Below, piece by piece: positions 1-64,000 of a stretch of DNA of 64,000 nucleotides; within the stretch, counting starts at the first letter, position 1; each line of letters begins with the position of its first letter. The notes beneath the pieces are model-generated. The model ran no database searches. It was not told where the DNA came from and was given only the letters and a program-made list of their open reading frames with translations. Source of the DNA: Candidatus Bathyarchaeota archaeon (lineage in GTDB: Archaea > Thermoproteota > Bathyarchaeia > Bathyarchaeales > Bathycorpusculaceae); contig CAVTZU010000023.1 in the NCBI GenBank assembly GCA_963739305.1, positions 1 to 64,000 on the forward strand, in the 5' to 3' direction. A program made the translations under genes and the position numbers.

Positions 1-548
1 CGTATTTGTAGAGCTCGGGAGTCGTATTCGCATAATCTCTTATCTGAAGATAGGCGTTATACCAAGTTTCGGTTAAGCTTGCAGGGTTCTTGCATTCAAT
101 ATTGACAAGGGGTATGCCATTTACGTAAAGGATGATGTCGTTTCTTATTTGATTCTTCCCCGTTTGATGAATCACTTGACGTGAGAATGATGAACTCGTT
201 ATTGAGCACTTTGTCTTCATCATAGTCAAAAAGCCTAACATAGTGAACGACTCTTTCTTTTTCAAATTTCACTGGAATGCCTTGCTTGAAGTAATTGAGG
301 ATTTGCTTGGCGCCTTCCACTCCTGAAATCTTAAGTTTGAGTTGGTTTAGGGCCTGTTTTATTTCCTCATCTCCAATTGCTAAGTCAGCATTTAGTTTCT
401 TTAGTGCACGAATCAAGTTGGCTGTAAGTAATGGTTCTTCGAGGCTTTCTCTTTCCAGGTTATCTGCGGAAACTGATTTCCAACCTCTTGCCTGTAACGC
501 CTTGTCGAAATAATCTTCAACGAGAGACTTTTCATCAAACTTTGGCAT
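1..548 (-). CDS. hsdR: Type I restriction endonuclease R subunit, N-terminal part (frameshift near 185; runs off window edge)
   Basis: ORF 96..548 begins like HsdR_N (EKSLVEDYF...GW); after a frameshift it reads SRQVIHQTGKNQIRNDIILYVNGIPLVNIECKNP, the D..ExK nuclease motif; lies downstream of hsdS. Confidence 0.9.
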
Positions 549-555
549 AGTTCGG

Positions 556-1860
556 CTAGTCCCCCTTAATGCGAACTTTCCCAGTCAATAGCAAATTCAT
601 CAGACATGACTTGGTTCTCTCCAACCTTTTCCTTTCAACCTTTTCAAGTCCAAGCTTCTTGTATGATATTGAAATTATGTCTACAATCTTCTGTTGCTCA
701 CTCAGAGGCGGAAGAGGAATCCTGATCTTTCTAAAATCCTGTAACAGCAAATGATCTCTTCCCCAGCCTGAGTTGTGTCTTCTAACAATGTTCTGACCCA
801 CTTCAGAATTGAGAAAATGACATAGAAATTCGGGAACCAGCAGTTCTGGGTTAGTTCTAGCTATTAAGAGACTGTGGCAATTTGCTCCTTCAAAGGCCTT
901 AGGAACCAAACAGCTGGTTCCTATAAAACCAGTTTGAAGAGTGAGTACATCATTTTGCTTCAGTATTGACTTGGAATGCTTATTGTTGAACTCCTTTGTT
1001 ACATAGATGCTTGTAGGTTCAAGACTGTTCTCCCTAACATTCTGAGATCTGAAATATGGAACACCATCTCCAGCTTTCGTGTAGTATGGCGTAGCTGGAT
1101 TGACCACGCCTATTGTGACTTCCTTGCATACTTCCTCAAGCACCTTGACTTGCCATGCTTTTGGAATTTCCCCAATTTCTGTCTCCTTGAATTCCTTGTT
1201 TCCCATTCCTCTCTTCAAGAGCTCTTGAATCAAACCCTTCTTCAAACACTGAGTTTTCTCGATGACTCTATCAGTTTTCGCAATTGCCAAATCAGAGACG
1301 GCCAGGATTCCAACAATCTTCTCCTGTTCCAGAAAATCAAAAAACGGCACATTGAACTTTGCTAATCTATCCTTTGAAAGTTCTTTAAAAGTGCTACCGG
1401 AACTGAGGTTTTCCAGAACCTGCCTCTCGCTAGATAGATAATAGTAATAGAATTCTGAAGAAACTACATTTGAATTCTTTGGAATCAATCCTTTGCATCC
1501 TTGGTTGAAAGTAGCTGCTTCTTCAAGGACAGCCACGTATCCGACAGGAGCCCGGGTCGAAAGTATTATGGAATTTCTTGGCAAGATGGTCAAATTGGTC
1601 TCTTTGAGCGCCTTTTCTGTGACTTTTCTCTCACGCATCCTGATCTTTAGTTTTCCATTCAGTTTGCTTAGATCAGTTGGAGTGATCCAATTTATGGTGC
1701 CGTCTTTCCAGTACTCCTCCTTTTTTGTTGAAGGTGTGCTACCAGTTTCTACAGAGAACAAACTGTCAACAGGTCTGACCTCCCAGTCTTTTGGAAGCTT
1801 CCCAGCCGCAGACTCTCTGAAGTTAGTTTCCTTGCTCAACATCTCATTCGGCTCCTTCAA
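556..1860 (-). CDS. hsdS: Type I RM specificity subunit
   Basis: Two TRD-like halves with conserved repeats (LPKDWEV / [34 protein letters not shown]). Confidence 0.95.
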
Positions 1861-3636
1861 CTGAAATCAACTCAGAAAGGAATTGCTCTAGTCTGTTAAC
1901 GATTTCTTGTCTTTCTCTTTCCGCTGCTTTCATGTCAGAGTATTCTTGGGCTATGTTTATTCTTTCATCCTCTCTGTCGCGCATTACGTAGAGCGTCACA
2001 TTGAGGTTGAAGTCATTTTGCTTGCTGATCTCATTCAGAGAAACTACTCTCGAAAATCCTTTCTCTTCCCTGAAACTCTCATATGTGTCAGCAATCTTTC
2101 TTATGCTTCCATTTCCCAGTCTGTGAAGCTTTCTCACCTCTCTATGGCTCTCATACTCGTCAGACGCATTAACAAAAAGGACTCTTCCTTTCCTTTCAGC
2201 CGGCTTGTTCTTGTTGAAAATGATCACTATGCCAGTTGCTGGAGTGTTGTAGAAGAGCTTTTCGGGTAGCAAAATGATACATTCGACAAAATCAGTTTTC
2301 TCATCTAGAATCCTTGACCGTATTGTCTGTTCTTTCCCGCCCCTAGACAGGCACCCATTGTCAATCACGATTCCGATCTTTCCGGTGTCATCTTTGGCTG
2401 AAGCAACCATGTGTTGAATCCAAGCCCAGTCTGCCGAAGTTTTCGGTACAAAGCCGTAACTGAATCTTTGTTTCCAGAATTCGCCTTTCTTCAGTACTTC
2501 CTCGTCATATCCGTCTTGGTTCCAAGGTGGATTTGCCATTACGAAGTCAAACTGTTTGATTCCTTCACCTTCCTTTAACTTGGGATAAAAGGAAAGTGTC
2601 CCCGAACTCCAGATGATAGTCTGCAATGCCATGAATGTACATGTTCATTTTAGATAGAGCCAAGATGCTCCTGTTTGCTTCTTGCCCGAATAGGAACAGC
2701 TTGCCTGCCTCTTCTCTTGCCGTACTTCTCTTCGACGTGCTTATATGAAAGAATCAACATGCCCCCCGAGCCGCAGGCAGGATCATAGACGCTTTTGCCA
2801 GGTTTAGGATCCAGAATCTCCACTAGAAGTTTTATCACTTCTCGTGGAGTGATTATCTCACCTTCCTTTGCTTTTGTGGGTGCGAAATACTTCAGCCACC
2901 ATTCGTAAGCGTCGCCTAGAATATCAGGAGAGACATTACGCAACTTCTGCTCGCTGAATACCTCAAACAATTGTCTAAGAATTTCAGCGTTCTCTCGGCT
3001 ACTTGCAAACTGGACAAAGTCAACGCTTTCAACGACATCTTTGAGTTCGGGATTCAGGTCGGAGATTGCTTTCAACGCTGCGGAGAATTTCTCGGGAAGG
3101 CGACTTACGTCTTTGCGGATGTTGTCCCATAGAAGTTCTTCAGGCAGGTCAAAATCGTGATAAGATGGATTCTTTGCCTCTTGCTTGGCTTCCTCTTCAT
3201 TTAAGCCGTCAGCCTTGGCTTCCTTGTAGGCTTTATCAGATTCTGCTTCCCACTTGTCTGCTGACTCGCTTCAAGAGGGAGAGTATCAGGATAAACTTGT
3301 AGTCCACTCTCGTCCTGATCAGGTCAGCCGCTTTCTTCAGTATCCCTTCAACGTCACTCCGAGTAGCTCTGTTTTCTGATTCAAAGCCTTCTTGACAGAC
3401 TCCAACCTGCTCTTGAGCCTGTATGATTTCTGTCTTGTATCCAGTAGATCGGACTCAGTCACCAACCATCCTGCTTGCCGAAGCTCAGAAAGATAGGCCG
3501 GTGCATCTTCACCTCGAGTCTCGAATTTGCTCGTTAAGACCTTGACAGCATCTTCCATTCTAAAGCGGGAATCACCAAATGCGTCCCACAATGCGGAGTA
3601 TCTATCTTCAAGCCATTTCGGAAGTCTCTCGCCCAT
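1844..3636 (-). CDS. hsdM: Type I RM N6-adenine methyltransferase with N-terminal wHTH-like extension (several frameshifts)
   Basis: Pieces 3337..3636, ~3075-3340 ([18 protein letters not shown]), 2650..3075 ([19 protein letters not shown]) and 1844..2632 (NPPW) join into one HsdM. Confidence 0.9.
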
Positions 3637-3813
3637 TACAATCACTGGTAGAATAAGTAGAAACCGAAGCTTATAACTATATTGCTTCGGTAAAAAGCTA
3701 TACGTTATTTGACTTCGGTATCCATGGTTGCAAGCACGTGTTGGAAGAGATTTAATAGAAATACACAAGGTCTTTTATATGAAAAAGTGGGAAACAGTTC
3801 TTGGTGAAGGTTT

Positions 3814-4806
3814 ATGGTTTTGTGGATGGTAAGGGCGGGTAGATATGGAGAAGAAGAGCAACAGGCGCTCGAGAAGGGACTGGTTACTATTGGATGGAAT
3901 GAGTTCCCCGACCTGTTCAAATTAAAATCCCGAACTGAACTAGCGGCTCTTTACGTAAAACTTTATCCCAACGCAAAGAAGATGACTGTTGCCAATGAGG
4001 TTGGTCAGATCTGGCGTTTTCTTGATAACATCAAAATCGGCGATCTTGTAGCTCTTCCTCTGAAACGTCAATCGGCTATCGCTATTGGAAAGGTCGAAAG
4101 CAACTATGAATATCGCACAGATTTGGGAGAAGACACACACCATATACGCCGAGTTCGATGGATTAAGACAATACCTAGATCGGAGTTTGACCAGGATCTG
4201 CTGTACTCTTTTGGCGCATTCATGACAGTTTGTCAAATAGAGCGAAATAATGCAGAAGCGAGGGTTAATGCACTGCTTAAAGGACGACCATTGCCGGAAG
4301 AAGAAGAGGAAGTGGAAGCTGGAAAACTTGACATTGAGCAAGCATCAAGGGATCAAATCCTCAAGCATATTAGTCAAAAGTTCAAAGGTCACGATTTAGC
4401 CAGACTTGTTGAAGCACTTCTTCAAGCCCAAGGCTACACTACTGCACGTTCAGCGCCTGGTCCTGACGGCGGCGTAGATATTCTAGCTGGCGCAGGACAG
4501 CTGGGCTTTGAAAACCCGCGAATATGCGTTCAGGTCAAATCCTCATCATCACCTGTTGATGCTCCGACGCTGAGAAGCCTTCAAGGAACAATGCAGAACT
4601 TCAGTGCAGATCAAGGATTGTTGATTTCGTGGGGTGGTTTCACAAATAAAGCAATAGAAGAGTCCCGCCGCACATTTTTCTCAGTACGATTGTGGGACTC
4701 GGGCAGATTGCTCGACGAAATCTTGGAACATTTCGAGAAGCTACCTGATTCTCTGAAAACAGAATTGCCCTTGAAGAGGATTTGGACACTAGTAATAGAA
4801 GAGTAA
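3814..4806 (+). CDS. mrr: Mrr-family (type IV) restriction endonuclease with N-terminal recognition domain
   Basis: N-terminal LWMVRAG...GW; C-terminal Mrr catalytic motif GPDGGVDIL...VQVK; LPLKRIW tail. Confidence 0.85.
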   Translation: MVLWMVRAGRYGEEEQQALEKGLVTIGWNEFPDLFKLKSRTELAALYVKLYPNAKKMTVANEVGQIWRFLDNIKIGDLVALPLKRQSAIAIGKVESNYEYRTDLGEDTHHIRRVRWIKTIPRSEFDQDLLYSFGAFMTVCQIERNNAEARVNALLKGRPLPEEEEEVEAGKLDIEQASRDQILKHISQKFKGHDLARLVEALLQAQGYTTARSAPGPDGGVDILAGAGQLGFENPRICVQVKSSSSPVDAPTLRSLQGTMQNFSADQGLLISWGGFTNKAIEESRRTFFSVRLWDSGRLLDEILEHFEKLPDSLKTELPLKRIWTLVIEE

Positions 4807-4869
4807 TATGTGGCAAACCCGAGTTATTTAACAAAAGGCTTTAGCCACAAACCGCCTCTACTTTGCGTG

Positions 4870-5047
4870 CTTCAAACGATCAGACTCAGTTTCAGGTACG
4901 AACTGATCCTTGAACTCAAAGCCCTCGCCGAAATGGCACAGCAAAAAGCCATCGACACCCACCCAGCGAAAGAAGAAGTCAAACAGAACTGGAGTCGCCT
5001 CGCCGCTTACATCAGCCAAGTCATAAACGGAATATGCGCGCGCGCTA
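4870..5047 (+). pseudogene. Truncated remnant of a small helical hypothetical protein
   Basis: Protein-like stretch RYELILELKALAEMAQQ...WSRLAAYISQVINGI ends at the GCGCGCGCGCTA motif; no clear start. Confidence 0.4.
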
Positions 5048-5148
5048 CAAACTCCTCAGCCTTCTCAACATAGTCGCCTTTTTCTGGAAGCTAGGTTGAT
5101 TTTCAGGAGAAATCTGACTCAAGAAGTACATCTGTAATAACAGGCGCT

Positions 5149-5247
5149 AGCAGTCAACGAGCGTACAAGAACAAAGCCCGATACACACGCTTCGGAACAG
5201 TGCAGCGATATTCATGCCGAGATTGTTGTTATCGGTTTTCATGCTGA
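5149..5247 (+). pseudogene. Zn-ribbon remnant (IS1 InsA-like or integrase N-terminal type)
   Basis: Reads SSQRAYKNKARYTRFGTVQRYSCRDCCYRFSC*, the second half (QRYxCxxC.YRF) of a transposase/integrase Zn ribbon; first CxxC absent. Confidence 0.55.
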
Positions 5248-6225
5248 GAACGTGGTGCATCCTGCAAATCCCCTCCTTTTCTTTCTTTGATTTGCTGAAG
5301 TGTCCGCAGAACTGCAGGATATTCCGCTATTCGTTCGTGGAATAGTCCCGTGTTATCAATCATGTTTGGATTAAAGATTTCTTGATCATAGAACCTGTCA
5401 ATTGCTTCGATTTCATTGCCCTTGATGCCAGCTAGATGTGTTTCAGTGAACTCCTGAACCTCTCTTGTTATTTTGGCAAAATCATATTGTGAGAGCTTCT
5501 CTGTTTGCAGTAGATTCCTCAGGCTGGAGTCTATTGGAATCTGTGCGACCAGTTCGGGGTTGATTTCGTGCATTCTCGGTGTCTCATGGGTTAGACTCTC
5601 AACGAATTGCGCATTTGCGGAAGATGTTGCGGTCGAATTTCATTTTGCTAATTTGATAAGTGTCGAAAAGGTCTCGAGGCGTTTTTCTGTAGAGTAGTGT
5701 ACACCATTTGTTTGCGAACAATTCCTCTTTCAATGGAGTTCTCGTCTTGAATGTTTCCTGTGTTCCTACGTGCCTGAAATCTGCTGAGGTGTCGGTTCTC
5801 AGGATTGGGGTTCTGCGGAGGTATCCTATTTCTATCTTGAAGTTGTCCTCAGACCCATGAGCATTGACATATCTAACTGTGAATCGTGTGAGTGGATAAG
5901 TTGCGTTTATGGCGATGTCCGTCCGCTCGTATTCTTGTCGGTAAATTAGATCTTTCAGCCTTTCGTCAATTTCCTTTCGGACCTCTCCCCATTCAGCATC
6001 GTCTGTGTGGCGATAGTTGAAGTCGAGGTCTATGGACAATCGCAGTATTTCTGGTGAGTAGATGAACGTGAGAGCTGTTCCGCCGTAAAGTGATAGACGA
6101 TCTGAGAGGAATTTTACCGCTGAGACATCCTCTAACAGATCCGAGATTCGACATACTTTTTCTATCTCTCTGGCACTGAACCCGTATTGCAGCGTCAACG
6201 CATCAAAATCGTATTTCCTTTTCAC
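5229..6225 (-). CDS. abiEii: AbiEii-family nucleotidyltransferase toxin (frameshift near 5600)
   Basis: LYGGTAL, RLSIDLDF, EELFANK, PRDLFD motifs; ORFs 5599..6225 and 5229..5573 join with one frameshift. Confidence 0.9.
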
Positions 6226-7041
6226 TTAAATGCCTCTCAGCTGTTCCTCGAAAGCCTCGGGAATGTACAGGTTCCATCTTCTATTGAGGCTACCTTTTTT
6301 TCCACGGACCAAGTATTGTGGTGAACCGTTGATTCCAATTTCCATTTTGCTCAGCGTAGTATCTGTAACGTGTTCATAGAACGGTGATCTCTTTCTCAGA
6401 ATATCGAGGATGAACCCGATCCGTCTGGGAAGACCAATCTTTCCTTGATGAAGTGCTAGGCTAATCAGTTTTTCAACGTCGAGCCCGCGGAGATTTTCTA
6501 GACTTTTCACGCATTCTTCCCAGCCTCCGGCATATTGAACTCTGTCGATGCATTCGATGAACGTCCTTTCCTTGCTACTTACTCTCAAAAGACTGCTGCC
6601 ATAGGGTTTCTCAACTATTTGTGATATCGTGTCCTTGATGAATACTGGTTTGAAGACGAACCGCTTGTACCTGAAAGGATCGAACCTGTCTTTCGAGTTG
6701 ACGCCTACGTAAGCCTCGTTGAAAGCAGAGTAGGCGCATCCGTAGAATTCCAAGGCGGTGTGGAAGCCCAAGTAGTATTCTTTTCTGATTTTGGAAGCGA
6801 TTAGAAGTTTATCTGGTTCATACTTTTCTGCTTTTTCCAGTGGAGATAGAACGGCATACAGACCTTTCCGGATTGCTTGAAGCTTGTGAGCTTCGATCAG
6901 TCTTTTAACGTATTTGCGATAGATGTATTTGCGGTTTTCAGGGCCTCCGATTACGCTTGACGCTGCTTGCATAATGTCGTCAAAGCCTGCAATTTTCATG
7001 GGGAGAAGAGCATCGTAGAGTGCTTCAGTTTTGTTCGTCAT
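6226..7041 (-). CDS. abiEi: AbiEi-family antitoxin / transcriptional regulator
   Basis: IRKGLY, YYLGFHTALEFYG, VSSKERTFIECIDR, RRIGFIL, RWNL motifs; abuts the toxin gene. Confidence 0.9.
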   Translation of the reverse strand: MTNKTEALYDALLPMKIAGFDDIMQAASSVIGGPENRKYIYRKYVKRLIEAHKLQAIRKGLYAVLSPLEKAEKYEPDKLLIASKIRKEYYLGFHTALEFYGCAYSAFNEAYVGVNSKDRFDPFRYKRFVFKPVFIKDTISQIVEKPYGSSLLRVSSKERTFIECIDRVQYAGGWEECVKSLENLRGLDVEKLISLALHQGKIGLPRRIGFILDILRKRSPFYEHVTDTTLSKMEIGINGSPQYLVRGKKGSLNRRWNLYIPEAFEEQLRGI

Positions 7042-7053
7042 AGTCTTTTCACT

Positions 7054-7171
7054 TTTTTAACGTAGTTACCCATTTTATGGCATACTGCGTTAAAAATATT
7101 TAAAATTTGTTAAGCCCACAGCTACACAGAAATTTAACGCAGTTACCCAACAATGGGCATACAACATTAAA
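7054..7171. promoter_or_regulatory. Two related imperfect palindromes in the abiE promoter (putative AbiEi operators)
   Basis: 7054-7096 TTTTTAACGTAGTTACCCATTTTATGGCATACTGCGTTAAAAA and 7133-7171 TTTAACGCAGTTACCCAACAATGGGCATACAACATTAAA. Confidence 0.7.
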
Positions 7172-7261
7172 TTACTCAAAAAGCTCGAGCTCTGGTTCAT
7201 GGAGGCGACTTGAGTTAAGTTCTGGAATGGCTTTCATTGGCGCTGCTAGTTTCGTATGCTT

Positions 7262-7762
7262 TCACTTCTGCTTCTGCCGTGCCTCAATACGTATTTCAGT
7301 AGTTTCTTTGCAGGTTTCAAAAACCATACACGTGAGAGTCTTCTCGATTCCCCTAACAAGCCTCAATTGGTCAATAACAAATTTTCCAACCGCATCGACA
7401 TCCTTGGCTCTGAGCTTTATCAAGAGATCCCAGTCCCCAGTGATGATGTAGACCTCTTGGACTTCTAGGAATCTTGCAATGTCTGAAGCTATTTCTCTCT
7501 GCGAGATCAGCTTTCCGCTGTCCTTGGTCTGGTAGGAGACAGAAGCCAAAACCAAAGCTGTTGCACCCAGGCCAAGCTTCTGTGAATTCAAGATGGCTCT
7601 ATAATCCTTTATGATGCCTAACTCTTCCATGCGCCTTATCTTTGCAAAAACCGTCGTTATCGGTGATCCGATTTTTCTGGCAATTTCCCGACTGCTGAGC
7701 TTACAATCTTTCTGTATCAAGGCCAGGATTGCCAGATCTTTCTCGTCAAGCTTGGTTTCCAT
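7262..7762 (-). CDS. Lrp/AsnC family transcriptional regulator
   Basis: LDEKDLAIL...HTH...ITGDWDLLIK. Confidence 0.95.
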   Translation of the reverse strand: METKLDEKDLAILALIQKDCKLSSREIARKIGSPITTVFAKIRRMEELGIIKDYRAILNSQKLGLGATALVLASVSYQTKDSGKLISQREIASDIARFLEVQEVYIITGDWDLLIKLRAKDVDAVGKFVIDQLRLVRGIEKTLTCMVFETCKETTEIRIEARQKQK

Positions 7763-7913
7763 GATTGTAATTTTTACACTTTTCAGCCATAAATACTTTA
7801 CTTCTTCGAAATATTTGCAATTATTTTCATAAAAAATTTATTACTGACAGCGCCCATCTAATGCAGGTAACGTACAAAGGCTGTTGAAACGACATCACCG
7901 ATGAGAGAGTGGA

Positions 7914-8922
7914 TTGATGATCAAGAAACAAGCAGACGTAAGAAACGATGCGTTGATTCTCAGCCCCGAACTGGTTGATTTGCCTAGACCGCTTGAGCGT
8001 CTATCTGAAAGCGAAATCGAGAAAAAGCATTGTGTAAGCTTGTTGATGACGTACGTGTTGAAGCATCTTACAAGCGAATTTGCTTCCAACGGTTTTGAAT
8101 GGTTGCTGCCCGTGATACTATCACAGTCAACCGATCCATTGTGGCCAGATCAATGCGCATCCATCGAAAAACGCATTGAAGTCGAAATCTACGGAAAGAC
8201 GGTTCGGACAACGGCAAGCATGATTATTCATAAAATAGTTGCCTGCTCCATAATCAGTCCCAAATTGTTCTCGCTTTCGCCGAACGTGAGAATAGAGAAG
8301 AGCTGAAAGAGGAACCAGCGGAGTGCACGCTTATGAATTTACCCAGTTGGATTTTGAGGTCAGAAACGCTTCTTCGAGAGACATTAGAAGTTTCGTCGAA
8401 CGGGTTATCTGCAGATTGATAGAGAATTTGAAGGAAGACATGAGCCAAGAGTTGCTTTATCTAGGAAGATATGCTGATATGAGAAAGCCGAGAATTCCGT
8501 TTGAACTCTATGATAAAACAGAACTCGAAAAAGAATACGGTGCACAATGGGAAAAACGCGTGTTGTGCGAGATGAATTATCCTGTTTGGGTGACCAACCT
8601 TCCCCGAGAATTCTACGACTTTGAAGATTTCCAAAGCGGTAGATGGGACAACTATGACCTATTGCTGCCCCAATATGGAGAAGTATTGTCTGGTGCTAGA
8701 AGAGAGTTTGAATACGGCAAGATAATCAAGAAAATGGAGCGAGACAATGTGAGAAAGGATAACTACGGCTTGTTGTTAAAATTGGCAGAAGAAGGGAGGT
8801 TAAAACCCTCGGCTGGGGCTGGAATCGGCATCGAAAGGCTTGTCAGCTGGATCACTGGAGCCAAGCACATCGGTGAAACACAACTTTTCCCCAAAATACC
8901 CGGAATTGTCTATGACTTGTAA
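7914..8922 (+). CDS. asnA: Archaeal-type asparagine synthetase A (AsnRS catalytic-domain paralog), frameshift near 8300
   Basis: STDPLWPD, SMIIHK, SPNVRIE, HAYEFTQLDFE, GEVLSGARRE, SAGAGIGIERL; no anticodon domain. Confidence 0.85.
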
Positions 8923-9055
8923 CCCGAAACAACGCTCAGTCAGGCAATGTTAAAGAAAGAAATGGATTCCCACTACTATAGCACGTTAACGCCTACTCTG
9001 AACAACGAGAGTTTGCCAAAGAGATATATCCGATGAACAGCAAAGTAACTTAAGG

Positions 9056-9307
9056 GTGCTTCAAGTGGTTAAAGCTCTAGTTCTAGCCCGCGCAGGCTCA
9101 AGCGACACTTTGAATCTTATGAAAACCATCAGAGAAGAATTAAGCAAAGTCAAAGGCGTCAAAGAAATCTACGGACTTTTTGGACGGTATGACTTCGCGT
9201 TGATAGTCGAGACAAAAACAACCGAAGAAATGGGAAACCTGGTTACCGACTGTATCAGAGGCATCAAAGGAGTCGTCTACACAGAAACGCTCGTAATTGG
9301 CTTTTGA
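9056..9307 (+). CDS. Stand-alone Lrp/AsnC ligand-binding (RAM) domain protein
   Basis: GVKEIYGLFGRYD...IRGIKGVVYTETL. Confidence 0.85.
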   Translation: MLQVVKALVLARAGSSDTLNLMKTIREELSKVKGVKEIYGLFGRYDFALIVETKTTEEMGNLVTDCIRGIKGVVYTETLVIGF

Positions 9308-9498
9308 CACAAAAAATCTGTCGCACATACCCACTCTCTTTCTATTCTAAACCAAGTCCAGAGCGCACGATAACTAAGATCAAATGCCAAAAAGATAATT
9401 GCCGTTGATAGCGCCCGCCCGCACTTCGACAGGTAGTATTGAGTTTGGGAATGAGTGGAAATGAACTTCACCCACACACTGGTTTCTTGTTTCTGCTT

Positions 9499-9942
9499 TC
9501 AGGATTTCTTGAACACGGTTTTCCTACTGATTTGCCCATAAATGAAGAGATACGCAGCGATAAGCATCACTACCCACGCAATCAACGACGCCAACCCCAA
9601 ATAGACAAACCCATAAACAAAGAAAAGAAGCGTCGGCACCAACGTCACCAAACACGCAACCAAAAACGTCAAGTAATTCGCAATCATAGAAAATCCCGTC
9701 TGGGGCGGAATAGCTGCATAAAGAGTCGAATGCGTCGTGTACCATTGTGCCAAAAAGTAGGACAGCTCGACTACAATATTCATTATAAACAGCGTGACCT
9801 GAAAGAAAAGGCTTGTCTGAGTCTGAAAAGTAAGCAGCAGGGCTATTGCGGTGAAAGTGAAACCAGCAGCAAAATACAACCCACCAATCAGATTTGACAA
9901 GATCCCAGTATAATGTGAATAGTCATTACGCTCCTCAGTCAC
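9499..9942 (-). CDS. Hypothetical membrane protein (about 4 TM)
   Basis: Hydrophobic segments; GGTG SD-like sequence upstream. Confidence 0.65.
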   Translation of the reverse strand: MTEERNDYSHYTGILSNLIGGLYFAAGFTFTAIALLLTFQTQTSLFFQVTLFIMNIVVELSYFLAQWYTTHSTLYAAIPPQTGFSMIANYLTFLVACLVTLVPTLLFFVYGFVYLGLASLIAWVVMLIAAYLFIYGQISRKTVFKKS

Positions 9943-10007
9943 GAAACGTGCACCTTCATCATTATGTCTCCAACTAAATTCTTATCACTTGCGGAGAGTT
10001 GTGTGGG

Positions 10008-10025
10008 GGGTTAGAGTTTCATCCA
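10008..10025 (-). repeat. Palindromic repeat family 1, copy A (degenerate, inverted)
   Basis: Minus strand TGGATGAAACTCTAACCC; contains the stop codon of the methyltransferase. Confidence 0.55.
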
Positions 10026-10840
10026 AGTGGTTTTCGGGCAATTGCCTGCAAATCGTCCGCCAACGCTAACGCGTCAGGCTGCTCACACAAGGCAAGCTCA
10101 AACTCAAGAATCCTGTCGTACAAACTCCTCGAACGCCCCTTTTTCGCAAACAACTCCCTCGAAATTCGCAAGGGCATAGTTGTAACTTTGCCCACGATCT
10201 TTTCCACAATAAACCCGTTTCTTTCCAACATCTTCCTAAACTCGTCCGGAGTCCAAGCATAAATCTTGACTTCTTTATTCTCAGGCATCGTGCCATACTT
10301 CCTGCGAAGCAATATGTCTAACGCGTTCTCCATATCACGCGGATTTGGTTTCTCCGGCACTGCAACCAAAGACTGAACATAACGATTAGGCGCCGAAACT
10401 ATCAGTCTCCCCCCTCTCTTTAAAACTCGGTTCAACTCCTTCAGAAGAACGTCAGGGTTCTCGAAAAAGAGAAGGGCAAGCTCACAAAGAATCATGTCAA
10501 ACGTTTCATCAGAGTAGCTTGTCTTTGTAACGTCCTCTCTTCTTACGATTATCCTGTTCTGAAGACCCTCTCGTCTTATCCTCTTTTCGGCGGTTTCCAG
10601 CATCTTCTCCGAAATGTCCAGCAAGACCACTCTGCAGCCTTTCCTCGCCATGCGAATTGACCAGCGGCCCGTTCCACCACAAGCATCAAGAATCAAGGCG
10701 TCAGGGTCTGAAGGAAGATACGGTTCAACGTGCCTCCACGTAATCTCGTTATGAACTTGAAAGTACAGAAGGCCAAAAAAGTTGTCATAGGTCCTCGCTT
10801 TTCCATCGAAATAACTCTCCACCCCATCCGTTTTCTTCAT
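10019..10840 (-). CDS. Class I SAM-dependent methyltransferase
   Basis: ILDACGGTGRW, LLDISEKML, FDMILC, VLKRGGRL; true start probably MKKTDG at 10840. Confidence 0.9.
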   Translation of the reverse strand: MKKTDGVESYFDGKARTYDNFFGLLYFQVHNEITWRHVEPYLPSDPDALILDACGGTGRWSIRMARKGCRVVLLDISEKMLETAEKRIRREGLQNRIIVRREDVTKTSYSDETFDMILCELALLFFENPDVLLKELNRVLKRGGRLIVSAPNRYVQSLVAVPEKPNPRDMENALDILLRRKYGTMPENKEVKIYAWTPDEFRKMLERNGFIVEKIVGKVTTMPLRISRELFAKKGRSRSLYDRILEFELALCEQPDALALADDLQAIARKPLG

Positions 10841-10929
10841 CTGTCTTAACACAATCCTCAAATCTTCCTTCCGATCTGTTCCTCCGAGTCCAGCTATAAC
10901 TTTTCTGCAGGAACGAACGTTGGTTTGGT

Positions 10930-10947
10930 TTGATAAAACTTTACCCC
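10930..10947 (+). repeat. Palindromic repeat family 1, copy B
   Basis: TTGATAAAACTTTACCCC with complementary TGGTTTGG / CCAAACCA flanks. Confidence 0.8.
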
Positions 10948-11060
10948 AACCAACCAAACCAAAAAAACGACGATGCGGAAAAGTTATAGCCGAACCAAGC
11001 AACAGAGCTAGATTTTGACCTAGCGTGAACGAATAACACGATGCGGAGGTGAACGAAAAT

Positions 11061-11381
11061 ATGAATGTCGTCTCCGTTTCAACATACGTGGTCAAATATG
11101 AAAAGCGAACAGAATTCCAGGCCTTAGTGAGAAAATTCCTCAAATTCAAGAAGGCAAACCCTAAGCTATTTGAAGGAGTGAAATTCCGACTTTTCCAGCA
11201 AGAATACGGTGGAGTAGTTGGCTCATACGTTGAAATGTGGGAATTCAAAGGCAAAGAAGAGATGGAGAAGTTCAATGCAACAATGATGAAACACAAAGAG
11301 ATGAAGGAGATTGAACCAGAATTCTACAAAATGATAGACCAAATAACATTCACGTCGTCAATATGGAACACTGTCGTGTAG
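11061..11381 (+). CDS. Small dimeric alpha+beta barrel (NIPSNAP/ABM-like) protein
   Basis: GGAGGTGA SD; YVVK...YVEMWEF pattern. Confidence 0.7.
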   Translation: MNVVSVSTYVVKYEKRTEFQALVRKFLKFKKANPKLFEGVKFRLFQQEYGGVVGSYVEMWEFKGKEEMEKFNATMMKHKEMKEIEPEFYKMIDQITFTSSIWNTVV

Positions 11382-11505
11382 GCCAAAAACAGACAAAAAG
11401 TGACACAACAATTCTCTATCACGCTCAAGCGAGTTTGACCCGTTGGTTCCACGAGAAAGCTATTTTAGCCCTGGGTTTTACTGAAGCAACCAAGAGGAGT
11501 CGTCT

Positions 11506-12264
11506 ATGAACATCAAGTTTAAACAGGATTTCATTGTTCTCTGGAAGAGATTCTTCGACGAAGCTGAACTTCCCATCGCCTTCTACTACACAGATGAAGA
11601 AGGACAAGCAGAACTAGTGAACCCCCACACAGTTCAGAGATGCATCTTCCCAGCACTTTCACTCGTAAGGAAGGGGAGAGCTCTGTGTTTTGATGCAGAG
11701 TCAATCGGCTGTTTTGGCGGACAACTGTGTCTGGGTTTTCGTGAAACAGGAGAGCCTGACGATAAATACTTCCTCTCTTGTGGGATTCCTGGAAAAATCA
11801 AGGGTGAGCGTTACAAGAAGACGCCTGAGATTGCTGCCGAGTGGCTCAAGCTTATGCCGTCGTTCAAGGCTCCAGCAAGGTTCATAGTTTTCAAGAGGTG
11901 GGACTCATTGAATGAATCGGATGAACCTGACGTCGTAATCTTTTTCGCATGTCCCGATGTCCTTTCAGGCCTCTTCACATTAGCGAATTTTGAAGAGACG
12001 GAACCTAATGATGTTTTCACTCCATTCACTTCGGGGTGCGGCTCAATCGTAACGTACCCATTTCTTGAGGAAGACTCTGTCCGTCCAAGAGCGGTCATAG
12101 GATTGTTTGATGTCTCAGCACGGCCCTTCATTCCAGAGAACACACTCTCGTTTTCCGTACCCATGCACAAGTTCGAGCGTATGGTTCGCAACATGGAAGA
12201 AAGCTTCCTGACCACAAACTCTTGGAAGGCGATAAAGGAAAGAATTCAAAGGGCACCAAGATAA
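11506..12264 (+). CDS. DUF169 family protein
   Basis: ELPIAFYY, GCFGG, GERYKKTPE, PDVVIFFA, SGCGSI, FDVSARP. Confidence 0.85.
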   Translation: MNIKFKQDFIVLWKRFFDEAELPIAFYYTDEEGQAELVNPHTVQRCIFPALSLVRKGRALCFDAESIGCFGGQLCLGFRETGEPDDKYFLSCGIPGKIKGERYKKTPEIAAEWLKLMPSFKAPARFIVFKRWDSLNESDEPDVVIFFACPDVLSGLFTLANFEETEPNDVFTPFTSGCGSIVTYPFLEEDSVRPRAVIGLFDVSARPFIPENTLSFSVPMHKFERMVRNMEESFLTTNSWKAIKERIQRAPR

Positions 12265-12472
12265 AGCCTACGCCATAAGGCAAAGAGAACAACGGAAATA
12301 GAAGACAATTCCAATAGTCTTGCTAACACAGTTGACCCTTTGTTTCCTGGAGAAAGCACGAACGAGAGGGCTTGCCTACACCTTCCTGAGAGAGCATCTT
12401 CGCAGGGATGGCCGAAAAGCCACCCTACAGCTTCAGGGCTAGCTCGGAAGCCTTCACGGCGTTAATTTTTTT

Positions 12473-12490
12473 TGGGTAAAACTTTACCCC
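12473..12490 (+). repeat. Palindromic repeat family 1, copy C
   Basis: TGGGTAAAACTTTACCCC followed by CAAACCCAAAC. Confidence 0.85.
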
Positions 12491-12539
12491 CAAACCCAAA
12501 CAGTAATAGCAAACAACCCGCGCACGCATGGGCTTAGCG

Positions 12540-12761
12540 CTAACGGGTGAATTTCTGCCTTATCGCTTGGCTTGCGTACAGTTCCACTTTCCCGCAGTTC
12601 GGGCATATGTAGACGAGAAGAGGTATCATGTTCTCGCCTAATTCCGCCCATTCGCCGAACAACAGTTTCCATCCGCCACTTGTTCCACCAGTTCTGAAGG
12701 AGTTTTCTCCTGCAAACCGCATTTCAACACCGCATATCGGACAATTCTTGCTTTCAGACAT
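12540..12761 (-). CDS. Small zinc-ribbon protein
   Basis: CPICG...YICPNCGKVELY. Confidence 0.8.
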   Translation of the reverse strand: MSESKNCPICGVEMRFAGENSFRTGGTSGGWKLLFGEWAELGENMIPLLVYICPNCGKVELYASQAIRQKFTR

Positions 12762-12826
12762 GCCAAGTCACTGTTTGAACACTTGGGCTGTTTCCGTATA
12801 ACTATTTCGCAAGAACTGACGCTTCG

Positions 12827-13671
12827 GGTTCGCGCGCGCGTTGTTCTTCAGGCCTAGGATTCAGTCTTTAATACTGATTGCACTTTATCTATTTCTGCAG
12901 TAATATTGCGGAAAGGATGTGTAAGAAGGTTCAAAAATGAGAGAAAAGGGAATGGGCATTTTCAGAGTGACCATCGTAGTCTTAGCCCTAACTCTAGTCT
13001 TGGTTTCTACTCTCAATATCAAAACCGCTCATGCTCAGGCTGGACAAGTAACTCTCAAACCATCAGACGACACATACGTTAATTCATATAATCAAAACTC
13101 GAACTATGGTGGAGAAACAAGTCTTGAAGTGCTAAATGAGCACGTCTACTATGGGGGACAGAATCTCATTATAGCAGATGTAGTGTGGCTGAAATTCAAC
13201 TTATCTTCTGTTCCGAATGGGGCTGTGATTGACGTGGCTACACTTCAGTTGTATCTATCTAACGTTCAAGGAACCAGCAATGCTCATGTCTATTCCTGCA
13301 CTGATAGCTCATGGACGGAGTCTACATTGACATATTCCAACATGCCAAGTTACAATACAACGTCAATGGATTCATTATCAGTTGCGGTAAATAATCAATG
13401 GTATAATTGGAGCACAATTGATGCTGTTAAAAATGCTTTGAACAGTAATGCTAAAGCAGTAACGGTAATTTTGCTGGAACCATCTATTCAAGATTCTACT
13501 TCAGTTTCGTTTCAATCTAAGGAAGCTCCAGTCAATCTCACAGACTATTCTCCCCACCTAACGATTCATTGGAGTAATGTTGTGCCAGAATTCTCGACAT
13601 TCCTTGTCTTGCCACTGTTCATGATGGCAACACTATTGGCAGTCATAGTCTACAGAAAGCGCGCGCGAACC
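12827..13671. repeat. Perfect 13-bp inverted repeat pair bracketing one gene
   Basis: GGTTCGCGCGCGC at 12827-12839 and GCGCGCGCGAACC at 13659-13671. Confidence 0.75.
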
Positions 13672-13686
13672 GATGGCTCAGACTAG
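12937..13686 (+). CDS. Secreted DNRLRE/CBM96-like domain protein with PEF-CTERM-type sorting signal
   Basis: Signal peptide; PSDDTYV..NYG, LKFNLS, WTESTLTYSN, FQSKE; C-terminal VPEF + TM + RKR. Confidence 0.8.
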   Translation: MREKGMGIFRVTIVVLALTLVLVSTLNIKTAHAQAGQVTLKPSDDTYVNSYNQNSNYGGETSLEVLNEHVYYGGQNLIIADVVWLKFNLSSVPNGAVIDVATLQLYLSNVQGTSNAHVYSCTDSSWTESTLTYSNMPSYNTTSMDSLSVAVNNQWYNWSTIDAVKNALNSNAKAVTVILLEPSIQDSTSVSFQSKEAPVNLTDYSPHLTIHWSNVVPEFSTFLVLPLFMMATLLAVIVYRKRARTDGSD

Positions 13687-14184
13687 AACGCCTATCGGTC
13701 TGAACTGTCTTCTTTTGCCAACTCGGTATGCTGCGTAAATCCCTATCGCATAGGCTAGTAGGGTATATGTGAACAAAACACCAGGCGTCCCTGCCCATTC
13801 TGAAACGGAAAGGACACGGTTCAAGAGGAACGTTATTGCAGACCATATGGCAAAGCCGAAGATAGCTCCAAAGCCGACTGTCCATTCCCATTGCCAGAAT
13901 TTAAGGTTCTTAATCTTGTAAATTTTGAAGCCAGCATATGTTATGAGCGGAACTAATATGGTGTAGAGCAACGCGCCTTCCAAAGTGGCATAACCAGTCA
14001 GTTTGATGAAATAGTCTAGCCAAGTGAACAGAAGGAAGGCAATGTAACCCACTACTGCTAGCCATTTCATGAACCTGCCCGGAACCATTTCTTTTTGAAT
14101 ACCCGCGTAGGCTCTTAGAATGTAAGGTCCCGTCCGCTTTACTGGCTTAGGACAGTAGCGCCATAATCTTTCTCGGATATTCAT
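13678..14184 (-). CDS. Hypothetical membrane protein
   Basis: Four hydrophobic helices; 4 bp downstream of the HTH gene. Confidence 0.7.
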   Translation of the reverse strand: MNIRERLWRYCPKPVKRTGPYILRAYAGIQKEMVPGRFMKWLAVVGYIAFLLFTWLDYFIKLTGYATLEGALLYTILVPLITYAGFKIYKIKNLKFWQWEWTVGFGAIFGFAIWSAITFLLNRVLSVSEWAGTPGVLFTYTLLAYAIGIYAAYRVGKRRQFRPIGVLV

Positions 14185-14188
14185 TGTT

Positions 14189-14668
14189 TCACTCTTCTGT
14201 TAACCTCTGAAAGAGCAATTCAGAAACCTTGGTTGGCGGCATTGACTCAAGGTTTTTTGGAAGCTGAATGTTTCGTTCTTCCATCTCGGCGACCAGTGTT
14301 TTTCTGCAGTTCTCAAGATGGTCACAGTTCGCGCAGTCGCCTTCGTGCTTGTACCAGACTTGAACTCCGTTTCTAGAGGAAAAAGTTATTATTGCTGGTG
14401 TCTTGAATTCGGAGCTGACGCCGGAAAGAATTCCAATCGCAGAGTCTACTGCTCCTACTTTTATTCTGTTCAGTTTGGCTGTTTCCATGAGTGCTTGTGA
14501 AACCTTGCTATCAGCTACATCCGCAGCTTTGTGGACTGTCTGGCGGCTTATGTCTAATTCCCTTGCTATTCCCGCCTCTAAGAAACCTCTCCTTTTCATG
14601 TCCCAAATCCTCAATTGCTTAGAAGTCAGATAACCAGCACTCAGAGCCATGATGATTCTCGTAAGCAT
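14189..14668 (-). CDS. HTH protein with C-terminal Cys/His cluster
   Basis: IARELDISRQTVHK HTH; HEGDCANCDHLENC. Confidence 0.8.
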   Translation of the reverse strand: MLTRIIMALSAGYLTSKQLRIWDMKRRGFLEAGIARELDISRQTVHKAADVADSKVSQALMETAKLNRIKVGAVDSAIGILSGVSSEFKTPAIITFSSRNGVQVWYKHEGDCANCDHLENCRKTLVAEMEERNIQLPKNLESMPPTKVSELLFQRLTEE

Positions 14669-14866
14669 CTAGATGCTGACAAACCTCATAAACCTTGCGG
14701 TATGCGCGCTTTCGACGTTTCTGCATCGATCGATCGTTTCCTCCAAGGTCTGTCCAACTTGGGTGTCTTGTTTGCACACTTTTTTCTATCTAGCGCGCGC
14801 TTCTCTGGTCTACGAACGAGGCATTAAATAGAATGTCGGAATATGCCATTCTGAGGGATCAACAGT

Positions 14867-15340
14867 ATGGGCGAGGCAGACGAGGATAGACAACGTGCCG
14901 AAGTCTTTGACGCACTCGGGCATCCTACACGCATAATTATTCTCAAAGCCTTAAGCGAGGGATCCTTGGGATTCGCAGATTTAAAGAAAAGAGTAAGCAT
15001 CGACAGTAGCGGGCACCTCCAGCATCACTTAAACAAGCTGAACGGTTTGATAAAAACAGATGAACACGGAGAATATTGCCTCTCAGACCAAGGAAAAGAC
15101 GCCTTGATCACCGTGCAAACCGTTGAGAACGTGGCTGGATCAGGAGTGAAGAAAAATGGAAAACGCACCGCCATTCTATGGGTTGTAACTGGTCTTATAT
15201 CAGGTTCTATCATTGCATCATTCGCTGACATTGTTAGACAGAACCCTTGGTTTCTTCTTTACATAGGTTTGGTCTTAGGGTGGGTTTGGGTGCTCACTGG
15301 AATTGCATCAGTACAGGTTAGAACTGAAAACAAAAAATAG
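14867..15340 (+). CDS. ArsR-type wHTH regulator with C-terminal TM helices
   Basis: FDALGHPTRIIIL...LQHHLNKL; two TM segments. Confidence 0.85.
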   Translation: MGEADEDRQRAEVFDALGHPTRIIILKALSEGSLGFADLKKRVSIDSSGHLQHHLNKLNGLIKTDEHGEYCLSDQGKDALITVQTVENVAGSGVKKNGKRTAILWVVTGLISGSIIASFADIVRQNPWFLLYIGLVLGWVWVLTGIASVQVRTENKK

Positions 15341-15367
15341 TCATCTTAGAATTTGGTGTGTGTGTTT

Positions 15368-15385
15368 GGGGTAAAACTTTACCCC
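15368..15385 (+). repeat. Palindromic repeat family 1, copy D (consensus)
   Basis: GGGGTAAAACTTTACCCC with complementary GT-rich and AC-rich flanks. Confidence 0.9.
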
Positions 15386-15442
15386 AACAACAACCCAAAG
15401 TTTTTAGCCCAAGGTTGCCGAAGATAGAGTTGATGATGAGAT

Positions 15443-15799
15443 ATGAAAATAGGTTCCATCGTTATCAAATGTAATAATTTCGACAAGATGTTGGCTTTCT
15501 GGCAGGAGGCACTTCGCTACGTTCCCAAAGAACCTGCGAAGAACGGCTGGGTCATTCTGCGAGACCCTAAAGGTAGAAGCCCTAACGTGTCTCTGGACAT
15601 CAAACGTGATGAGGAGCGTTTGGGAAGCAACAGGAATCCTCGCTTACACCTCGACCTCTATGCAGACAACCAAGAAGGCGAGGTGAAGAGATTGCTCAAA
15701 ATCGGAGCGACTCGTCATCCGCAGACGTATGAGCCTGATGATGACTTCCGTGTGTTAGAAGACCCTGATGGCAACCTCTTCTGCGTTGTTCAGACATAG
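15443..15799 (+). CDS. VOC/glyoxalase family protein
   Basis: FWQEAL, RLHLDL, VLEDPDGNLFCV. Confidence 0.9.
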   Translation: MKIGSIVIKCNNFDKMLAFWQEALRYVPKEPAKNGWVILRDPKGRSPNVSLDIKRDEERLGSNRNPRLHLDLYADNQEGEVKRLLKIGATRHPQTYEPDDDFRVLEDPDGNLFCVVQT

Positions 15800-15806
15800 G
15801 GTTCTT

Positions 15807-15824
15807 AGGATAAAACTTTACCCC
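15807..15824 (+). repeat. Palindromic repeat family 1, copy E
   Basis: AGGATAAAACTTTACCCC followed by CAAACCTAAACCCAAAC. Confidence 0.85.
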
Positions 15825-15868
15825 CAAACCTAAACCCAAACTTCTAGCTAAATGACACGCACTAGCGG

Positions 15869-16516
15869 CTATCGGTGATACTTCCGTCTCACGACATATG
15901 AGATCGGAAAGATGGCATACCAGGAGATCGTAGCCACCTGAGGTGCCGACAGGAAGAAAAACCCGATGTAACCCAGTGGTATCGACAAGAAGAAAAGCAC
16001 GGGTGGAATGGTGCTCGTGATTCGCATCCGATTGACTGTTTTCAGGTCCAAGCGTCCATCGATGAACTTGCGATCCTTCGTAATGTACCTCCAGGCCAAG
16101 GCTAGAAACGTCCCCGCCGCTCCCTGGTCCAATGCGTATAATGCGACGGCGAATGGGGAAATAATCCACATGTCAAGGAGCTTGGTGAAGAAAGGTATCA
16201 AAGTAATGGTTAGTAGTATTAACAGGTTCAGGGCCTTCAGTCTTCCGTCGTAGCCCCTAACATACTCGAAGTAGCGCTGGTGAGTGTTCCACCAGACGGC
16301 TATCATGGTGAAGCTCAATAAGTAGTTGACGAAGCTATTCCAGTCACCAGCTAGGAGGCTTGGAAGCATGGAGATGTCTTGGTTGGGACCGAAGGCTGGG
16401 ACCACCAGATCCAGCACGAGTAGGGTGAGAGCGAACGCGAACACTCCGTCGCTCAGCGCCAATATGCGGTCCAGTCCCCTTTCTTTGGCTTCTCTAAATT
16501 CGTCAAGCTCAGCCAT
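15869..16516 (-). CDS. TMEM175-family (DUF1211) K+ channel
   Basis: DRILALSDGVFAFALTLL, YLLSF..IAVWWNTH, LIPFFT. Confidence 0.9.
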   Translation of the reverse strand: MAELDEFREAKERGLDRILALSDGVFAFALTLLVLDLVVPAFGPNQDISMLPSLLAGDWNSFVNYLLSFTMIAVWWNTHQRYFEYVRGYDGRLKALNLLILLTITLIPFFTKLLDMWIISPFAVALYALDQGAAGTFLALAWRYITKDRKFIDGRLDLKTVNRMRITSTIPPVLFFLSIPLGYIGFFFLSAPQVATISWYAIFPISYVVRRKYHR

Positions 16517-16655
16517 ACGGGCTTTTATGTGGCGGTCGTTATTTTAGATTTATCTAGAATATTCTTAGCTAGCTAACTTTGTAAAGCTAAATGCGCAGCC
16601 CGCGCTAGCAGGCGCTCACACAATCAATCTTGTTTCTTCGTTAACGTCTAGTGCG

Positions 16656-17415
16656 CTATTTTGGTCGGTTAATGCGCCGCAAACCAAAGTAAGAAACAAC
16701 CGTGAGAATAACACAAACGGCACCGAAAACCGATATGTACACCAGTCTAGTTGCCTGCCACATGTTAGTCTCCGTTGCTGTCACCGACATCTCAACCGTT
16801 CCAGCAGGCGTCGCCAGACCAGTTACGTCGGGTGATTTCACGTACGCTTCAACCATGAACCCAGTGCTCTGATCATAATAAGTTCTAGTCGTGATCTCCT
16901 GACCTTCAATACACCCCCGTAACGTTAAGCAAATTGACGTTCCTATCGGCCCCAGCATACACTCCTACAACCGTCTCGTTTATCGTGGGCGAACCCGCCT
17001 GAGTTGAAAGCGGATCACCACTCTTCAGGTTGGCCGCAATGAGAAAACCAGACCCCGAATACGTGCCACCATTCAAGTCCACGCTGCTACTTTGAGATAT
17101 CTCAGTGCCATTGTTGTAGTGAACAGTCGAGTTCAAAGTAACCACCGTGCCAGCTACGTTTGTAACCTCCATTCTCGCCCAATCCACTTTCCTCTCTTCA
17201 GTGACGTACGAAGGTTCAGTCCCGTTCCCACTCCACGTAACAGTGAATTGACCGTACTTTATCCAGTCCCCAACCTTGACGCCAGGACTGTAGTTAACAG
17301 CCCGAACCAAAGAAGGCAAAACAACAAACGCCACAATAACTGCCAGAGCCAGGATCTTAACGCGAGCCCCAACCACTCTCTTCACCTTCAAACACCACAA
17401 CACGTAAACTACCAA
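16656..17415 (-). CDS. Secreted, C-terminally anchored protein (frameshift near 16915)
   Basis: Signal peptide, GVKVGDWIKY, YYDQSTGFMVE, C-terminal TM + basic tail across two ORFs. Confidence 0.7.
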
Positions 17416-17473
17416 CTATATCAAGTTAACCTCACAGGCTCAGGAACGACTTCTTACAAAATAATGTGTGCGT

Positions 17474-17491
17474 GGGGTAAAACTCTACCCC
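17474..17491 (+). repeat. Palindromic repeat family 1, copy F
   Basis: GGGGTAAAACTCTACCCC; CTAACGCGCGC follows at 17502-17512. Confidence 0.9.
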
Positions 17492-17520
17492 ACCCATTTT
17501 TCTAACGCGCGCCACTCTTG

Positions 17521-18801
17521 TCATGCTGTGTCTTTCGTTTTCTTCTTGATCCCCGAATCTTCGAACCTCTTCTCCAACGCCTTAGCGATTCCCTCCGGAA
17601 TCTTCTTCTCAAACGGCAACTCCTCAGCATTCAGCAGGCGTTCCAGTACCGTTTGACTAAGCTTGCCCGCCGGAGCAAAAGCCTCTGAACCGCACCACCG
17701 CAGGTCTTCCAGGTTCGTGTGCATAATCTGCGCCGCTCCCCCGCCCCGCGAAAGCATAACCGACGGAACCCCATACAGAGCGAAGGGCATGTGATCCGAA
17801 CCGCCCATTCCCAAGTCACTGGTAGTCTGAACCGGTATCCCAAGCTCCTTACTGACGAACGTAAGAAGCAACTTCAACTCCTCAGGCCCCAGCACCACAG
17901 CGCCCAGATTCCCAAGAAGAATTCCGTGAACATCAAAGTCAAGACAAAGCCTCAGATTCTTAACGTTCTCAGGATTCTCCGCATAATGGAACGAGCCGCG
18001 CAGACCAAGCTCCTCTGACCCAAATGCAGCGACCCTAAGCGTGCGCCTAAGCTTCTCACCCGCAAAAACCCGAGCCAACTCAAGCACAACCGCCGTTCCC
18101 GCGGCATTATCGTGCGCCCCCATCACGCTCCTCACAGTGTCATAATGTCCGCCTATGAGAATATCTTCATCCTCGACAGCCCCAGGAACCTCGCCCAACA
18201 CGTTCTGGCTCTTCGCAACCACTTTCTTCACGTCTGTAACTATCCTCAGCCTCCTTGGACCCTTCAACACATTCAAAACATCATCGTGAGCCATCGAGAC
18301 CGCAGGAACGTTCTCCTTCTCGACAAACTCTGCCCTCACTGAACGGTAAATCGTCGGAGCCAACGGAGTCCGCGAAGGATAAATCACAGCCAGAGGTCTA
18401 GCCTTCAACATCTTCTTAAAATCCTTCTCGTAGAGAAGAACACTCAGAACCGCAATCTTGTTCTCTATATTTTTCAGCGCGTCCTGCGAAGTTGACTCCA
18501 GCACAACAACATCGCCCTCGACACCTTCTTCTGGAGTTGACATCGAATTGCCCACTGCCGCAACGTTCAATTCCTTACCATCCGGCGTCGAAGCTTGTTC
18601 TCTCATGACAAGGCTCGTCTGAACCTCAAACTCCTGCATCCTGACGTTAGAAAGCCCAAGCTCCTCAAACCACTTCCTCACCTGCTCGGCAGCCTTCCGC
18701 TCTGAACTCGTCCCAGACTCCCTGTTACCGATCTCAGTGACAAGTCGTTCCATAAAATGATACGCTGAATTTGCATCAAACGATTTCATCTTTACCTTCA
18801 C
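17521..18801 (-). CDS. M28 family aminopeptidase with PA domain
   Basis: GGHYD, GAHDNAAG, GSEELGLRGS, GGSDHMPF, MHT. Confidence 0.9.
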   Translation of the reverse strand: MKVKMKSFDANSAYHFMERLVTEIGNRESGTSSERKAAEQVRKWFEELGLSNVRMQEFEVQTSLVMREQASTPDGKELNVAAVGNSMSTPEEGVEGDVVVLESTSQDALKNIENKIAVLSVLLYEKDFKKMLKARPLAVIYPSRTPLAPTIYRSVRAEFVEKENVPAVSMAHDDVLNVLKGPRRLRIVTDVKKVVAKSQNVLGEVPGAVEDEDILIGGHYDTVRSVMGAHDNAAGTAVVLELARVFAGEKLRRTLRVAAFGSEELGLRGSFHYAENPENVKNLRLCLDFDVHGILLGNLGAVVLGPEELKLLLTFVSKELGIPVQTTSDLGMGGSDHMPFALYGVPSVMLSRGGGAAQIMHTNLEDLRWCGSEAFAPAGKLSQTVLERLLNAEELPFEKKIPEGIAKALEKRFEDSGIKKKTKDTA

Positions 18802-18949
18802 CGCTGAAACTAGTCTGCATAATGATTTATAAGACTGACGTGTGGTGCCTCATCACTGAGCGTGTCAAGATAATCCTTGAAACAGGCATCAACTAGGGTG
18901 CTGACTAAACCAGAAGCATCAATCATGACTTTCGAAAGGAATCAGCAAA

Positions 18950-19357
18950 TCAAGCTTTGCTTTTAGGCCATTTGTATGCGTACCAGATGATCGAGGCATC
19001 AACGATGATTTTCGCAACCCAAATCAATACTGCGTAAGCATATGGATTCGTAAATTGCTCAGACAGACCAAATAGACTGAGAATAACACCGACTGTTCCC
19101 ATGACGACGTTTGCTCCGCGATTGACCGAGTCCCTTACGGTTACGGAAACGAATGCCATCACCAAAGGAAACAGCACAATGAATGCGTAACCAGCCAAAA
19201 GCTCCTGCCCAATGGCGACGCCCTGCAAGTTGCCTGAAATTATCTGCTCCACCATTCCTGGCTTCAGAAGCGTCAACAACATGATCCCTATGAAAGCGAC
19301 CTCTGAAAACAGCCACAACACTGAAATCCTTACTTTGTGCAAGATCAAATCTTCCAC
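18950..19357 (-). CDS. DUF6326-like membrane protein
   Basis: KVRISVLW...NRGANV...IIWYAYKWP. Confidence 0.7.
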   Translation of the reverse strand: MEDLILHKVRISVLWLFSEVAFIGIMLLTLLKPGMVEQIISGNLQGVAIGQELLAGYAFIVLFPLVMAFVSVTVRDSVNRGANVVMGTVGVILSLFGLSEQFTNPYAYAVLIWVAKIIVDASIIWYAYKWPKSKA

Positions 19358-19666
19358 CGCTCATCACCTCCCGATTCCTCTTCGTGCGATTCCACAATAT
19401 CATTTCAGGGCATATTAATAGTTTAAGGAAACCACAAAGCTCACGCTGAAGACGGTGCACAAACTGAAGCCCGCTTGCAGCAACGACCAATTCCTAAAGA
19501 AATGAGCTTCATTTCAGGACCGACTTCCACAACGCATGAGATTCCCGGCTTCTTTACGCAATGAAAGTCTACCTATTCTGCAAAACTCAACATACAAATT
19601 CAAACGGAAACCACAGCAAGAACCAACCAACCCCCCAACCAAAGCCCCAACCCCAGAACCACCCAA

Positions 19667-19765
19667 GAAAAAAAGACCGGGGGGTAGGGTCTTTTAGACT
19701 GCTTCCTAATCATAACCCATGTTGACCAGCCCCTAAGCAAGGACTCAGAAGAAAACTGAATTTAC
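19667..19765 (+). repeat. Conserved ~100-bp non-coding element, copy 1
   Basis: GAAAAAAAGACCGGGGGGTAGGGTCTTTTAGA-18 nt-CCATGTTGACCAG-26 nt-CTGAATT; inverted homolog at 29097-29194. Confidence 0.8.
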
Positions 19766-19895
19766 ACTTCAGCAAACCATAAACTAGCCCCGCCAAGCTA
19801 ACGCACGATCCAAGTCACCATCAAACCCAACAACACGCGCGCTAAAGAGACAACCTATTAAATCAAATCAGACAACTCTAGAAGCGTGAAGCACC

Positions 19896-20483
19896 ATGAC
19901 TGACGTCTACACGAGAAAAATCGGAGATGTCTGGTTCGGAGTAGCATCCGAAGACAAAACAGTCTTAGGAACAACATTCGCAAACAGCGAGAAGAATGCT
20001 CTGCAAGGATTAAGCGAAGCAGTCCATCACGACGTCTCCAAACAGACACAAAAGGAAACGGAATTCGCAAAACACGTAGTTGAGACGTTGAAAGACATGT
20101 ACGATGGAAAAAACGTCTCTCAAAACCTGAACGTAAAATCAAAACACCTCTCCAAGTATGCAACGAGAGTGATCGAAGCCGTATCCAAAGTCCCCGTCGG
20201 CTACATAACGTCCTACGGCGAAGTCGCCAAGGCCGTGGGAGGTGGACCGAGAGCCGTAGGACAGATAATGGCTAGAAACCCATTCGCCCCCGTCTGCCCA
20301 TGTCACCGTGTCGTCAAATCAGATTTAACGCTCGGCGGATACGGAGGAGGACTGAGCGTGAAGCTCGCGTTCCTCAAACGCGAAAGACGCGGCTACACAT
20401 CGGAGAAAGAGATTCCGTTAAACGGCAAGAAACTACTGGTCTTTCCCGTTGAACGCGCCATCAAGAAAGCCGAAAGAACATAA
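19896..20483 (+). CDS. ogt: Methylated-DNA-protein-cysteine methyltransferase
   Basis: SYGEVA, PRAVG, PCHRVV. Confidence 0.95.
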   Translation: MTDVYTRKIGDVWFGVASEDKTVLGTTFANSEKNALQGLSEAVHHDVSKQTQKETEFAKHVVETLKDMYDGKNVSQNLNVKSKHLSKYATRVIEAVSKVPVGYITSYGEVAKAVGGGPRAVGQIMARNPFAPVCPCHRVVKSDLTLGGYGGGLSVKLAFLKRERRGYTSEKEIPLNGKKLLVFPVERAIKKAERT

Positions 20484-20518
20484 ATCCCAATAACTTTCAC
20501 AAGAAACGAGGTTGTCAA

Positions 20519-21043
20519 ATGTTGAAACGCGGGTTATACGTAGGAAGATTCCAACCTTTCCACCTTGGACATTTAAGCGCGATAAAAGACGTTCTGAAAG
20601 AAGTCGATGAACTAGTCATCGTGATAGGAAGCGCCCAATACAGCCACACCTTCAACAACCCCTTCACAGCAGGCGAGAGACTAGTCATGGTTCGCAAGGC
20701 TCTCGAAGAATACGGAGTAAACAGTGAACAAATCTGGATCGTACCCGTCCCAGACGTACACTTACACATGATGTGGGTCTCCTCGCTTGAAGGCTACACC
20801 CCTCATTTTGACGTTGTCTACTCGAACGAACCATTGACGCGCCGCCTGTTCAAGGAATCGGGATACAAAGTCAAACCCATTCGCCTCTTCGACAGAAAAG
20901 ACTACTCGTCAACCGAAATCAGACAAAAAATGGTAAAGGACGAAAACTGGCAAAAACTAGTCCCGAAAAGCGTGGTAGCTTTCATTAAAGAAATAGACGG
21001 AATCAACAGACTAAAAGACATAATCAAAACCGACAAAGCTTGA
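20519..21043 (+). CDS. nadM: Nicotinamide-nucleotide adenylyltransferase
   Basis: GRFQPFHLGH, NPFTAGER, SSTEIR. Confidence 0.95.
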   Translation: MLKRGLYVGRFQPFHLGHLSAIKDVLKEVDELVIVIGSAQYSHTFNNPFTAGERLVMVRKALEEYGVNSEQIWIVPVPDVHLHMMWVSSLEGYTPHFDVVYSNEPLTRRLFKESGYKVKPIRLFDRKDYSSTEIRQKMVKDENWQKLVPKSVVAFIKEIDGINRLKDIIKTDKA

Positions 21044-21424
21044 ACAATCAGACCCAACTGCGTTCTTCGTCAACACTTGTCAAACGCTTGAAAATCCAAG
21101 GCGGAACATGTTCTCTCGAAGAATCGACATATAGTAACTTTTGTTCTATGAAGATCGATAAAGCGAGCACGCATACGCCACTTCTTCACCGCACGCATAG
21201 AGTCACGTAGCAGCTTCAAAGCCTTCTCCTCGTCCAAATCACACTCAGAACTACGATTCCAGAAAGAATGCATACGAACATGTTCACCAAAGTCTGGGCG
21301 GCTTGCGAGAAAATCTCCTCAAACATCTTCGATCACACATTACTCTATCATTATCAAGCTAAAAGCGCAGTTTCGACCGGGTACATATTCGAGAAACCGA
21401 CATATTCGCTTCGCAGATGAAACT

Positions 21425-22225
21425 CTAAGAGCGGTAGACTGTGACCTTGTCTCCGATTTTGGCCTGCAACTCCTTTTCGGCGCTACCTTGATTTATTGAT
21501 ATTTCCAAGAACCCGTGACTTCCGATCAGAACAACAGGTTTCCTCGGTTTAACCTCAGCATATGCCCCGCAAAAATCGACTATCAACCCAGACTTTCCAA
21601 TTCTCAACTTCATCCCTTTTGTGCGGCAAATAGACTCAAGCTCGACTTCCGCTATGTTCGTGACTACGTTTCCAAAATCGTCTATGTAAACCACCTCGCC
21701 CACGATCTTGTAGCGTTCCCTGATGACTTTTGCGAATTCAGGAATCACGAGTCTCTTGGTTTCAGGACCAACATCTGAAGGCGATGTTCCGTTTGCAAGG
21801 TGTGCCGCAACAGGACAGAACACATCTCGCCCCTGAAAAGTGTTCGAGACAGTTGACAGCATCAGTCGCCGATTCGTAATTTCATAAACGCGGTCCATTC
21901 CTCGAGCTTTCGCAGCCAAGATCAACAATCCATTGTCTGGTCCCAAAAAAAGACTGCCCTTGGCCTCGATGCACAACGCTCGCCTTTTCGTTCCAACTCC
22001 GGGATCAATGACCGCCACGTGAATTGTGTCCTTCGGAAAAAACGGTGAAGCTGACGCTAGAATGTAGGCACCCATTCGAACGTTGAACTTATCAACTTGA
22101 TGACTGATATCCACGATCGTCGCATTAGAACAGAGATTCATGATTACGGCTTTCATTTCCGCCACATAAGGATCTCTCAAACCGAAATCAGTTGTCAGAG
22201 TGATCAACGATCGAGCCATGTTCAC
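21425..22225 (-). CDS. SAM hydroxide adenosyltransferase (DUF62) family
   Basis: TLTTDFG, VIDPGVGTKRR, GPDNG, TFQGRD, DDFGN. Confidence 0.9.
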   Translation of the reverse strand: MNMARSLITLTTDFGLRDPYVAEMKAVIMNLCSNATIVDISHQVDKFNVRMGAYILASASPFFPKDTIHVAVIDPGVGTKRRALCIEAKGSLFLGPDNGLLILAAKARGMDRVYEITNRRLMLSTVSNTFQGRDVFCPVAAHLANGTSPSDVGPETKRLVIPEFAKVIRERYKIVGEVVYIDDFGNVVTNIAEVELESICRTKGMKLRIGKSGLIVDFCGAYAEVKPRKPVVLIGSHGFLEISINQGSAEKELQAKIGDKVTVYRS

Positions 22226-22284
22226 CCTTTTATAAAAGCCACCTAATAATTAGCTTTCTACCGAGAGATGCGGCGAACCACACA

Positions 22285-23010
22285 ATGGCACGTTACCGAA
22301 ATCTCACCGCTGCAGATGTTGCTTTGACAACGGTTTTCACAGCATACTACGCAATCTTTGGTTTCCTGAAAATCTCACCCATAATCGGTTTGCCTGGACA
22401 GGCGATAACCGCTGCTGCCATAATCGCCCCGATAATAGGGTTGCTTCTTGGACCCTACATCGGTACACTTTCCGCATTTCTGGGCGGAACAATCGGATTC
22501 TCCCTCGGATCTCTGTCATACCTGAGCTTCGCGTCGGGCATCGCAACCACGTTCTGTGCCGGAATGATAAGGACGGGAAAGAGAACTCTGGCATCCGTGT
22601 TCTATCTTTTTCTCTTCCTGCTTTTTGCATTCTATCCCGCGGTTGGACCAGCATGGGTTTTCCCCTTAGAGACCTGGTTTCAGATTGTGGGTCTACTTCT
22701 CTTGGTCTCACCCCTTCAATCTAAGGCGACAAAATTCTTAGACTCTGGCAACAACACAAAGCTCATGCTGGGCTTTTTCTCAACCTGCCTCGTTTCAACG
22801 CTTGCAGGGCAGATCGCAGGGTCCTTGACGTTTGAAATACTCGCAACGGACCCGAGAACCGTGATCGGCTCTTGGCTCACCCTGACAGCGCTCTATCCTT
22901 TGGAACGAATCATAATAGCCGCTGTGGCAACGTTGGTCGGAGCCTCGCTCGCAAGAGTCTTGAAATCAGCTAATCTACCGCCTTCAATTGCCAGAACGAA
23001 GAGAGCTTGA
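22285..23010 (+). CDS. Membrane protein, ECF S-component-like
   Basis: IAPIIGLLLGPYIG, YPLER; multiple TM segments. Confidence 0.65.
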   Translation: MARYRNLTAADVALTTVFTAYYAIFGFLKISPIIGLPGQAITAAAIIAPIIGLLLGPYIGTLSAFLGGTIGFSLGSLSYLSFASGIATTFCAGMIRTGKRTLASVFYLFLFLLFAFYPAVGPAWVFPLETWFQIVGLLLLVSPLQSKATKFLDSGNNTKLMLGFFSTCLVSTLAGQIAGSLTFEILATDPRTVIGSWLTLTALYPLERIIIAAVATLVGASLARVLKSANLPPSIARTKRA

Positions 23011-23012
23011 CG

Positions 23013-23267
23013 TCACTTGTGAGGACGTGAGAGCCTTCTAGACTCTTCTGTCTCAAACTCCTCTGACGAAACCGCTGTTCGCTCAAGAGAGCTCAATTTG
23101 CGTTCGAAGTGCTGAAGAAGATTCTCGTTATTGTCCAAAACTGTCAAAGGTGCATGAGTGTTTGACTGAGAGTCAGAAATGAAAATCCTCAGACATCTGT
23201 CACACTTCCAGACAGCTTCAAAGACGAACTCAAAATCTTTGTTCTGTCCGCAACCTGGACATCTCAT
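23013..23267 (-). CDS. Small zinc-finger protein
   Basis: CPGCG...WKCDRC; GGTGA SD. Confidence 0.65.
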   Translation of the reverse strand: MRCPGCGQNKDFEFVFEAVWKCDRCLRIFISDSQSNTHAPLTVLDNNENLLQHFERKLSSLERTAVSSEEFETEESRRLSRPHK

Positions 23268-23375
23268 GAAATATCACCTTCTAACCAGCCCAACGAATTC
23301 CACAATTTCAGCTATAAGAGTTTTGTACTCGGATGAGTGAAAGATGGGAGGGGCAAGTTTCGTCAAAAACAACGA

Positions 23376-24164
23376 TCATGTTCTACCCCGGCCCTTTTCC
23401 CGTGATTGCCGTTCAATTATGCTCATGAAAATGCACTGTTCGAAAGGCATCATCATGTCAGCTGCCCCGTGCACATCGTCATCGAACTCCACGGGCGCAT
23501 CCCTAATTAGCACAACCGGGGTTTGCTCGGTAGCCTCACCCATCAGCAAGTGTGCCGCAGAGGCCATATCGTCCGCCACGGCTTGACGCGTAATCATGAT
23601 TCGTTTCCCAAACAAATCCCTTTTTCCAATGTTATCCCGCACGGGTTTGAAGCCAGCAACGGCCAAAGCCAGCCCGTTCGTGCCCTTCCTCAGAGGAACC
23701 AAACCGCTGTCCACGATCAAAACCGCAACACTCTTGCCAGTTGCCCTTTTAATCTCGTCTCTAATATTTTTTGCAGACTTCTCAGGATCACTTGGCCACA
23801 ACGCCGCATAATCATCAGGTGTGTTCTTGTTGTCTATGCCAGCATTAGGGGTCATGAATCCGTCTTTTAGAGTCAAAACAGCCTTTTCGACTCCACCATA
23901 AATCCTGTCTGCTTCCCGCAGAATCAATTCAGCAAATTCCGGAGCCAAGGAGTACTTCTTTGCAAGCTGGATTGCCTCTTTTGACGCCTTGATTTTCCCA
24001 GGTTCCGCAACACGCCCTTCAGAGTACGAGAGGATTTTGGAAGTTATCGCGAGCACGTCGTTGTTTTTCAGCCGCAAACTCTGAGAAGACAAGCATTCAA
24101 GAATCAACCTAACCAAGTCATCTCCGACGTTTACGACCGGCATCCTAACAGCAAAAAGCTCCAT
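23376..24164 (-). CDS. CofE-like (F420-0:glutamate ligase family) paralog
   Basis: ITSKILS, NAGID, DS...RKG, DLFG, ADDMASAA..MGE. Confidence 0.85.
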   Translation of the reverse strand: MELFAVRMPVVNVGDDLVRLILECLSSQSLRLKNNDVLAITSKILSYSEGRVAEPGKIKASKEAIQLAKKYSLAPEFAELILREADRIYGGVEKAVLTLKDGFMTPNAGIDNKNTPDDYAALWPSDPEKSAKNIRDEIKRATGKSVAVLIVDSGLVPLRKGTNGLALAVAGFKPVRDNIGKRDLFGKRIMITRQAVADDMASAAHLLMGEATEQTPVVLIRDAPVEFDDDVHGAADMMMPFEQCIFMSIIERQSREKGRGRT

Positions 24165-24170
24165 GTAATC

Positions 24171-24455
24171 TCACCCTCCGTGCATGACGGGAACGAAAAC
24201 AACTTCATCGCCATCGTTTACAGTTGTCTCCAGCCCGTTGGAAGCGCCGATTTCTTGTCCATTCACGAGGACCAGCATGTTGGACCTTGGACCTCCCGAA
24301 TTAGGGTCAATCAGGGCAGACTTGAGTCGCGGTAATCGTTCGACAACTTTGGCGACTAGAATTCGGACGGAGACGGAAGCCTTGAACTTGAACTTGATTT
24401 CACTTTTCCCAGAGACACCGCGAAAAGAACCCACGAATTTCACGTTGACTGTCAT
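24171..24455 (-). CDS. MoaD/ThiS/SAMP ubiquitin-like protein
   Basis: LVNG...DGDEVVFVPVMHGG with C-terminal GG. Confidence 0.9.
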   Translation of the reverse strand: MTVNVKFVGSFRGVSGKSEIKFKFKASVSVRILVAKVVERLPRLKSALIDPNSGGPRSNMLVLVNGQEIGASNGLETTVNDGDEVVFVPVMHGG

Positions 24456-24474
24456 CCAGCATCCCTTTCAGCTT

Positions 24475-25878
24475 TCACACGATCACTACGACCGAAACAT
24501 CATTGACGTTAGTGCCCGTAGGACCCGTGAAAATAAGGTCCTGGAGATTAGAGAAAAAGTGATACGAATCGTTTTCAGCCAAGAACTTCTCTGGAGCCAA
24601 TCCAATCTTCTTTGCTCTTTCCATGGTTTCACCGTCAATTATGGCCCCAGCCGCATCGGTTGGTCCATCAACCCCATCCGTTGTGAGAGAGGCAAGAGCT
24701 ACACCTTTAGACCCGTTGATTCTCAGTGCTGATGACAATGCAATCTCCTGGTTTCTGCCGCCTTTTCCCTTTCCGGTCACCACCACTGTCGTCTCTCCGC
24801 CAGCGACTACGCCAGCCGGTTTGCAGATAGGGTTTCCAGAAGCAATGATTTCACGTGCAATGGAAGCCAGCACTGTGCCAACGTGCTTGGCTTCTCCTTC
24901 CAAAGTTGAGGTCAGAAGAATCGTATTCAATTTTGAAGCTTTCAAGCAATTGCACGCTGCTTGACTCGCAAAGCGGTTGTTTCCGACCACAACGTTGTAA
25001 ACTTTTTTGAACGCGTCATCTTTAGCCTTCGGAGTTTCGGGTATGAGACCTTTGTCTCCTTTTGCCATCAACTTTCTTATCGATAGTGGAGTTCGGCTCC
25101 ACAACTTGTACTTCTTCAAGACATTTGTTGCATCCCTGAACGTTGTGGAATCGGGAACAGTCGGCCCTGAAGCGATGAAATCTAACGGGTCTCCCATGAC
25201 GTCGGAGAGTATTAGATTCAAGATGGTTGCGGGATACGCATCTCTGGCGAGCCAGCCACCTTTGAAGTCTGAGATGTGTTTGCGAACGGTGTTGATCTCC
25301 TTTATCGTTGCCCCGCTCTTAAGAAGAGCATCCGTGATCTGCTTCTTGTCCCCCAGCGAAACGTTTCCCCGCGGGAGGGGCATGAGACTGGAACCTCCGC
25401 CCGAGATCAAGCAGATAAGCAGATCGTCTTCTTCGGCTTCCTTGGCCAGTTTTACCATTCTTCTTGTTCCTTCTACTCCGGCTTGATCTGGAACTGGATG
25501 ACTTGCTTCCTGAAGCTTCACTATTTTTGTTGTCTCTTTTGTTCCATGAGGGACGTTGACGAACCCGCCAGTTATGCTGTCATCCAGCACTTGCTCTAGA
25601 CCCTCAGCCATGGAGCCGCTTGCTTTGCCGCCGCCTACCACATAGATATGCTTGAACCTTCTCAAATCAAAAGTGTAAGAATCGACTTTCAAAACGTGGT
25701 TTTCAAGTGTAAGGCGTGTCCTTATTATCTGTCGAGGATCAGCAGCATTCAGAGCAGCCTCGAGGCTTTTCAGCGTCAGTTCTCGCGCTTTTCGGTCAGC
25801 CGGATTCGTGGCGTTGTTGATCAATTGCTCTATATTCAGTATTGAAGTCAACTTAAGGAGGCCTCGAAGATTCCTCAA
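24475..25878 (-). CDS. Glycerate 2-kinase (MOFRL family)
   Basis: GGGKA, ASHPVPD, ISGGGS, IASGPT, GGETTV, GGRNQE, TGTNVND. Confidence 0.95.
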   Translation of the reverse strand: MRNLRGLLKLTSILNIEQLINNATNPADRKARELTLKSLEAALNAADPRQIIRTRLTLENHVLKVDSYTFDLRRFKHIYVVGGGKASGSMAEGLEQVLDDSITGGFVNVPHGTKETTKIVKLQEASHPVPDQAGVEGTRRMVKLAKEAEEDDLLICLISGGGSSLMPLPRGNVSLGDKKQITDALLKSGATIKEINTVRKHISDFKGGWLARDAYPATILNLILSDVMGDPLDFIASGPTVPDSTTFRDATNVLKKYKLWSRTPLSIRKLMAKGDKGLIPETPKAKDDAFKKVYNVVVGNNRFASQAACNCLKASKLNTILLTSTLEGEAKHVGTVLASIAREIIASGNPICKPAGVVAGGETTVVVTGKGKGGRNQEIALSSALRINGSKGVALASLTTDGVDGPTDAAGAIIDGETMERAKKIGLAPEKFLAENDSYHFFSNLQDLIFTGPTGTNVNDVSVVVIV

Positions 25879-25949
25879 ATTTGAATGCGTAAGTGTAATA
25901 AGTCAACGCTAATAAAGAATTCCGCGACACTCTGAACGGTGAGTTTCGT

Positions 25950-26951
25950 ATGACAAAACCAAAGATCTACGTTACACGGGACCTCCCCGAAAGGGGTTTG
26001 AAGGTCATAAAACAGTACTTTGACGCAGAAGTCTGGCCTGAATATGCTCCACCCCCAAAGAAGGTCATAATCGACAAGGCCAAGAATGTTGATGCTCTTG
26101 CAACCTTGCTGTCAGACAAGATAGACGCTGAAGTCTTCAATGTCGCACCAAAACTCCGAATCGTTTCTCAATTGGCGGTCGGTTTTGACAACATAGACAT
26201 TCCTGAAGCAACCAGAAGAGGAATCTACGTGACTAACACGCCTGAAGTCCTCACTGACACAACCGCAGACTTCGCGTGGACACTTCTCATGGCTGTAGCC
26301 AGACGCGTGGTTGAGGCAGACAAGTACGTGCGCAATGGACAGTGGAAAGTTGGTTGGCACCCTAACATGATGACTGGCCGGGACGTGTTCGGAACAACCA
26401 TTGGCATCGTGGGCGCTGGCAGAATTGGCTACGCAATGGCAAAAAGGGCAATAGGATTTGACATGAAGATTCTCTTCTATGATGTCATCGCACGGCCTGA
26501 GATGGAGAAGCTCGGAGCAAAAAAGGTTGACTTGGACACTCTGCTGAAAGAGTCAGACTTCGTCACGGTCCATGTTCCACTCATGAAGGATACACAGCAC
26601 CTCATAAACGAACAAAGACTGAAACTGATGAAGAAAACAGCATACGTCATCAACAATTCACGAGGACCAGTTGTGGACGAAAAAGCGTTGTATAAAGCTT
26701 TGAAAGAAGGCTGGATCGCGGGGGCGGGACTGGACGTTTTTGAACAGGAACCGACGCCTGCTGACAATCCATTGCTGAAGTTTGACAATGTGGTCGTGGC
26801 TCCGCATATATCCAGCGCGAGCCTTGAGACGCGGGCTAAAATGTCTGAGATGGTCGCAGATAACCTTGTAAGCTTCTTCCAAGGAAAACAGCCACCTAAC
26901 CTTGTCAACAAAGAAGTGATGAAAGTTCGCCCACTCTCAAAGCTGTTCTAG
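25950..26951 (+). CDS. gyaR: Glyoxylate/hydroxypyruvate reductase
   Basis: VGFDNID, TNTPEVLT, GAGRIG, NNSRGPVVDE, PHISSA. Confidence 0.9.
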   Translation: MTKPKIYVTRDLPERGLKVIKQYFDAEVWPEYAPPPKKVIIDKAKNVDALATLLSDKIDAEVFNVAPKLRIVSQLAVGFDNIDIPEATRRGIYVTNTPEVLTDTTADFAWTLLMAVARRVVEADKYVRNGQWKVGWHPNMMTGRDVFGTTIGIVGAGRIGYAMAKRAIGFDMKILFYDVIARPEMEKLGAKKVDLDTLLKESDFVTVHVPLMKDTQHLINEQRLKLMKKTAYVINNSRGPVVDEKALYKALKEGWIAGAGLDVFEQEPTPADNPLLKFDNVVVAPHISSASLETRAKMSEMVADNLVSFFQGKQPPNLVNKEVMKVRPLSKLF

Positions 26952-27137
26952 CTGCGAAAAAAGAATCAGACCATTCAGTCAATGATCAATCCTTTCCTTT
27001 TTTCTTTCTGTTCACATGTTTCCTAAGCGTTTGATAACAGATGCTTTTTCGGTCGTAAGGTTAGAGGAGCGCGGGGTGGAATGGTTAAATACTTATTTGT
27101 TTTTACGTGATTTCTGTTTCACTTTGGGGTGATTTAG

Positions 27138-28310
27138 GTGAGCACCATCTTTGCCGGTAGAATGAAGGCTCTCGAAACCGAAACAGCTTTTGAGGTACTC
27201 GCAAAGGCTAAGGTACTTGAGAAACAAGGGAAAAACATAATTCACTTGGAGATAGGTGAGCCCGATTTTGATACTCCTAAGAACATTAAGGAAGCGGCTG
27301 AAAGAGCGCTCGACGCAGGGTATACGCATTACTCTCCGTCGTCTGGGATGCCCGAACTAAAACAAGTTATTGCAGAACATATTTCTGAGACGAGAAAGTT
27401 GGACGTGAGACCTGAAGAGGTGGTGATCACGCCGGGGGCCAAGCCGATCATGTTTTTCAGTATGTTAGCGTTGGTCAACTCGGGCGACGAGGTTCTTTAT
27501 CCAAACCCAGGGTTCCCCGTGTACGAGTCTTTGATAAAGTTTGTAGGTGCGAAACCCGTTCCAATTCCACTCAAAGAAGAAAACGAGTTCGGGCTCGATC
27601 CTGAGTACGTGAAGGAGAAGATAACTGGCAAGACAAAGATGATAATCCTTAACTCGCCAGAGAATCCGACTGGCGGAGTGCTAACTCATGAGCAGCTCAA
27701 AGCAATAGCCGACTGTTTGGAGGATAGGGATGACGTTTTCGTGCTCTCGGACGAGATCTATAGCAGAATAATTTATGAAGGTAAGCCGGAAAGCATTTCG
27801 CAGCTTCCTGGGATGAAGGAGAAGACGATTATTCTTGATGGTTTTTCGAAGACTTATGCAATGACGGGATGGAGACTGGGCTATGGCGTAATGAGAAAGG
27901 ACGTTGCGGGAAAGATGGCGCAGCTGATGACGAATTCGAACTCGTGCACGAACACTTTTGTGCAGATGGCTGGAATCGAGGCGTTGAAGGGTCCTCAGAC
28001 TGAGCTGGATAAGATGGTTAGTGAATTCAGGAAGCGGAGAGAAGTCATAGTTGACGGACTCAACAAGATTGAAGGCTTAACATGCAAGAAACCCCATGGA
28101 GCTTTTTACGCGTTTCCGAACATCACGGCAACCGGTATGGATTCTCGCAAGCTGGGGGACCGTTTGATGAACGATGCAGGCGTTGCGGTCTTGCCTGGAG
28201 CGTCGTTCGGTGAGTTCGGTGAGGGTTACTTGCGTCTGTCGTTTGCGAATTCGGTTGAGAACATTCGGATGGCTTTGGATCGAATAGAAAAATCGCTTAT
28301 GAAGCTATAA
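27138..28310 (+). CDS. Class I PLP aminotransferase (AspAT-like)
   Basis: GEPDFDTP, NSPENPTG, SDEIY, GFSKTYAMTGWRLG. Confidence 0.95.
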   Translation: MSTIFAGRMKALETETAFEVLAKAKVLEKQGKNIIHLEIGEPDFDTPKNIKEAAERALDAGYTHYSPSSGMPELKQVIAEHISETRKLDVRPEEVVITPGAKPIMFFSMLALVNSGDEVLYPNPGFPVYESLIKFVGAKPVPIPLKEENEFGLDPEYVKEKITGKTKMIILNSPENPTGGVLTHEQLKAIADCLEDRDDVFVLSDEIYSRIIYEGKPESISQLPGMKEKTIILDGFSKTYAMTGWRLGYGVMRKDVAGKMAQLMTNSNSCTNTFVQMAGIEALKGPQTELDKMVSEFRKRREVIVDGLNKIEGLTCKKPHGAFYAFPNITATGMDSRKLGDRLMNDAGVAVLPGASFGEFGEGYLRLSFANSVENIRMALDRIEKSLMKL

Positions 28311-28315
28311 GCCTT

Positions 28316-28696
28316 CTAGTCTTCTAGTTTTTCTTCTGTGAGTGTTTCGACTATGTCTGAGGCTAGTTGTACGAGGCTGTCTGCCTGTTTCATCGCTCGC
28401 TCGCCATCGATTTCTTCGATTTGGGACAGCTGTTGGACCATGCCTTCTATCTCTACGAGGCATTTTAGGACAGGGTCTTCGATTGTCTGTGGCTGGATTC
28501 TTTCCGCTGCATCGCGGACAACGATTTCGACGAAGGCTGGTTCTCCCAGGCTGTAGTAGATGGCGTTTCGGGCTTTTCTAACGGCTTCCAAGACGAGGCT
28601 TGGGGCCATGTAGGGCATTTTGCGGGCAGCTTCGAGTTCTGCTTTGGCTTCTCTCAGGTATCTGAGTGCCCAGCCTTTTCTGTACTGGTCCATCAT
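28316..28696 (-). CDS. Hypothetical helical (HEPN-like) protein
   Basis: WALRYLREAKAEL helical pattern; downstream of rps17e. Confidence 0.65.
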   Translation of the reverse strand: MMDQYRKGWALRYLREAKAELEAARKMPYMAPSLVLEAVRKARNAIYYSLGEPAFVEIVVRDAAERIQPQTIEDPVLKCLVEIEGMVQQLSQIEEIDGERAMKQADSLVQLASDIVETLTEEKLED

Positions 28697-28739
28697 TGGT
28701 TTCGTCTCTTCGGGTTATTCTTGATAAGTGTGGGAGGAT

Positions 28740-28976
28740 TTATGCGGTCTCTTCTTCTTCGAGTTCTGCTTCGTTTGCTTGTTGTTCCGCGGCTTCAACG
28801 GCGAGGAATCGGGTGATGTATCCGGCGATTTGGTTTCTGACTTTTGGGGTTCCGCCTTGGACCAAGGCCTTGACTAGGTGTTTGTTGTTTTCGAAGTCAT
28901 GGTTGAATTTGTCGGGGAATCGTTTGATGAGCTCTTTGGCGGTTCGTTTGATTTGTTCTGTGCGTACGCTTCCCAA
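28740..28976 (-). CDS. rps17e: 30S ribosomal protein S17e
   Basis: MGSVRT..IKR, DFENNK, VRNQIAGYITR. Confidence 0.97.
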   Translation of the reverse strand: MGSVRTEQIKRTAKELIKRFPDKFNHDFENNKHLVKALVQGGTPKVRNQIAGYITRFLAVEAAEQQANEAELEEEETA

Positions 28977-29096
28977 GCTTATTGCTCCTGATTATGGTCT
29001 TGTTCTATGTGCTTCATGTTTGTTTATGTGCTGAAGCAACCTTTGTTAAACATGGTTTGGCTAATTTAACTTTACCTGTCCTAACCGGCGGAACTG

Positions 29097-29194
29097 GTGA
29101 ATTCAGCGTTGGATAGGGCTTTGATGGAGGACTGGTCAACATGGTTTTTGAGTGTTTTAAGCTCTAAAACACCCTACCCCCCGGCCTTTTTTTC
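29097..29194 (-). repeat. Conserved ~100-bp non-coding element, copy 2
   Basis: Minus strand GAAAAAAAGGCCGGGGGGTAGGGTGTTTTAGA-18 nt-CCATGTTGACCAG-25 nt-CTGAATT. Confidence 0.8.
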
Positions 29195-29266
29195 GTGCAG
29201 AGGGCTCTTGCGTGGGTCTTGTTTTGGTTGTGGCTGTGGTGCCTCTGTTGGTCGCGGCTGGTTTTT

Positions 29267-30550
29267 CTATGTTGAAGTTTCATGCAGCTGTTGTTTTTGT
29301 TTGACCATTCTTTGGAGGAGGATGTAGCCGATCAGAGTCGCGAAACCGATGGATCCGAGGATTCCCCATGTGAGTCTCTTTTCCGTTAGAGACGCGAAGA
29401 GTGTGAAGGCGAGTTGGGAGCCTGCGGCGCCTCCTATGCCGAAGAATAGTCCAAGGATGGCCATGTACCTTCCTCTTTTGTCGGGTGGAGCCAGGTTTGC
29501 GACGAAGCCTGAGCTTGCCGGGACGAAGGTTATTTCACCGAGTGTTAGGACGACGACGCCGGCTAGGAACTGTAGGAAGTTTGTGGCGAACATGAAGTAT
29601 GTGAAGCCTGCTGCGTAGAGCAGCTGGGCTATTATGAAGGCTTTGGTTGCTCCTATTCTTACAGCGCCTTTTCGTATCGGGATCTGCAGTGCAACGACCA
29701 TTGCGCCGTTGACTGAGAAGAATATGCCGAAAACGTATGGTTCGAACCCCACGTACTGTGTGTAAACCGATAACAGCCCATAGAGTTGTGAGTAAACAAG
29801 GTTCGTCAGTGCGCCTGTCAGGCAGAAGAGTATGAAGATTCGGTCTTTGAAGATTCCTGCAAACTGGGCAAGTGAGACGCCGGAGACTTCTCCAGGCGTG
29901 TAGGATTCCTTTATCGAAAGCACAAGCCCTACTGCTGCAACAGAGCGAATAATGCTGCGTAAACGAAGAGTATTGGATAACCCTTTGTGCTAGCGATGAA
30001 GCCACCGATCAGCGGTCCGATCATTGTGCCTATGTTTCCGATCATGTAGCTCAGGCCGTAGACTTCTTCGCGTCTTTCAGGATGCACGAGGTCGGCGATC
30101 ATCGCGCTCTGAGCAGGATCTAAGAAGGCTCCGATGACTCCCGTTGCGGCGTACAGCAATAGAAAATCGATGTAGCTGCCGACGAACGCGAAACCAGCTG
30201 TCAGAACGGCTTGAATGCACAATGAGAACAGCAGCATCTTCTTTCTTCCAAACCTGTCACATAGGTTTCCTGTTACTAGAAGAGCAAACGTGTTGGCCAA
30301 ACTGCCGACCATTATCATAAAGCCTATGAGCGATGGGTCAAACTGCAGGCCGCCAGCTCCTCTGCTTGCAGTCAGGAACATTGCTAAGGTACGGAAAAGC
30401 TATGTTTCTTCCGAGCGAAAAGACAAATCCCAGGCTAAGAAGGATTTGGATCTGAGGTGGTAGATCTGTAAGCCCGATTTTAGAGGAGGCGCGGAGAAGC
30501 AGCTGGCTTATCGCTCTCGTGAATCGTGAACTCTCGTGGTGAGCGCACAT
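29267..30550 (-). CDS. MFS transporter (frameshifted)
   Basis: GNLCDRFGRK motif A, LAPPDKRGRY; three ORF pieces. Confidence 0.85.
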
Positions 30551-30733
30551 GAGACAACACAGCACTCTCCGCAGCAAATTTTGTGAGCACAAACACATCT
30601 TGACAGATTGTTAAGAACCTTTCGGCAATTGCAATATTGTACTATCTGCTCTCTGGTCAACACCTACCTGTCGGATAGCCAAAGAAGGAAAAATTTAATC
30701 TGCACAGCAACAGAAGACAACTAGGGGTTCGAA

Positions 30734-31270
30734 ATGACTCAGCAAGTTCTGCGGCTACCATCAAAACTTAGGAGAAGTTTCTTGATTGTCGGAGTAGTTC
30801 TATTAGTTCTAGGTTTCTTCTTTTTCTATTGGGCTAGTCGTACTAGTTTGGATTACGTAACAACGTACAAAAATGATGTGAATCTCAATTCTCCTGTAGG
30901 TCATGGTGCTCTGTTTGATGCTGGACCAGACGAATATTATTATTATCTTGTTATACCTCATAGCATCAAATTGGAACCTGATGATTTCCTTAGGGTGAGT
31001 TATGCACCCAATTTGGCGAAAGGAAGCGTCTATATAAAACTGGAGGAAACACCAACCGTTTGTATGTCGGAAGATTGGCTAGGCTTCAAGAATTATTACC
31101 CCTATGACATTGGGGCTTGGGTTTACCTTGTCACTTCAAATGCACAAAATGTGACAATCTCGACAACAACTCAACTCACTCATTATGAAACACCTCAATG
31201 GGTTTATTTTGGTATTGGATTAGTCCTTTCGTCACTAGCTGTAGTTCTGATTTTCAAATCAAAAAAGTAA
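30734..31270 (+). CDS. Hypothetical protein with N- and C-terminal TM
   Basis: Hydrophobic ends; AT-rich DNA. Confidence 0.65.
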   Translation: MTQQVLRLPSKLRRSFLIVGVVLLVLGFFFFYWASRTSLDYVTTYKNDVNLNSPVGHGALFDAGPDEYYYYLVIPHSIKLEPDDFLRVSYAPNLAKGSVYIKLEETPTVCMSEDWLGFKNYYPYDIGAWVYLVTSNAQNVTISTTTQLTHYETPQWVYFGIGLVLSSLAVVLIFKSKK

Positions 31271-31337
31271 GCCTAAGCAATGCTGCATAGAAATCTTAAA
31301 TCTACAAGGCAATAGAAGACAGACTAGGGATTCAAAA

Positions 31338-32249
31338 ATGAATGAAACAAAACCAAACGGAACTAAACCAAGTGAAACGATACTGTTTGAGTCGAGACGA
31401 GGAAAGGTTGTTGGAAGAAATGTCGCTATCGCACTCGGAATATTGTGCATCATTCTAGCTGTTGGAATAGTTGGAGCATTCGCGTATTATATACCAATCG
31501 TGAACGACAAAGACAACGCTCTAACAACATTGAATTCACAAGTATCAGCAAAGGACTCTCAAATCTCTCAATTGAACTCTAATATCACGAGTCTTCAAAA
31601 CCAGAACAACGAACTTCAAGCATGGCTAGACGGGAACGAAACATTACTTAATCAAACAGAAACTTGGCTCGATGACAACATCACTTACTACAATTCTCAA
31701 ATCAGTTCTTTAAACTCTCAAATCGCAAACCTACAGAGTCAAAAGAACCAATTGCAGACGTGGTTAAGTGACAACATTACTGCCGCCATCAATTATGCTA
31801 ATGACCACAGCTATACTAACGAGTTCTGTCAAAGCCTAGCGGACCAAGCAACAAGTCTTCAGAACCAAATATCATCATTGAACGTCCAGATATCAAATCT
31901 TATTGACCAAGTGAATGACCTTACTAATACTCTTAATTTGGGTAAATCTACGATTTGGGTCAACAACCAATCCATAAGTGAGCCTGGAAATTCTTATGTT
32001 GACATGAATTTTATAGCTCATTATGCAGGATATCTTTCTGTCTTGGTTCAGAATTCATCATCTACGACCACCTATGTTCGAGTGATTTATTCTTACAACG
32101 GTGTCAATTATGACAATCAAATAACGGTTGGTTCAGGTGGCACAGCAGTTTTCCCAATTCTACCGTCTGGAAGCATTGAGGTCAGGGTCGGCAACACAAG
32201 TTTTGGTACTGGTCATACTCAAACCGTAACAATAACATTCTACTACTAG
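31338..32249 (+). CDS. Membrane-anchored coiled-coil protein with C-terminal beta domain
   Basis: TM helix, N/Q/S-rich heptads, repeated WLxxN. Confidence 0.75.
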   Translation: MNETKPNGTKPSETILFESRRGKVVGRNVAIALGILCIILAVGIVGAFAYYIPIVNDKDNALTTLNSQVSAKDSQISQLNSNITSLQNQNNELQAWLDGNETLLNQTETWLDDNITYYNSQISSLNSQIANLQSQKNQLQTWLSDNITAAINYANDHSYTNEFCQSLADQATSLQNQISSLNVQISNLIDQVNDLTNTLNLGKSTIWVNNQSISEPGNSYVDMNFIAHYAGYLSVLVQNSSSTTTYVRVIYSYNGVNYDNQITVGSGGTAVFPILPSGSIEVRVGNTSFGTGHTQTVTITFYY

Positions 32250-32385
32250 AACCCACTCTCTTTTTCCAGTTTAAATCACGCCGTACAAAAGGCTCTGTAC
32301 GTGGTCTAATTAACTAAAACTGAATTGTAGATTCATAATACTTTTCTATAAACATGGTTCTTTACGTGTCATTGGTGGTGAAACA

Positions 32386-32475
32386 GTGCCAAAAATTCGA
32401 CCATATCTACGCAGGAAACCTGGAAACCAAAAGAGAACCGTCCACGTTAAAGGCTATTACAGACACAAAGCTTAA
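32386..32475 (+). CDS. 29-aa basic micropeptide
   Basis: GGTGGTGA SD, GTG start, MPKIRPYLRRKPGNQKRTVHVKGYYRHKA*. Confidence 0.55.
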   Translation: MPKIRPYLRRKPGNQKRTVHVKGYYRHKA

Positions 32476-32708
32476 GGGACGTCCGTGAATGCTTCAGGCC
32501 AACATAGGCTGATGCAAGCCCTACGCCAACCAGACGGTTACTCGCCTACAACCATTTCCATCATCTGATATGCCATTTTTTCCTATTGTGCTCAACGTCA
32601 GGTGACACCCTGAAACTTGTATTTCCCCGATTGCTTGTTTTTGCTGTACTATGGTTCTAAACATAAAGTTGGAGATGCCAAGAAAGGTTTAAGGTCATCA
32701 ACGACTTC

Positions 32709-33650
32709 TTGATCGGATTCATAGTGAGCAATTTGGATCCAAGCATCATGGGAGAGTCCGCTGCGATACTGACGTCGGTTTGCTGGACTTTCGGCTCGAT
32801 CGTGTTCACGTCCGCTGGCAAAAGAATCGGCTCATTCAGCGTCAATGCCTACAGGATAGTTATGGCCATCGGGCTTCTGGTTTGTGCACACGTTATTCTG
32901 CTAGGCGCCGTGTTGCCCGCTGCAAATGGTGCACAGTGGTTTTGGATGGGGCTGAGCGGCATCGTCGGACTCGGTATCGGCGATTTTGCGTTGTTTGCGG
33001 CGTACGTCACGATTGGTCCGAGGCGTTCGGTTCTTGTGATGGCTGCAGCACCGATTTTTGCTTCCCTCGGGGCCTACGTGTTTCTGGGAGAAACGTTCTC
33101 ATCACTTTCGATAATCGGAATAACGGTCACGCTGACGGGCATTATTTTGGTTTTGCTTGGAAGAGAAGAAAAGTCAGAAGACATGTTTGCAGCAGAGAAA
33201 CGAAAGACGCGGGGCTTGCTGTTTGCCGTGATTGCGGCCCTCGGTCAGGGTTTCGGCGTTGTTCTTTCCAAGAAGGGAATGTATGTTGACGTGAGCGTGG
33301 CTATGAATCCTGTGTCGGCGGCGCTGATACGTGTGATGTTGGGAGCTTTGTTCGTGTGGGTTACGGCCATATTTGTTAGAAGACTGCCAGACCTGCACAA
33401 CGCGGTGAAGAACAAAGAAGGAATGAAATACACTGCTGCGGGTGCGTTCATCGGACCGTTCGTCGGCATGACGCTTTCCATGGTCGCCGTAGCTTACACT
33501 CAAGCAGGCATCGCACAAACGTTGATGTCCCTTATGCCCGTGATTATCATCCCCGTAGTGTGGGTGGTCTACAAGGAAAGGACCAGCTGGCGCGAAATGT
33601 TGGGAGCCGTGATAGCGGTCGTCGGAGTCGCACTTTTGTTCCTAACTTGA
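32709..33650 (+). CDS. DMT/EamA family transporter
   Basis: Two EamA repeats, GIGDFALF, FLGE. Confidence 0.9.
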   Translation: MIGFIVSNLDPSIMGESAAILTSVCWTFGSIVFTSAGKRIGSFSVNAYRIVMAIGLLVCAHVILLGAVLPAANGAQWFWMGLSGIVGLGIGDFALFAAYVTIGPRRSVLVMAAAPIFASLGAYVFLGETFSSLSIIGITVTLTGIILVLLGREEKSEDMFAAEKRKTRGLLFAVIAALGQGFGVVLSKKGMYVDVSVAMNPVSAALIRVMLGALFVWVTAIFVRRLPDLHNAVKNKEGMKYTAAGAFIGPFVGMTLSMVAVAYTQAGIAQTLMSLMPVIIIPVVWVVYKERTSWREMLGAVIAVVGVALLFLT

Positions 33651-33660
33651 AAAGAGCAAT

Positions 33661-33674
33661 CTAGCGCGCGCTAG
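33661..33674. repeat. (CG)n-CTAG perfect palindrome, member of a dispersed junction-motif family
   Basis: CTAGCGCGCGCTAG; relatives at 5036, 12831, 13659, 14790, 16601, 17502, 19835, 58331. Confidence 0.7.
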
Positions 33675-33719
33675 TTTTACTCCAATCACAGTTTCTTCGT
33701 TTCTGTTGAAAGGCGCGCA

Positions 33720-34502
33720 CTAGAGACTGAGATCCACTTCAAAGAGATCTTGGAAGTTTTTTGCAACGTTTTCAGCAACCTCATCAGGGGTCAGTTTCTG
33801 CACTTCAGAGATCGCCTTAACGATCGTTGGGATAAATGCAGATGTTGTTCTCTTGCCTTTGAATGGGGGTTTGAAAAACTGCACTGGACCGTCGGTTTCC
33901 GTCAACAGGTGGGTGATTGGGACGTTCTTGACAACGTCGCGTATTTCGTCTGAATAGACGGTCGGGGCACCCTCAGAAATGTAGTAGCCTCTTTCAACGG
34001 CCATCGGAAGCGAGCTTATTGGCTTGCTGAACCAGTGGAGCAGAACTTTCTTCAGATTGTAGGAGGGAAGCATGTCGATGATTTGGGCCGTCGTGCCTCT
34101 CGAGTGAATTATGGCCGGCAGGTCAAGCTGTTCAGCAGCGTGAAGCATTAGGTCGAAGACTTTCAACTGCTTTTCCCAAATGTCCATGTACTTTGAATCG
34201 AGCCCTATTTCACCGATCGCCACAAGAGACTTGTTCTGCGATTGTTTCTTCAACAGCTCAAGAGCCTGCTGCAATTCGTCTTCGGAGAGTCTCTTTACCA
34301 CCCAGGGGTGGATTCCCAAGGCAGCATAGACGGCTCCTGGAAACCGTTCTGCGAGTTCAAGGCTCTTGATGCATGTTTTCAGGTCCATGGAGTTAGAAAC
34401 CATGGCAACGACGTCTGCATCCTTGGCTTCCTGCACGACTTCATTAATACAAGGTAAGTACTCTTCGTCAGACAGATGTATGTGTGCATCGACCAGCTTC
34501 AT
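33720..34502 (-). CDS. tatD: TatD family nuclease/hydrolase
   Basis: DAHIH, GIHPW, GEIGLD, IIHSR, TETDGP. Confidence 0.95.
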   Translation of the reverse strand: MKLVDAHIHLSDEEYLPCINEVVQEAKDADVVAMVSNSMDLKTCIKSLELAERFPGAVYAALGIHPWVVKRLSEDELQQALELLKKQSQNKSLVAIGEIGLDSKYMDIWEKQLKVFDLMLHAAEQLDLPAIIHSRGTTAQIIDMLPSYNLKKVLLHWFSKPISSLPMAVERGYYISEGAPTVYSDEIRDVVKNVPITHLLTETDGPVQFFKPPFKGKRTTSAFIPTIVKAISEVQKLTPDEVAENVAKNFQDLFEVDLSL

Positions 34503-34676
34503 TGGACATCACCGTTGCTTGTCACTCAATTATTTGGCTTTTATGACTTCCGTACCCAAAAAAAGACCATTTTCAACCACGACGAGAGAGAAGAAGGCGA
34601 TTCTTCGTAAGGGTATCGTGAACAACAAACGTTAAATACGGCTTTAAAGAGAAAAAGAGGCTACGGAGGACTATTT

Positions 34677-34898
34677 ATGGTCGATTTAGAGTTGGCCGTA
34701 GCTCCAATGCACCGATTGTGCAAAAAGGCTGGAGCTGACAGAGTAAGCGAGGCGGCGGCGAAGGAGTTGGCCAAAGCGCTCGAAGAAATTGGCGTGAAAA
34801 TCGCGAAAGAAGCCTTGGATTTTGCAATGCATGCTGGAAGGAAGACGATAAAGTCAGAGGACATAGAGATCGCAGCCAAAAAAGTCATGGGCAAATAA
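34677..34898 (+). CDS. Archaeal histone
   Basis: [18 protein letters not shown]...[12 protein letters not shown]. Confidence 0.97.
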
Positions 34899-35059
34899 CT
34901 TCGGCTCAATTTCTCCTTTCTTTTTTCAATATTTCCCAGCGAAGGCAGGTCGCTCTCTGATTTCTAAAATCTCAATTAATAATCATGGTGTGAATGGAAT
35001 TCTAGGTGGAAAACCCTTAAGAACCACTATTCAAACTTCAATTCTGGAAGCTGATTAGC

Positions 35060-35380
35060 ATGGGTGGCAAGAAGAAGCTCAGCCTGAAACAGATTGAACG
35101 AACACAAGGCAAGAAGGATGCAGAAGACAAGGACAAGAAGAAGAAAGAAAAGGCAGGACCAAAAGAGAGGAAAGCCTCGTCGATTGTTCCGCCGGATTTC
35201 AAGAGCGACAAGACTATCGGCGAACTGAAGAAGATGCACGTTTTGACGCCGTACGCGGTGGCGACACGGTTCAATATTCGAATTAGCGCGGCCAAAGACA
35301 TGCTGGACCAGCTGCAGCAGAACGGCACGATAAAGTATGTTTCAGGAAACCACAACATCAAGATATACAGTGTAGACTAG
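35060..35380 (+). CDS. rps25e: 30S ribosomal protein S25e
   Basis: MGGKKK, LTPYAVA..IRISAAK. Confidence 0.9.
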   Translation: MGGKKKLSLKQIERTQGKKDAEDKDKKKKEKAGPKERKASSIVPPDFKSDKTIGELKKMHVLTPYAVATRFNIRISAAKDMLDQLQQNGTIKYVSGNHNIKIYSVD

Positions 35381-35420
35381 ACAATCTTCCGCGCATAATT
35401 CATTTTCTGGTTGTCAACGA

Positions 35421-35918
35421 TTGAAAAGTCAAGACCAACCCAAATTCCCCAAGAGAGTTTACACAGAAGACGAAGTGAAAACGGCCAAAACATTGATCGA
35501 CAACGGATACAAACATCATGTAACAGTCAGAGGAAGCACCTTTTTCAAACAAAAAGTCGAGAAGGCGATTGCACTCGTCAAGACAGCTGGGTACTACGAT
35601 TTTTTCAGAACCTATATCGCGAGAGTTCAAGAGATCGACGGTGTGACGCAGCTTCGCCAGTCAGAAGCCAGCATTTGGGCAAATGATTATACCGTCGAGA
35701 ACCCGGTTGATGCAGGTAGCGTTTTCGTACAGAAGGCCAGTCACATGAAGGAGTATCTTGAAGGAGCCCTGTACTATGGTGGCCAAGCTGAAAAACGCTC
35801 GGACGAAAAAAGGATAGAGTTTCTCGAAGCCCTCAAAAAGAAGAGTTCGAAGAAAGAAGTCGTAGCCGAGTGCGAGCGGCTCATCAAGATGTGGAAGGAC
35901 AGCGCCCTGGTTTACTGA
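35421..35918 (+). CDS. Hypothetical protein
   Basis: 165-aa ORF with host-like codon usage. Confidence 0.7.
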   Translation: MKSQDQPKFPKRVYTEDEVKTAKTLIDNGYKHHVTVRGSTFFKQKVEKAIALVKTAGYYDFFRTYIARVQEIDGVTQLRQSEASIWANDYTVENPVDAGSVFVQKASHMKEYLEGALYYGGQAEKRSDEKRIEFLEALKKKSSKKEVVAECERLIKMWKDSALVY

Positions 35919-36349
35919 ACGCCTTCAACCTTGATTTTTGTGCCACTCTTGATCTGCTTGAAAACGTCAACGTTGCCAGTTATCTTTCCGATAATGTTGA
36001 CTGGACTATAGGGCTGAGATTTTCCGTAGAAGATGCATATCGCGCTTCCCATAGGCCAGAATGCAATGGTCCCGGTCTCAACGACGGGTTTGGCTTTTTC
36101 CTCTCCCATCTTGATCGGTGTTTCAAAATAGACTTCTTCCTTCCACTGTGCGATTCTACCTTCTATGGGCAGTTTACGCACGATCATGTCAATGGTCCTG
36201 GGGGCTAGGAAACGCACGAGTTCTCCTTCAACTTCGCCGTTGTTCTCGATGGTGAATTTCACTTTGATGCGGGAGACTTCTACTTTTTCAGGCTCTACCT
36301 TTTCGGGCTCTACCTTTTCGGCGTTCGGAGCTTTTTCGTCGTCGCTCAT
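35912..36349 (-). CDS. Cyclophilin-like fold protein (DUF369)
   Basis: WKEEVYF, GTIAFWP, ICIFYG, SPVNIIG. Confidence 0.85.
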   Translation of the reverse strand: MSDDEKAPNAEKVEPEKVEPEKVEVSRIKVKFTIENNGEVEGELVRFLAPRTIDMIVRKLPIEGRIAQWKEEVYFETPIKMGEEKAKPVVETGTIAFWPMGSAICIFYGKSQPYSPVNIIGKITGNVDVFKQIKSGTKIKVEGVQ

Positions 36350-37680
36350 TGATTATTCACGCTTCTCTTGACGAAATCATCTAGAATTTGTTCGAGCGAA
36401 ATTGGACCGAGAACCTTCAGCTCATACTTGACTCTTACGGTGGGCTGGTTGATCGTTACGACTCTTCTCAGGTCGATAGGGGTTCCGATGACCACTACGT
36501 CGCACGGTGTGTTATCGATCGTTTCTTTGAGCTCTTCAACCTGTTTTCCACTGTAACCCAACGCGGGAAGAATCGCGCCTAAGTGTTGATACTTCTTGAA
36601 CGCTTCCTTGATCGACCCAACAGCGTACGGTCGCGGGTCAACAATCTCTCCTGCCCCGTACTTCTTTGCAAATATCATCCCAGCGCCGTAGGGCATCATC
36701 CCATGAGTTATCGTTGGACCATCCTCAATTACCAACACGCGTTTTCCTTTGATCATGTCTGGTTTGTCAGCCGTTATCGGTGAAGCGGCCTCCAGAACTT
36801 TCGCAGAGGGATTGACTAGTTTTATGTTTTCTTTGACCTGCTTCACCTTTTGAGGGTCAGCCGTGTCAACCTTATTGATTATTATGACGTCGGCCATTCG
36901 CAGGTTTGTCTCGCCTGGATGATAAGTCAACTCGTGTCCAGCCCTATGAGGGTCGGCTACGACGATGTTCAGGTCTGGCTTGTAGAAGGGCAGATCATTG
37001 TTGCCGCCGTCCCAAACTATGACGTCCGCTTCTTTCTCTGCTTCTTCCAGAATTCTTCCATAGTCGACGCCTGCGTACACTATTATGCCGTTGTCGATGT
37101 GGGGTTCGTATTCCTCTCTTTCCTCGATTGTGCACTCGTATTTGTCCAAATCCTCGTAGGAGGCGAAGCGCTCCCAAATCTGCTTGCGCAAATCTCCGTA
37201 AGGCATCGGATGTCGAATTGCAGCAACGCACAAGCCTCTGTTCTTCAGGATCTTGGCAACCTGTCTGGAAGTCTGGCTTTTTCCTGATCCTGTTCTGACA
37301 GCGCAGATTGAGACAACTGGGACATCTGCTTTAAGCATCGTGGTCTTGGGACCCATCAAACGAAAATCGGGGCCTTCGGCAAGTGCGGCCGATGCTTTAT
37401 GCATTACGTACTCATGAGAGACATCACTGTAAGCGAATACAACCTCGTCGATATCGTATTCTTTTATGAGCTTTGGCAGTTGGTCTTCGGGGTATATCGG
37501 TATTCCTTTCGGATACTTGGGACCTGCCAGCTCTGGTGGGTAGCTTCTTCCCTCTATTCCTGGAATCTGCGTGGCTGTGAAGGCCACAACCTCGTAGGCA
37601 TCGTTGTTTCTGTAGTAGACGTTGAAGTTGTGGAAGTCCCTGCCAGCCGCGCCCATTATAATGACTTTAGTCTTGCTCAT
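36346..37680 (-). CDS. arcE: Arginine synthetase ArcE-like protein (cDPGS-related P-loop family)
   Basis: GAAGRDFHNFN, AVRTGSGKSQTSR, IRHPMPYG, CTIEEREEYEP, WDGGNND, EDGPT. Confidence 0.75.
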   Translation of the reverse strand: MSKTKVIIMGAAGRDFHNFNVYYRNNDAYEVVAFTATQIPGIEGRSYPPELAGPKYPKGIPIYPEDQLPKLIKEYDIDEVVFAYSDVSHEYVMHKASAALAEGPDFRLMGPKTTMLKADVPVVSICAVRTGSGKSQTSRQVAKILKNRGLCVAAIRHPMPYGDLRKQIWERFASYEDLDKYECTIEEREEYEPHIDNGIIVYAGVDYGRILEEAEKEADVIVWDGGNNDLPFYKPDLNIVVADPHRAGHELTYHPGETNLRMADVIIINKVDTADPQKVKQVKENIKLVNPSAKVLEAASPITADKPDMIKGKRVLVIEDGPTITHGMMPYGAGMIFAKKYGAGEIVDPRPYAVGSIKEAFKKYQHLGAILPALGYSGKQVEELKETIDNTPCDVVVIGTPIDLRRVVTINQPTVRVKYELKVLGPISLEQILDDFVKRSVNNQ

Positions 37681-37765
37681 GAATGATACCTCTTAAAACC
37701 CTCAGCTGAACTGGGGGGATTTGATTACTAGAGGATGATTCTATTTAAACCTAGCGTGCAAGCGT

Positions 37766-38869
37766 TCAGCGCAATAGCTTCAGTACCGTTTCTCCTATGA
37801 AGTCGATCTGTTTCGGGGTGACGCCTGGATGAACGGGCAGGGAGAAGACCTGTTTTGAACAGGTCTCTGTGACCGGCAGTTTGTGCGTGACAAACTTGCG
37901 GTAGTAGGGCATCATATGGATTGGGTTCACGTAACAGATGAAGGCGCCTATTCCCTCTTGCTTGAGCTTCTCAACGAATGCGTCCCTTTTCTCTTTCTTG
38001 GCGTTCTTCAATCTAACCGTGTAGAGGTAGTAGCTGGGTTTGAAGCCTTCAGGTTCGGTTGGCAACTGGAGTTTCTTAGATTTCTCAAGTATCCCGCTCA
38101 GAGATTTTGCGTTCGCGCGCCTTTTGGCAACGAACTTGGGCAGTTTCCTTAGTTGTACAGAGCCGATTGCAGCTTCAATTTCGGGCATGTGGTAATTGTG
38201 TCCCAGCATCAGGGACATGTACTTCTCCTTCTCACCGTGACTTCGAATTATCCTTGTGGTTTCTTCGATTTCACTACTGTTGGTCGTGAGCATTCCGCCT
38301 TCACCGGTCGTCATGTTCTTGCTTCCATAGAAACTCCAACATGCAGCGTCAGCGAAAGTTCCCGGGGGCTTCCCCATATAAGTGGCTCCGTGAGCTTGAG
38401 CTGCGTCCTCAACTATCTTCAACCCGTGCTTGTCGGCGATTTCACGTATTGGCTTCATGTCTGCGGGTATCCCATACAGGTCCACGGGCACTATAGCCCG
38501 GGTCTTCTTCGTGATGACTTTCTCAATTTTCTCAGGTGTGATAGTGTAGGTGTCAGGGTTAATGTCAACGAAGACGGGCCTAGCTCGGTTGAAAACAACT
38601 ACCTCGGCTGTCGCAACAAACGTGAAGCTCGGCAATATGACCTCGTTGCCCTGTTTCACACCCACCGCTGCCAAAGCAGAATGTAGTGCTGCTGTTCCCG
38701 TGTTCATGGCAATGGCGTGCTTCGCCCTCGCGTACTTCGCAAAAGCGTTCTCGAACGCTTTCACCATCGGGCCAGCGCCGACGCCGTGAGTCAGAATACC
38801 GCTCTTCAGAACTCTTGCGACGGCGTCGATCTCTTCTTTGTCAATCTGCGGACGATTTATCTGAATCAT
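37766..38869 (-). CDS. DegT/DnrJ/EryC1/StrS aminotransferase
   Basis: GTAALH, EDAAQAHG, SFYGSKNMTTGEGG. Confidence 0.95.
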   Translation of the reverse strand: MIQINRPQIDKEEIDAVARVLKSGILTHGVGAGPMVKAFENAFAKYARAKHAIAMNTGTAALHSALAAVGVKQGNEVILPSFTFVATAEVVVFNRARPVFVDINPDTYTITPEKIEKVITKKTRAIVPVDLYGIPADMKPIREIADKHGLKIVEDAAQAHGATYMGKPPGTFADAACWSFYGSKNMTTGEGGMLTTNSSEIEETTRIIRSHGEKEKYMSLMLGHNYHMPEIEAAIGSVQLRKLPKFVAKRRANAKSLSGILEKSKKLQLPTEPEGFKPSYYLYTVRLKNAKKEKRDAFVEKLKQEGIGAFICYVNPIHMMPYYRKFVTHKLPVTETCSKQVFSLPVHPGVTPKQIDFIGETVLKLLR

Positions 38870-38926
38870 CTAGACCGTCTCGTGGCTACTGTAGTTTTTC
38901 TATGTTAATAACCTATGCGCATTCTG

Positions 38927-39598
38927 CTAATCGCTGAGCTGTTTCCAGAAGGAGCGTGGAATTGAATGGTGGTTTTCAGTGAATCTAACTCTTTTCAGGA
39001 AATCTTCCTTCTCTTTTTCGACCTCGATCTTTCGTTTGTTCAGAAACTCCAGTTCCTCGGAAATCTCTTCAAGCCAGTCTCTGATCGCAATGCTGCATTC
39101 TTCCGGGGTCATTTTGGCAAGGTAAGGTGAGACGTCGGATGGCGCACCTTTCTTGATCAGGTTCAAAGGATAGTTAATGAGCTGAAGTTTCTGGAATGGA
39201 AAGAAATGTCTCGTAGAACGGGGGTGCATCAGTTTTCCGCTGAGTCCTGTCGAGATCACGTGTTCAACGGAAATTTCTCCGCTGAAATCGCTCTCGTAAC
39301 GGTGAATTCTTCTTCGCCCGACGCGAATTGCTGGTCTCATGAAGGCATCAACAAGCATCACTGGCAAGTACTCGTAACCGAGGCTTTTTAGAACTAGCCA
39401 GCGGTGCATCCCGTCCAAGATGACACGTGTTTTTTCGTCCGCAACCACCGGATACTTTAACACACCATCCCTCTGGATTTCTCGTCTGAGAAGCTCTAGA
39501 TACATTGGCGAACCTTTTTCATGGGGTCTAAGTTCATCGATAGGCAGCAGGGCGATCTTAACGTCGGCGTTCTCAGTTTTTAGGACAGTCGTGGTCAC
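38927..39598 (-). CDS. ParB/sulfiredoxin-fold protein, SbnI/SerK-like free-serine kinase candidate
   Basis: LRPHE, YPVV, ILDGMHR, PRSTRH; 8 bp downstream of trpB2. Confidence 0.7.
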   Translation of the reverse strand: MTTTVLKTENADVKIALLPIDELRPHEKGSPMYLELLRREIQRDGVLKYPVVADEKTRVILDGMHRWLVLKSLGYEYLPVMLVDAFMRPAIRVGRRRIHRYESDFSGEISVEHVISTGLSGKLMHPRSTRHFFPFQKLQLINYPLNLIKKGAPSDVSPYLAKMTPEECSIAIRDWLEEISEELEFLNKRKIEVEKEKEDFLKRVRFTENHHSIPRSFWKQLSD

Positions 39599-39606
39599 AG
39601 GTTATT

Positions 39607-40970
39607 TCACCTTTTCATGGTGAAGGTCGGCACTTCAATTTTCACTGGCGCGTACTCGATGAGGGTTCCGGCCAGATACTGCTCGTAGGCTGACAGGTCA
39701 AGCAGTCCGTGTCCGCTGTAGTTCATAGCTATCACTTTTTTCTGCCCGGTTTTCTTGCATCTCAATGCTTCGTCTATGACGAATTTTAGGCTGTGTGCCG
39801 TTTCTGGCGCTGTGATCATGCCCTCTGTCTGTGCGAGTGTCTTTGCGGCGTCAAAGACTTCCGATTTGATTGTAGGCAACAGAGTGTTGCGTACCCTTTG
39901 TGGATGAGATAAGAAATCAGTGGTGACATGCCGTGATACCTCAATCCGCCTGCGTGGACCGGTGGGCAAGCGTAGTCGTGCCCTATTGTCAGCATCTTGA
40001 TCAGCGGGGTCATCTTGCCCGTGTCTCCGAAATCGTAGGTGTAGACGCCTCTGGTTGTGTGTGGAACTGCTTTGGATTCGCAAGCAACAAACTCGGTTTC
40101 ACTTTTGCCTTTGAGTTTGTCAGTCATGAATGGGAAGCAGAAGCCGCCGTAGTTCGAGCCGCCGCCTATACATCCGCAGACCACGTCTGGCTGGACGTCG
40201 ATGAGTTCAAATTGCTTCTTGGCTTCCAGCCCAATTATTGTTTGATGCATCAAAACGTGATTCAGTACGGATCCCAGAGAGTATCTAGTGTCGTCATGAG
40301 CCAGTGTATCTTCGACGGCTTCAGTGATGGCTATGCCAAGAGTGCCCGGGTTGTTCGGGTTTTCTTTCAGGAGTTTTCTGCCAAAGTTTGTTTGGTCGCT
40401 TGGCGAGGGAAACATTTCGGCGCCGTATACTTGGGCGATTATTCTTCTGCCCGGTTTCTGTTGGAAGCTTGTCCGGACCATGTAGATTCTGCATTTCAAG
40501 TCGAAAAGTTTGGTTGACATTGCCAGGGCTGTTCCCCATTGTCCGGCTCCTGTCTCAGTTGCAAGCCTTTCGATGCCTTGTTTCTTGTTGTAATAAGCCT
40601 GGGCGAGGGCCGTGTTGGGTTTGTGGCTGCCGGTCGGGCTGAAGTTTTCGCATTTGAAGTATATGTGTGCGGGTGTCTTGAGGAATTCTTCAAGTCGGTA
40701 CGCACGGTACAGCGGTGTCGGTCGTGGAAGACCGAAATAAGCATCGAGGACCTCATCGGGTATTTTGACGAACCGTTCGGTGCTGACTTCTTGTCCCACG
40801 AGTTCTTTTGCGAATATTCTTTCGAGCATCGCGGGGTTTATCGGGTTCATCGTCGTGGGGTCTAGGGGAGGCGGGAGGGGTTCGGGAAGGTCGGCTTGAA
40901 TGTTGTACCACGATGTTGGCTCTTCGTCTTGTTTCAGGGTCGTTATGTATTCTCGTTTAGCTCGTACCAT
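39607..40970 (-). CDS. trpB: Tryptophan synthase beta type 2 (frameshift near 39880)
   Basis: [60 protein letters not shown]. Confidence 0.92.
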
Positions 40971-40980
40971 TTGTTCCACC

Positions 40981-41066
40981 AATGAACATTTATGTACATA
41001 TATGTACGTTAGACACAATCTAATCGCACGAACATATTTATACTTTATTGCACAGAAATGTACATT
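40981..41066. promoter_or_regulatory. Operator array (WATGTACATW) in the divergent trpB2/regulator promoter
   Basis: AATGAACATT-TATGTACATA-TATGTACGTT at 40981-41010; perfect AATGTACATT at 41057-41066; TATA-like ATATTTATA between them. Confidence 0.7.
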
Positions 41067-41081
41067 AAGGAAGACGAAAGA

Positions 41082-41587
41082 ATGTGGAACAACGTCAAGA
41101 AATACTTCGAAGGACACCCTGAACGAATCCAAGTTTCACGGATCTTGATAGAAAACGGATTAGGCGTAAGAAAGGGCAGAATCTACCTCAACGAAATCGA
41201 GATTCCCCCTGTTCGTGTCGCGCGAGCCGCCGGGGTAGACCGGAGAACAGTCAAGGAAACTTTGAACGCGATAGAATCCAACCGAGAACTCCGCGAAATA
41301 TTCGACGGAATAAGGTCAGCGGGACATTCGTTGAGGGAAATTGCGAAGCCCTTGGGGCTAGGAGTGGTTGAAATAACGCCTGTCGACGCGAAAATCCCCG
41401 GGATACTGGCATACTCGGCGCTGATTTTGGCCAAGAATGGCTTAAGCATAAGACAAGCAATCGTGGATGATCCGGAGCTTTCACCCGAGCCGAAATTGAC
41501 GCTTGATTGCCGAGAAGAAAGATTCCTGGAGAATTGATTCCAGAACTGCTTAACGTGAAAGGAGTAGCCAAGGTTTCCGTATACTAG
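41082..41587 (+). CDS. HTH+ACT predicted amino-acid metabolism regulator (COG2150-like); frameshifts near 41505-41520
   Basis: VARAAGVDRRTV HTH; PGILA...ISIRQ-like ACT; DDPEL; continuation IPGELIPELLNVKGV. Confidence 0.85.
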
Positions 41588-41727
41588 TGAGTGAGCGTCT
41601 GTAACTCGCTCGACCAGTTAGAATTGGCCATTAGAACGCCATGTTCTTGACAGAAAAGATAATAGCTTCCACTAAGCCCGAATTAGAATCAGAACGTTCC
41701 CATGACAAAATTATGGATGGCTGACTC

Positions 41728-43728
41728 ATGGCAAGAATAGGCGTCTACGTCTGCCACTGTGGCCTCAACATCGCCGGGGTCGTTGATGTTGAGAAAGTGG
41801 CCGAGTACGCGAAAACCTTGCCAAACGTTGTAGCAGCCAAGCATTATACTTACATGTGTTCCGAACCAGGTCAACGATTGATTCAAGACGACATCAAAGC
41901 GCACAAACTGGACAGGGTGGTTATTGCAACCTGTTCTCCGCGCATGCATGAAGAAACCTTCCGCAGAGCCGTCGCAGAAGCCGGGCTTAACCCTTACTTG
42001 ACGGAAATCGTGAACCTGCGAGAACACGTCTCATGGGCGCACATGCATGAACCTGAGAAGGCCACGGAAAAAGCTAAGGCACTCGTTAGGATGGGCGTTG
42101 CCCGCGCAACAATGCTTGAACCTCTGGAGAAACGCAAGGTAAGCGTCGAAAAGAACGTACTGGTCGTCGGCGGTGGAATCGCGGGCATCCAAGCATCATT
42201 AGATCTAGCCAACGCCGGTTTCAAAGTGTACGTCGTTGAAAAGGCACCCAGCATCGGAGGCCGAATGTCCCAACTAGACAAAACGTTTCCAACCCTTGAC
42301 TGCAGCGCTTGCATTCTCACGCCGAAAATGGTCGACGTGGCAAAAAACAGGAACATCACGCTTCTGACGAACGCGGAAGTCACCGGCGTGAGCGGATTCG
42401 TAGGGAACTACGAGGTTTCAATACTGAAGAACCCGCGGTACGTCGATGAAAAGAAGTGCGTCGGCTGCGAACTGTGCACGAAAGTTTGCCCAGTGAAGAT
42501 TCCGGACAAATTCAACGAGAACCTCACCGAGAAAAAAGCCATCTACATTTATTCGGCGCATGCAGTGCCCAACATCGCGATAATCAGTCCTCAGAACTGT
42601 TTGAGGCTGAAGCTTGACAAAGAAGTCTGCGGCAAATGCCAAGCTGCCTGCGAAGCCAAAGCCATAGACTTCAAGCAGAAACCAGTAACAATGAAGGTGA
42701 AGGTCGGCGGAATAGTCATCGCTGTAGGCTCAGAGGTTTTTGACGCGACACGAATCGCTGAACTAGGGTATGGAAGGTTCAAAAACGTTATTTCAAACAT
42801 AGAGTTTGAGAGAATATCTGACGCGTCCGGACCGACGGGCGGAAAAATCCAGAGTCCCAAAGACGGAAAGACCCCAAAAACCATAGCCTTCATCCAGTGC
42901 GTCGGCTCTCGTGACAAACGTTTTCATGAATACTGCTGCCGCGTCGGATGCATGGTAACGCTCAAACAAGCGATCTTAGCGCGCGAAAAGATACACGACG
43001 ACATAAGAATCTACGTTTGTTACATCGATCTGCGAGCCTTCGGCAAAGGCTACGACGAATTCTACAGCCGCGCAAGAGACATGGACATCGACTTCATCGC
43101 GGCAGTACCGTCAGAAATCCATCAGGCAGCAGACGGTTCACTCTACTTCGACGTTTACGACAAGAACACAAACAAGCTGCTACAGGTCCATGCAGACATG
43201 GTCGTACTTGGAACAGGACTCGTTCCAAACAGTGACCTCCAGAAAATCAGCGCATTGTTTCACGCTTCAAGAAGCACAGACGGCTTCCTGCTAGAAGCAC
43301 ACCCCAAGTTGAGACCGCTTGAGAGCGCGATGGCAGGGGTATTCCTGGCAGGCGCTTGTCAGGGACCCAAAGACATTCCCGACACAGTGGCGCAGGCAAG
43401 CGGAGCAGCCGCGAAAGCTATAGATCTGCTTTCCAGCGGAGAAATCGAGCTTGAACCCTTGAAAGCCGTGGTGGACAAGGACCTCTGCAGTGGATGTAGA
43501 ATTTGCGAATCGATATGCCCGTTCATCGCGATCGAGATGAAGACTGAAAAAGTCAAAGGCGAAGAAAAGGTCAGAGCGGAAGTCATCGAAGCGATGTGCC
43601 AAGGATGCGGCGTCTGCAGTTCAGCATGCCCCACGAGCGCCATCAAGATCCAGCAGTTCAACAATAAACAGATACTCACCCAGGTTGAAGCCGGACTAGC
43701 CGAGGCTTGTGCTCAAGGAGGAAAATGA
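41728..43728 (+). CDS. hdrA: Heterodisulfide reductase subunit A
   Basis: VYVCHCG, CSPRMHE, GGGIAG, LDKTFPTLDCSAC, QCVGSRD, ferredoxin motifs. Confidence 0.97.
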   Translation: MARIGVYVCHCGLNIAGVVDVEKVAEYAKTLPNVVAAKHYTYMCSEPGQRLIQDDIKAHKLDRVVIATCSPRMHEETFRRAVAEAGLNPYLTEIVNLREHVSWAHMHEPEKATEKAKALVRMGVARATMLEPLEKRKVSVEKNVLVVGGGIAGIQASLDLANAGFKVYVVEKAPSIGGRMSQLDKTFPTLDCSACILTPKMVDVAKNRNITLLTNAEVTGVSGFVGNYEVSILKNPRYVDEKKCVGCELCTKVCPVKIPDKFNENLTEKKAIYIYSAHAVPNIAIISPQNCLRLKLDKEVCGKCQAACEAKAIDFKQKPVTMKVKVGGIVIAVGSEVFDATRIAELGYGRFKNVISNIEFERISDASGPTGGKIQSPKDGKTPKTIAFIQCVGSRDKRFHEYCCRVGCMVTLKQAILAREKIHDDIRIYVCYIDLRAFGKGYDEFYSRARDMDIDFIAAVPSEIHQAADGSLYFDVYDKNTNKLLQVHADMVVLGTGLVPNSDLQKISALFHASRSTDGFLLEAHPKLRPLESAMAGVFLAGACQGPKDIPDTVAQASGAAAKAIDLLSSGEIELEPLKAVVDKDLCSGCRICESICPFIAIEMKTEKVKGEEKVRAEVIEAMCQGCGVCSSACPTSAIKIQQFNNKQILTQVEAGLAEACAQGGK

Positions 43729-43732
43729 GTTG

Positions 43733-44239
43733 AGCCTCATTGATTTGATGTCGATGGCCAAGCCTAACAAGCCGTCGCGAGACAAGATCATCTCGAAGCT
43801 GAAAGGAAGAGAACTTGTCAACTGCTTCCAGTGCATGAGATGCACGAGCGGCTGCACGGCGCTGAAACTCCTTGAGCTGAAACCAAATGAAGTCGTAAAG
43901 CTTGTCAACTTGGGCTTCGTTGACGAGTTACCGTCCTCGGACATAATCTGGACCTGTGTAACCTGCCTGAAATGCGTCGAGAGATGCCCGCAAAAAGCGT
44001 CACCGTACCACGTTATCATGGCTTTGAGAAACATCGCCGTTGAGAAGGAAGCGAAAATCCCTGAAGGATACCTCAAAGCTGTTTCACAGATACTGGAAAC
44101 TGGTCTAGCAGAACCGCCTCAAAAAATCGTTACCAGAAAAATGGAAACCTTCGATCGAGAATGCTTGAATCTCCCAAAGATTAAACTTCCAAAAGAGAGC
44201 TTCCAAGTCGTTCTAATGAAGGCGATGGAGGAGAAATAG
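43733..44239 (+). CDS. hdrC: Heterodisulfide reductase subunit C
   Basis: CFQCMRCTSGC, WTCVTCLKCVERCP. Confidence 0.93.
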   Translation, partial: SLIDLMSMAKPNKPSRDKIISKLKGRELVNCFQCMRCTSGCTALKLLELKPNEVVKLVNLGFVDELPSSDIIWTCVTCLKCVERCPQKASPYHVIMALRNIAVEKEAKIPEGYLKAVSQILETGLAEPPQKIVTRKMETFDRECLNLPKIKLPKESFQVVLMKAMEEK

Positions 44240-44240
44240 G

Positions 44241-45116
44241 ATGAAGGTCGCCGTTTTCTGGGGCTGCTGCATTCAAGCAAACCAGTATGCTTATGAAATG
44301 TCACTTCGGGAAACTCTTCCCAAGTTCGGTGTCGAATTAGTTGACCTTAGGGAAACCTTTTGCTGCGGCGATCCAGTCAAGAGCATGAACGAGTTTGCTG
44401 CAACCTTCCTAGCCGCCAGAATTCTCGCTTTGGCAAGATTGACGGGTCTCGAAAACCTGCTTGTTCCATGCAACCGCTGCCACTTCACGATATCTGAAGC
44501 GCAAGACACGATCAGAAGAAGCCCACAGATAGCTGGCAAAGTCCGTGAGCTGCTGAAAGAGGAGGGTCTAGAATATGCCGGCGATGTCAAGATTTGGCAC
44601 ACGATCGATTTCTTGCACGACTTCGTGGGACTTGAAAAAGTCAAAAAGGCGGTCACGATGCCTCTGAAGGGCTTGAAGATTGCTTCTCACGTTGGCTGTC
44701 AGATAATACGTTATAGCGATCTTGGAAGGGTTGATGAAGCAGAGAACCCTAGAAAGTTCGACGAGCTCTTAACCGTCTTGGGCGCTGAAACAGTGGATTA
44801 TCCGGAGAAACTCGACTGCTGTGGAGCCGCATTGAATCGCAGTCATCCTGACAGCGCGCTTTCACTCGCAGGATCCAAGCTCAAAGCAGTGCAGAGCCTG
44901 AACGTGGGAGGAATGGCTGTGTCCTGTCCAGACTGTCAGCTCATGTTTGATTCGAGGCAGAAGGACGCTGGAACAACGGTAGGAGCGAAGCTCAACGTCC
45001 CCGTGGTCTACTACACTCAGCTGCTCGGGCTTGCCTTAGGCATTGACCAGAAAAAGCTCGGCCTGCACTTGAACCAGAGCCCTGCCGAAGAACTCGTTGC
45101 AAAGATTCAATGCTAA
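44241..45116 (+). CDS. hdrB: Heterodisulfide reductase subunit B
   Basis: Two CCG domains (FCCG, DCCG, CPDC), YYTQLLG. Confidence 0.95.
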   Translation: MKVAVFWGCCIQANQYAYEMSLRETLPKFGVELVDLRETFCCGDPVKSMNEFAATFLAARILALARLTGLENLLVPCNRCHFTISEAQDTIRRSPQIAGKVRELLKEEGLEYAGDVKIWHTIDFLHDFVGLEKVKKAVTMPLKGLKIASHVGCQIIRYSDLGRVDEAENPRKFDELLTVLGAETVDYPEKLDCCGAALNRSHPDSALSLAGSKLKAVQSLNVGGMAVSCPDCQLMFDSRQKDAGTTVGAKLNVPVVYYTQLLGLALGIDQKKLGLHLNQSPAEELVAKIQC

Positions 45117-45132
45117 TTTTCCTGAAGGAGAC

Positions 45133-45885
45133 TTAATTTTCTCGCCATTTGGATTTTATGGAAGTCAACGCTATGAAAGCCAGAGTCATCGTTATGAGGA
45201 TCGCCCATCGGACGACAACGGTCTCCAGTGGAAGCGGCAGCAGTCCCATGTAGTACCTGATAAGGCCTGCCACGTTTGACGTTGGAACGGCAACTGATAC
45301 CCAGCTGAGGCTTCCCAGCTGGGCTTCGCTAAAGTAAACGGGTGGAATGAAGATGAACCCTATCCCTAGCAAGTTTGACAGGTTATTCAGCACCATTTGG
45401 CTTGACTTGAAGAGATACGTTGATATCATGAAGCCCATCGTGCTCATCGTCGCCCAAACAATGATGAGCGATGGAATAACCCACATCAAAGTCTGAAGCG
45501 TCAGGAACCCCAGATAGGCCGTTATTGCTCCGAAGAAAATCAAGCTTGGAATAGAAAGCATCAGGGGCGCCAAAGCTATCCCAAGAGCATATGAAGCAGG
45601 ATGCACAGGCATCGCCACAATCATCTCACGTATCTTCACGTACCTGTCCCATGAAATATCTTGAATGCCCGACATCACTCCAGCGAAGGAGACGCTCGCA
45701 ACCATGGCGCCAATCAGTCCGTGAAGAATCACGTTTCCTCCACTGCTGAACATCAGCATGAAGAAAAGTGGAATAGCGCTTATCATAGCCAGCAGTATCA
45801 GCATCAGCGGGTTCCTTCGAAAGTCCGGGTACGACTTTATCCATGCGATAATGAACGTGTCTTTAACGACTTTACTGATTCCCAT
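45133..45885 (-). CDS. ABC-2 type permease
   Basis: About 6 TM segments, PPVYF; overlaps the ATPase gene. Confidence 0.85.
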   Translation of the reverse strand: MGISKVVKDTFIIAWIKSYPDFRRNPLMLILLAMISAIPLFFMLMFSSGGNVILHGLIGAMVASVSFAGVMSGIQDISWDRYVKIREMIVAMPVHPASYALGIALAPLMLSIPSLIFFGAITAYLGFLTLQTLMWVIPSLIIVWATMSTMGFMISTYLFKSSQMVLNNLSNLLGIGFIFIPPVYFSEAQLGSLSWVSVAVPTSNVAGLIRYYMGLLPLPLETVVVRWAILITMTLAFIALTSIKSKWREN

Positions 45886-46849
45886 TGTTGTTCAAACCTC
45901 CAACAAGTTTGATGAAAACATCCTCAAGCGTGACAGGAGAAGCTTCGGCACGCAAATTCATCTTTAAACTCGCTTTCAACAGATCAATCGCTTCGTCTTG
46001 GCTCTTCACGTAGACGATGTTCCGGTCCCCCAATTTTGCAACTTCGCCAAAACTTGAAAGCTGCGTGAATTCGCCGTTGACCACGACCCTGAATCTCTCT
46101 TGCACTAGTTCCTTGATTTCTTCAGGCGTGCCACACGCAACGACACTACCCTTATTGACGATAGCCAACCTGTCAGAAACCATCTCAGCTTCCTCCATCA
46201 TGTGCGTCGTCAACAATATCGTCTTTCCATCCTTCACCAGATCTCTCAGCGCAGACCAAACTCCACGTCTCGCCACTGCGTCTAACCCACTCGTGGGTTC
46301 ATCAAGCATAAGGACGTCCGCATTCGACGACAAGACAGATGCAATAATCGCTCTCCTCCTCTCCCCGCCAGACAAGGTTTGGCACATGCGGTTTCTAAGC
46401 TCCCACAAATCAACCGTCTTCAAAGCTGCCTCAGCCTTCAGCTTGGCGTCCGCGGAGGATATACCCCTTAAACGGGCAAAATAATACCCGTATTCCCACG
46501 GCGTGAAATTGTTGTAGGTCGCAACGTCCTGGGGAACGACAGCAATGTGCTTCCGAACTTCCTCCGCCTCGGTTACAACACTGTGACCAAAGATCATTGC
46601 GTCGCCGCCACTCGGAAAAAGTTGAGTGGAGATGATGCGCAGAAAAGTCGTCTTGCCCGCCCCGTTCGGGCCCAATAACGTGAAGAGTTCACCTTTGCCA
46701 ACATCTATGTTCACGCCTTTCAAAGCCTCAATTGCCTCTCTGCTATGGTACGTCTTGCACAAGCCCATCGACTTCACGGCAACAGCGTCCAATGTCGTCA
46801 CTGCCTTCGATCTAACTGAAAGTAGCCGTCTTTTTAAAGCCCAACGCAC
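45872..46849 (-). CDS. ABC transporter ATP-binding protein
   Basis: GPNGAGKT, LSGGE, LDEPT, TTH. Confidence 0.95.
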   Translation of the reverse strand: MRWALKRRLLSVRSKAVTTLDAVAVKSMGLCKTYHSREAIEALKGVNIDVGKGELFTLLGPNGAGKTTFLRIISTQLFPSGGDAMIFGHSVVTEAEEVRKHIAVVPQDVATYNNFTPWEYGYYFARLRGISSADAKLKAEAALKTVDLWELRNRMCQTLSGGERRRAIIASVLSSNADVLMLDEPTSGLDAVARRGVWSALRDLVKDGKTILLTTHMMEEAEMVSDRLAIVNKGSVVACGTPEEIKELVQERFRVVVNGEFTQLSSFGEVAKLGDRNIVYVKSQDEAIDLLKASLKMNLRAEASPVTLEDVFIKLVGGLNNNGNQ

Positions 46850-46944
46850 GAGGAATAATCACAGATTGTGACTAGGGCATGCTCAAAGTAAATCGAATAG
46901 AAGAGAAAAAAGACAAAAAAGGGAAAACTGGAGGTATCCAGACT

Positions 46945-48093
46945 CTAGGATGAAGCCGTAACGTTGAAAGTCTGAAAGCCTTCACCCATCAGCCTAATGG
47001 TGTACGTGTCGTTAGCAATCGGAGTCACAACTATTGGCGGACCCTTCATGCAGTCTTTATCGGGATGTAGCGCGATGACGCCGCTGAAAGTCAACGTAGC
47101 ATTTTGCCCAGGCGCCAGAGTCAATGCAGAAACTTCCGTGCCCGCATTATCCTTATCTTTATACGCGTCTCCGAGAAGCGGAATCAGAGATGAACCGTTC
47201 ACTCTGAAGGGAAGCGTGTCCGGATGAATCCTTTCAACGATCTCTTCATCTATCATCTCACCCCGCATATTCTTAGTCTCCCAATCCTGTGTTGCGTTGA
47301 ATTCACCGTGAAGCGTCAGCCCGAATATCCTGAAAGTAATGTTACCCGCGTTCGTCAGAGTAACCGAAAGACCAGTGACATTGCCGTTCACCGAAAGCGA
47401 AGCCGAAACGATCGTTACGTTGTTCAAAAACTTCTCGACCACACGCACGAGCTTTTCTCTGTTGTCCTGTCCCAGTTCAACAATGGTTCCAACCTTGATC
47501 TGATCTCGGGTCAAGCTAGTTACAACCGTAGCAATCGCACTTGGAACCAACACGTAGTAGTTCACCAAAGTTCCGTTGGAGTCAGTTGCTTGTATCTGCA
47601 CCAGCGTTGGATTGAAGTCTACCAGCACGCCGGAAAGTGTCTGATTTACCTGAGCGTTCGCCACCGACACCACCAAAGTGTTCGACAAAGCAGTCACAGG
47701 ATACACGGTTCCGTTAACTTTAGCTTCAACGTCAGCGATTGAAAACTGAATCTTGTCCACCGTTGAACCACTCGGAATCGTCGTAGAAGCAATGGTCTGA
47801 CTCATGTTGACTAACGAGAACAGATTAACCGTCCCGGAAGCGTTGACAGGAAGCCAATCTGAAGTTCCATTTGGATAAGCCACGTGAAGCGAAACGTTAG
47901 AGTACGTCAGATTAAGCACTGTAGTCCCAGCAGGCACCGTCGGAGGATCAGTTAACATCACAAGAAAAGACGCTCCAGCAGAAGTCTGATTAGGCGTGAA
48001 AGACAATGGGTTAGCAAACAAGACGACACCAATAACAACAATCGCCATTAGCACTGCGGCCAAACCGTACTTTAAAGTCCATTTTCCTGGCAT
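46945..48093 (-). CDS. DUF4382-like membrane-anchored surface protein
   Basis: N-terminal TM, VMLTDPP, many N-x-S/T sequons. Confidence 0.75.
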   Translation of the reverse strand: MPGKWTLKYGLAAVLMAIVVIGVVLFANPLSFTPNQTSAGASFLVMLTDPPTVPAGTTVLNLTYSNVSLHVAYPNGTSDWLPVNASGTVNLFSLVNMSQTIASTTIPSGSTVDKIQFSIADVEAKVNGTVYPVTALSNTLVVSVANAQVNQTLSGVLVDFNPTLVQIQATDSNGTLVNYYVLVPSAIATVVTSLTRDQIKVGTIVELGQDNREKLVRVVEKFLNNVTIVSASLSVNGNVTGLSVTLTNAGNITFRIFGLTLHGEFNATQDWETKNMRGEMIDEEIVERIHPDTLPFRVNGSSLIPLLGDAYKDKDNAGTEVSALTLAPGQNATLTFSGVIALHPDKDCMKGPPIVVTPIANDTYTIRLMGEGFQTFNVTASS

Positions 48094-48145
48094 TCTTATT
48101 CTCCTCTGCGCCTTTAAGGGCAGGAAAAGATAAAAACCTACATTT

Positions 48146-48183
48146 TTGAAAGCTCTTTCAACATCGTTGAACAAAGCTTTCAA
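48146..48183. promoter_or_regulatory. Nested palindromic operator upstream of the DUF4382-like gene
   Basis: TTGAAAGCT-CT-TTCAAC-ATC-GTTGAA-CAA-AGCTTTCAA. Confidence 0.6.
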
Positions 48184-48222
48184 CAACCTTTAATGATGCT
48201 TTCGGCACGCTCTGCTCCATGG

Positions 48223-48642
48223 TCAGACGGACAGTCTGCGCCAGAGTCTCAACGTCTCGTACCAGAACACAAGAACCATTGCTGCGCAAAGAGCTACCAA
48301 GTACAATACGAAGCCCTGCGCGTACAGTGCCTCAAACGAGAAGAACGCCGCGAGAATAGTGAAGAGCAACGCGAAGAAGAATAGTTGCGGCACGATCGCG
48401 GGCCCCATCTTCGAGTAACCCTCAAGAATCTTGTCCGATGTCTCCTTAACTGCGAAATACCTTCCATGCTCGTCCTGCATCACGAAGCCCGCCTCCGAAA
48501 GCTTTCCAAGATGATAAGAAGCAAGAGAAGGCGAAGATAAGCCGACCCCATGCTGAACATCCCTAAGCTCAGAAGGACCATGCCTCAGCAAGTACAAGTA
48601 GACTTTCAGCGCGTTACCCCTAACTTCCTGACTGACAGACAT
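48223..48642 (-). CDS. wHTH regulator with two C-terminal TM helices
   Basis: LKVYLYLL, GLSSPSLASYHLGKL, TM tail. Confidence 0.85.
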   Translation of the reverse strand: MSVSQEVRGNALKVYLYLLRHGPSELRDVQHGVGLSSPSLASYHLGKLSEAGFVMQDEHGRYFAVKETSDKILEGYSKMGPAIVPQLFFFALLFTILAAFFSFEALYAQGFVLYLVALCAAMVLVFWYETLRLWRRLSV

Positions 48643-48699
48643 TGTGGGTCACAAATGAACAACAACAACCTTTTAACGCTTATGACTGCTAGTTCAGAA

Positions 48700-49674
48700 C
48701 TACTGAAGCAGTTTGTTCAGCGCATCCTTCAACGCAGGCACTACTTCATAGAGGTTGCCTACAACGCAGTAGTCAGCAACTTCAAAGATCGGTGCTTCAG
48801 GGTCCTTGTTGATAGCCACAATAACCTTTGAGTCTCGTATTCCAGCCACGTGTTGAATCACGCCGGACACACCGATGGCGATGTACAATTTAGGCTTGAC
48901 TTTGTGACCGGACAAGCCGATCCAATCCGCAAACCATTTGCGATCCTCAACTAACGGACGCGAACTGCCAACTTGGCCGCCGAGAACCTTAGCAAGGTCT
49001 TCAATCAGCACAACATCGTCCTTTTTCTCCAAACCTCTTCCGATGGTTACTATGTACTGTGCGTCCTCTATTCTGACGTTTGAGGTTGCAAGCGGTTTTC
49101 TTTCAACGACCTCAGTCTTGGGCTGCTCAACTTCAAAGTCAACTTTCACTACCTGCCCGCTTCGATCCTTGCTCTCAGGTTTTTCAAAAGAGCGTGAAGG
49201 CACGGTTGCAATCTGTGGTTTAGACTTGAACGTTACTTTGGCAATGGCGTTTCCACCGTATGTCATGCGTTCCCCGATCAGCCTTCTATTCTCATCAACG
49301 CTCAGTCTTGTGCAGTCAGGAACGCAGCCTGTTTCTAGTCGTGTTGCAAGCCTTGCAGCAAGAGGCCTACCATTTCTCGTCGACCCGACTATCAGGATTT
49401 CAGGACGATGAGTTGTGGCAAGGTTTTGAATGATGCTCAAGTATGCTTCGGGTTGAAAACGCTCCAAACCCGGATTCTCAGCCAAGTACACTTTGTCTGC
49501 GCCGTACTTCACAAGCTCGTTTGCTTTGTCTTGCATATTGTTTCCGATTACAATCGCTGCAAGCTCCGTTTGTAACTTGTCAGCCAGCTCTCTTCCTTTT
49601 CCAACTAGTTCCGCAGCCAAATCATTAGATTCAGAGAAGACCCAGATACCCCTGTGCTCGCTCATGCTGCTCAC
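48700..49674 (-). CDS. etfA: Electron transfer flavoprotein alpha
   Basis: GSSRP, IGLSG..VKP.LY, GVSGVIQH, AINKD. Confidence 0.95.
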   Translation of the reverse strand: MSSMSEHRGIWVFSESNDLAAELVGKGRELADKLQTELAAIVIGNNMQDKANELVKYGADKVYLAENPGLERFQPEAYLSIIQNLATTHRPEILIVGSTRNGRPLAARLATRLETGCVPDCTRLSVDENRRLIGERMTYGGNAIAKVTFKSKPQIATVPSRSFEKPESKDRSGQVVKVDFEVEQPKTEVVERKPLATSNVRIEDAQYIVTIGRGLEKKDDVVLIEDLAKVLGGQVGSSRPLVEDRKWFADWIGLSGHKVKPKLYIAIGVSGVIQHVAGIRDSKVIVAINKDPEAPIFEVADYCVVGNLYEVVPALKDALNKLLQ

Positions 49675-50460
49675 CTTCCAACCACGCCTTCTTGGACCAA
49701 CGCCTTAGCCAGTTTTTCCGCGATTTCCTGCACGTTTTCGCCAGTGATCTTGATCCTCTTCCTCTCCATCTTAGGAGCCAAAGCCTCCAAAACCTCGATC
49801 TTCGAAGCGATTTTGTCGACTGGAACGTTCAAGTCTTTCAGAGACCACGTGACTATCTCTTTCTTCGAAGCCTTCATGATATTCATAAGCGACGGTATCC
49901 TCGGCGTGTTAATTTCCCGAGTGACAGACACGACCACCGGCATCTTCGCTTTCACAGACTCAACCGCATCTTCAAGGGACCTTTCAGCCACTATTGAGTC
50001 GCCTTCCACCGTGACTTTGCTGACCGAAGTCACCTGGGGCAGGTTAAGCAACTCAGCCATTCTCGGACCGACCAATCCAGAGAAACTGTCGAGAGACGTG
50101 TCGCCGCAGAGAACCAGATCGAACTCACCGATTTTCTTCGCCATCTCAGCAAGAACATAAGCTGTCCCTGAAGTGTCTGCTCCCTGAAAAGCAGGATCGT
50201 TGACGCAGAAGGCTTTGTCGGCGCCGATCGCGAGTCCTTCTCTTAAAACTGCCTTCGCGTCCTCAGAACCAGCTGTCAAAGTGAAAACTTCAACGTCCAG
50301 CAGTCTTTTCCTTTATTCTAATGGCTTCTTCTAGCGCGTTCTTGTCAAAATCGCTCATTTTCCTAGGCGCGCCTGCCGTGATCAACTGTCGCGTTGCTGG
50401 ATCAACTTTCAACTGGGAAACATCGACTGCTTGTTTGAGGCAAACGAGTATGCGTTTCAA
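49671..50460 (-). CDS. etfB: Electron transfer flavoprotein beta (frameshift near 50300)
   Basis: ILVCLKQAVD, FDKNALEEA, then GADKA, DSFSGLVG, NTPRIP. Confidence 0.92.
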
Positions 50461-50574
50461 ATTCTTTCACCAACACCCAAACTGACTGGAGAAACGAACG
50501 TTGGAATCTGCAATATTAAAACTTTCGCCCCCTTTGTGAAAAATGTGAAAGACACAAGAAACGCCTAAATAAGT

Positions 50575-51747
50575 ATGATCAATAAGCAACCTGAATGGTC
50601 AGAAGAGGAGAACAGAATGTTGAAACCGGGCACGTACTTTTGGTCAGGAAACGAAGCATGCGTTGAGGCGGCAATAATCGCTGGCTGCAGATTCTTCGCT
50701 GGATATCCAATCTCGCCTTCAAACGAAATACCCGAAAACCTCTCCGAACGCCTGCCGCAAGTCGACGGTTTCTTCATGCAGATGGAAGACGAACTTTCCT
50801 CGATAGGCGCTATAATGGGCGGAAGTTGGGCCGGAAAGAAAGCGATGACAGCCACCTCCGGACCGGGTTTCAGCCTGATGCAAGAAACAATTGGCTGGGG
50901 CTTCATGACGGAAACGCCCTGCGTGATAGTCGACGTCCAGAGAGCAGGGCCGGGCACGGGTCAAGCAACGAAGTGTGCACAAGGAGACGTCATGCAAGCG
51001 CGATGGGGAACTCACGGAGATTACTCAGCAATTGCACTTTCACCCAACTCTGTTCAAGAGATGTTTGAGCTCACCATAAGAGCCTTCAACCTGGCAGAGA
51101 AATACCGAACCCCCGTCATATTATTGGCTGACGAAACAGTGGGGCACGTAAGAGAAAAGATCACCGTGCCTCCTATTGAACAGATCGAGATAATTGACCG
51201 CAAGAAACCGAAACCTGGCGACACAGCCTTTTTCGGGTTAGAAGAAGTTGCTCCCATGCCCGCGGTTGGCGAAGGTTTCAATGTTGCTGTGACAGCTTCG
51301 ACCCACGATGAATACGGCGTCAGGTTCACTCAAGATGCTCAGGTTCACAGCAGAATCGTCCGCAGACTCAACGCGAAGATAAACAATCACGTCGACGACA
51401 TAGTAGAAGTGGAAAACCACAACGTCGACAACTGCAAAATAGGCATAGTCTCATACGGCTGCACGTCCCGCGCTGTCTATGAGGCCGTCGAACGAGCAGA
51501 ATCCGACGGAATCAGCATCGGTCACGTAAGGCTCAAGACAATCTGGCCCTTTGCAGATAAGCAGGTCGCGCGACTCGCCAAAAGCGCTGAAAGAATCATA
51601 GTTCCCGAGATGAACCTCGGCCAAGTCTATCATGAAGTGCAAAGAGTGGCGTGCAAGTCAAAAGTTATACCTCTGAACAAGATCGGAGGCGGAGAACTAA
51701 TCACTCCTGAGGAAGTGCTCGCAAAAATTGCTGAAGGAGGAAACTAG
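50575..51747 (+). CDS. korA: 2-oxoacid:ferredoxin oxidoreductase alpha
   Basis: AGYPISPS, QMEDE, ATSGPGFSLM, VQRAGP. Confidence 0.92.
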   Translation: MINKQPEWSEEENRMLKPGTYFWSGNEACVEAAIIAGCRFFAGYPISPSNEIPENLSERLPQVDGFFMQMEDELSSIGAIMGGSWAGKKAMTATSGPGFSLMQETIGWGFMTETPCVIVDVQRAGPGTGQATKCAQGDVMQARWGTHGDYSAIALSPNSVQEMFELTIRAFNLAEKYRTPVILLADETVGHVREKITVPPIEQIEIIDRKKPKPGDTAFFGLEEVAPMPAVGEGFNVAVTASTHDEYGVRFTQDAQVHSRIVRRLNAKINNHVDDIVEVENHNVDNCKIGIVSYGCTSRAVYEAVERAESDGISIGHVRLKTIWPFADKQVARLAKSAERIIVPEMNLGQVYHEVQRVACKSKVIPLNKIGGGELITPEEVLAKIAEGGN

Positions 51748-51748
51748 A

Positions 51749-52576
51749 TTGACCGAAGCATTTTCACCGCGAAAATACATGAGAGACTTGAAGTATCCTT
51801 TCTGCGCAGGATGTGGACTATTCTCAATCAACGATGCATTCCTTAGAGCCGTTCACGAACTAGGACACGAAAACTTCGCCAAATTCTGCTTCACAAGCGG
51901 CATAGGCTGCTCCTCCTGGATTCCATCGCCCTACTACATGGCCGACTCTGTCCACACTCTGCACGGAAGAAGCATACCGCCAGCTACGAGCATAAAACTC
52001 GTGCATCCAGACCTGAACGTCGTCGTCTTCGGGGGAGACGGAGACATAGTCGGCATAGGCTTAAGCCACTTTGTCCACGCGGCGAGAAGAAACACAGACA
52101 TACTCGTCGTAATGGGCAACAACATGGTCTACGGAATGACAGGCGGCCAAGTCGCCCCAACAACCCCATTCCACACGAAAACAACCACGTCACCGTACGG
52201 CAGCTTCGAACACCCAATAGACGCAGCAAAGCTAGCAATCGCAGCTGGCGCCGCATACTCTGCACGATGGACAACCGCACACTTAACTGAACTGAAGGAA
52301 TCATTTAAGAAAGCGCTGCCCATGAAGGGTTTCAGGTTCGTCGAAGTAGTCACACACTGCCCTACAGCCTATGGCAGAAGAGCAGGGTTCAAAGACATCG
52401 CTCAAATGCTCAAACACTTCAAAGAAAGCGCCGTCACATTTGACCAAGCCGAAAAAATGAGCCCAGAAGAACTGGAAAGAAAAATCGTCATCGGAGAACT
52501 TGTGGGTCCGAAACGAACAACGCTCGTAGAAGCAGTTTACAGCATGATGAAGGAGGCAAAAGAAAATGCCGAATAA
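51749..52576 (+). CDS. korB: 2-oxoacid:ferredoxin oxidoreductase beta
   Basis: FCAGCG, SGIGCS, GGDGD, YGMTGGQ. Confidence 0.92.
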   Translation: MTEAFSPRKYMRDLKYPFCAGCGLFSINDAFLRAVHELGHENFAKFCFTSGIGCSSWIPSPYYMADSVHTLHGRSIPPATSIKLVHPDLNVVVFGGDGDIVGIGLSHFVHAARRNTDILVVMGNNMVYGMTGGQVAPTTPFHTKTTTSPYGSFEHPIDAAKLAIAAGAAYSARWTTAHLTELKESFKKALPMKGFRFVEVVTHCPTAYGRRAGFKDIAQMLKHFKESAVTFDQAEKMSPEELERKIVIGELVGPKRTTLVEAVYSMMKEAKENAE

Positions 52577-53093
52577 AACAGAAATCAGAATCGGCGGAAG
52601 CGGCGGACAAGGAGTAGTCCTCGCCGCACAAATACTGGGCAAGGCAGCGGTACTGGACGGCAAGAATGCCCTGCAGACTCAAGCCTACGGGGCGGAAGCA
52701 AGAGGAAGCCTCGCCAAAAGCGAAGTCATAATCTCTGACGGTAAAATCGGGTTCCCAGCAGTAAGAAAACCCGACATACTAGTCGCCATGAACCAAGAAG
52801 CCTTAGACAAACTGCTCAAAGATTTGAAGGAAAACGGAACGTTGATAGTCGACAGCACCAACGTAACGGCAATCCCTGAAACAAAAGCAAAACTGCACAA
52901 TCTGCCGATAACGGAAACCGCCAAAAAAACGTTTGGCGAAGCCATCTACGCAAACATGGTCATGCTGGGAATACTAACGAAGATCTCCAAACTGGTCTCC
53001 GAGCAATCGATGGAGAAAACAATCGAGGCAAACGTCTCCGCAAAAACCGTAGAAAACAACATAAACGCCTTCAAAAAAGGTATGCAACTCTAA
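52566..53093 (+). CDS. 2-oxoacid:ferredoxin oxidoreductase gamma
   Basis: GSGGQG, YGAEARG, NMVMLG. Confidence 0.92.
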   Translation: MPNKTEIRIGGSGGQGVVLAAQILGKAAVLDGKNALQTQAYGAEARGSLAKSEVIISDGKIGFPAVRKPDILVAMNQEALDKLLKDLKENGTLIVDSTNVTAIPETKAKLHNLPITETAKKTFGEAIYANMVMLGILTKISKLVSEQSMEKTIEANVSAKTVENNINAFKKGMQL

Positions 53094-53195
53094 ACAGTTG
53101 CCAACCGAAAACGCCTTTTTTCAAGAACACCTAAAATAGCAATCTAGAGATAAGACTAGGAAGCGAACTCATTAATGATTAGTTGAGGTTTCAAC

Positions 53196-54302
53196 GTGAA
53201 ATATGAAGTCAAATGCTCAACATGCAACACCATTTCAGAGAACCTTCTAGATTTCGAATGTCCATCATGTGGCGGACCGTTAGACGTGCAGCTTCACTTC
53301 GGTTTCAAAGACACGGATATCTGCAAGGACCGTCACTCGGTCTGGCGGTACAGGAAATTCTTCCCATACCTTGAAGAAAAAAGCATCATAACTCTGGGCG
53401 AAGGATGGACGCCCCTGGTGCAGTTCAGCGAGAACGTTCATATGAAGCTTGAAAACCTCAACCCAACAGGTTCCTTCAAAGACAGAGGATCAGCAGTGCT
53501 CATCTCCGCAATTCACAGAGCGATAAAAGAGCAGAAAGGATACGTTTCTGAAGATTCATCAGGAAACGCGGGCGCCTCGATGGCTGCTTACGCGGCTCGC
53601 GCTGGAATCAAGGCAAAGATATACGTTCCAGAGACCGTTTCTGGTCCAAAGTTCAATCAAATCCAATGGTACGGCGCAGAAATAATCAAAGTTGCCGGAA
53701 GCCGAAGTAGAGTTGCGGAAGAAGCCCAGAAACCCGAGCCGGGAAAATTTTACACGGGCCATATCCTTCATCCGCTGTTCCGAGACGGAATCAGAAGCTT
53801 AGCCTACGAAATGGCTGAGCAATGCCACTGGAGAATTCCAGATTACATATTCATGCCGGTCTCTGCAGGAACACTGTTGCTAGGCGTCATAGCCGGATTC
53901 AGACATCTTGCAGAATCAGATAGAATCAAGTCGCTGCCGACGATTGTGGCTTGTCAAACGGCACAAGTGTCTCCGCTCTATCACTTATTCAAGAACTTGG
54001 ATTACACTGCTCCAAAAACAGTGACGTCAATCGCCGATGCACTCGTAAGCAACGACCCACCGCTCCTTGAACTCATGCACAAGAGTCTAAAAGCTGCCCA
54101 TGGAGACGCCGTGATGGTTGAAGAAAAAGAAATAGCAGATGCTCACAAAGAACTTGCGAGGAAAGGCTTCTTCGTTGAACCAAGCTCAGCCGTCGCTTAT
54201 GCAGGCTATAAGAGGCAGCTGAAGGATAAACAAATAGCAAAAGACCTCAGTGCAGTGCTGATTTTGACCGGAATGGGTTTGAAAACAACTCTAACGCCTT
54301 GA
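53196..54302 (+). CDS. thrC: Threonine synthase-like PLP enzyme
   Basis: N-terminal Zn ribbon, NPTGSFKDRG, SSGNAG, VEPSSA. Confidence 0.8.
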   Translation: MKYEVKCSTCNTISENLLDFECPSCGGPLDVQLHFGFKDTDICKDRHSVWRYRKFFPYLEEKSIITLGEGWTPLVQFSENVHMKLENLNPTGSFKDRGSAVLISAIHRAIKEQKGYVSEDSSGNAGASMAAYAARAGIKAKIYVPETVSGPKFNQIQWYGAEIIKVAGSRSRVAEEAQKPEPGKFYTGHILHPLFRDGIRSLAYEMAEQCHWRIPDYIFMPVSAGTLLLGVIAGFRHLAESDRIKSLPTIVACQTAQVSPLYHLFKNLDYTAPKTVTSIADALVSNDPPLLELMHKSLKAAHGDAVMVEEKEIADAHKELARKGFFVEPSSAVAYAGYKRQLKDKQIAKDLSAVLILTGMGLKTTLTP

Positions 54303-54418
54303 TGTTCTCATGTCTCAAGAGTTTACCATGGAAACCTAGCTTCCTACACATTCCTTTAGAAAAACTTATATTAGGAGGCTGTTTTTCATTGAGACGCAAA
54401 AGGAGGATTGTTTAAGAC

Positions 54419-56081
54419 TTGTCACAACAATCAGCTGGCGGTGTTCCAGTACTAGTCTTAAAAGAAGGCTCAAATCGTTCAAGAGGAAAGGAAGCACTAC
54501 ACACGAACATCGAAGCTGCACGAATTGTAGCTGAGACAGTGAAGAGTTCACTCGGACCAAAGGGAATGGATAAAATGCTCGTTGACAGTTTCGGCGACGT
54601 CACCATAACAAGCGACGGCCGCACAATACTTGATGAAATGGACATTCAACATCCAGCAGCCAAAATGATGCTTGAAGTGGCAAAAACGCAAGATAACGAA
54701 GCCGGAGACGGGACAACAACGGCCGTTATTATATCCGGTGAACTGCTCAACAAAGCTCAGGAATTAATCGAAAGAAACGTTCACCCAACAATCATTATTG
54801 ATGGATACAAGAAAGCAGCTGAAAAAGCTCTTGAAGTTTTGGAAGACATTGCAATCAAGATAGATCCAGATCACAACAGACTACCCGAAGAAAGTCGCAA
54901 TGACGTCGATGGCAAGCAAACTCGTTGCGGACCACAGAGAATACTTGGCTGACATCGCAGTCAAAGCAATGCTGGCAGTTGCTGAAAAAGACGGAGACAA
55001 ATACAAAGCAGATGTTGACGACGTGAAGGTCGAAAAGAAACCAGGTGAATCCGTTCGAGACACAAAACTCATTCAAGGAATAGTCCTCGACAAAGAAGTC
55101 GCCCACTCTGGAATGCCCAAGCGAATCGAAAGAGCCAAAATAGCCTTACTTGATGCTGCACTGGAGATCGAGAAAACCGAGTTCGACGCGAAAATAAACA
55201 TCGAAAGCCCCGAACAAATGGAGAGCTTTCTCAAACAAGAAGAAGACATGCTTCACGAAATGGTCGACAAGATAGTCAAGTCTGGCGCAAACGTCGTCCT
55301 CACAGAAAAAGGCATAGACGACATGGCACAGCACTTCATGGCCAGAAAGGGAATACTCGCAGTCAGAAGAAACAAGAAGTCGGACATGGAAAAACTCGCC
55401 AAAGCAACCGGCGGAAAGGTAGTAACTAACTTAGATGGAATAACATCTGCAGATCTCGGTTACGCAGCACTCGTCGAAGAACGCAAGATAGGCGACGACA
55501 AAATGACTTTCATAGAAGGATGCAAACACCCCAAAGCCGTGACCATACTGATCAGAGGCGGAACTCAACGCATCGTCGACGAAGCCGAACGTTCAGTACA
55601 CGATGCACTCTGCGTGGTCAGAGACGTAATTGAAGAACCAAAAATCGTAGCTGGAGGAGGATCCGCCGAGCTGGAAGTTTCACGCATGCTGAAGAAATAC
55701 GCGGAAACCCTTCCGGGAAGAGAACAACTCGCCGTCAGGGCATTCGCAGAAGCTCTTGAAGCCATACCGCTCACGTTGACTGAAAACGCTGGACTGGATC
55801 CAATCGACATTATCTCCGAACTGAGAGTTAGACACGAAAAAGGCGAAACATGGGCAGGAATCGAAGTCATCAACGGAAAAGCCCAAGACATGACCAAAGC
55901 AGGAGTGTACGAGCCGTTGGCGGTCAAGAAACAGATCATTAAGTCGGCAACGGAAGCTTCCACGATGATACTGAAGATTGACGACGTCATTGCAGCAGGA
56001 AAAATGAGGACTCCCCCGACACCCCCAGGCGGACCAGGCGGCATGGGAGGCGGCGGCTACCCAGGAATGGGGGAGTACTAG
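54419..56081 (+). CDS. ths: Thermosome (group II chaperonin) subunit (frameshift near 54872)
   Basis: [28 protein letters not shown] tail. Confidence 0.95.
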
Positions 56082-56342
56082 ATAACGCCTGAACAAAGCA
56101 AAATCACAGTTGGACCACCAAAAATCACTCGCTTCGAAAAGGCAAGAATAGTGGGAGCCAGAGCACTCCAAATATCAATGGGAGCTCCCATATTAATCGA
56201 TTCCAAACAAGGCTTCACAGGACCAATAGACATAGCACTCAAAGAATTCGCCGCGAACATTTTACCGATGACCATCAGACGAACGCTGCCGGATCAAACG
56301 TACCAAGACATTCCGTTGAAGTGGCTCTTAGAAGAGCACTAA
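56082..56342 (+). CDS. rpoK: RNA polymerase subunit K (Rpo6), probable ATA start
   Basis: [21 protein letters not shown]; the conserved region begins upstream of the first GTG. Confidence 0.92.
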
Positions 56343-56345
56343 AAC

Positions 56346-56834
56346 TCAATTTTCTTTTTCTTCTTTCTTCAAAATCTCTCTTGCAGCGCTAAGGGATCTC
56401 CTGATCTTAGTCCAATGCGCTCCTTGCCAATAGACTTGTCCACAATTTGAACACCGCCAAAAATCCGTGTAATGTTCAAGCGTGTTCTTTTCAACCGTTT
56501 TCTCGGCTTCTTCTTTTGAGATTGGCTTCACGAGAAAGTTGCACTTGGGACATCTCGATGAACTCATGTCTATCTCAAGCGGAATTCCATATCGTTCTGC
56601 AAGCTCAGCAAGTTTCTCATCTCCCGTGGCACCTTCCAGATAGAAAGCGTCAAGCCCCTTGCCTATAGCGCGTTGATAGAGTTCGAAATCCCGCGTAAGC
56701 AAGATTCTTTGTTCATTCTTGGCTTTGGCCAAAAGCTCCGCATCGTCCGCGTTGTTCGAATACTCGACGTCCTGTCCCAGCATGCGAAGCCAGCGCGTCA
56801 ATTTGCCAAGCATGCCGTCTGCGACGAACCTCAA
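56346..56834 (-). CDS. Mut7-C RNase (PIN + Zn ribbon)
   Basis: FVADGMLGKLTRWLR, LLTRD, RCPKCN, CSNCGQVYWQGAH. Confidence 0.92.
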   Translation of the reverse strand: MRFVADGMLGKLTRWLRMLGQDVEYSNNADDAELLAKAKNEQRILLTRDFELYQRAIGKGLDAFYLEGATGDEKLAELAERYGIPLEIDMSSSRCPKCNFLVKPISKEEAEKTVEKNTLEHYTDFWRCSNCGQVYWQGAHWTKIRRSLSAAREILKKEEKEN

Positions 56835-58180
56835 ACGGTGATCTCTCTCCGGAGTACCGTGCCAGTTCCTGGTTTAGCAACTATTTCGCCTTCATCGATG
56901 ACTAGTCGTCCGTTAATGTAGGTTTTCACGGGTTTTCCCGTGACTTCACGACCGTCAAAGGGCGAATACTTGGCTTTAGACAGGAACTTTGAAGAGTCAA
57001 TCTCGTACTTCCTGTAAAGATCAACAACGGTCAAGTCGCCATCGTTCCCCTCCCTCAAACGTCCCTTCCTTCTCAGCTGAAGAATCTCTGCGGGCTTCTC
57101 AGCCAGGAGCCTCACGAGTTCTCCCAACGCTAAACGTCCACGATTTACTTCAGTCAAAAGCAACGGCAAAGTCGTCTCCAGACCAGGTATGCCAACCTTA
57201 ACGTCCCAAACAGATTCAGCTTCCTTTTCTTTCGACAAATGAGGCGCGTGGTCTGACGCCAACACATCGATAGACCCGTTCCTTACTCCTTTCCACAACG
57301 CTTCGATGTGCCGCCTATCGCGGACGGGCGGCATGCTCACACAAAGCATCCCTATTCTTTTCAAGTCATCAGATGAGAGAAGCAGGTTATGAGGGGTCGC
57401 TTCACAAGACAGGTTCAACCCTGACTCCTTTGCTTCTACGATCGCACTCAACCCTTCCTCCGTGCTGATGTGGCAGAAGTGCAGTTGAACCCCTGACTGC
57501 CTGACGATATTCAACACGCGCTCCACTGCTTTCAATTCAACGCCCTCAGAATGGGCTTTCAGGAAAGCTGCAACGTCATTCCGTTTTCCCTTCTTCAAGG
57601 CGTCCTCAGCTCTTTTCAACATCTCTTTGTCTTCTGCATGAACAGCAACTGACGCGCCGAATCCGGCCACAGTCTTGAACGCCTCGATTATGCCATCATC
57701 GTTGTCCAGATCGAGCCCGCCGACCTGCTCTGCCATGAAAAGTTTGAACCCAAGAGCACCTTGCTGAACTATCGATTCAACGTCTTTGAGATTTCTCGGA
57801 AATTCAGAGCGAAAACCAACATTCACAAGCACTTTTCTCTCTGCGATGTTCATTCGATTTCGAAGCGTTTCAGAACTCATCGTCACCGGATCATTGTTCG
57901 GCATATCAACAACTGTCGCGAACCCCCCAGCTGCGGCCGCCGATGTTCCGCTGTAGAAGTCTTCTTTGCGCGACTTGCCTTCGTCTCTAAGATGCACGTG
58001 AGCGTCAATAAGACCTGGAAGTACAAGTTGATTCTTCAAATCCATTCTTGAATCTGCCTTTGGCATGTTTGCATCTTTGCCTATCTTGAAAATCCTGCCA
58101 TTGTCGATAGCGATGCTGCAATCTACTATGTCTTCTTTGAAGTATGCTTTGGCATTAGACAACACCGAGTCAGCTATCAT
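56831..58180 (-). CDS. pyrC: Dihydroorotase
   Basis: DAHVHLR, DMPN, ATPH, SDHAPH, GLET. Confidence 0.85.
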   Translation of the reverse strand: MIADSVLSNAKAYFKEDIVDCSIAIDNGRIFKIGKDANMPKADSRMDLKNQLVLPGLIDAHVHLRDEGKSRKEDFYSGTSAAAAGGFATVVDMPNNDPVTMSSETLRNRMNIAERKVLVNVGFRSEFPRNLKDVESIVQQGALGFKLFMAEQVGGLDLDNDDGIIEAFKTVAGFGASVAVHAEDKEMLKRAEDALKKGKRNDVAAFLKAHSEGVELKAVERVLNIVRQSGVQLHFCHISTEEGLSAIVEAKESGLNLSCEATPHNLLLSSDDLKRIGMLCVSMPPVRDRRHIEALWKGVRNGSIDVLASDHAPHLSKEKEAESVWDVKVGIPGLETTLPLLLTEVNRGRLALGELVRLLAEKPAEILQLRRKGRLREGNDGDLTVVDLYRKYEIDSSKFLSKAKYSPFDGREVTGKPVKTYINGRLVIDEGEIVAKPGTGTVLRREITV

Positions 58181-58464
58181 TCGTAATCATTTCCTTCATT
58201 TTTTCTGAAACTTCGGAATCGAGCTCAGAAATCAGTTTTTCATCACTTCCCTATCCAAGCAGAAATAGGCCTATTAAACTATTCACTATTTTCAACAAAT
58301 CCGTAGAAAGTGGAGCTTCAACATGCATTCACGCGCGCGCTATTTGGAAATGAAAAAAGAAAAAGCAAACTAACAGAAACCTATAGTTCTTTTTCCTCTC
58401 CATCGTAACGCTCTTATCTTGAACTACCGAAATACTCGACTTGACAGAAAAATGATTTGGGACC

Positions 58465-59589
58465 GTGACAATTTTGGAGCATGCTAACGTAGTCATCATT
58501 GGTGCCGGCGTCGTGGGACTCGCAGTCGCCGCAAAAATCTCAGAAACGAATGAATCCGTCTACATCTTCGAAAAGAACATACGATTCGGTCAAGAAACAA
58601 GCGGCCATAACAGCGCTGTCATACACTCAGGCATTCATTATCCCAAAAACTCCCTGAAAGCCAAGCTCTGCGTGAAAGGAAACAAAATGCTCTACGAACT
58701 GTGCGAGAAACACAATATCCCCTTCAAAAGACTGGGCAAACTCACGGTGGCAGTCGGCGAAGAAGAACTGGACGAAATAGAAAAGCTGATGAAACAAGGA
58801 ACAGACAACGGAGTCGAAGGCATGAGATTTCTAGACAAACAGGAAGTGAAAAAACTCGAAGACAACGTCGAAGTCGAGAGAGCTCTTATCACCCCCGCAA
58901 CTGGAATTCTAGAGCCGGATGAACTGATGAATCATTTCCATGCGCGACTGCGCAAGAACAACGCCGTTTTGGCCACTGAAACCGAGGTCACGAGCCTGAA
59001 GAAGACCGACAATGGGTTCGACATAAGCGGCACAAGCGTTGGCGAGAAGTTTCACATTAATGCTAAGACGGTGATAAACTGCGCCGGGCTCTACGCTGAC
59101 AGAATCGCCGCAATGATAGGCTTGGACGTCGACAGAATTGGTTACAGAATCCATCACGCCAAAGGAGACTACTACAGAGTTTCGGGAAAACCTCTCGTCA
59201 AAATGCTCGTCTATCCTGTTCCTAAAGGAGCTGGTCTAGGCATTCATCTGACACCCGACCTCACTGGATCAATCAGGCTCGGGCCAAACGCTTACTACGT
59301 CGATAAAATCGATTATTCCGTCGAATCTGGCGAGAAAGAATTCAGAGAAGATGTCGCTAGGTTCGTACCCAAGATTCTTGACCATGAAATCCGTCCGGAT
59401 TCTTCAGGAATAAGGCCCAAGCTTCAAGGACCCAAAGACGGATTCAAGGATTTTGTGATACGACATGAATCAGACAGAGGACTTTTCGGACTCGTGAACC
59501 TAGTGGGAATCGAATCACCAGGCTTGACAGCAGCTCCTGCGATAGCCGAGTTTGTCTCCGAAATCGTAGAAAACGAAATCAAGAGATAG
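58465..59589 (+). CDS. LhgO-like FAD-dependent oxidoreductase
   Basis: GAGVVG, TSGHNSAVIHSG, GIRPK, IESPGLT. Confidence 0.9.
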   Translation: MTILEHANVVIIGAGVVGLAVAAKISETNESVYIFEKNIRFGQETSGHNSAVIHSGIHYPKNSLKAKLCVKGNKMLYELCEKHNIPFKRLGKLTVAVGEEELDEIEKLMKQGTDNGVEGMRFLDKQEVKKLEDNVEVERALITPATGILEPDELMNHFHARLRKNNAVLATETEVTSLKKTDNGFDISGTSVGEKFHINAKTVINCAGLYADRIAAMIGLDVDRIGYRIHHAKGDYYRVSGKPLVKMLVYPVPKGAGLGIHLTPDLTGSIRLGPNAYYVDKIDYSVESGEKEFREDVARFVPKILDHEIRPDSSGIRPKLQGPKDGFKDFVIRHESDRGLFGLVNLVGIESPGLTAAPAIAEFVSEIVENEIKR

Positions 59590-59801
59590 GCTTCCACAGT
59601 TCTGAGCTAAAAGAGACTAAACAAGATCGACAAAGCAAGAGCAGTTGGACAGTTCGTCACGAAACTCGGCGTTTCTCAAAGTCCAAATCTTTCTTTTCGG
59701 AACCATTAGCACTCCAAAGATGCGAACTCAGCAGGTTCGTGCTATGTTCCCAATATCACCCGCTGGTCAAATTTTGCCGATCACTGATTTACAAACGAGG
59801 G

Positions 59802-60725
59802 TCAGATGCTCATCACAACTTTCGCCAGGTGAACAGAATCCTGAATGCTCTTCATCACAGTTTCAGTCACCTTGACTTTAACGCCTAGACCCTCAATGCG
59901 GCCGCCTTCAAATTCATCGGCCTTGTCAATAACCAAGTGGTCAATTATGTCGTTATAGAAATTCGCGACGCCATACGCAGACGGTTCGAAACCCATGCTA
60001 GCCATAATCCTGTCAGCAGGTCCCTTCAATGCCTTCCCGCCGACAATCGGACTCACGCTTACAACGCACCCTTTGCTTCGCCTCAACTCGTCTCTGAAAC
60101 CTGGAATCGACAACATAGGTCCGACACTCAATATTGGGTTGCTCGGACAGATTACTATACGTTCAGCCCTCCTAATTGCTTCAAGAATGCCAGGCGCTGG
60201 TCTCGCTTCTGAATGCCCCTCATACGACACGCCAGTGACCACGTCTCTCGCTCCTCTCTTCACAAAGTACTCCTGAAAATCCAGCTGCAATTGATTCGAC
60301 AGAACCTTCGTCCTCACTGGATCATCACTCATCGGAACCAGTTTGGCACTCACACCTAACACTTCACAGAGCTTGGCCGTCACCTGAGAAAGTGTAACGC
60401 CGTGTCTAAGCAAATCAGTTCTAGAAATCTGGATGGCCAAGTCTTGGTCACCAAGCTTAAACCATGTTTCGAACCCCAGCCTCTCTAACATGTCCAGGCA
60501 ATAGAACGTGTCTTGAGCTACCCCCCAGCCTCGCTTTTCGTCGACGATTCCCGCCAAAGTGAAAGTGACGATATCCAAATCCGGACTTACGTGGAGACCG
60601 TACATCTCAAAATCGTCACCCGTGTTTCCGACAATCATCAGATCCTCTGGCGAAACCACCTGAACTAGTCCTCTTAGTAGCTTAGCCGCGCCGACTCCGC
60701 CAGCGAGAGCCACAACAAAACCCAT
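59802..60725 (-). CDS. cofD: 2-phospho-L-lactate transferase
   Basis: LAGGVGAAK, NTGDD, SPDLD, FQEYFV, PSNP, KGPA. Confidence 0.95.
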   Translation of the reverse strand: MGFVVALAGGVGAAKLLRGLVQVVSPEDLMIVGNTGDDFEMYGLHVSPDLDIVTFTLAGIVDEKRGWGVAQDTFYCLDMLERLGFETWFKLGDQDLAIQISRTDLLRHGVTLSQVTAKLCEVLGVSAKLVPMSDDPVRTKVLSNQLQLDFQEYFVKRGARDVVTGVSYEGHSEARPAPGILEAIRRAERIVICPSNPILSVGPMLSIPGFRDELRRSKGCVVSVSPIVGGKALKGPADRIMASMGFEPSAYGVANFYNDIIDHLVIDKADEFEGGRIEGLGVKVKVTETVMKSIQDSVHLAKVVMSI

Positions 60726-60934
60726 AAGCCATTCACCTCTTGGAACGATTTCCAGGCTTCACAACATATTATTGACCCTTACTCTTAAAGCTCAGCACGA
60801 AATACCACGATGAGGTTGTTGACTTGGAACTCGTTCAAACCATCAAGTTTCGCAGAAGCATAAGAAAATCATAAGTTAAAGTTTTGCAAAGAAGTACGAG
60901 ATATCGACACCACCAGTTGGAGAGGTTGCTTCTC

Positions 60935-61693
60935 ATGAAAAGAATCCAAATAATCGCGGTTGAAGACTTACCCATCATAAAGACAGGAGACAAAATAGCC
61001 GAACTCATCTGCACTGCAGCTAAAAAACAGGGTACTCCACTACAAGATGGAGATGTCGTCGTGATCACCCACTGCATCGTCTCACGCGCCGAAGGAAACA
61101 TCGTTGACCTAGACACTGTTGTCCCATCCGAATTTGCAAAGGCAATTGCAGATCAATATGAAAAAGACCCAGCACTGGTTGAAACGGTTCTCCGCGAATC
61201 AAAGAGCATCGTCCGAATGGGTAACGGGAACCTCATAACAGAAACCAGACATGGGTTCATCTGCGCAAACTCTGGTGTAGATCGATCAAACGTTAATGGA
61301 GATAGAAAAGTCGCCCTGTTGCCGAAAAACCCGGATAAATCAGCACAAGCAATCAGAAAGGAAATCAAAAGGTCGACGAACTGTGATGTTGCCGTCATAA
61401 TCTCAGACACACATGGACGCGCATTAAGAATGGGTGAGATAAACGTGGCAGTAGGGTTGGCTGGCATAAAGCCGATAAGGGACAGAAGGGGAGAAAGAGA
61501 CCTGTTCGGGTATGTCTTGAGAGTGAAGCAAACTGCAATAGCAGACGAGCTTTGTTCTGCAGCAGAACTTGTCATAGGACAAGCAAACGAAGGGATACCT
61601 GTCGCAATAATCCGAGGATACAACTACCCAAGGTCTGAAGACGCGAGTGCGACAGAGCTAGTGCGACCGAAGGAAAAAGACCTGTTCATTTGA
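60935..61693 (+). CDS. cofE: Coenzyme F420-0:L-glutamate ligase
   Basis: ANSGVDRSN, ISDTHGR, DLFGY, ADEL; divergent from cofD. Confidence 0.92.
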   Translation: MKRIQIIAVEDLPIIKTGDKIAELICTAAKKQGTPLQDGDVVVITHCIVSRAEGNIVDLDTVVPSEFAKAIADQYEKDPALVETVLRESKSIVRMGNGNLITETRHGFICANSGVDRSNVNGDRKVALLPKNPDKSAQAIRKEIKRSTNCDVAVIISDTHGRALRMGEINVAVGLAGIKPIRDRRGERDLFGYVLRVKQTAIADELCSAAELVIGQANEGIPVAIIRGYNYPRSEDASATELVRPKEKDLFI

Positions 61694-61729
61694 CTTTTGG
61701 AACAACGTTAGCTGAAGAAAAAACCGTTG

Positions 61730-62641
61730 TCACGCGATTATCTTGAAGAAGTCCCTTTCCGTGAATATCCCAACTAGCCTGCCATTCTTGACAACTGGAA
61801 CCGCTCCGATGTCCTTCTCCCGCATGATCTTTGCAGCTTGGCCAACATCGGTCTCGGGCTCCACTGTCCAAACGTTCTTTGATGCTATCTCAAGCGCGGG
61901 TGTCTCCAACACCTGGATCATCGTTCCCGACTTCAGATGCTTGAAAACGTCACCGCAGCCGAAGAAACGTATAATGTCCATCGCGGTCACTATACCCATG
62001 ACCTTGCCGTCAGAAACTATCGGCAGCCTTCTGAAACCTTGCGTTGTCATTGTTTTCTCAGCTTCAAAAATCGTGGTCTTCGGCAACGCTGTGACGACCT
62101 TCTCTGACATGAGCTGAGCCACTGTGACTCCGCTGGTTCTTTCGGCGAACAGAACCGCGATGTCTCTCTCGGTAACAATTGCCTTCAGGCAGTCTTTTTC
62201 ATCTACAACTGGCAAACCGCCGAGGTTAGACTCTTTCATCTTCTCGATGGCTTCACTGATCTTGGCCGAAGTCTTGATCGATACAACCTTCTGAGTCATA
62301 ATGAGCTTTATCGGCTCGTTCAAAGCCTTGAAAAAGTTTCCCCCGAACTTCTGCTGAATTATCTCAAACTTTTGCCCACCGCCAAGGTATTCAACTATGT
62401 CCGTGGCAGTCACGATGCCTTCCAAATGCTTGGTTCCAGGGTTAGTTATAGGAAGACGACGAAAACCCTCTTTCGCCATCTTCTGAATCGCGTCATAAAT
62501 TGGCGCAGTGGGCGAAACCATCGTCACAGGACTCTTCGCCACTGTAAGAATCTCGCCTTCATGTTTCTTGGAAGCACGAGCCTTCAAATCTAGTTGACCT
62601 GCTCCACGAAGCGTTCTCCTGAAGCTTTCCCTTTTCAACAA
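61730..62641 (-). CDS. Four-CBS-domain protein
   Basis: FRRLP, GIVTATD and repeated CBS motifs. Confidence 0.9.
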   Translation of the reverse strand: MLKRESFRRTLRGAGQLDLKARASKKHEGEILTVAKSPVTMVSPTAPIYDAIQKMAKEGFRRLPITNPGTKHLEGIVTATDIVEYLGGGQKFEIIQQKFGGNFFKALNEPIKLIMTQKVVSIKTSAKISEAIEKMKESNLGGLPVVDEKDCLKAIVTERDIAVLFAERTSGVTVAQLMSEKVVTALPKTTIFEAEKTMTTQGFRRLPIVSDGKVMGIVTAMDIIRFFGCGDVFKHLKSGTMIQVLETPALEIASKNVWTVEPETDVGQAAKIMREKDIGAVPVVKNGRLVGIFTERDFFKIIA

Positions 62642-62654
62642 TTCTCCCTCTCAA

Positions 62655-63452
62655 TTAGCAAACCAGTTTTGCAACATCTTCCCGGTCCACGATACCAAGC
62701 AACTTTCCGTTTTTGTCTCTGACCGGAACCCGTCCTATATCTTTGGAAACCATCACTTTGGCAACTCTGATCACCTTAGTGGAAGGTTCCACAGCAACGA
62801 GGTTCGTCTTCATAATCGAAGATATTTTCGGCGAGTCCCTGAAGCGCCCCTTCCTCGACTCGAAAGCCGGCAACGTGGCTCCTGATTCTAGAAGATCCTT
62901 CATCGTAACGATGCCCACAAGCTTCCCATTCTTGACAACTGGTAGACCTGCAAAACGGGTTTCCGTCATCAACCGCCAGATGTCGTCAACTCCATCGTCC
63001 GGCGAACACGTCACAACCTTCTTTGTCATGATTTCAGAGACGTCTTTCAAGAACCTGTCCGGACTTGTCTTGATCAGAGCACCGATAAAACTGTCTAACC
63101 CCACAACGCCCCTGTATGTTTTGTCCTCGACGGACTCAACGACAGGTGCGTACCACGCGTCAACTTTAATCATGGCCCTGAAAGTTGAAGTTGCTTCATC
63201 TTCAACCGTTGCGACGTGTTTGGCAAGTGTCATTATTCCTTTTACCTTGATTGGTGAAACTGATGATGAGATTGTCATAACATCGCGGCGGGAAACCTTG
63301 CCCATCAGGAACTTGTTCGTATCCGTTACTGGAAGAATTCTCAGATCAAGATCTCGTATTAAGGCACGTGCCTTTGTTGCAAGGTCATCCTCATAAATCG
63401 AAGGATGCTTCTGATCCATAATTTCTTTGACACGCAAGCGATCCCCTCTCAC
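62655..63452 (-). CDS. Four-CBS-domain protein
   Basis: LPV...GIVT repeats. Confidence 0.9.
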   Translation of the reverse strand: MRGDRLRVKEIMDQKHPSIYEDDLATKARALIRDLDLRILPVTDTNKFLMGKVSRRDVMTISSSVSPIKVKGIMTLAKHVATVEDEATSTFRAMIKVDAWYAPVVESVEDKTYRGVVGLDSFIGALIKTSPDRFLKDVSEIMTKKVVTCSPDDGVDDIWRLMTETRFAGLPVVKNGKLVGIVTMKDLLESGATLPAFESRKGRFRDSPKISSIMKTNLVAVEPSTKVIRVAKVMVSKDIGRVPVRDKNGKLLGIVDREDVAKLVC

Positions 63453-64000
63453 TCCTCAGCTTCCAACTCAACCCTGCAATCTTCACAGTAGAATTGGCCA
63501 TCGATTTCCTTCAAATCGTCAGACCAAACTCCACAATGGTCGCAGTAACCAGCAAGAGGAGCATGCTCTTCTTCTGCTTCCTCAGCCATGTTTTCACCCT
63601 CAATTCTAGCCTTCTCCTGAGATGTCTCCAGCAACTCGGGCATGACGCTCAAAATATCCTTGTTTGAAACAATACCGACAAGCTTCTCTTTATACATGAC
63701 CGCCAAACGTCTAATATCTAACCTGCTCATTCTCCTTGCTGCTTCACTGATCGTTACGTCAGGTTCAACCGTCATTACGGGTGCAGTCATCACTTTGTTG
63801 GCCTTAACCGTGTCTGGTTTCTTGTTCTTCGCCAGAACTCTGACGACAAGATCCTTCTCAGTTATGATCCCGATTGGTTTTCCATCCTTGGTCGTCACGA
63901 TGATGCATCCGTAGTCATTTTTATCCATAAGACTGGCTACTTTGTTCGCAGTAGCACTCTCAAGCACAGTGACAGCTGGACTACTCATTACATCTTTGAC
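63449..64000 (-). CDS. CBS-pair protein with C-terminal Zn ribbon (start beyond window)
   Basis: GIITEKD, GYCDHCG...YCEDC; frame stays open to the window edge. Confidence 0.88.
   Translation of the reverse strand, partial: VKDVMSSPAVTVLESATANKVASLMDKNDYGCIIVTTKDGKPIGIITEKDLVVRVLAKNKKPDTVKANKVMTAPVMTVEPDVTISEAARRMSRLDIRRLAVMYKEKLVGIVSNKDILSVMPELLETSQEKARIEGENMAEEAEEEHAPLAGYCDHCGVWSDDLKEIDGQFYCEDCRVELEAEE

Follow-up and report, generated by a model that had tools for sequence, protein, structure and literature searches.

A conserved Bathyarchaeia gene cassette pairs the stand-alone enzyme TrpB2 with a predicted minimal serine kinase beside a divergent TrpY-family regulator

In the 64,000-nucleotide stretch of Candidatus Bathyarchaeota DNA analyzed here (the window), the gene for the TrpB-like enzyme TrpB2 is directly followed by a gene for a small ParB/Srx-fold protein, which we call mini-SerK, and is faced by a divergent gene for a TrpY-family regulator. 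Judging from gene context and homology, we think it fairly likely that a TrpY-controlled serine kinase supplies O-phosphoserine to TrpB2 for indole salvage. The three genes would then form a tryptophan-salvage cassette: when tryptophan is scarce, TrpY would leave the promoter region between the divergent genes, allowing trpB2 to be co-expressed with the kinase gene. Mini-SerK, as a stripped-down relative of SerK and SbnI, would convert free L-serine to O-phospho-L-serine. Glu27 would act as the base in this step, and nucleotide and phosphate would be held by the DGxHR and PRSTRH motifs. TrpB2 would combine the O-phosphoserine with scavenged indole to give tryptophan. Every computational test that was run agreed with this interpretation, which had been put forward in a preliminary description of the locus and is thereby supported. 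No account of a coupling between a serine kinase and TrpB2 was found in the literature searched.

The features of the locus are collected in Table 1. Between the TGA stop of trpB2 (39607-39609) and the GTG start of the mini-SerK open reading frame (ORF) lie 8 nt, in agreement with the spacing given in the preliminary description. The start codon is preceded by GGTGA, which together with the short gap suggests translational coupling. The PHE and LDGMHR motifs recognized earlier are found in the translation as P25-H26-E27 and L61-D-G-M-H-R66. The PRSTRH motif had been called C-terminal, but sits in the middle of the protein (126-131 of 223); it is the equivalent of the C-terminal motif of SerK. 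The divergent HTH-ACT regulator proved to be a match to the TrpY family (NF053754), and the reported lack of an adjacent trpA holds genome-wide, as the best TrpA match reaches 21.2 bits (cut-off 27). A scan of the region for bacterial-type promoters and terminators, a type of scan not applicable to an archaeon, gave nothing above shuffled sequences.

Table 1. Features of the trpY, trpB2 and mini-SerK locus (positions in the window).
Feature	Position	Strand	Description
trpY	41082..41587	+	TrpY-family HTH and ACT-like regulator, divergent from trpB2
trpY/trpB2 shared control region	40971..41081	.	between the divergent genes
trpB2	39607..40970	-	stand-alone TrpB-like PLP enzyme; frame-broken in the assembly
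long-form mini-SerK	38927..39598	-	ParB/Srx-fold, SerK/SbnI-like predicted small-molecule (serine) kinase, 223 aa
Glu27 codon (in PHE)	39518..39520	-	predicted catalytic base
L61-D-G-M-H-R66 (DGxHR)	39401..39418	-	ParB/Srx-fold nucleotide/phosphate-binding loop
P126-R-S-T-R-H131, then FFPF	39206..39223	-	mini-SerK motif
mini-SerK C-terminal extension, about residues 165-223	38927..39106	-	predicted long helix 165-207
DegT/DnrJ/EryC1-family aminotransferase	37766..38869	-	PF01041 412 bits; 57 nt downstream of mini-SerK

The arrangement of trpB2 and mini-SerK is more than chance. The survey of trpB2 neighborhoods proposed in the preliminary description placed trpB2 directly upstream of mini-SerK in all of the 67 orthologous Bathyarchaeia loci on genome contigs, as well as in 6/6 orthologues of a phylum sample, and TrpY was divergent in each of the 60 orthologous loci with enough flank. 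It had also been considered that the kinase gene might track with the downstream DegT gene instead of trpB2. Of the 63 orthologous loci that could be assessed, however, 44 have DegT as the immediate neighbor, 7 have it in a displaced position and 12 lack it, and DegT was for this reason rejected as the functional partner; as a frequent but not constant neighbor, the aminotransferase probably lies outside the module. Homology between the window and its closest relative (locus L031) is confined to the cassette (38964-41609) and stops at 38964, short of DegT.

Short forms of mini-SerK are related to the long form by hhalign with a probability of 100 (E 1.2e-51), the match ending at about residue 157. 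They lie upstream of trpB2, with TrpY divergent, in two genomes (G330 and G148) and 11 metagenome loci, and downstream of trpB2 in 5 other loci, while trpB2 was not seen nearby at 50 of 80 short-form metagenome loci. No TrpB2 was found next door at nine distant loci (L098-L106) or at 24 distant paralogue loci (L007-L030); an exception among distant loci is a TrpB1-type match in nine loci of one family. In a class sample of 301 Bathyarchaeia genomes, TrpB2 is present in 222 and a mini-SerK orthologue in 14. Most TrpB2 genes of the class are thus without a kinase partner, and a dedicated kinase is not generally needed by TrpB2.

The presence of trpB2, as described previously, is clear from the N-terminal part alone, which scores 570.5 bits against NF009057 (cut-off 366) and 565.1 bits against TIGR01415 (cut-off 518.85), and from the C-terminal part, which scores 81.6 bits in a profile search. 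The gene is not undisturbed, however: as assembled it consists of two ORFs (39816..41132 and 39607..40083), with the C-terminal ~85 residues encoded in a different frame from the N-terminal part. The split is caused by single-base insertions at about 39867 and 39885, identified relative to all aligned relatives (alignment and blastn gaps). Both segments are in a single frame in every relative listed, and internal stops are absent from trpB2 in 45/45 relatives for which a complete ORF was extracted. The intact L031 orthologue scores 674.7 bits (NF009057) and 666.4 bits (TIGR01415), above both cut-offs, and the two halves of the window gene are 97.5% and 90.6% identical to it. Public-run contigs that are at least 99% identical over the site lack both insertions in the whole covering depth (29.6/29.6 in X1; 4.82/4.82 in X3, where support comes from one contig of 303 nt that aligns with 1 mismatch and 2 gaps); this check covered the trpB2 insertion pair only. 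Because of these near-identical contigs, the trpB2 frame breaks are probably assembly errors. A programmed frameshift and a real pseudogene were rejected on the same grounds and on the recurrence of the paired-insertion pattern in trpY. The genome also encodes a second, intact TrpB2 paralogue (G000:C23:83128-84189).

The trpY ORF as assembled (41058..41537) is truncated. To read through to its natural stop at 41587, which is the end coordinate given in the preliminary description, extra single bases at 41503 and 41517 have to be skipped. Its start is probably the Met of MWNNV at 41082. As a result of the frame break, the truncated protein scores 157.5 bits against NF053754 (profile positions 1-140), below the cut-off of 180. 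The intact L031 TrpY, to which it is 96.4% identical over residues 9-149, scores 190 bits over positions 1-163 of 163. No Pfam family matched TrpY at E ≤ 0.01. The control region carries TGTACA at 40993-40998 and 41059-41064, TGTACG at 41003-41008 and an AT-rich TATA-like element. TGTACA, which we take to be the TrpY box, occurs 8 times in the window, twice within this control region; among relatives, at least one perfect TGTACA is found in 32/60 intergenic regions, compared with 0.08 per kb elsewhere in the same loci. Family membership and the enrichment of these boxes in the shared promoter region are in line with the amino-acid-sensing regulator proposed earlier. TrpY of Methanothermobacter thermautotrophicus, presumably a Trp-responsive repressor, belongs to the same NF053754 family; its gene, too, points away from a trp gene, and TGTAC(A) boxes are repeated in the region between the two. 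There it is associated with trpEGCFBAD, whereas the TrpY described here faces a two-gene salvage unit, for which we infer a comparable response to tryptophan.

Mini-SerK, for which 597 homologues were found, matches SbnI (E 2.4e-7) and SerK (E 4.7e-6) in phmmer searches and no Pfam family at E ≤ 0.01. The family profile (E 6.1e-19) covers two separate parts of SerK (PDB 5x0b): residues 14-99, in the N-domain, and residues 204-241, with the C-terminal TTRH motif (PKTTRHVLPF; 24.8 bits). The structure of the protein was modeled with AF2 (pLDDT 90.9), and the best 9 Foldseek matches of the model are all SerK, PF0380 or SbnI. VIA alignment with these proteins gave Z 11.6-15.9 (rmsd 2.2-3.2 Å over 129-140 residues), while no structure of sulfiredoxin, ParB or Noc exceeded Z 6.7. 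Sequence profiles and the comparison of the predicted structure with SbnI and SerK, the latter also suggested in the preliminary description, thus place mini-SerK among the free serine kinases and at a clear distance from ParB and sulfiredoxin. A canonical ParB was rejected, as there is no ParB_N Pfam match, no HTH and a ParB/Noc Z of ≤6.7; neither Pfam nor the AF2 model revealed an HTH or other DNA-binding domain. Two further matches to the SerK model in the same genome (L111, L113) were rejected as SerK-like paralogues, being GERR-type ParB-N proteins located elsewhere.

The residues expected in an active site are conserved. Glu27 is invariant in both family alignments and aligns with SerK Glu30, the residue altered in PDB 5x0j (E30Q) and 5x0e (E30A). 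The aligned counterparts of LDGMHR are DGHHR in SerK and DGVHR in SbnI, the second His of DGHHR corresponding to Met64; D62, G63 and R66 do not vary, and H65 is conserved to 90% or more. PRSTRH, in which P126, R130 and H131 are invariant, aligns with PKTTRHVLPF of SerK and PPKTTRH of the short forms. Glu178 is invariant as well, and lies in the C-terminal extension that is missing from the short forms and from SerK. Against the family models, mini-SerK scores 40.3 bits for SerK (NF053625, model positions 13-92 only, cut-off 380; 42 bits for the L031 protein) and 31.2 bits for SbnI (NF033589, N-domain only, cut-off 350), the C-terminal domain of SbnI not being matched. The middle domain of SerK (~residues 100-200) has no counterpart in mini-SerK: the profile skips it, and in the VIA alignment model residues 9-149 span SerK chain residues 12-242 with just 129-139 aligned. 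As this ~100-residue domain is missing, the substrate-binding residues of mini-SerK may differ. Caution is also called for because one archaeal SerK-like protein has been reported to bind CTP rather than ATP (ParB-CTPase survey).

The best structural match (Z 11.8-15.9) is SerK itself, an ADP-dependent free L-serine kinase (TK0378 of Thermococcus kodakarensis, PDB 5x0b; PF0380 of P. furiosus, 1vk1). SerK and mini-SerK have in common the ParB/Srx-type N-domain, the Glu of P-H-E, the DGxHR loop and the PxTTRH..PF motif. Besides being without the middle domain, mini-SerK differs in an additional ~60-residue C-terminal helix, and identity in the structural alignment is 24-26%. The O-phosphoserine made by SerK is reported to go to CysK, a fold-type-II PLP enzyme (PMC5120207), where the partner of mini-SerK would be TrpB2. 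A similar pairing is seen in SbnI-SbnA of Staphylococcus (PDB 5ujd, 5uje, 6nr6), in which a free-serine kinase of the same fold, with L-H-E and DGVHR motifs (VIA Z 11.6-14.2 to mini-SerK), shares the staphyloferrin B operon with an O-phosphoserine-consuming PLP enzyme. SbnI differs from mini-SerK in being bacterial, in serving a siderophore pathway and in having a C-terminal domain and a regulatory role, and the sequence match is restricted to the N-domain. The DUF1015 family "SerBK", also with an SbnI-like fold, has been proposed on the basis of genetics and context to comprise serine kinases linked to serA and serC (GapMind 2026, PMC13759103). It is a separate family of larger proteins with no TrpB2 link, and the terms "TrpB2" and "indole" are absent from the main text of that source.

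The TrpB2 enzymes of Thermotoga maritima, Sulfolobus solfataricus (Busch et al., 2014) and T. kodakarensis (Hiyama et al., 2014) belong to the same NF009057/TIGR01415 family, and are reported as stand-alone enzymes with no TrpA partner and a proposed role in indole salvage. Here TrpB2 seems to be the sole TrpB-type route, the genomes lacking TrpA, TrpC and TrpE. To our knowledge, neither the 2014 study of Busch and colleagues nor the 2014 study of Hiyama and colleagues describes a dedicated kinase. TrpB2 enzymes use, and reportedly prefer, O-phospho-L-serine (Busch 2014, cited via PMC11917138), and the TrpB2 of the cassette would do the same. A predicted complex of TrpB2 and the kinase (L031 pair; score 0.00, mark 0.32) was uninformative on binding.

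The genome to which the window belongs (97.1% complete) has no TrpA, IGPS, TrpD or chorismate-binding TrpE over cut-off, and in five further module genomes, two of which are single chromosomes, there is no TrpA over cut-off and no IGPS. In the class sample, TrpA (E ≤ 1e-8) is found in 1/14 module genomes compared with 131/287 others, a contrast overstated by the kinship of the genomes. That module genomes mostly lack TrpA and IGPS fits indole salvage, and cells in which TrpA, IGPS and TrpE are absent must take up their indole from the surroundings. The genome of the window also encodes five SerA-like dehydrogenases, which could already provide O-phosphoserine from 3-phosphoglycerate, and the module need not be self-contained as the preliminary description had it.

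An alternative that we regard as unlikely, though worth weighing, is that mini-SerK does belong to the SerK superfamily, as a small-molecule kinase or a nucleotide-dependent enzyme, but acts on a substrate other than serine (another hydroxyl compound, or one of the DegT pathway), so that its link to trpB2 would reflect a different chemistry. The closest full-length relatives beyond the orthologous group (27-39% identity across residues 12-208) speak for it, as they are fused to cytidylyltransferase (CTP_transf_like)/NMNAT-like (P0129, P0131, P0136-P0138 and others), NTP_transferase (P0126) or asparagine synthase (P0128) domains, which suggests that members of this clade may act on alcohols other than serine. 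The scores far below the SerK and SbnI cut-offs, the missing middle domain and the same-strand DegT gene in 44/63 loci can be read in the same way. Against this, the gene follows trpB2 and TrpY, DegT is absent or displaced in 19/63 loci, and the homology to the closest relative ends before DegT is reached. The independent short forms are likewise tied to trpB2 and TrpY, and serine kinases are the sole characterized members of the structural group. In addition, the 88 neighbor ORFs at 61 loci of unlinked short relatives comprise 29 GcvH, 8 GcvP, 6 2-hydroxyacid dehydrogenases (SerA-like, as 5 are family matches with ACT), 2 SepRS and 1 Aminotran_5, which points to serine, glycine and phosphoserine metabolism; serK-serA neighborhoods reported previously (PMC5120207) show the same trend.

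That mini-SerK is instead a nucleotide-binding regulatory or accessory factor, either an SbnI-like regulator or an activator or stabilizer of TrpB2 that replaces TrpA by means of the C-terminal helix, seems to us distinctly improbable. Such a role would account for the tight coupling to TrpB2 without TrpA and for the long helix with its invariant Glu178, to which nothing in SerK corresponds; the name given to SbnI is that of a bifunctional transcriptional regulator and serine kinase, and ParB-fold proteins are reported to be often NTP switches (ParB-CTPase survey). Yet the catalytic Glu, DGxHR and TTRH show little or no variation among long, short and fused forms, as expected of an active site, and helix-less short forms are paired with trpB2 too. 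A DNA-binding domain was not detected, as noted above, and a dedicated regulator, TrpY, is already there. Very improbable, in our view, is a decaying module in this strain, with genuine frameshifts in trpB2 and trpY, a kinase gene left over beside pseudogenes and no functioning pathway. The two 1-nt insertions in each of the assembled genes and the intact second TrpB2 paralogue would be in keeping with decay, but near-identical public contigs are free of both trpB2 insertions. Moreover, the four indels come as two pairs of single-base insertions, spaced 14-18 nt within a pair, which is odd for natural decay, the kinase ORF is intact, and both halves of trpB2 are highly conserved.

TrpB2 is widespread in the sampled Bathyarchaeia, yet its physiological substrate supply and role are loosely defined, and a dedicated co-regulated kinase, if confirmed, would give a concrete answer on the source of its O-phosphoserine. 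It would also extend the logic of a free-serine kinase feeding a fold-type-II PLP enzyme from cysteine (SerK-CysK) and siderophore (SbnI-SbnA) to tryptophan, and define a minimal ~140-residue catalytic core of a rare kinase family. In metabolic models of uncultured archaea, a genome counted as that of a tryptophan auxotroph may belong to a prototroph that depends on indole, which would imply cross-feeding in peat and sediment communities.

More tentatively, we can envisage a Bathyarchaeia lineage without the entire tryptophan pathway that obtains tryptophan solely from scavenged indole, via a TrpY-switched minimal kinase and TrpB2, with the minimal kinase core re-used repeatedly. These archaea would then be obligate indole cross-feeders. 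The kinase would spend nucleotide phosphate on activating serine for TrpB2, and its core would recur with TrpB2 in three gene orders and with GcvH/GcvP, SerA and SepRS, while the nucleotidyltransferase-fused forms might make a nucleotide-activated phospho-amino-alcohol.

The preliminary description placed a ParB/Srx-fold gene 8 nt behind trpB2, with an HTH-ACT regulator divergent from the pair; both genes of the pair are present in that arrangement on the minus strand, and the regulator belongs to the TrpY family. The three motifs it listed in the 223-aa product of the ParB/Srx-fold gene (P25-H26-E27, L61-D-G-M-H-R66 and P126-R-S-T-R-H131) were all found, the last of them lying mid-protein rather than at the C-terminus as described. 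Those homologues of the 223-aa protein that bear names all come from Bathyarchaeia, and the window itself is archaeal.

Genes of the trpB2 locus and its surroundings in the window
Feature	Position	Strand	Matches and remarks
Archaeal histone-like ORF	34677-34898	+	named by eye
S25e-like ORF	35060-35380	+	named by eye
Cyclophilin-like protein and 444-aa protein	35912-37680	-	PF04126 (cyclophilin-like); weak CobW/HypB-type GTPase match of the 444-aa protein (Pfam)
DegT/DnrJ/EryC1 aminotransferase	37766-38869	-	PF01041, 412 bits; 57 nt past the kinase ORF
223-aa candidate kinase ORF	38927-39598	-	GTG start, GGTGA ahead; 8 nt past the trpB2 TGA stop
trpB2	39816-41132 and 39607-40083 (two ORFs as assembled)	-	NF009057, 570.5 bits (cut-off 366); TIGR01415, 565.1 bits; N-terminal part
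trpY, TrpY-family regulator		divergent from trpB2	NF053754
666-aa HdrA-like protein, then HdrC- and HdrB-like ORFs	41728-45116	+	named by eye

A single-sequence search of the PDB matched residues 14-87 of the 223-aa protein to the free L-serine kinases SbnI (E 2.4e-7) and SerK (E 4.7e-6). With the NCBIfam models it scores 40.3 bits for SerK (cut-off 380) and 31.2 bits for SbnI (cut-off 350), and neither equivalog name is assigned. A2, a profile built from 36 members of the family, aligns with SerK (5x0b) at E 6.1e-19 over two regions, namely the ParB/Srx N-domain (SerK 14-99) and the extreme C-terminus (204-241), where PKTTRHVLPF of SerK is the counterpart of PRSTRHFFPF; in SbnI the N-domain is the sole region matched. 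Glu27 aligns with the Glu that the depositors mutated in SerK entries 5x0j (E30Q) and 5x0e (E30A). The AlphaFold2 model built on A2 (m6de26e0a8c64) has a mean pLDDT of 90.9, and its best nine Foldseek matches in the PDB are SerK, PF0380 or SbnI only (E 1.4e-7 to 4.8e-6). VIA-align superposes these nine with Z 11.6-15.9 and rmsd 2.2-3.2 Å over 129-140 residues at 22-26% identity, pairing model residues 9-149/152 with chain residues 12-242; sulfiredoxin, Noc, ParB and KorB, which rank next, reach Z ≤ 6.7. The structural comparison proposed in the preliminary description therefore puts the SerK/SbnI group clearly on top. Based on the profile, Foldseek and VIA-align matches, the protein is of the SerK/SbnI type. 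It has the catalytic Glu and DGxHR loop in common with both kinases, and the TTRH segment with SerK. In contrast to SerK, it lacks the middle domain, has Met for the second His of DGHHR and extends at the C-terminus into an added helix (165-207 in the model) whose Glu178 is invariant in the family alignments.

The N-terminal ~75 residues of Aeropyrum pernix O-phosphoserine sulfhydrylase (6l0q, 3vsc, 1wkv) also weakly match the ParB/Srx-like core (Z 4.5-4.9, VIA-align ranks 33-35), possibly reflecting no more than a common small alpha/beta arrangement. The only other SerK-model matches in the window's own genome are two ParB-N paralogues, L111:1513-2523 (336 aa, contig C8) and L113:1450-2307 (285 aa, contig C15); with their GERR motif they resemble canonical archaeal ParB-N/HTH-type proteins and were rejected as further kinases.

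Related loci were collected from one-genome-per-species contigs, giving 67 orthologues (57-90% identity) and 9 distant paralogues (32-45%, N-domain only), 76 in all. The gene trpB2 lies directly upstream on the same strand in 67/67 orthologous loci, and TrpY is divergent in 60/60 with upstream flank, a count that leaves out seven loci with ≤103 nt upstream. The preliminary description allowed that the kinase gene might instead track with the downstream DegT gene. DegT is adjacent (<300 nt) in 44 of the 67 loci, displaced by 612-3343 nt in 7, absent from the 3.1-6 kb downstream in 12 and not assessable in 4, so that trpB2, and not DegT, is the constant partner. Moreover, at the nucleotide level the window is homologous to its closest relative locus, L031, over exactly 38964-41609 (the kinase gene, trpB2 and trpY), ending short of DegT. 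In the phylum sample trpB2 is upstream in 6/6 orthologues, own genome included, and no TrpB2 was seen in the fetched flanks of the nine distant paralogues (0/9). The TrpY-linked pair of trpB2 and a SerK-like gene is thus a real, conserved module. The gap between the two is below 200 nt in 66 orthologous loci and 284 nt in L042, where it holds a second piece resembling a TrpB2 C-terminus (L042:2496-2591), probably a rearrangement remnant. More divergent TrpB2 proteins (54-57% identity to that of the window) occupy the same position in five loci (L002, L042, L045, L047, L052).

Of eight TGTACA sites in the window, two lie in the trpB2-trpY intergenic region (111 nt to the likely trpY start), together with one TGTACG. 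Relatives show strong conservation of this region, in which xGTACx boxes recur and a AAAGTATAAATA element is present; at least one perfect TGTACA occurs in the corresponding ~135 nt of 32/60 relatives, versus 0.08 per kb elsewhere in the same loci. We take TGTACA to be the TrpY 'TRP box' of Methanothermobacter.

Alignment with three relatives locates the break in trpB2 at two single extra bases, at ~39885 and ~39867, 18 nt apart. Public contigs from four sequencing runs were compared over 39300-40500, and both sites are covered by runs X1 and X3, not X2 or X4. At each site all covering contigs are one base shorter (depth 29.6/29.6 in X1 and 4.82/4.82 in X3), and one 303-nt X3 contig differs by 1 mismatch and exactly these two gaps; the trpB2 breaks are therefore most likely assembly errors. 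Both segments are in one frame in every listed relative, and 45/45 complete trpB2 ORFs extracted from relatives have no internal stop. In trpY, extra bases at 41503 and 41517 end the ORF at 41537 rather than 41587, which explains why it scores 157.5 where the cut-off is 180 (190 for the intact L031 orthologue; NF053754); by analogy with the trpB2 pair, they are probably artefacts too. Compared with the closest relative, each of the four frame-breaking sites carries one inserted base, the insertions coming in pairs 14-18 nt apart, and similar artefacts may affect other genes of the assembly.

Shorter relatives (~125-170 aa) form a large family homologous to residues 11-157 of the 223-aa protein (hhalign probability 100, E 1.2e-51). 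In two genomes of the window's GTDB family (G330, G148), a short form of 142-158 aa lies upstream of TrpB2 with TrpY divergent, and this TrpB2 is 55% identical to that of the L031 module. A search of metagenomes with the short-form alignment gave 559 confirmed loci, of which the best 80 were retrieved. Of the 14 most similar among these 80 (70-94% identity), 11 have the order short form-trpB2 with TrpY divergent; in the remaining three the sequence ends within 600 nt, TrpY still being present. Five more distant loci of the 80 have trpB2 upstream, four with a TrpY-like gene; TrpB2 was not seen in 50, and in another 11 the downstream sequence is too short. As trpB2 is present beside some short-form groups and absent beside others, the pairing is subfamily-specific, not universal, and at least three gene orders have arisen. 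Elsewhere in the phylum, in a different family, a 145-aa short form (L017:1429-1866, minus strand) converges on a canonical trpB-trpA pair, 8 nt from its end; eight more loci of that GTDB family (L007, L013-L016, L018, L021, L023) likewise give TrpB1-type matches. Here the family is linked to tryptophan synthase in a second way.

For the 61 of these 80 loci without TrpB2, the longest ORF of either flank was searched against Pfam (88 ORFs in total). GcvH accounts for 29 of the 88, GcvP for 8, D-2-hydroxyacid dehydrogenases for 6, SepRS for 2 and a class-V aminotransferase for 1, the rest being spread over other families; the dehydrogenases appear SerA-like, since ACT domains occur in 5. The gcvH gene follows the short form on the same strand in 29 loci (L147-L200), and gcvP lies ~470 nt downstream in 8 loci, with space for gcvH between; short form, gcvH, gcvP is a recurrent order. 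The neighbours belong to glycine, serine and phosphoserine metabolism, which supports, but does not establish, serine or phosphoserine as the family's concern. The available text of PMC5120207 describes parallel serK-serA-aminotransferase neighbourhoods in Desulfurococcales.

The own genome (97.1% complete, 7.8% contamination) contains no TrpA over the cut-off (best 21.2 bits vs 27), extending to the whole genome the lack of an adjacent trpA in the preliminary description. Searches of it found no IGPS or chorismate-binding TrpE, and only one 46-bit TrpD-like match; TrpA over the cut-off and IGPS are likewise absent from another five genomes with the module, of which two are single chromosomes. 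At E ≤ 1e-80, 222 of 301 sampled genomes of the class have TrpB2; 132 have TrpA at E ≤ 1e-8, and 14 have the orthologue of the kinase at E ≤ 1e-40, so that most TrpB2 genes have no dedicated kinase. TrpA is found in 1/14 module genomes versus 131/287 others, and within the window's family in 1/10 versus 32/39, a pattern rather than a statistic given the mutual relatedness of the module genomes (three families, ten genera). The one exception, G288, has a divergent TrpA (137 bits) beside a second TrpB2. This TrpA-poor background is consistent with tryptophan being made solely by salvage of external indole. TrpB2 reportedly acts in indole salvage, going by the title of a 2014 study by Hiyama et al. 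In most genomes with the module, TrpB2 is matched twice. The second, intact TrpB2 of the own genome (436 aa; G000:C23:83128-84189, outside the window; L107:1480-2790, minus strand) is 48% identical to that of the L031 module and stands alone, flanked by protein-L-isoaspartate methyltransferase and FEN-1-like genes.

Beyond the observed anatomy, conservation, homology and pathway absence, we infer the following chemistry. Under tryptophan limitation TrpY would derepress trpB2 and the kinase gene; the kinase would phosphorylate free L-serine, giving O-phospho-L-serine, with Glu27 as base and with DGxHR and PRSTRH binding nucleotide and phosphate, and TrpB2 would exchange the phosphate for indole. 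TrpB2 enzymes reportedly depend on O-phospho-L-serine (Busch et al., 2014, as cited in the available text of PMC11917138). The logic is that of SerK with CysK and of SbnI with SbnA, where a serine kinase feeds a PLP-enzyme partner, whose place TrpB2 would take. No description of this coupling was found in the openly searchable main texts of the literature, in agreement with the preliminary description; in the text available, 'tryptophan' is absent from the ParB-CTPase survey, and 'TrpB2' and 'indole' from GapMind 2026.

The best reading of the module, with moderate confidence, is that a serine kinase supplies the O-phosphoserine on which a tryptophan synthase depends. Against this reading count SerK and SbnI scores far below the curated cut-offs, the missing middle domain and the Met for His; furthermore, according to the available part of the ParB-CTPase survey, CTP rather than ATP was bound by one archaeal SerK-like protein. 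Another point against it is that SerA and SerC may already provide O-phosphoserine: the own genome has five SerA-like dehydrogenases and a weak SerB-like match, so that a phosphorylated serine pathway may exist. Outside the orthologous group, the proteins most similar at full length (27-39% identity over residues 12-208) suggest other phospho-acceptors within the long-form clade. They have a cytidylyltransferase/NMNAT-like, NTP-transferase or asparagine-synthase domain joined to the N- or C-terminus, a putative kinase plus nucleotidyltransferase architecture. These fused proteins include P0126, P0128, P0129, P0131, P0136-P0138, P0140, P0144, P0149, P0158, P0159 and P0163, and their cytidylyltransferase-like domains resemble archaeal NMN adenylyltransferase (profile match to 1f9a, 1.9e-11).
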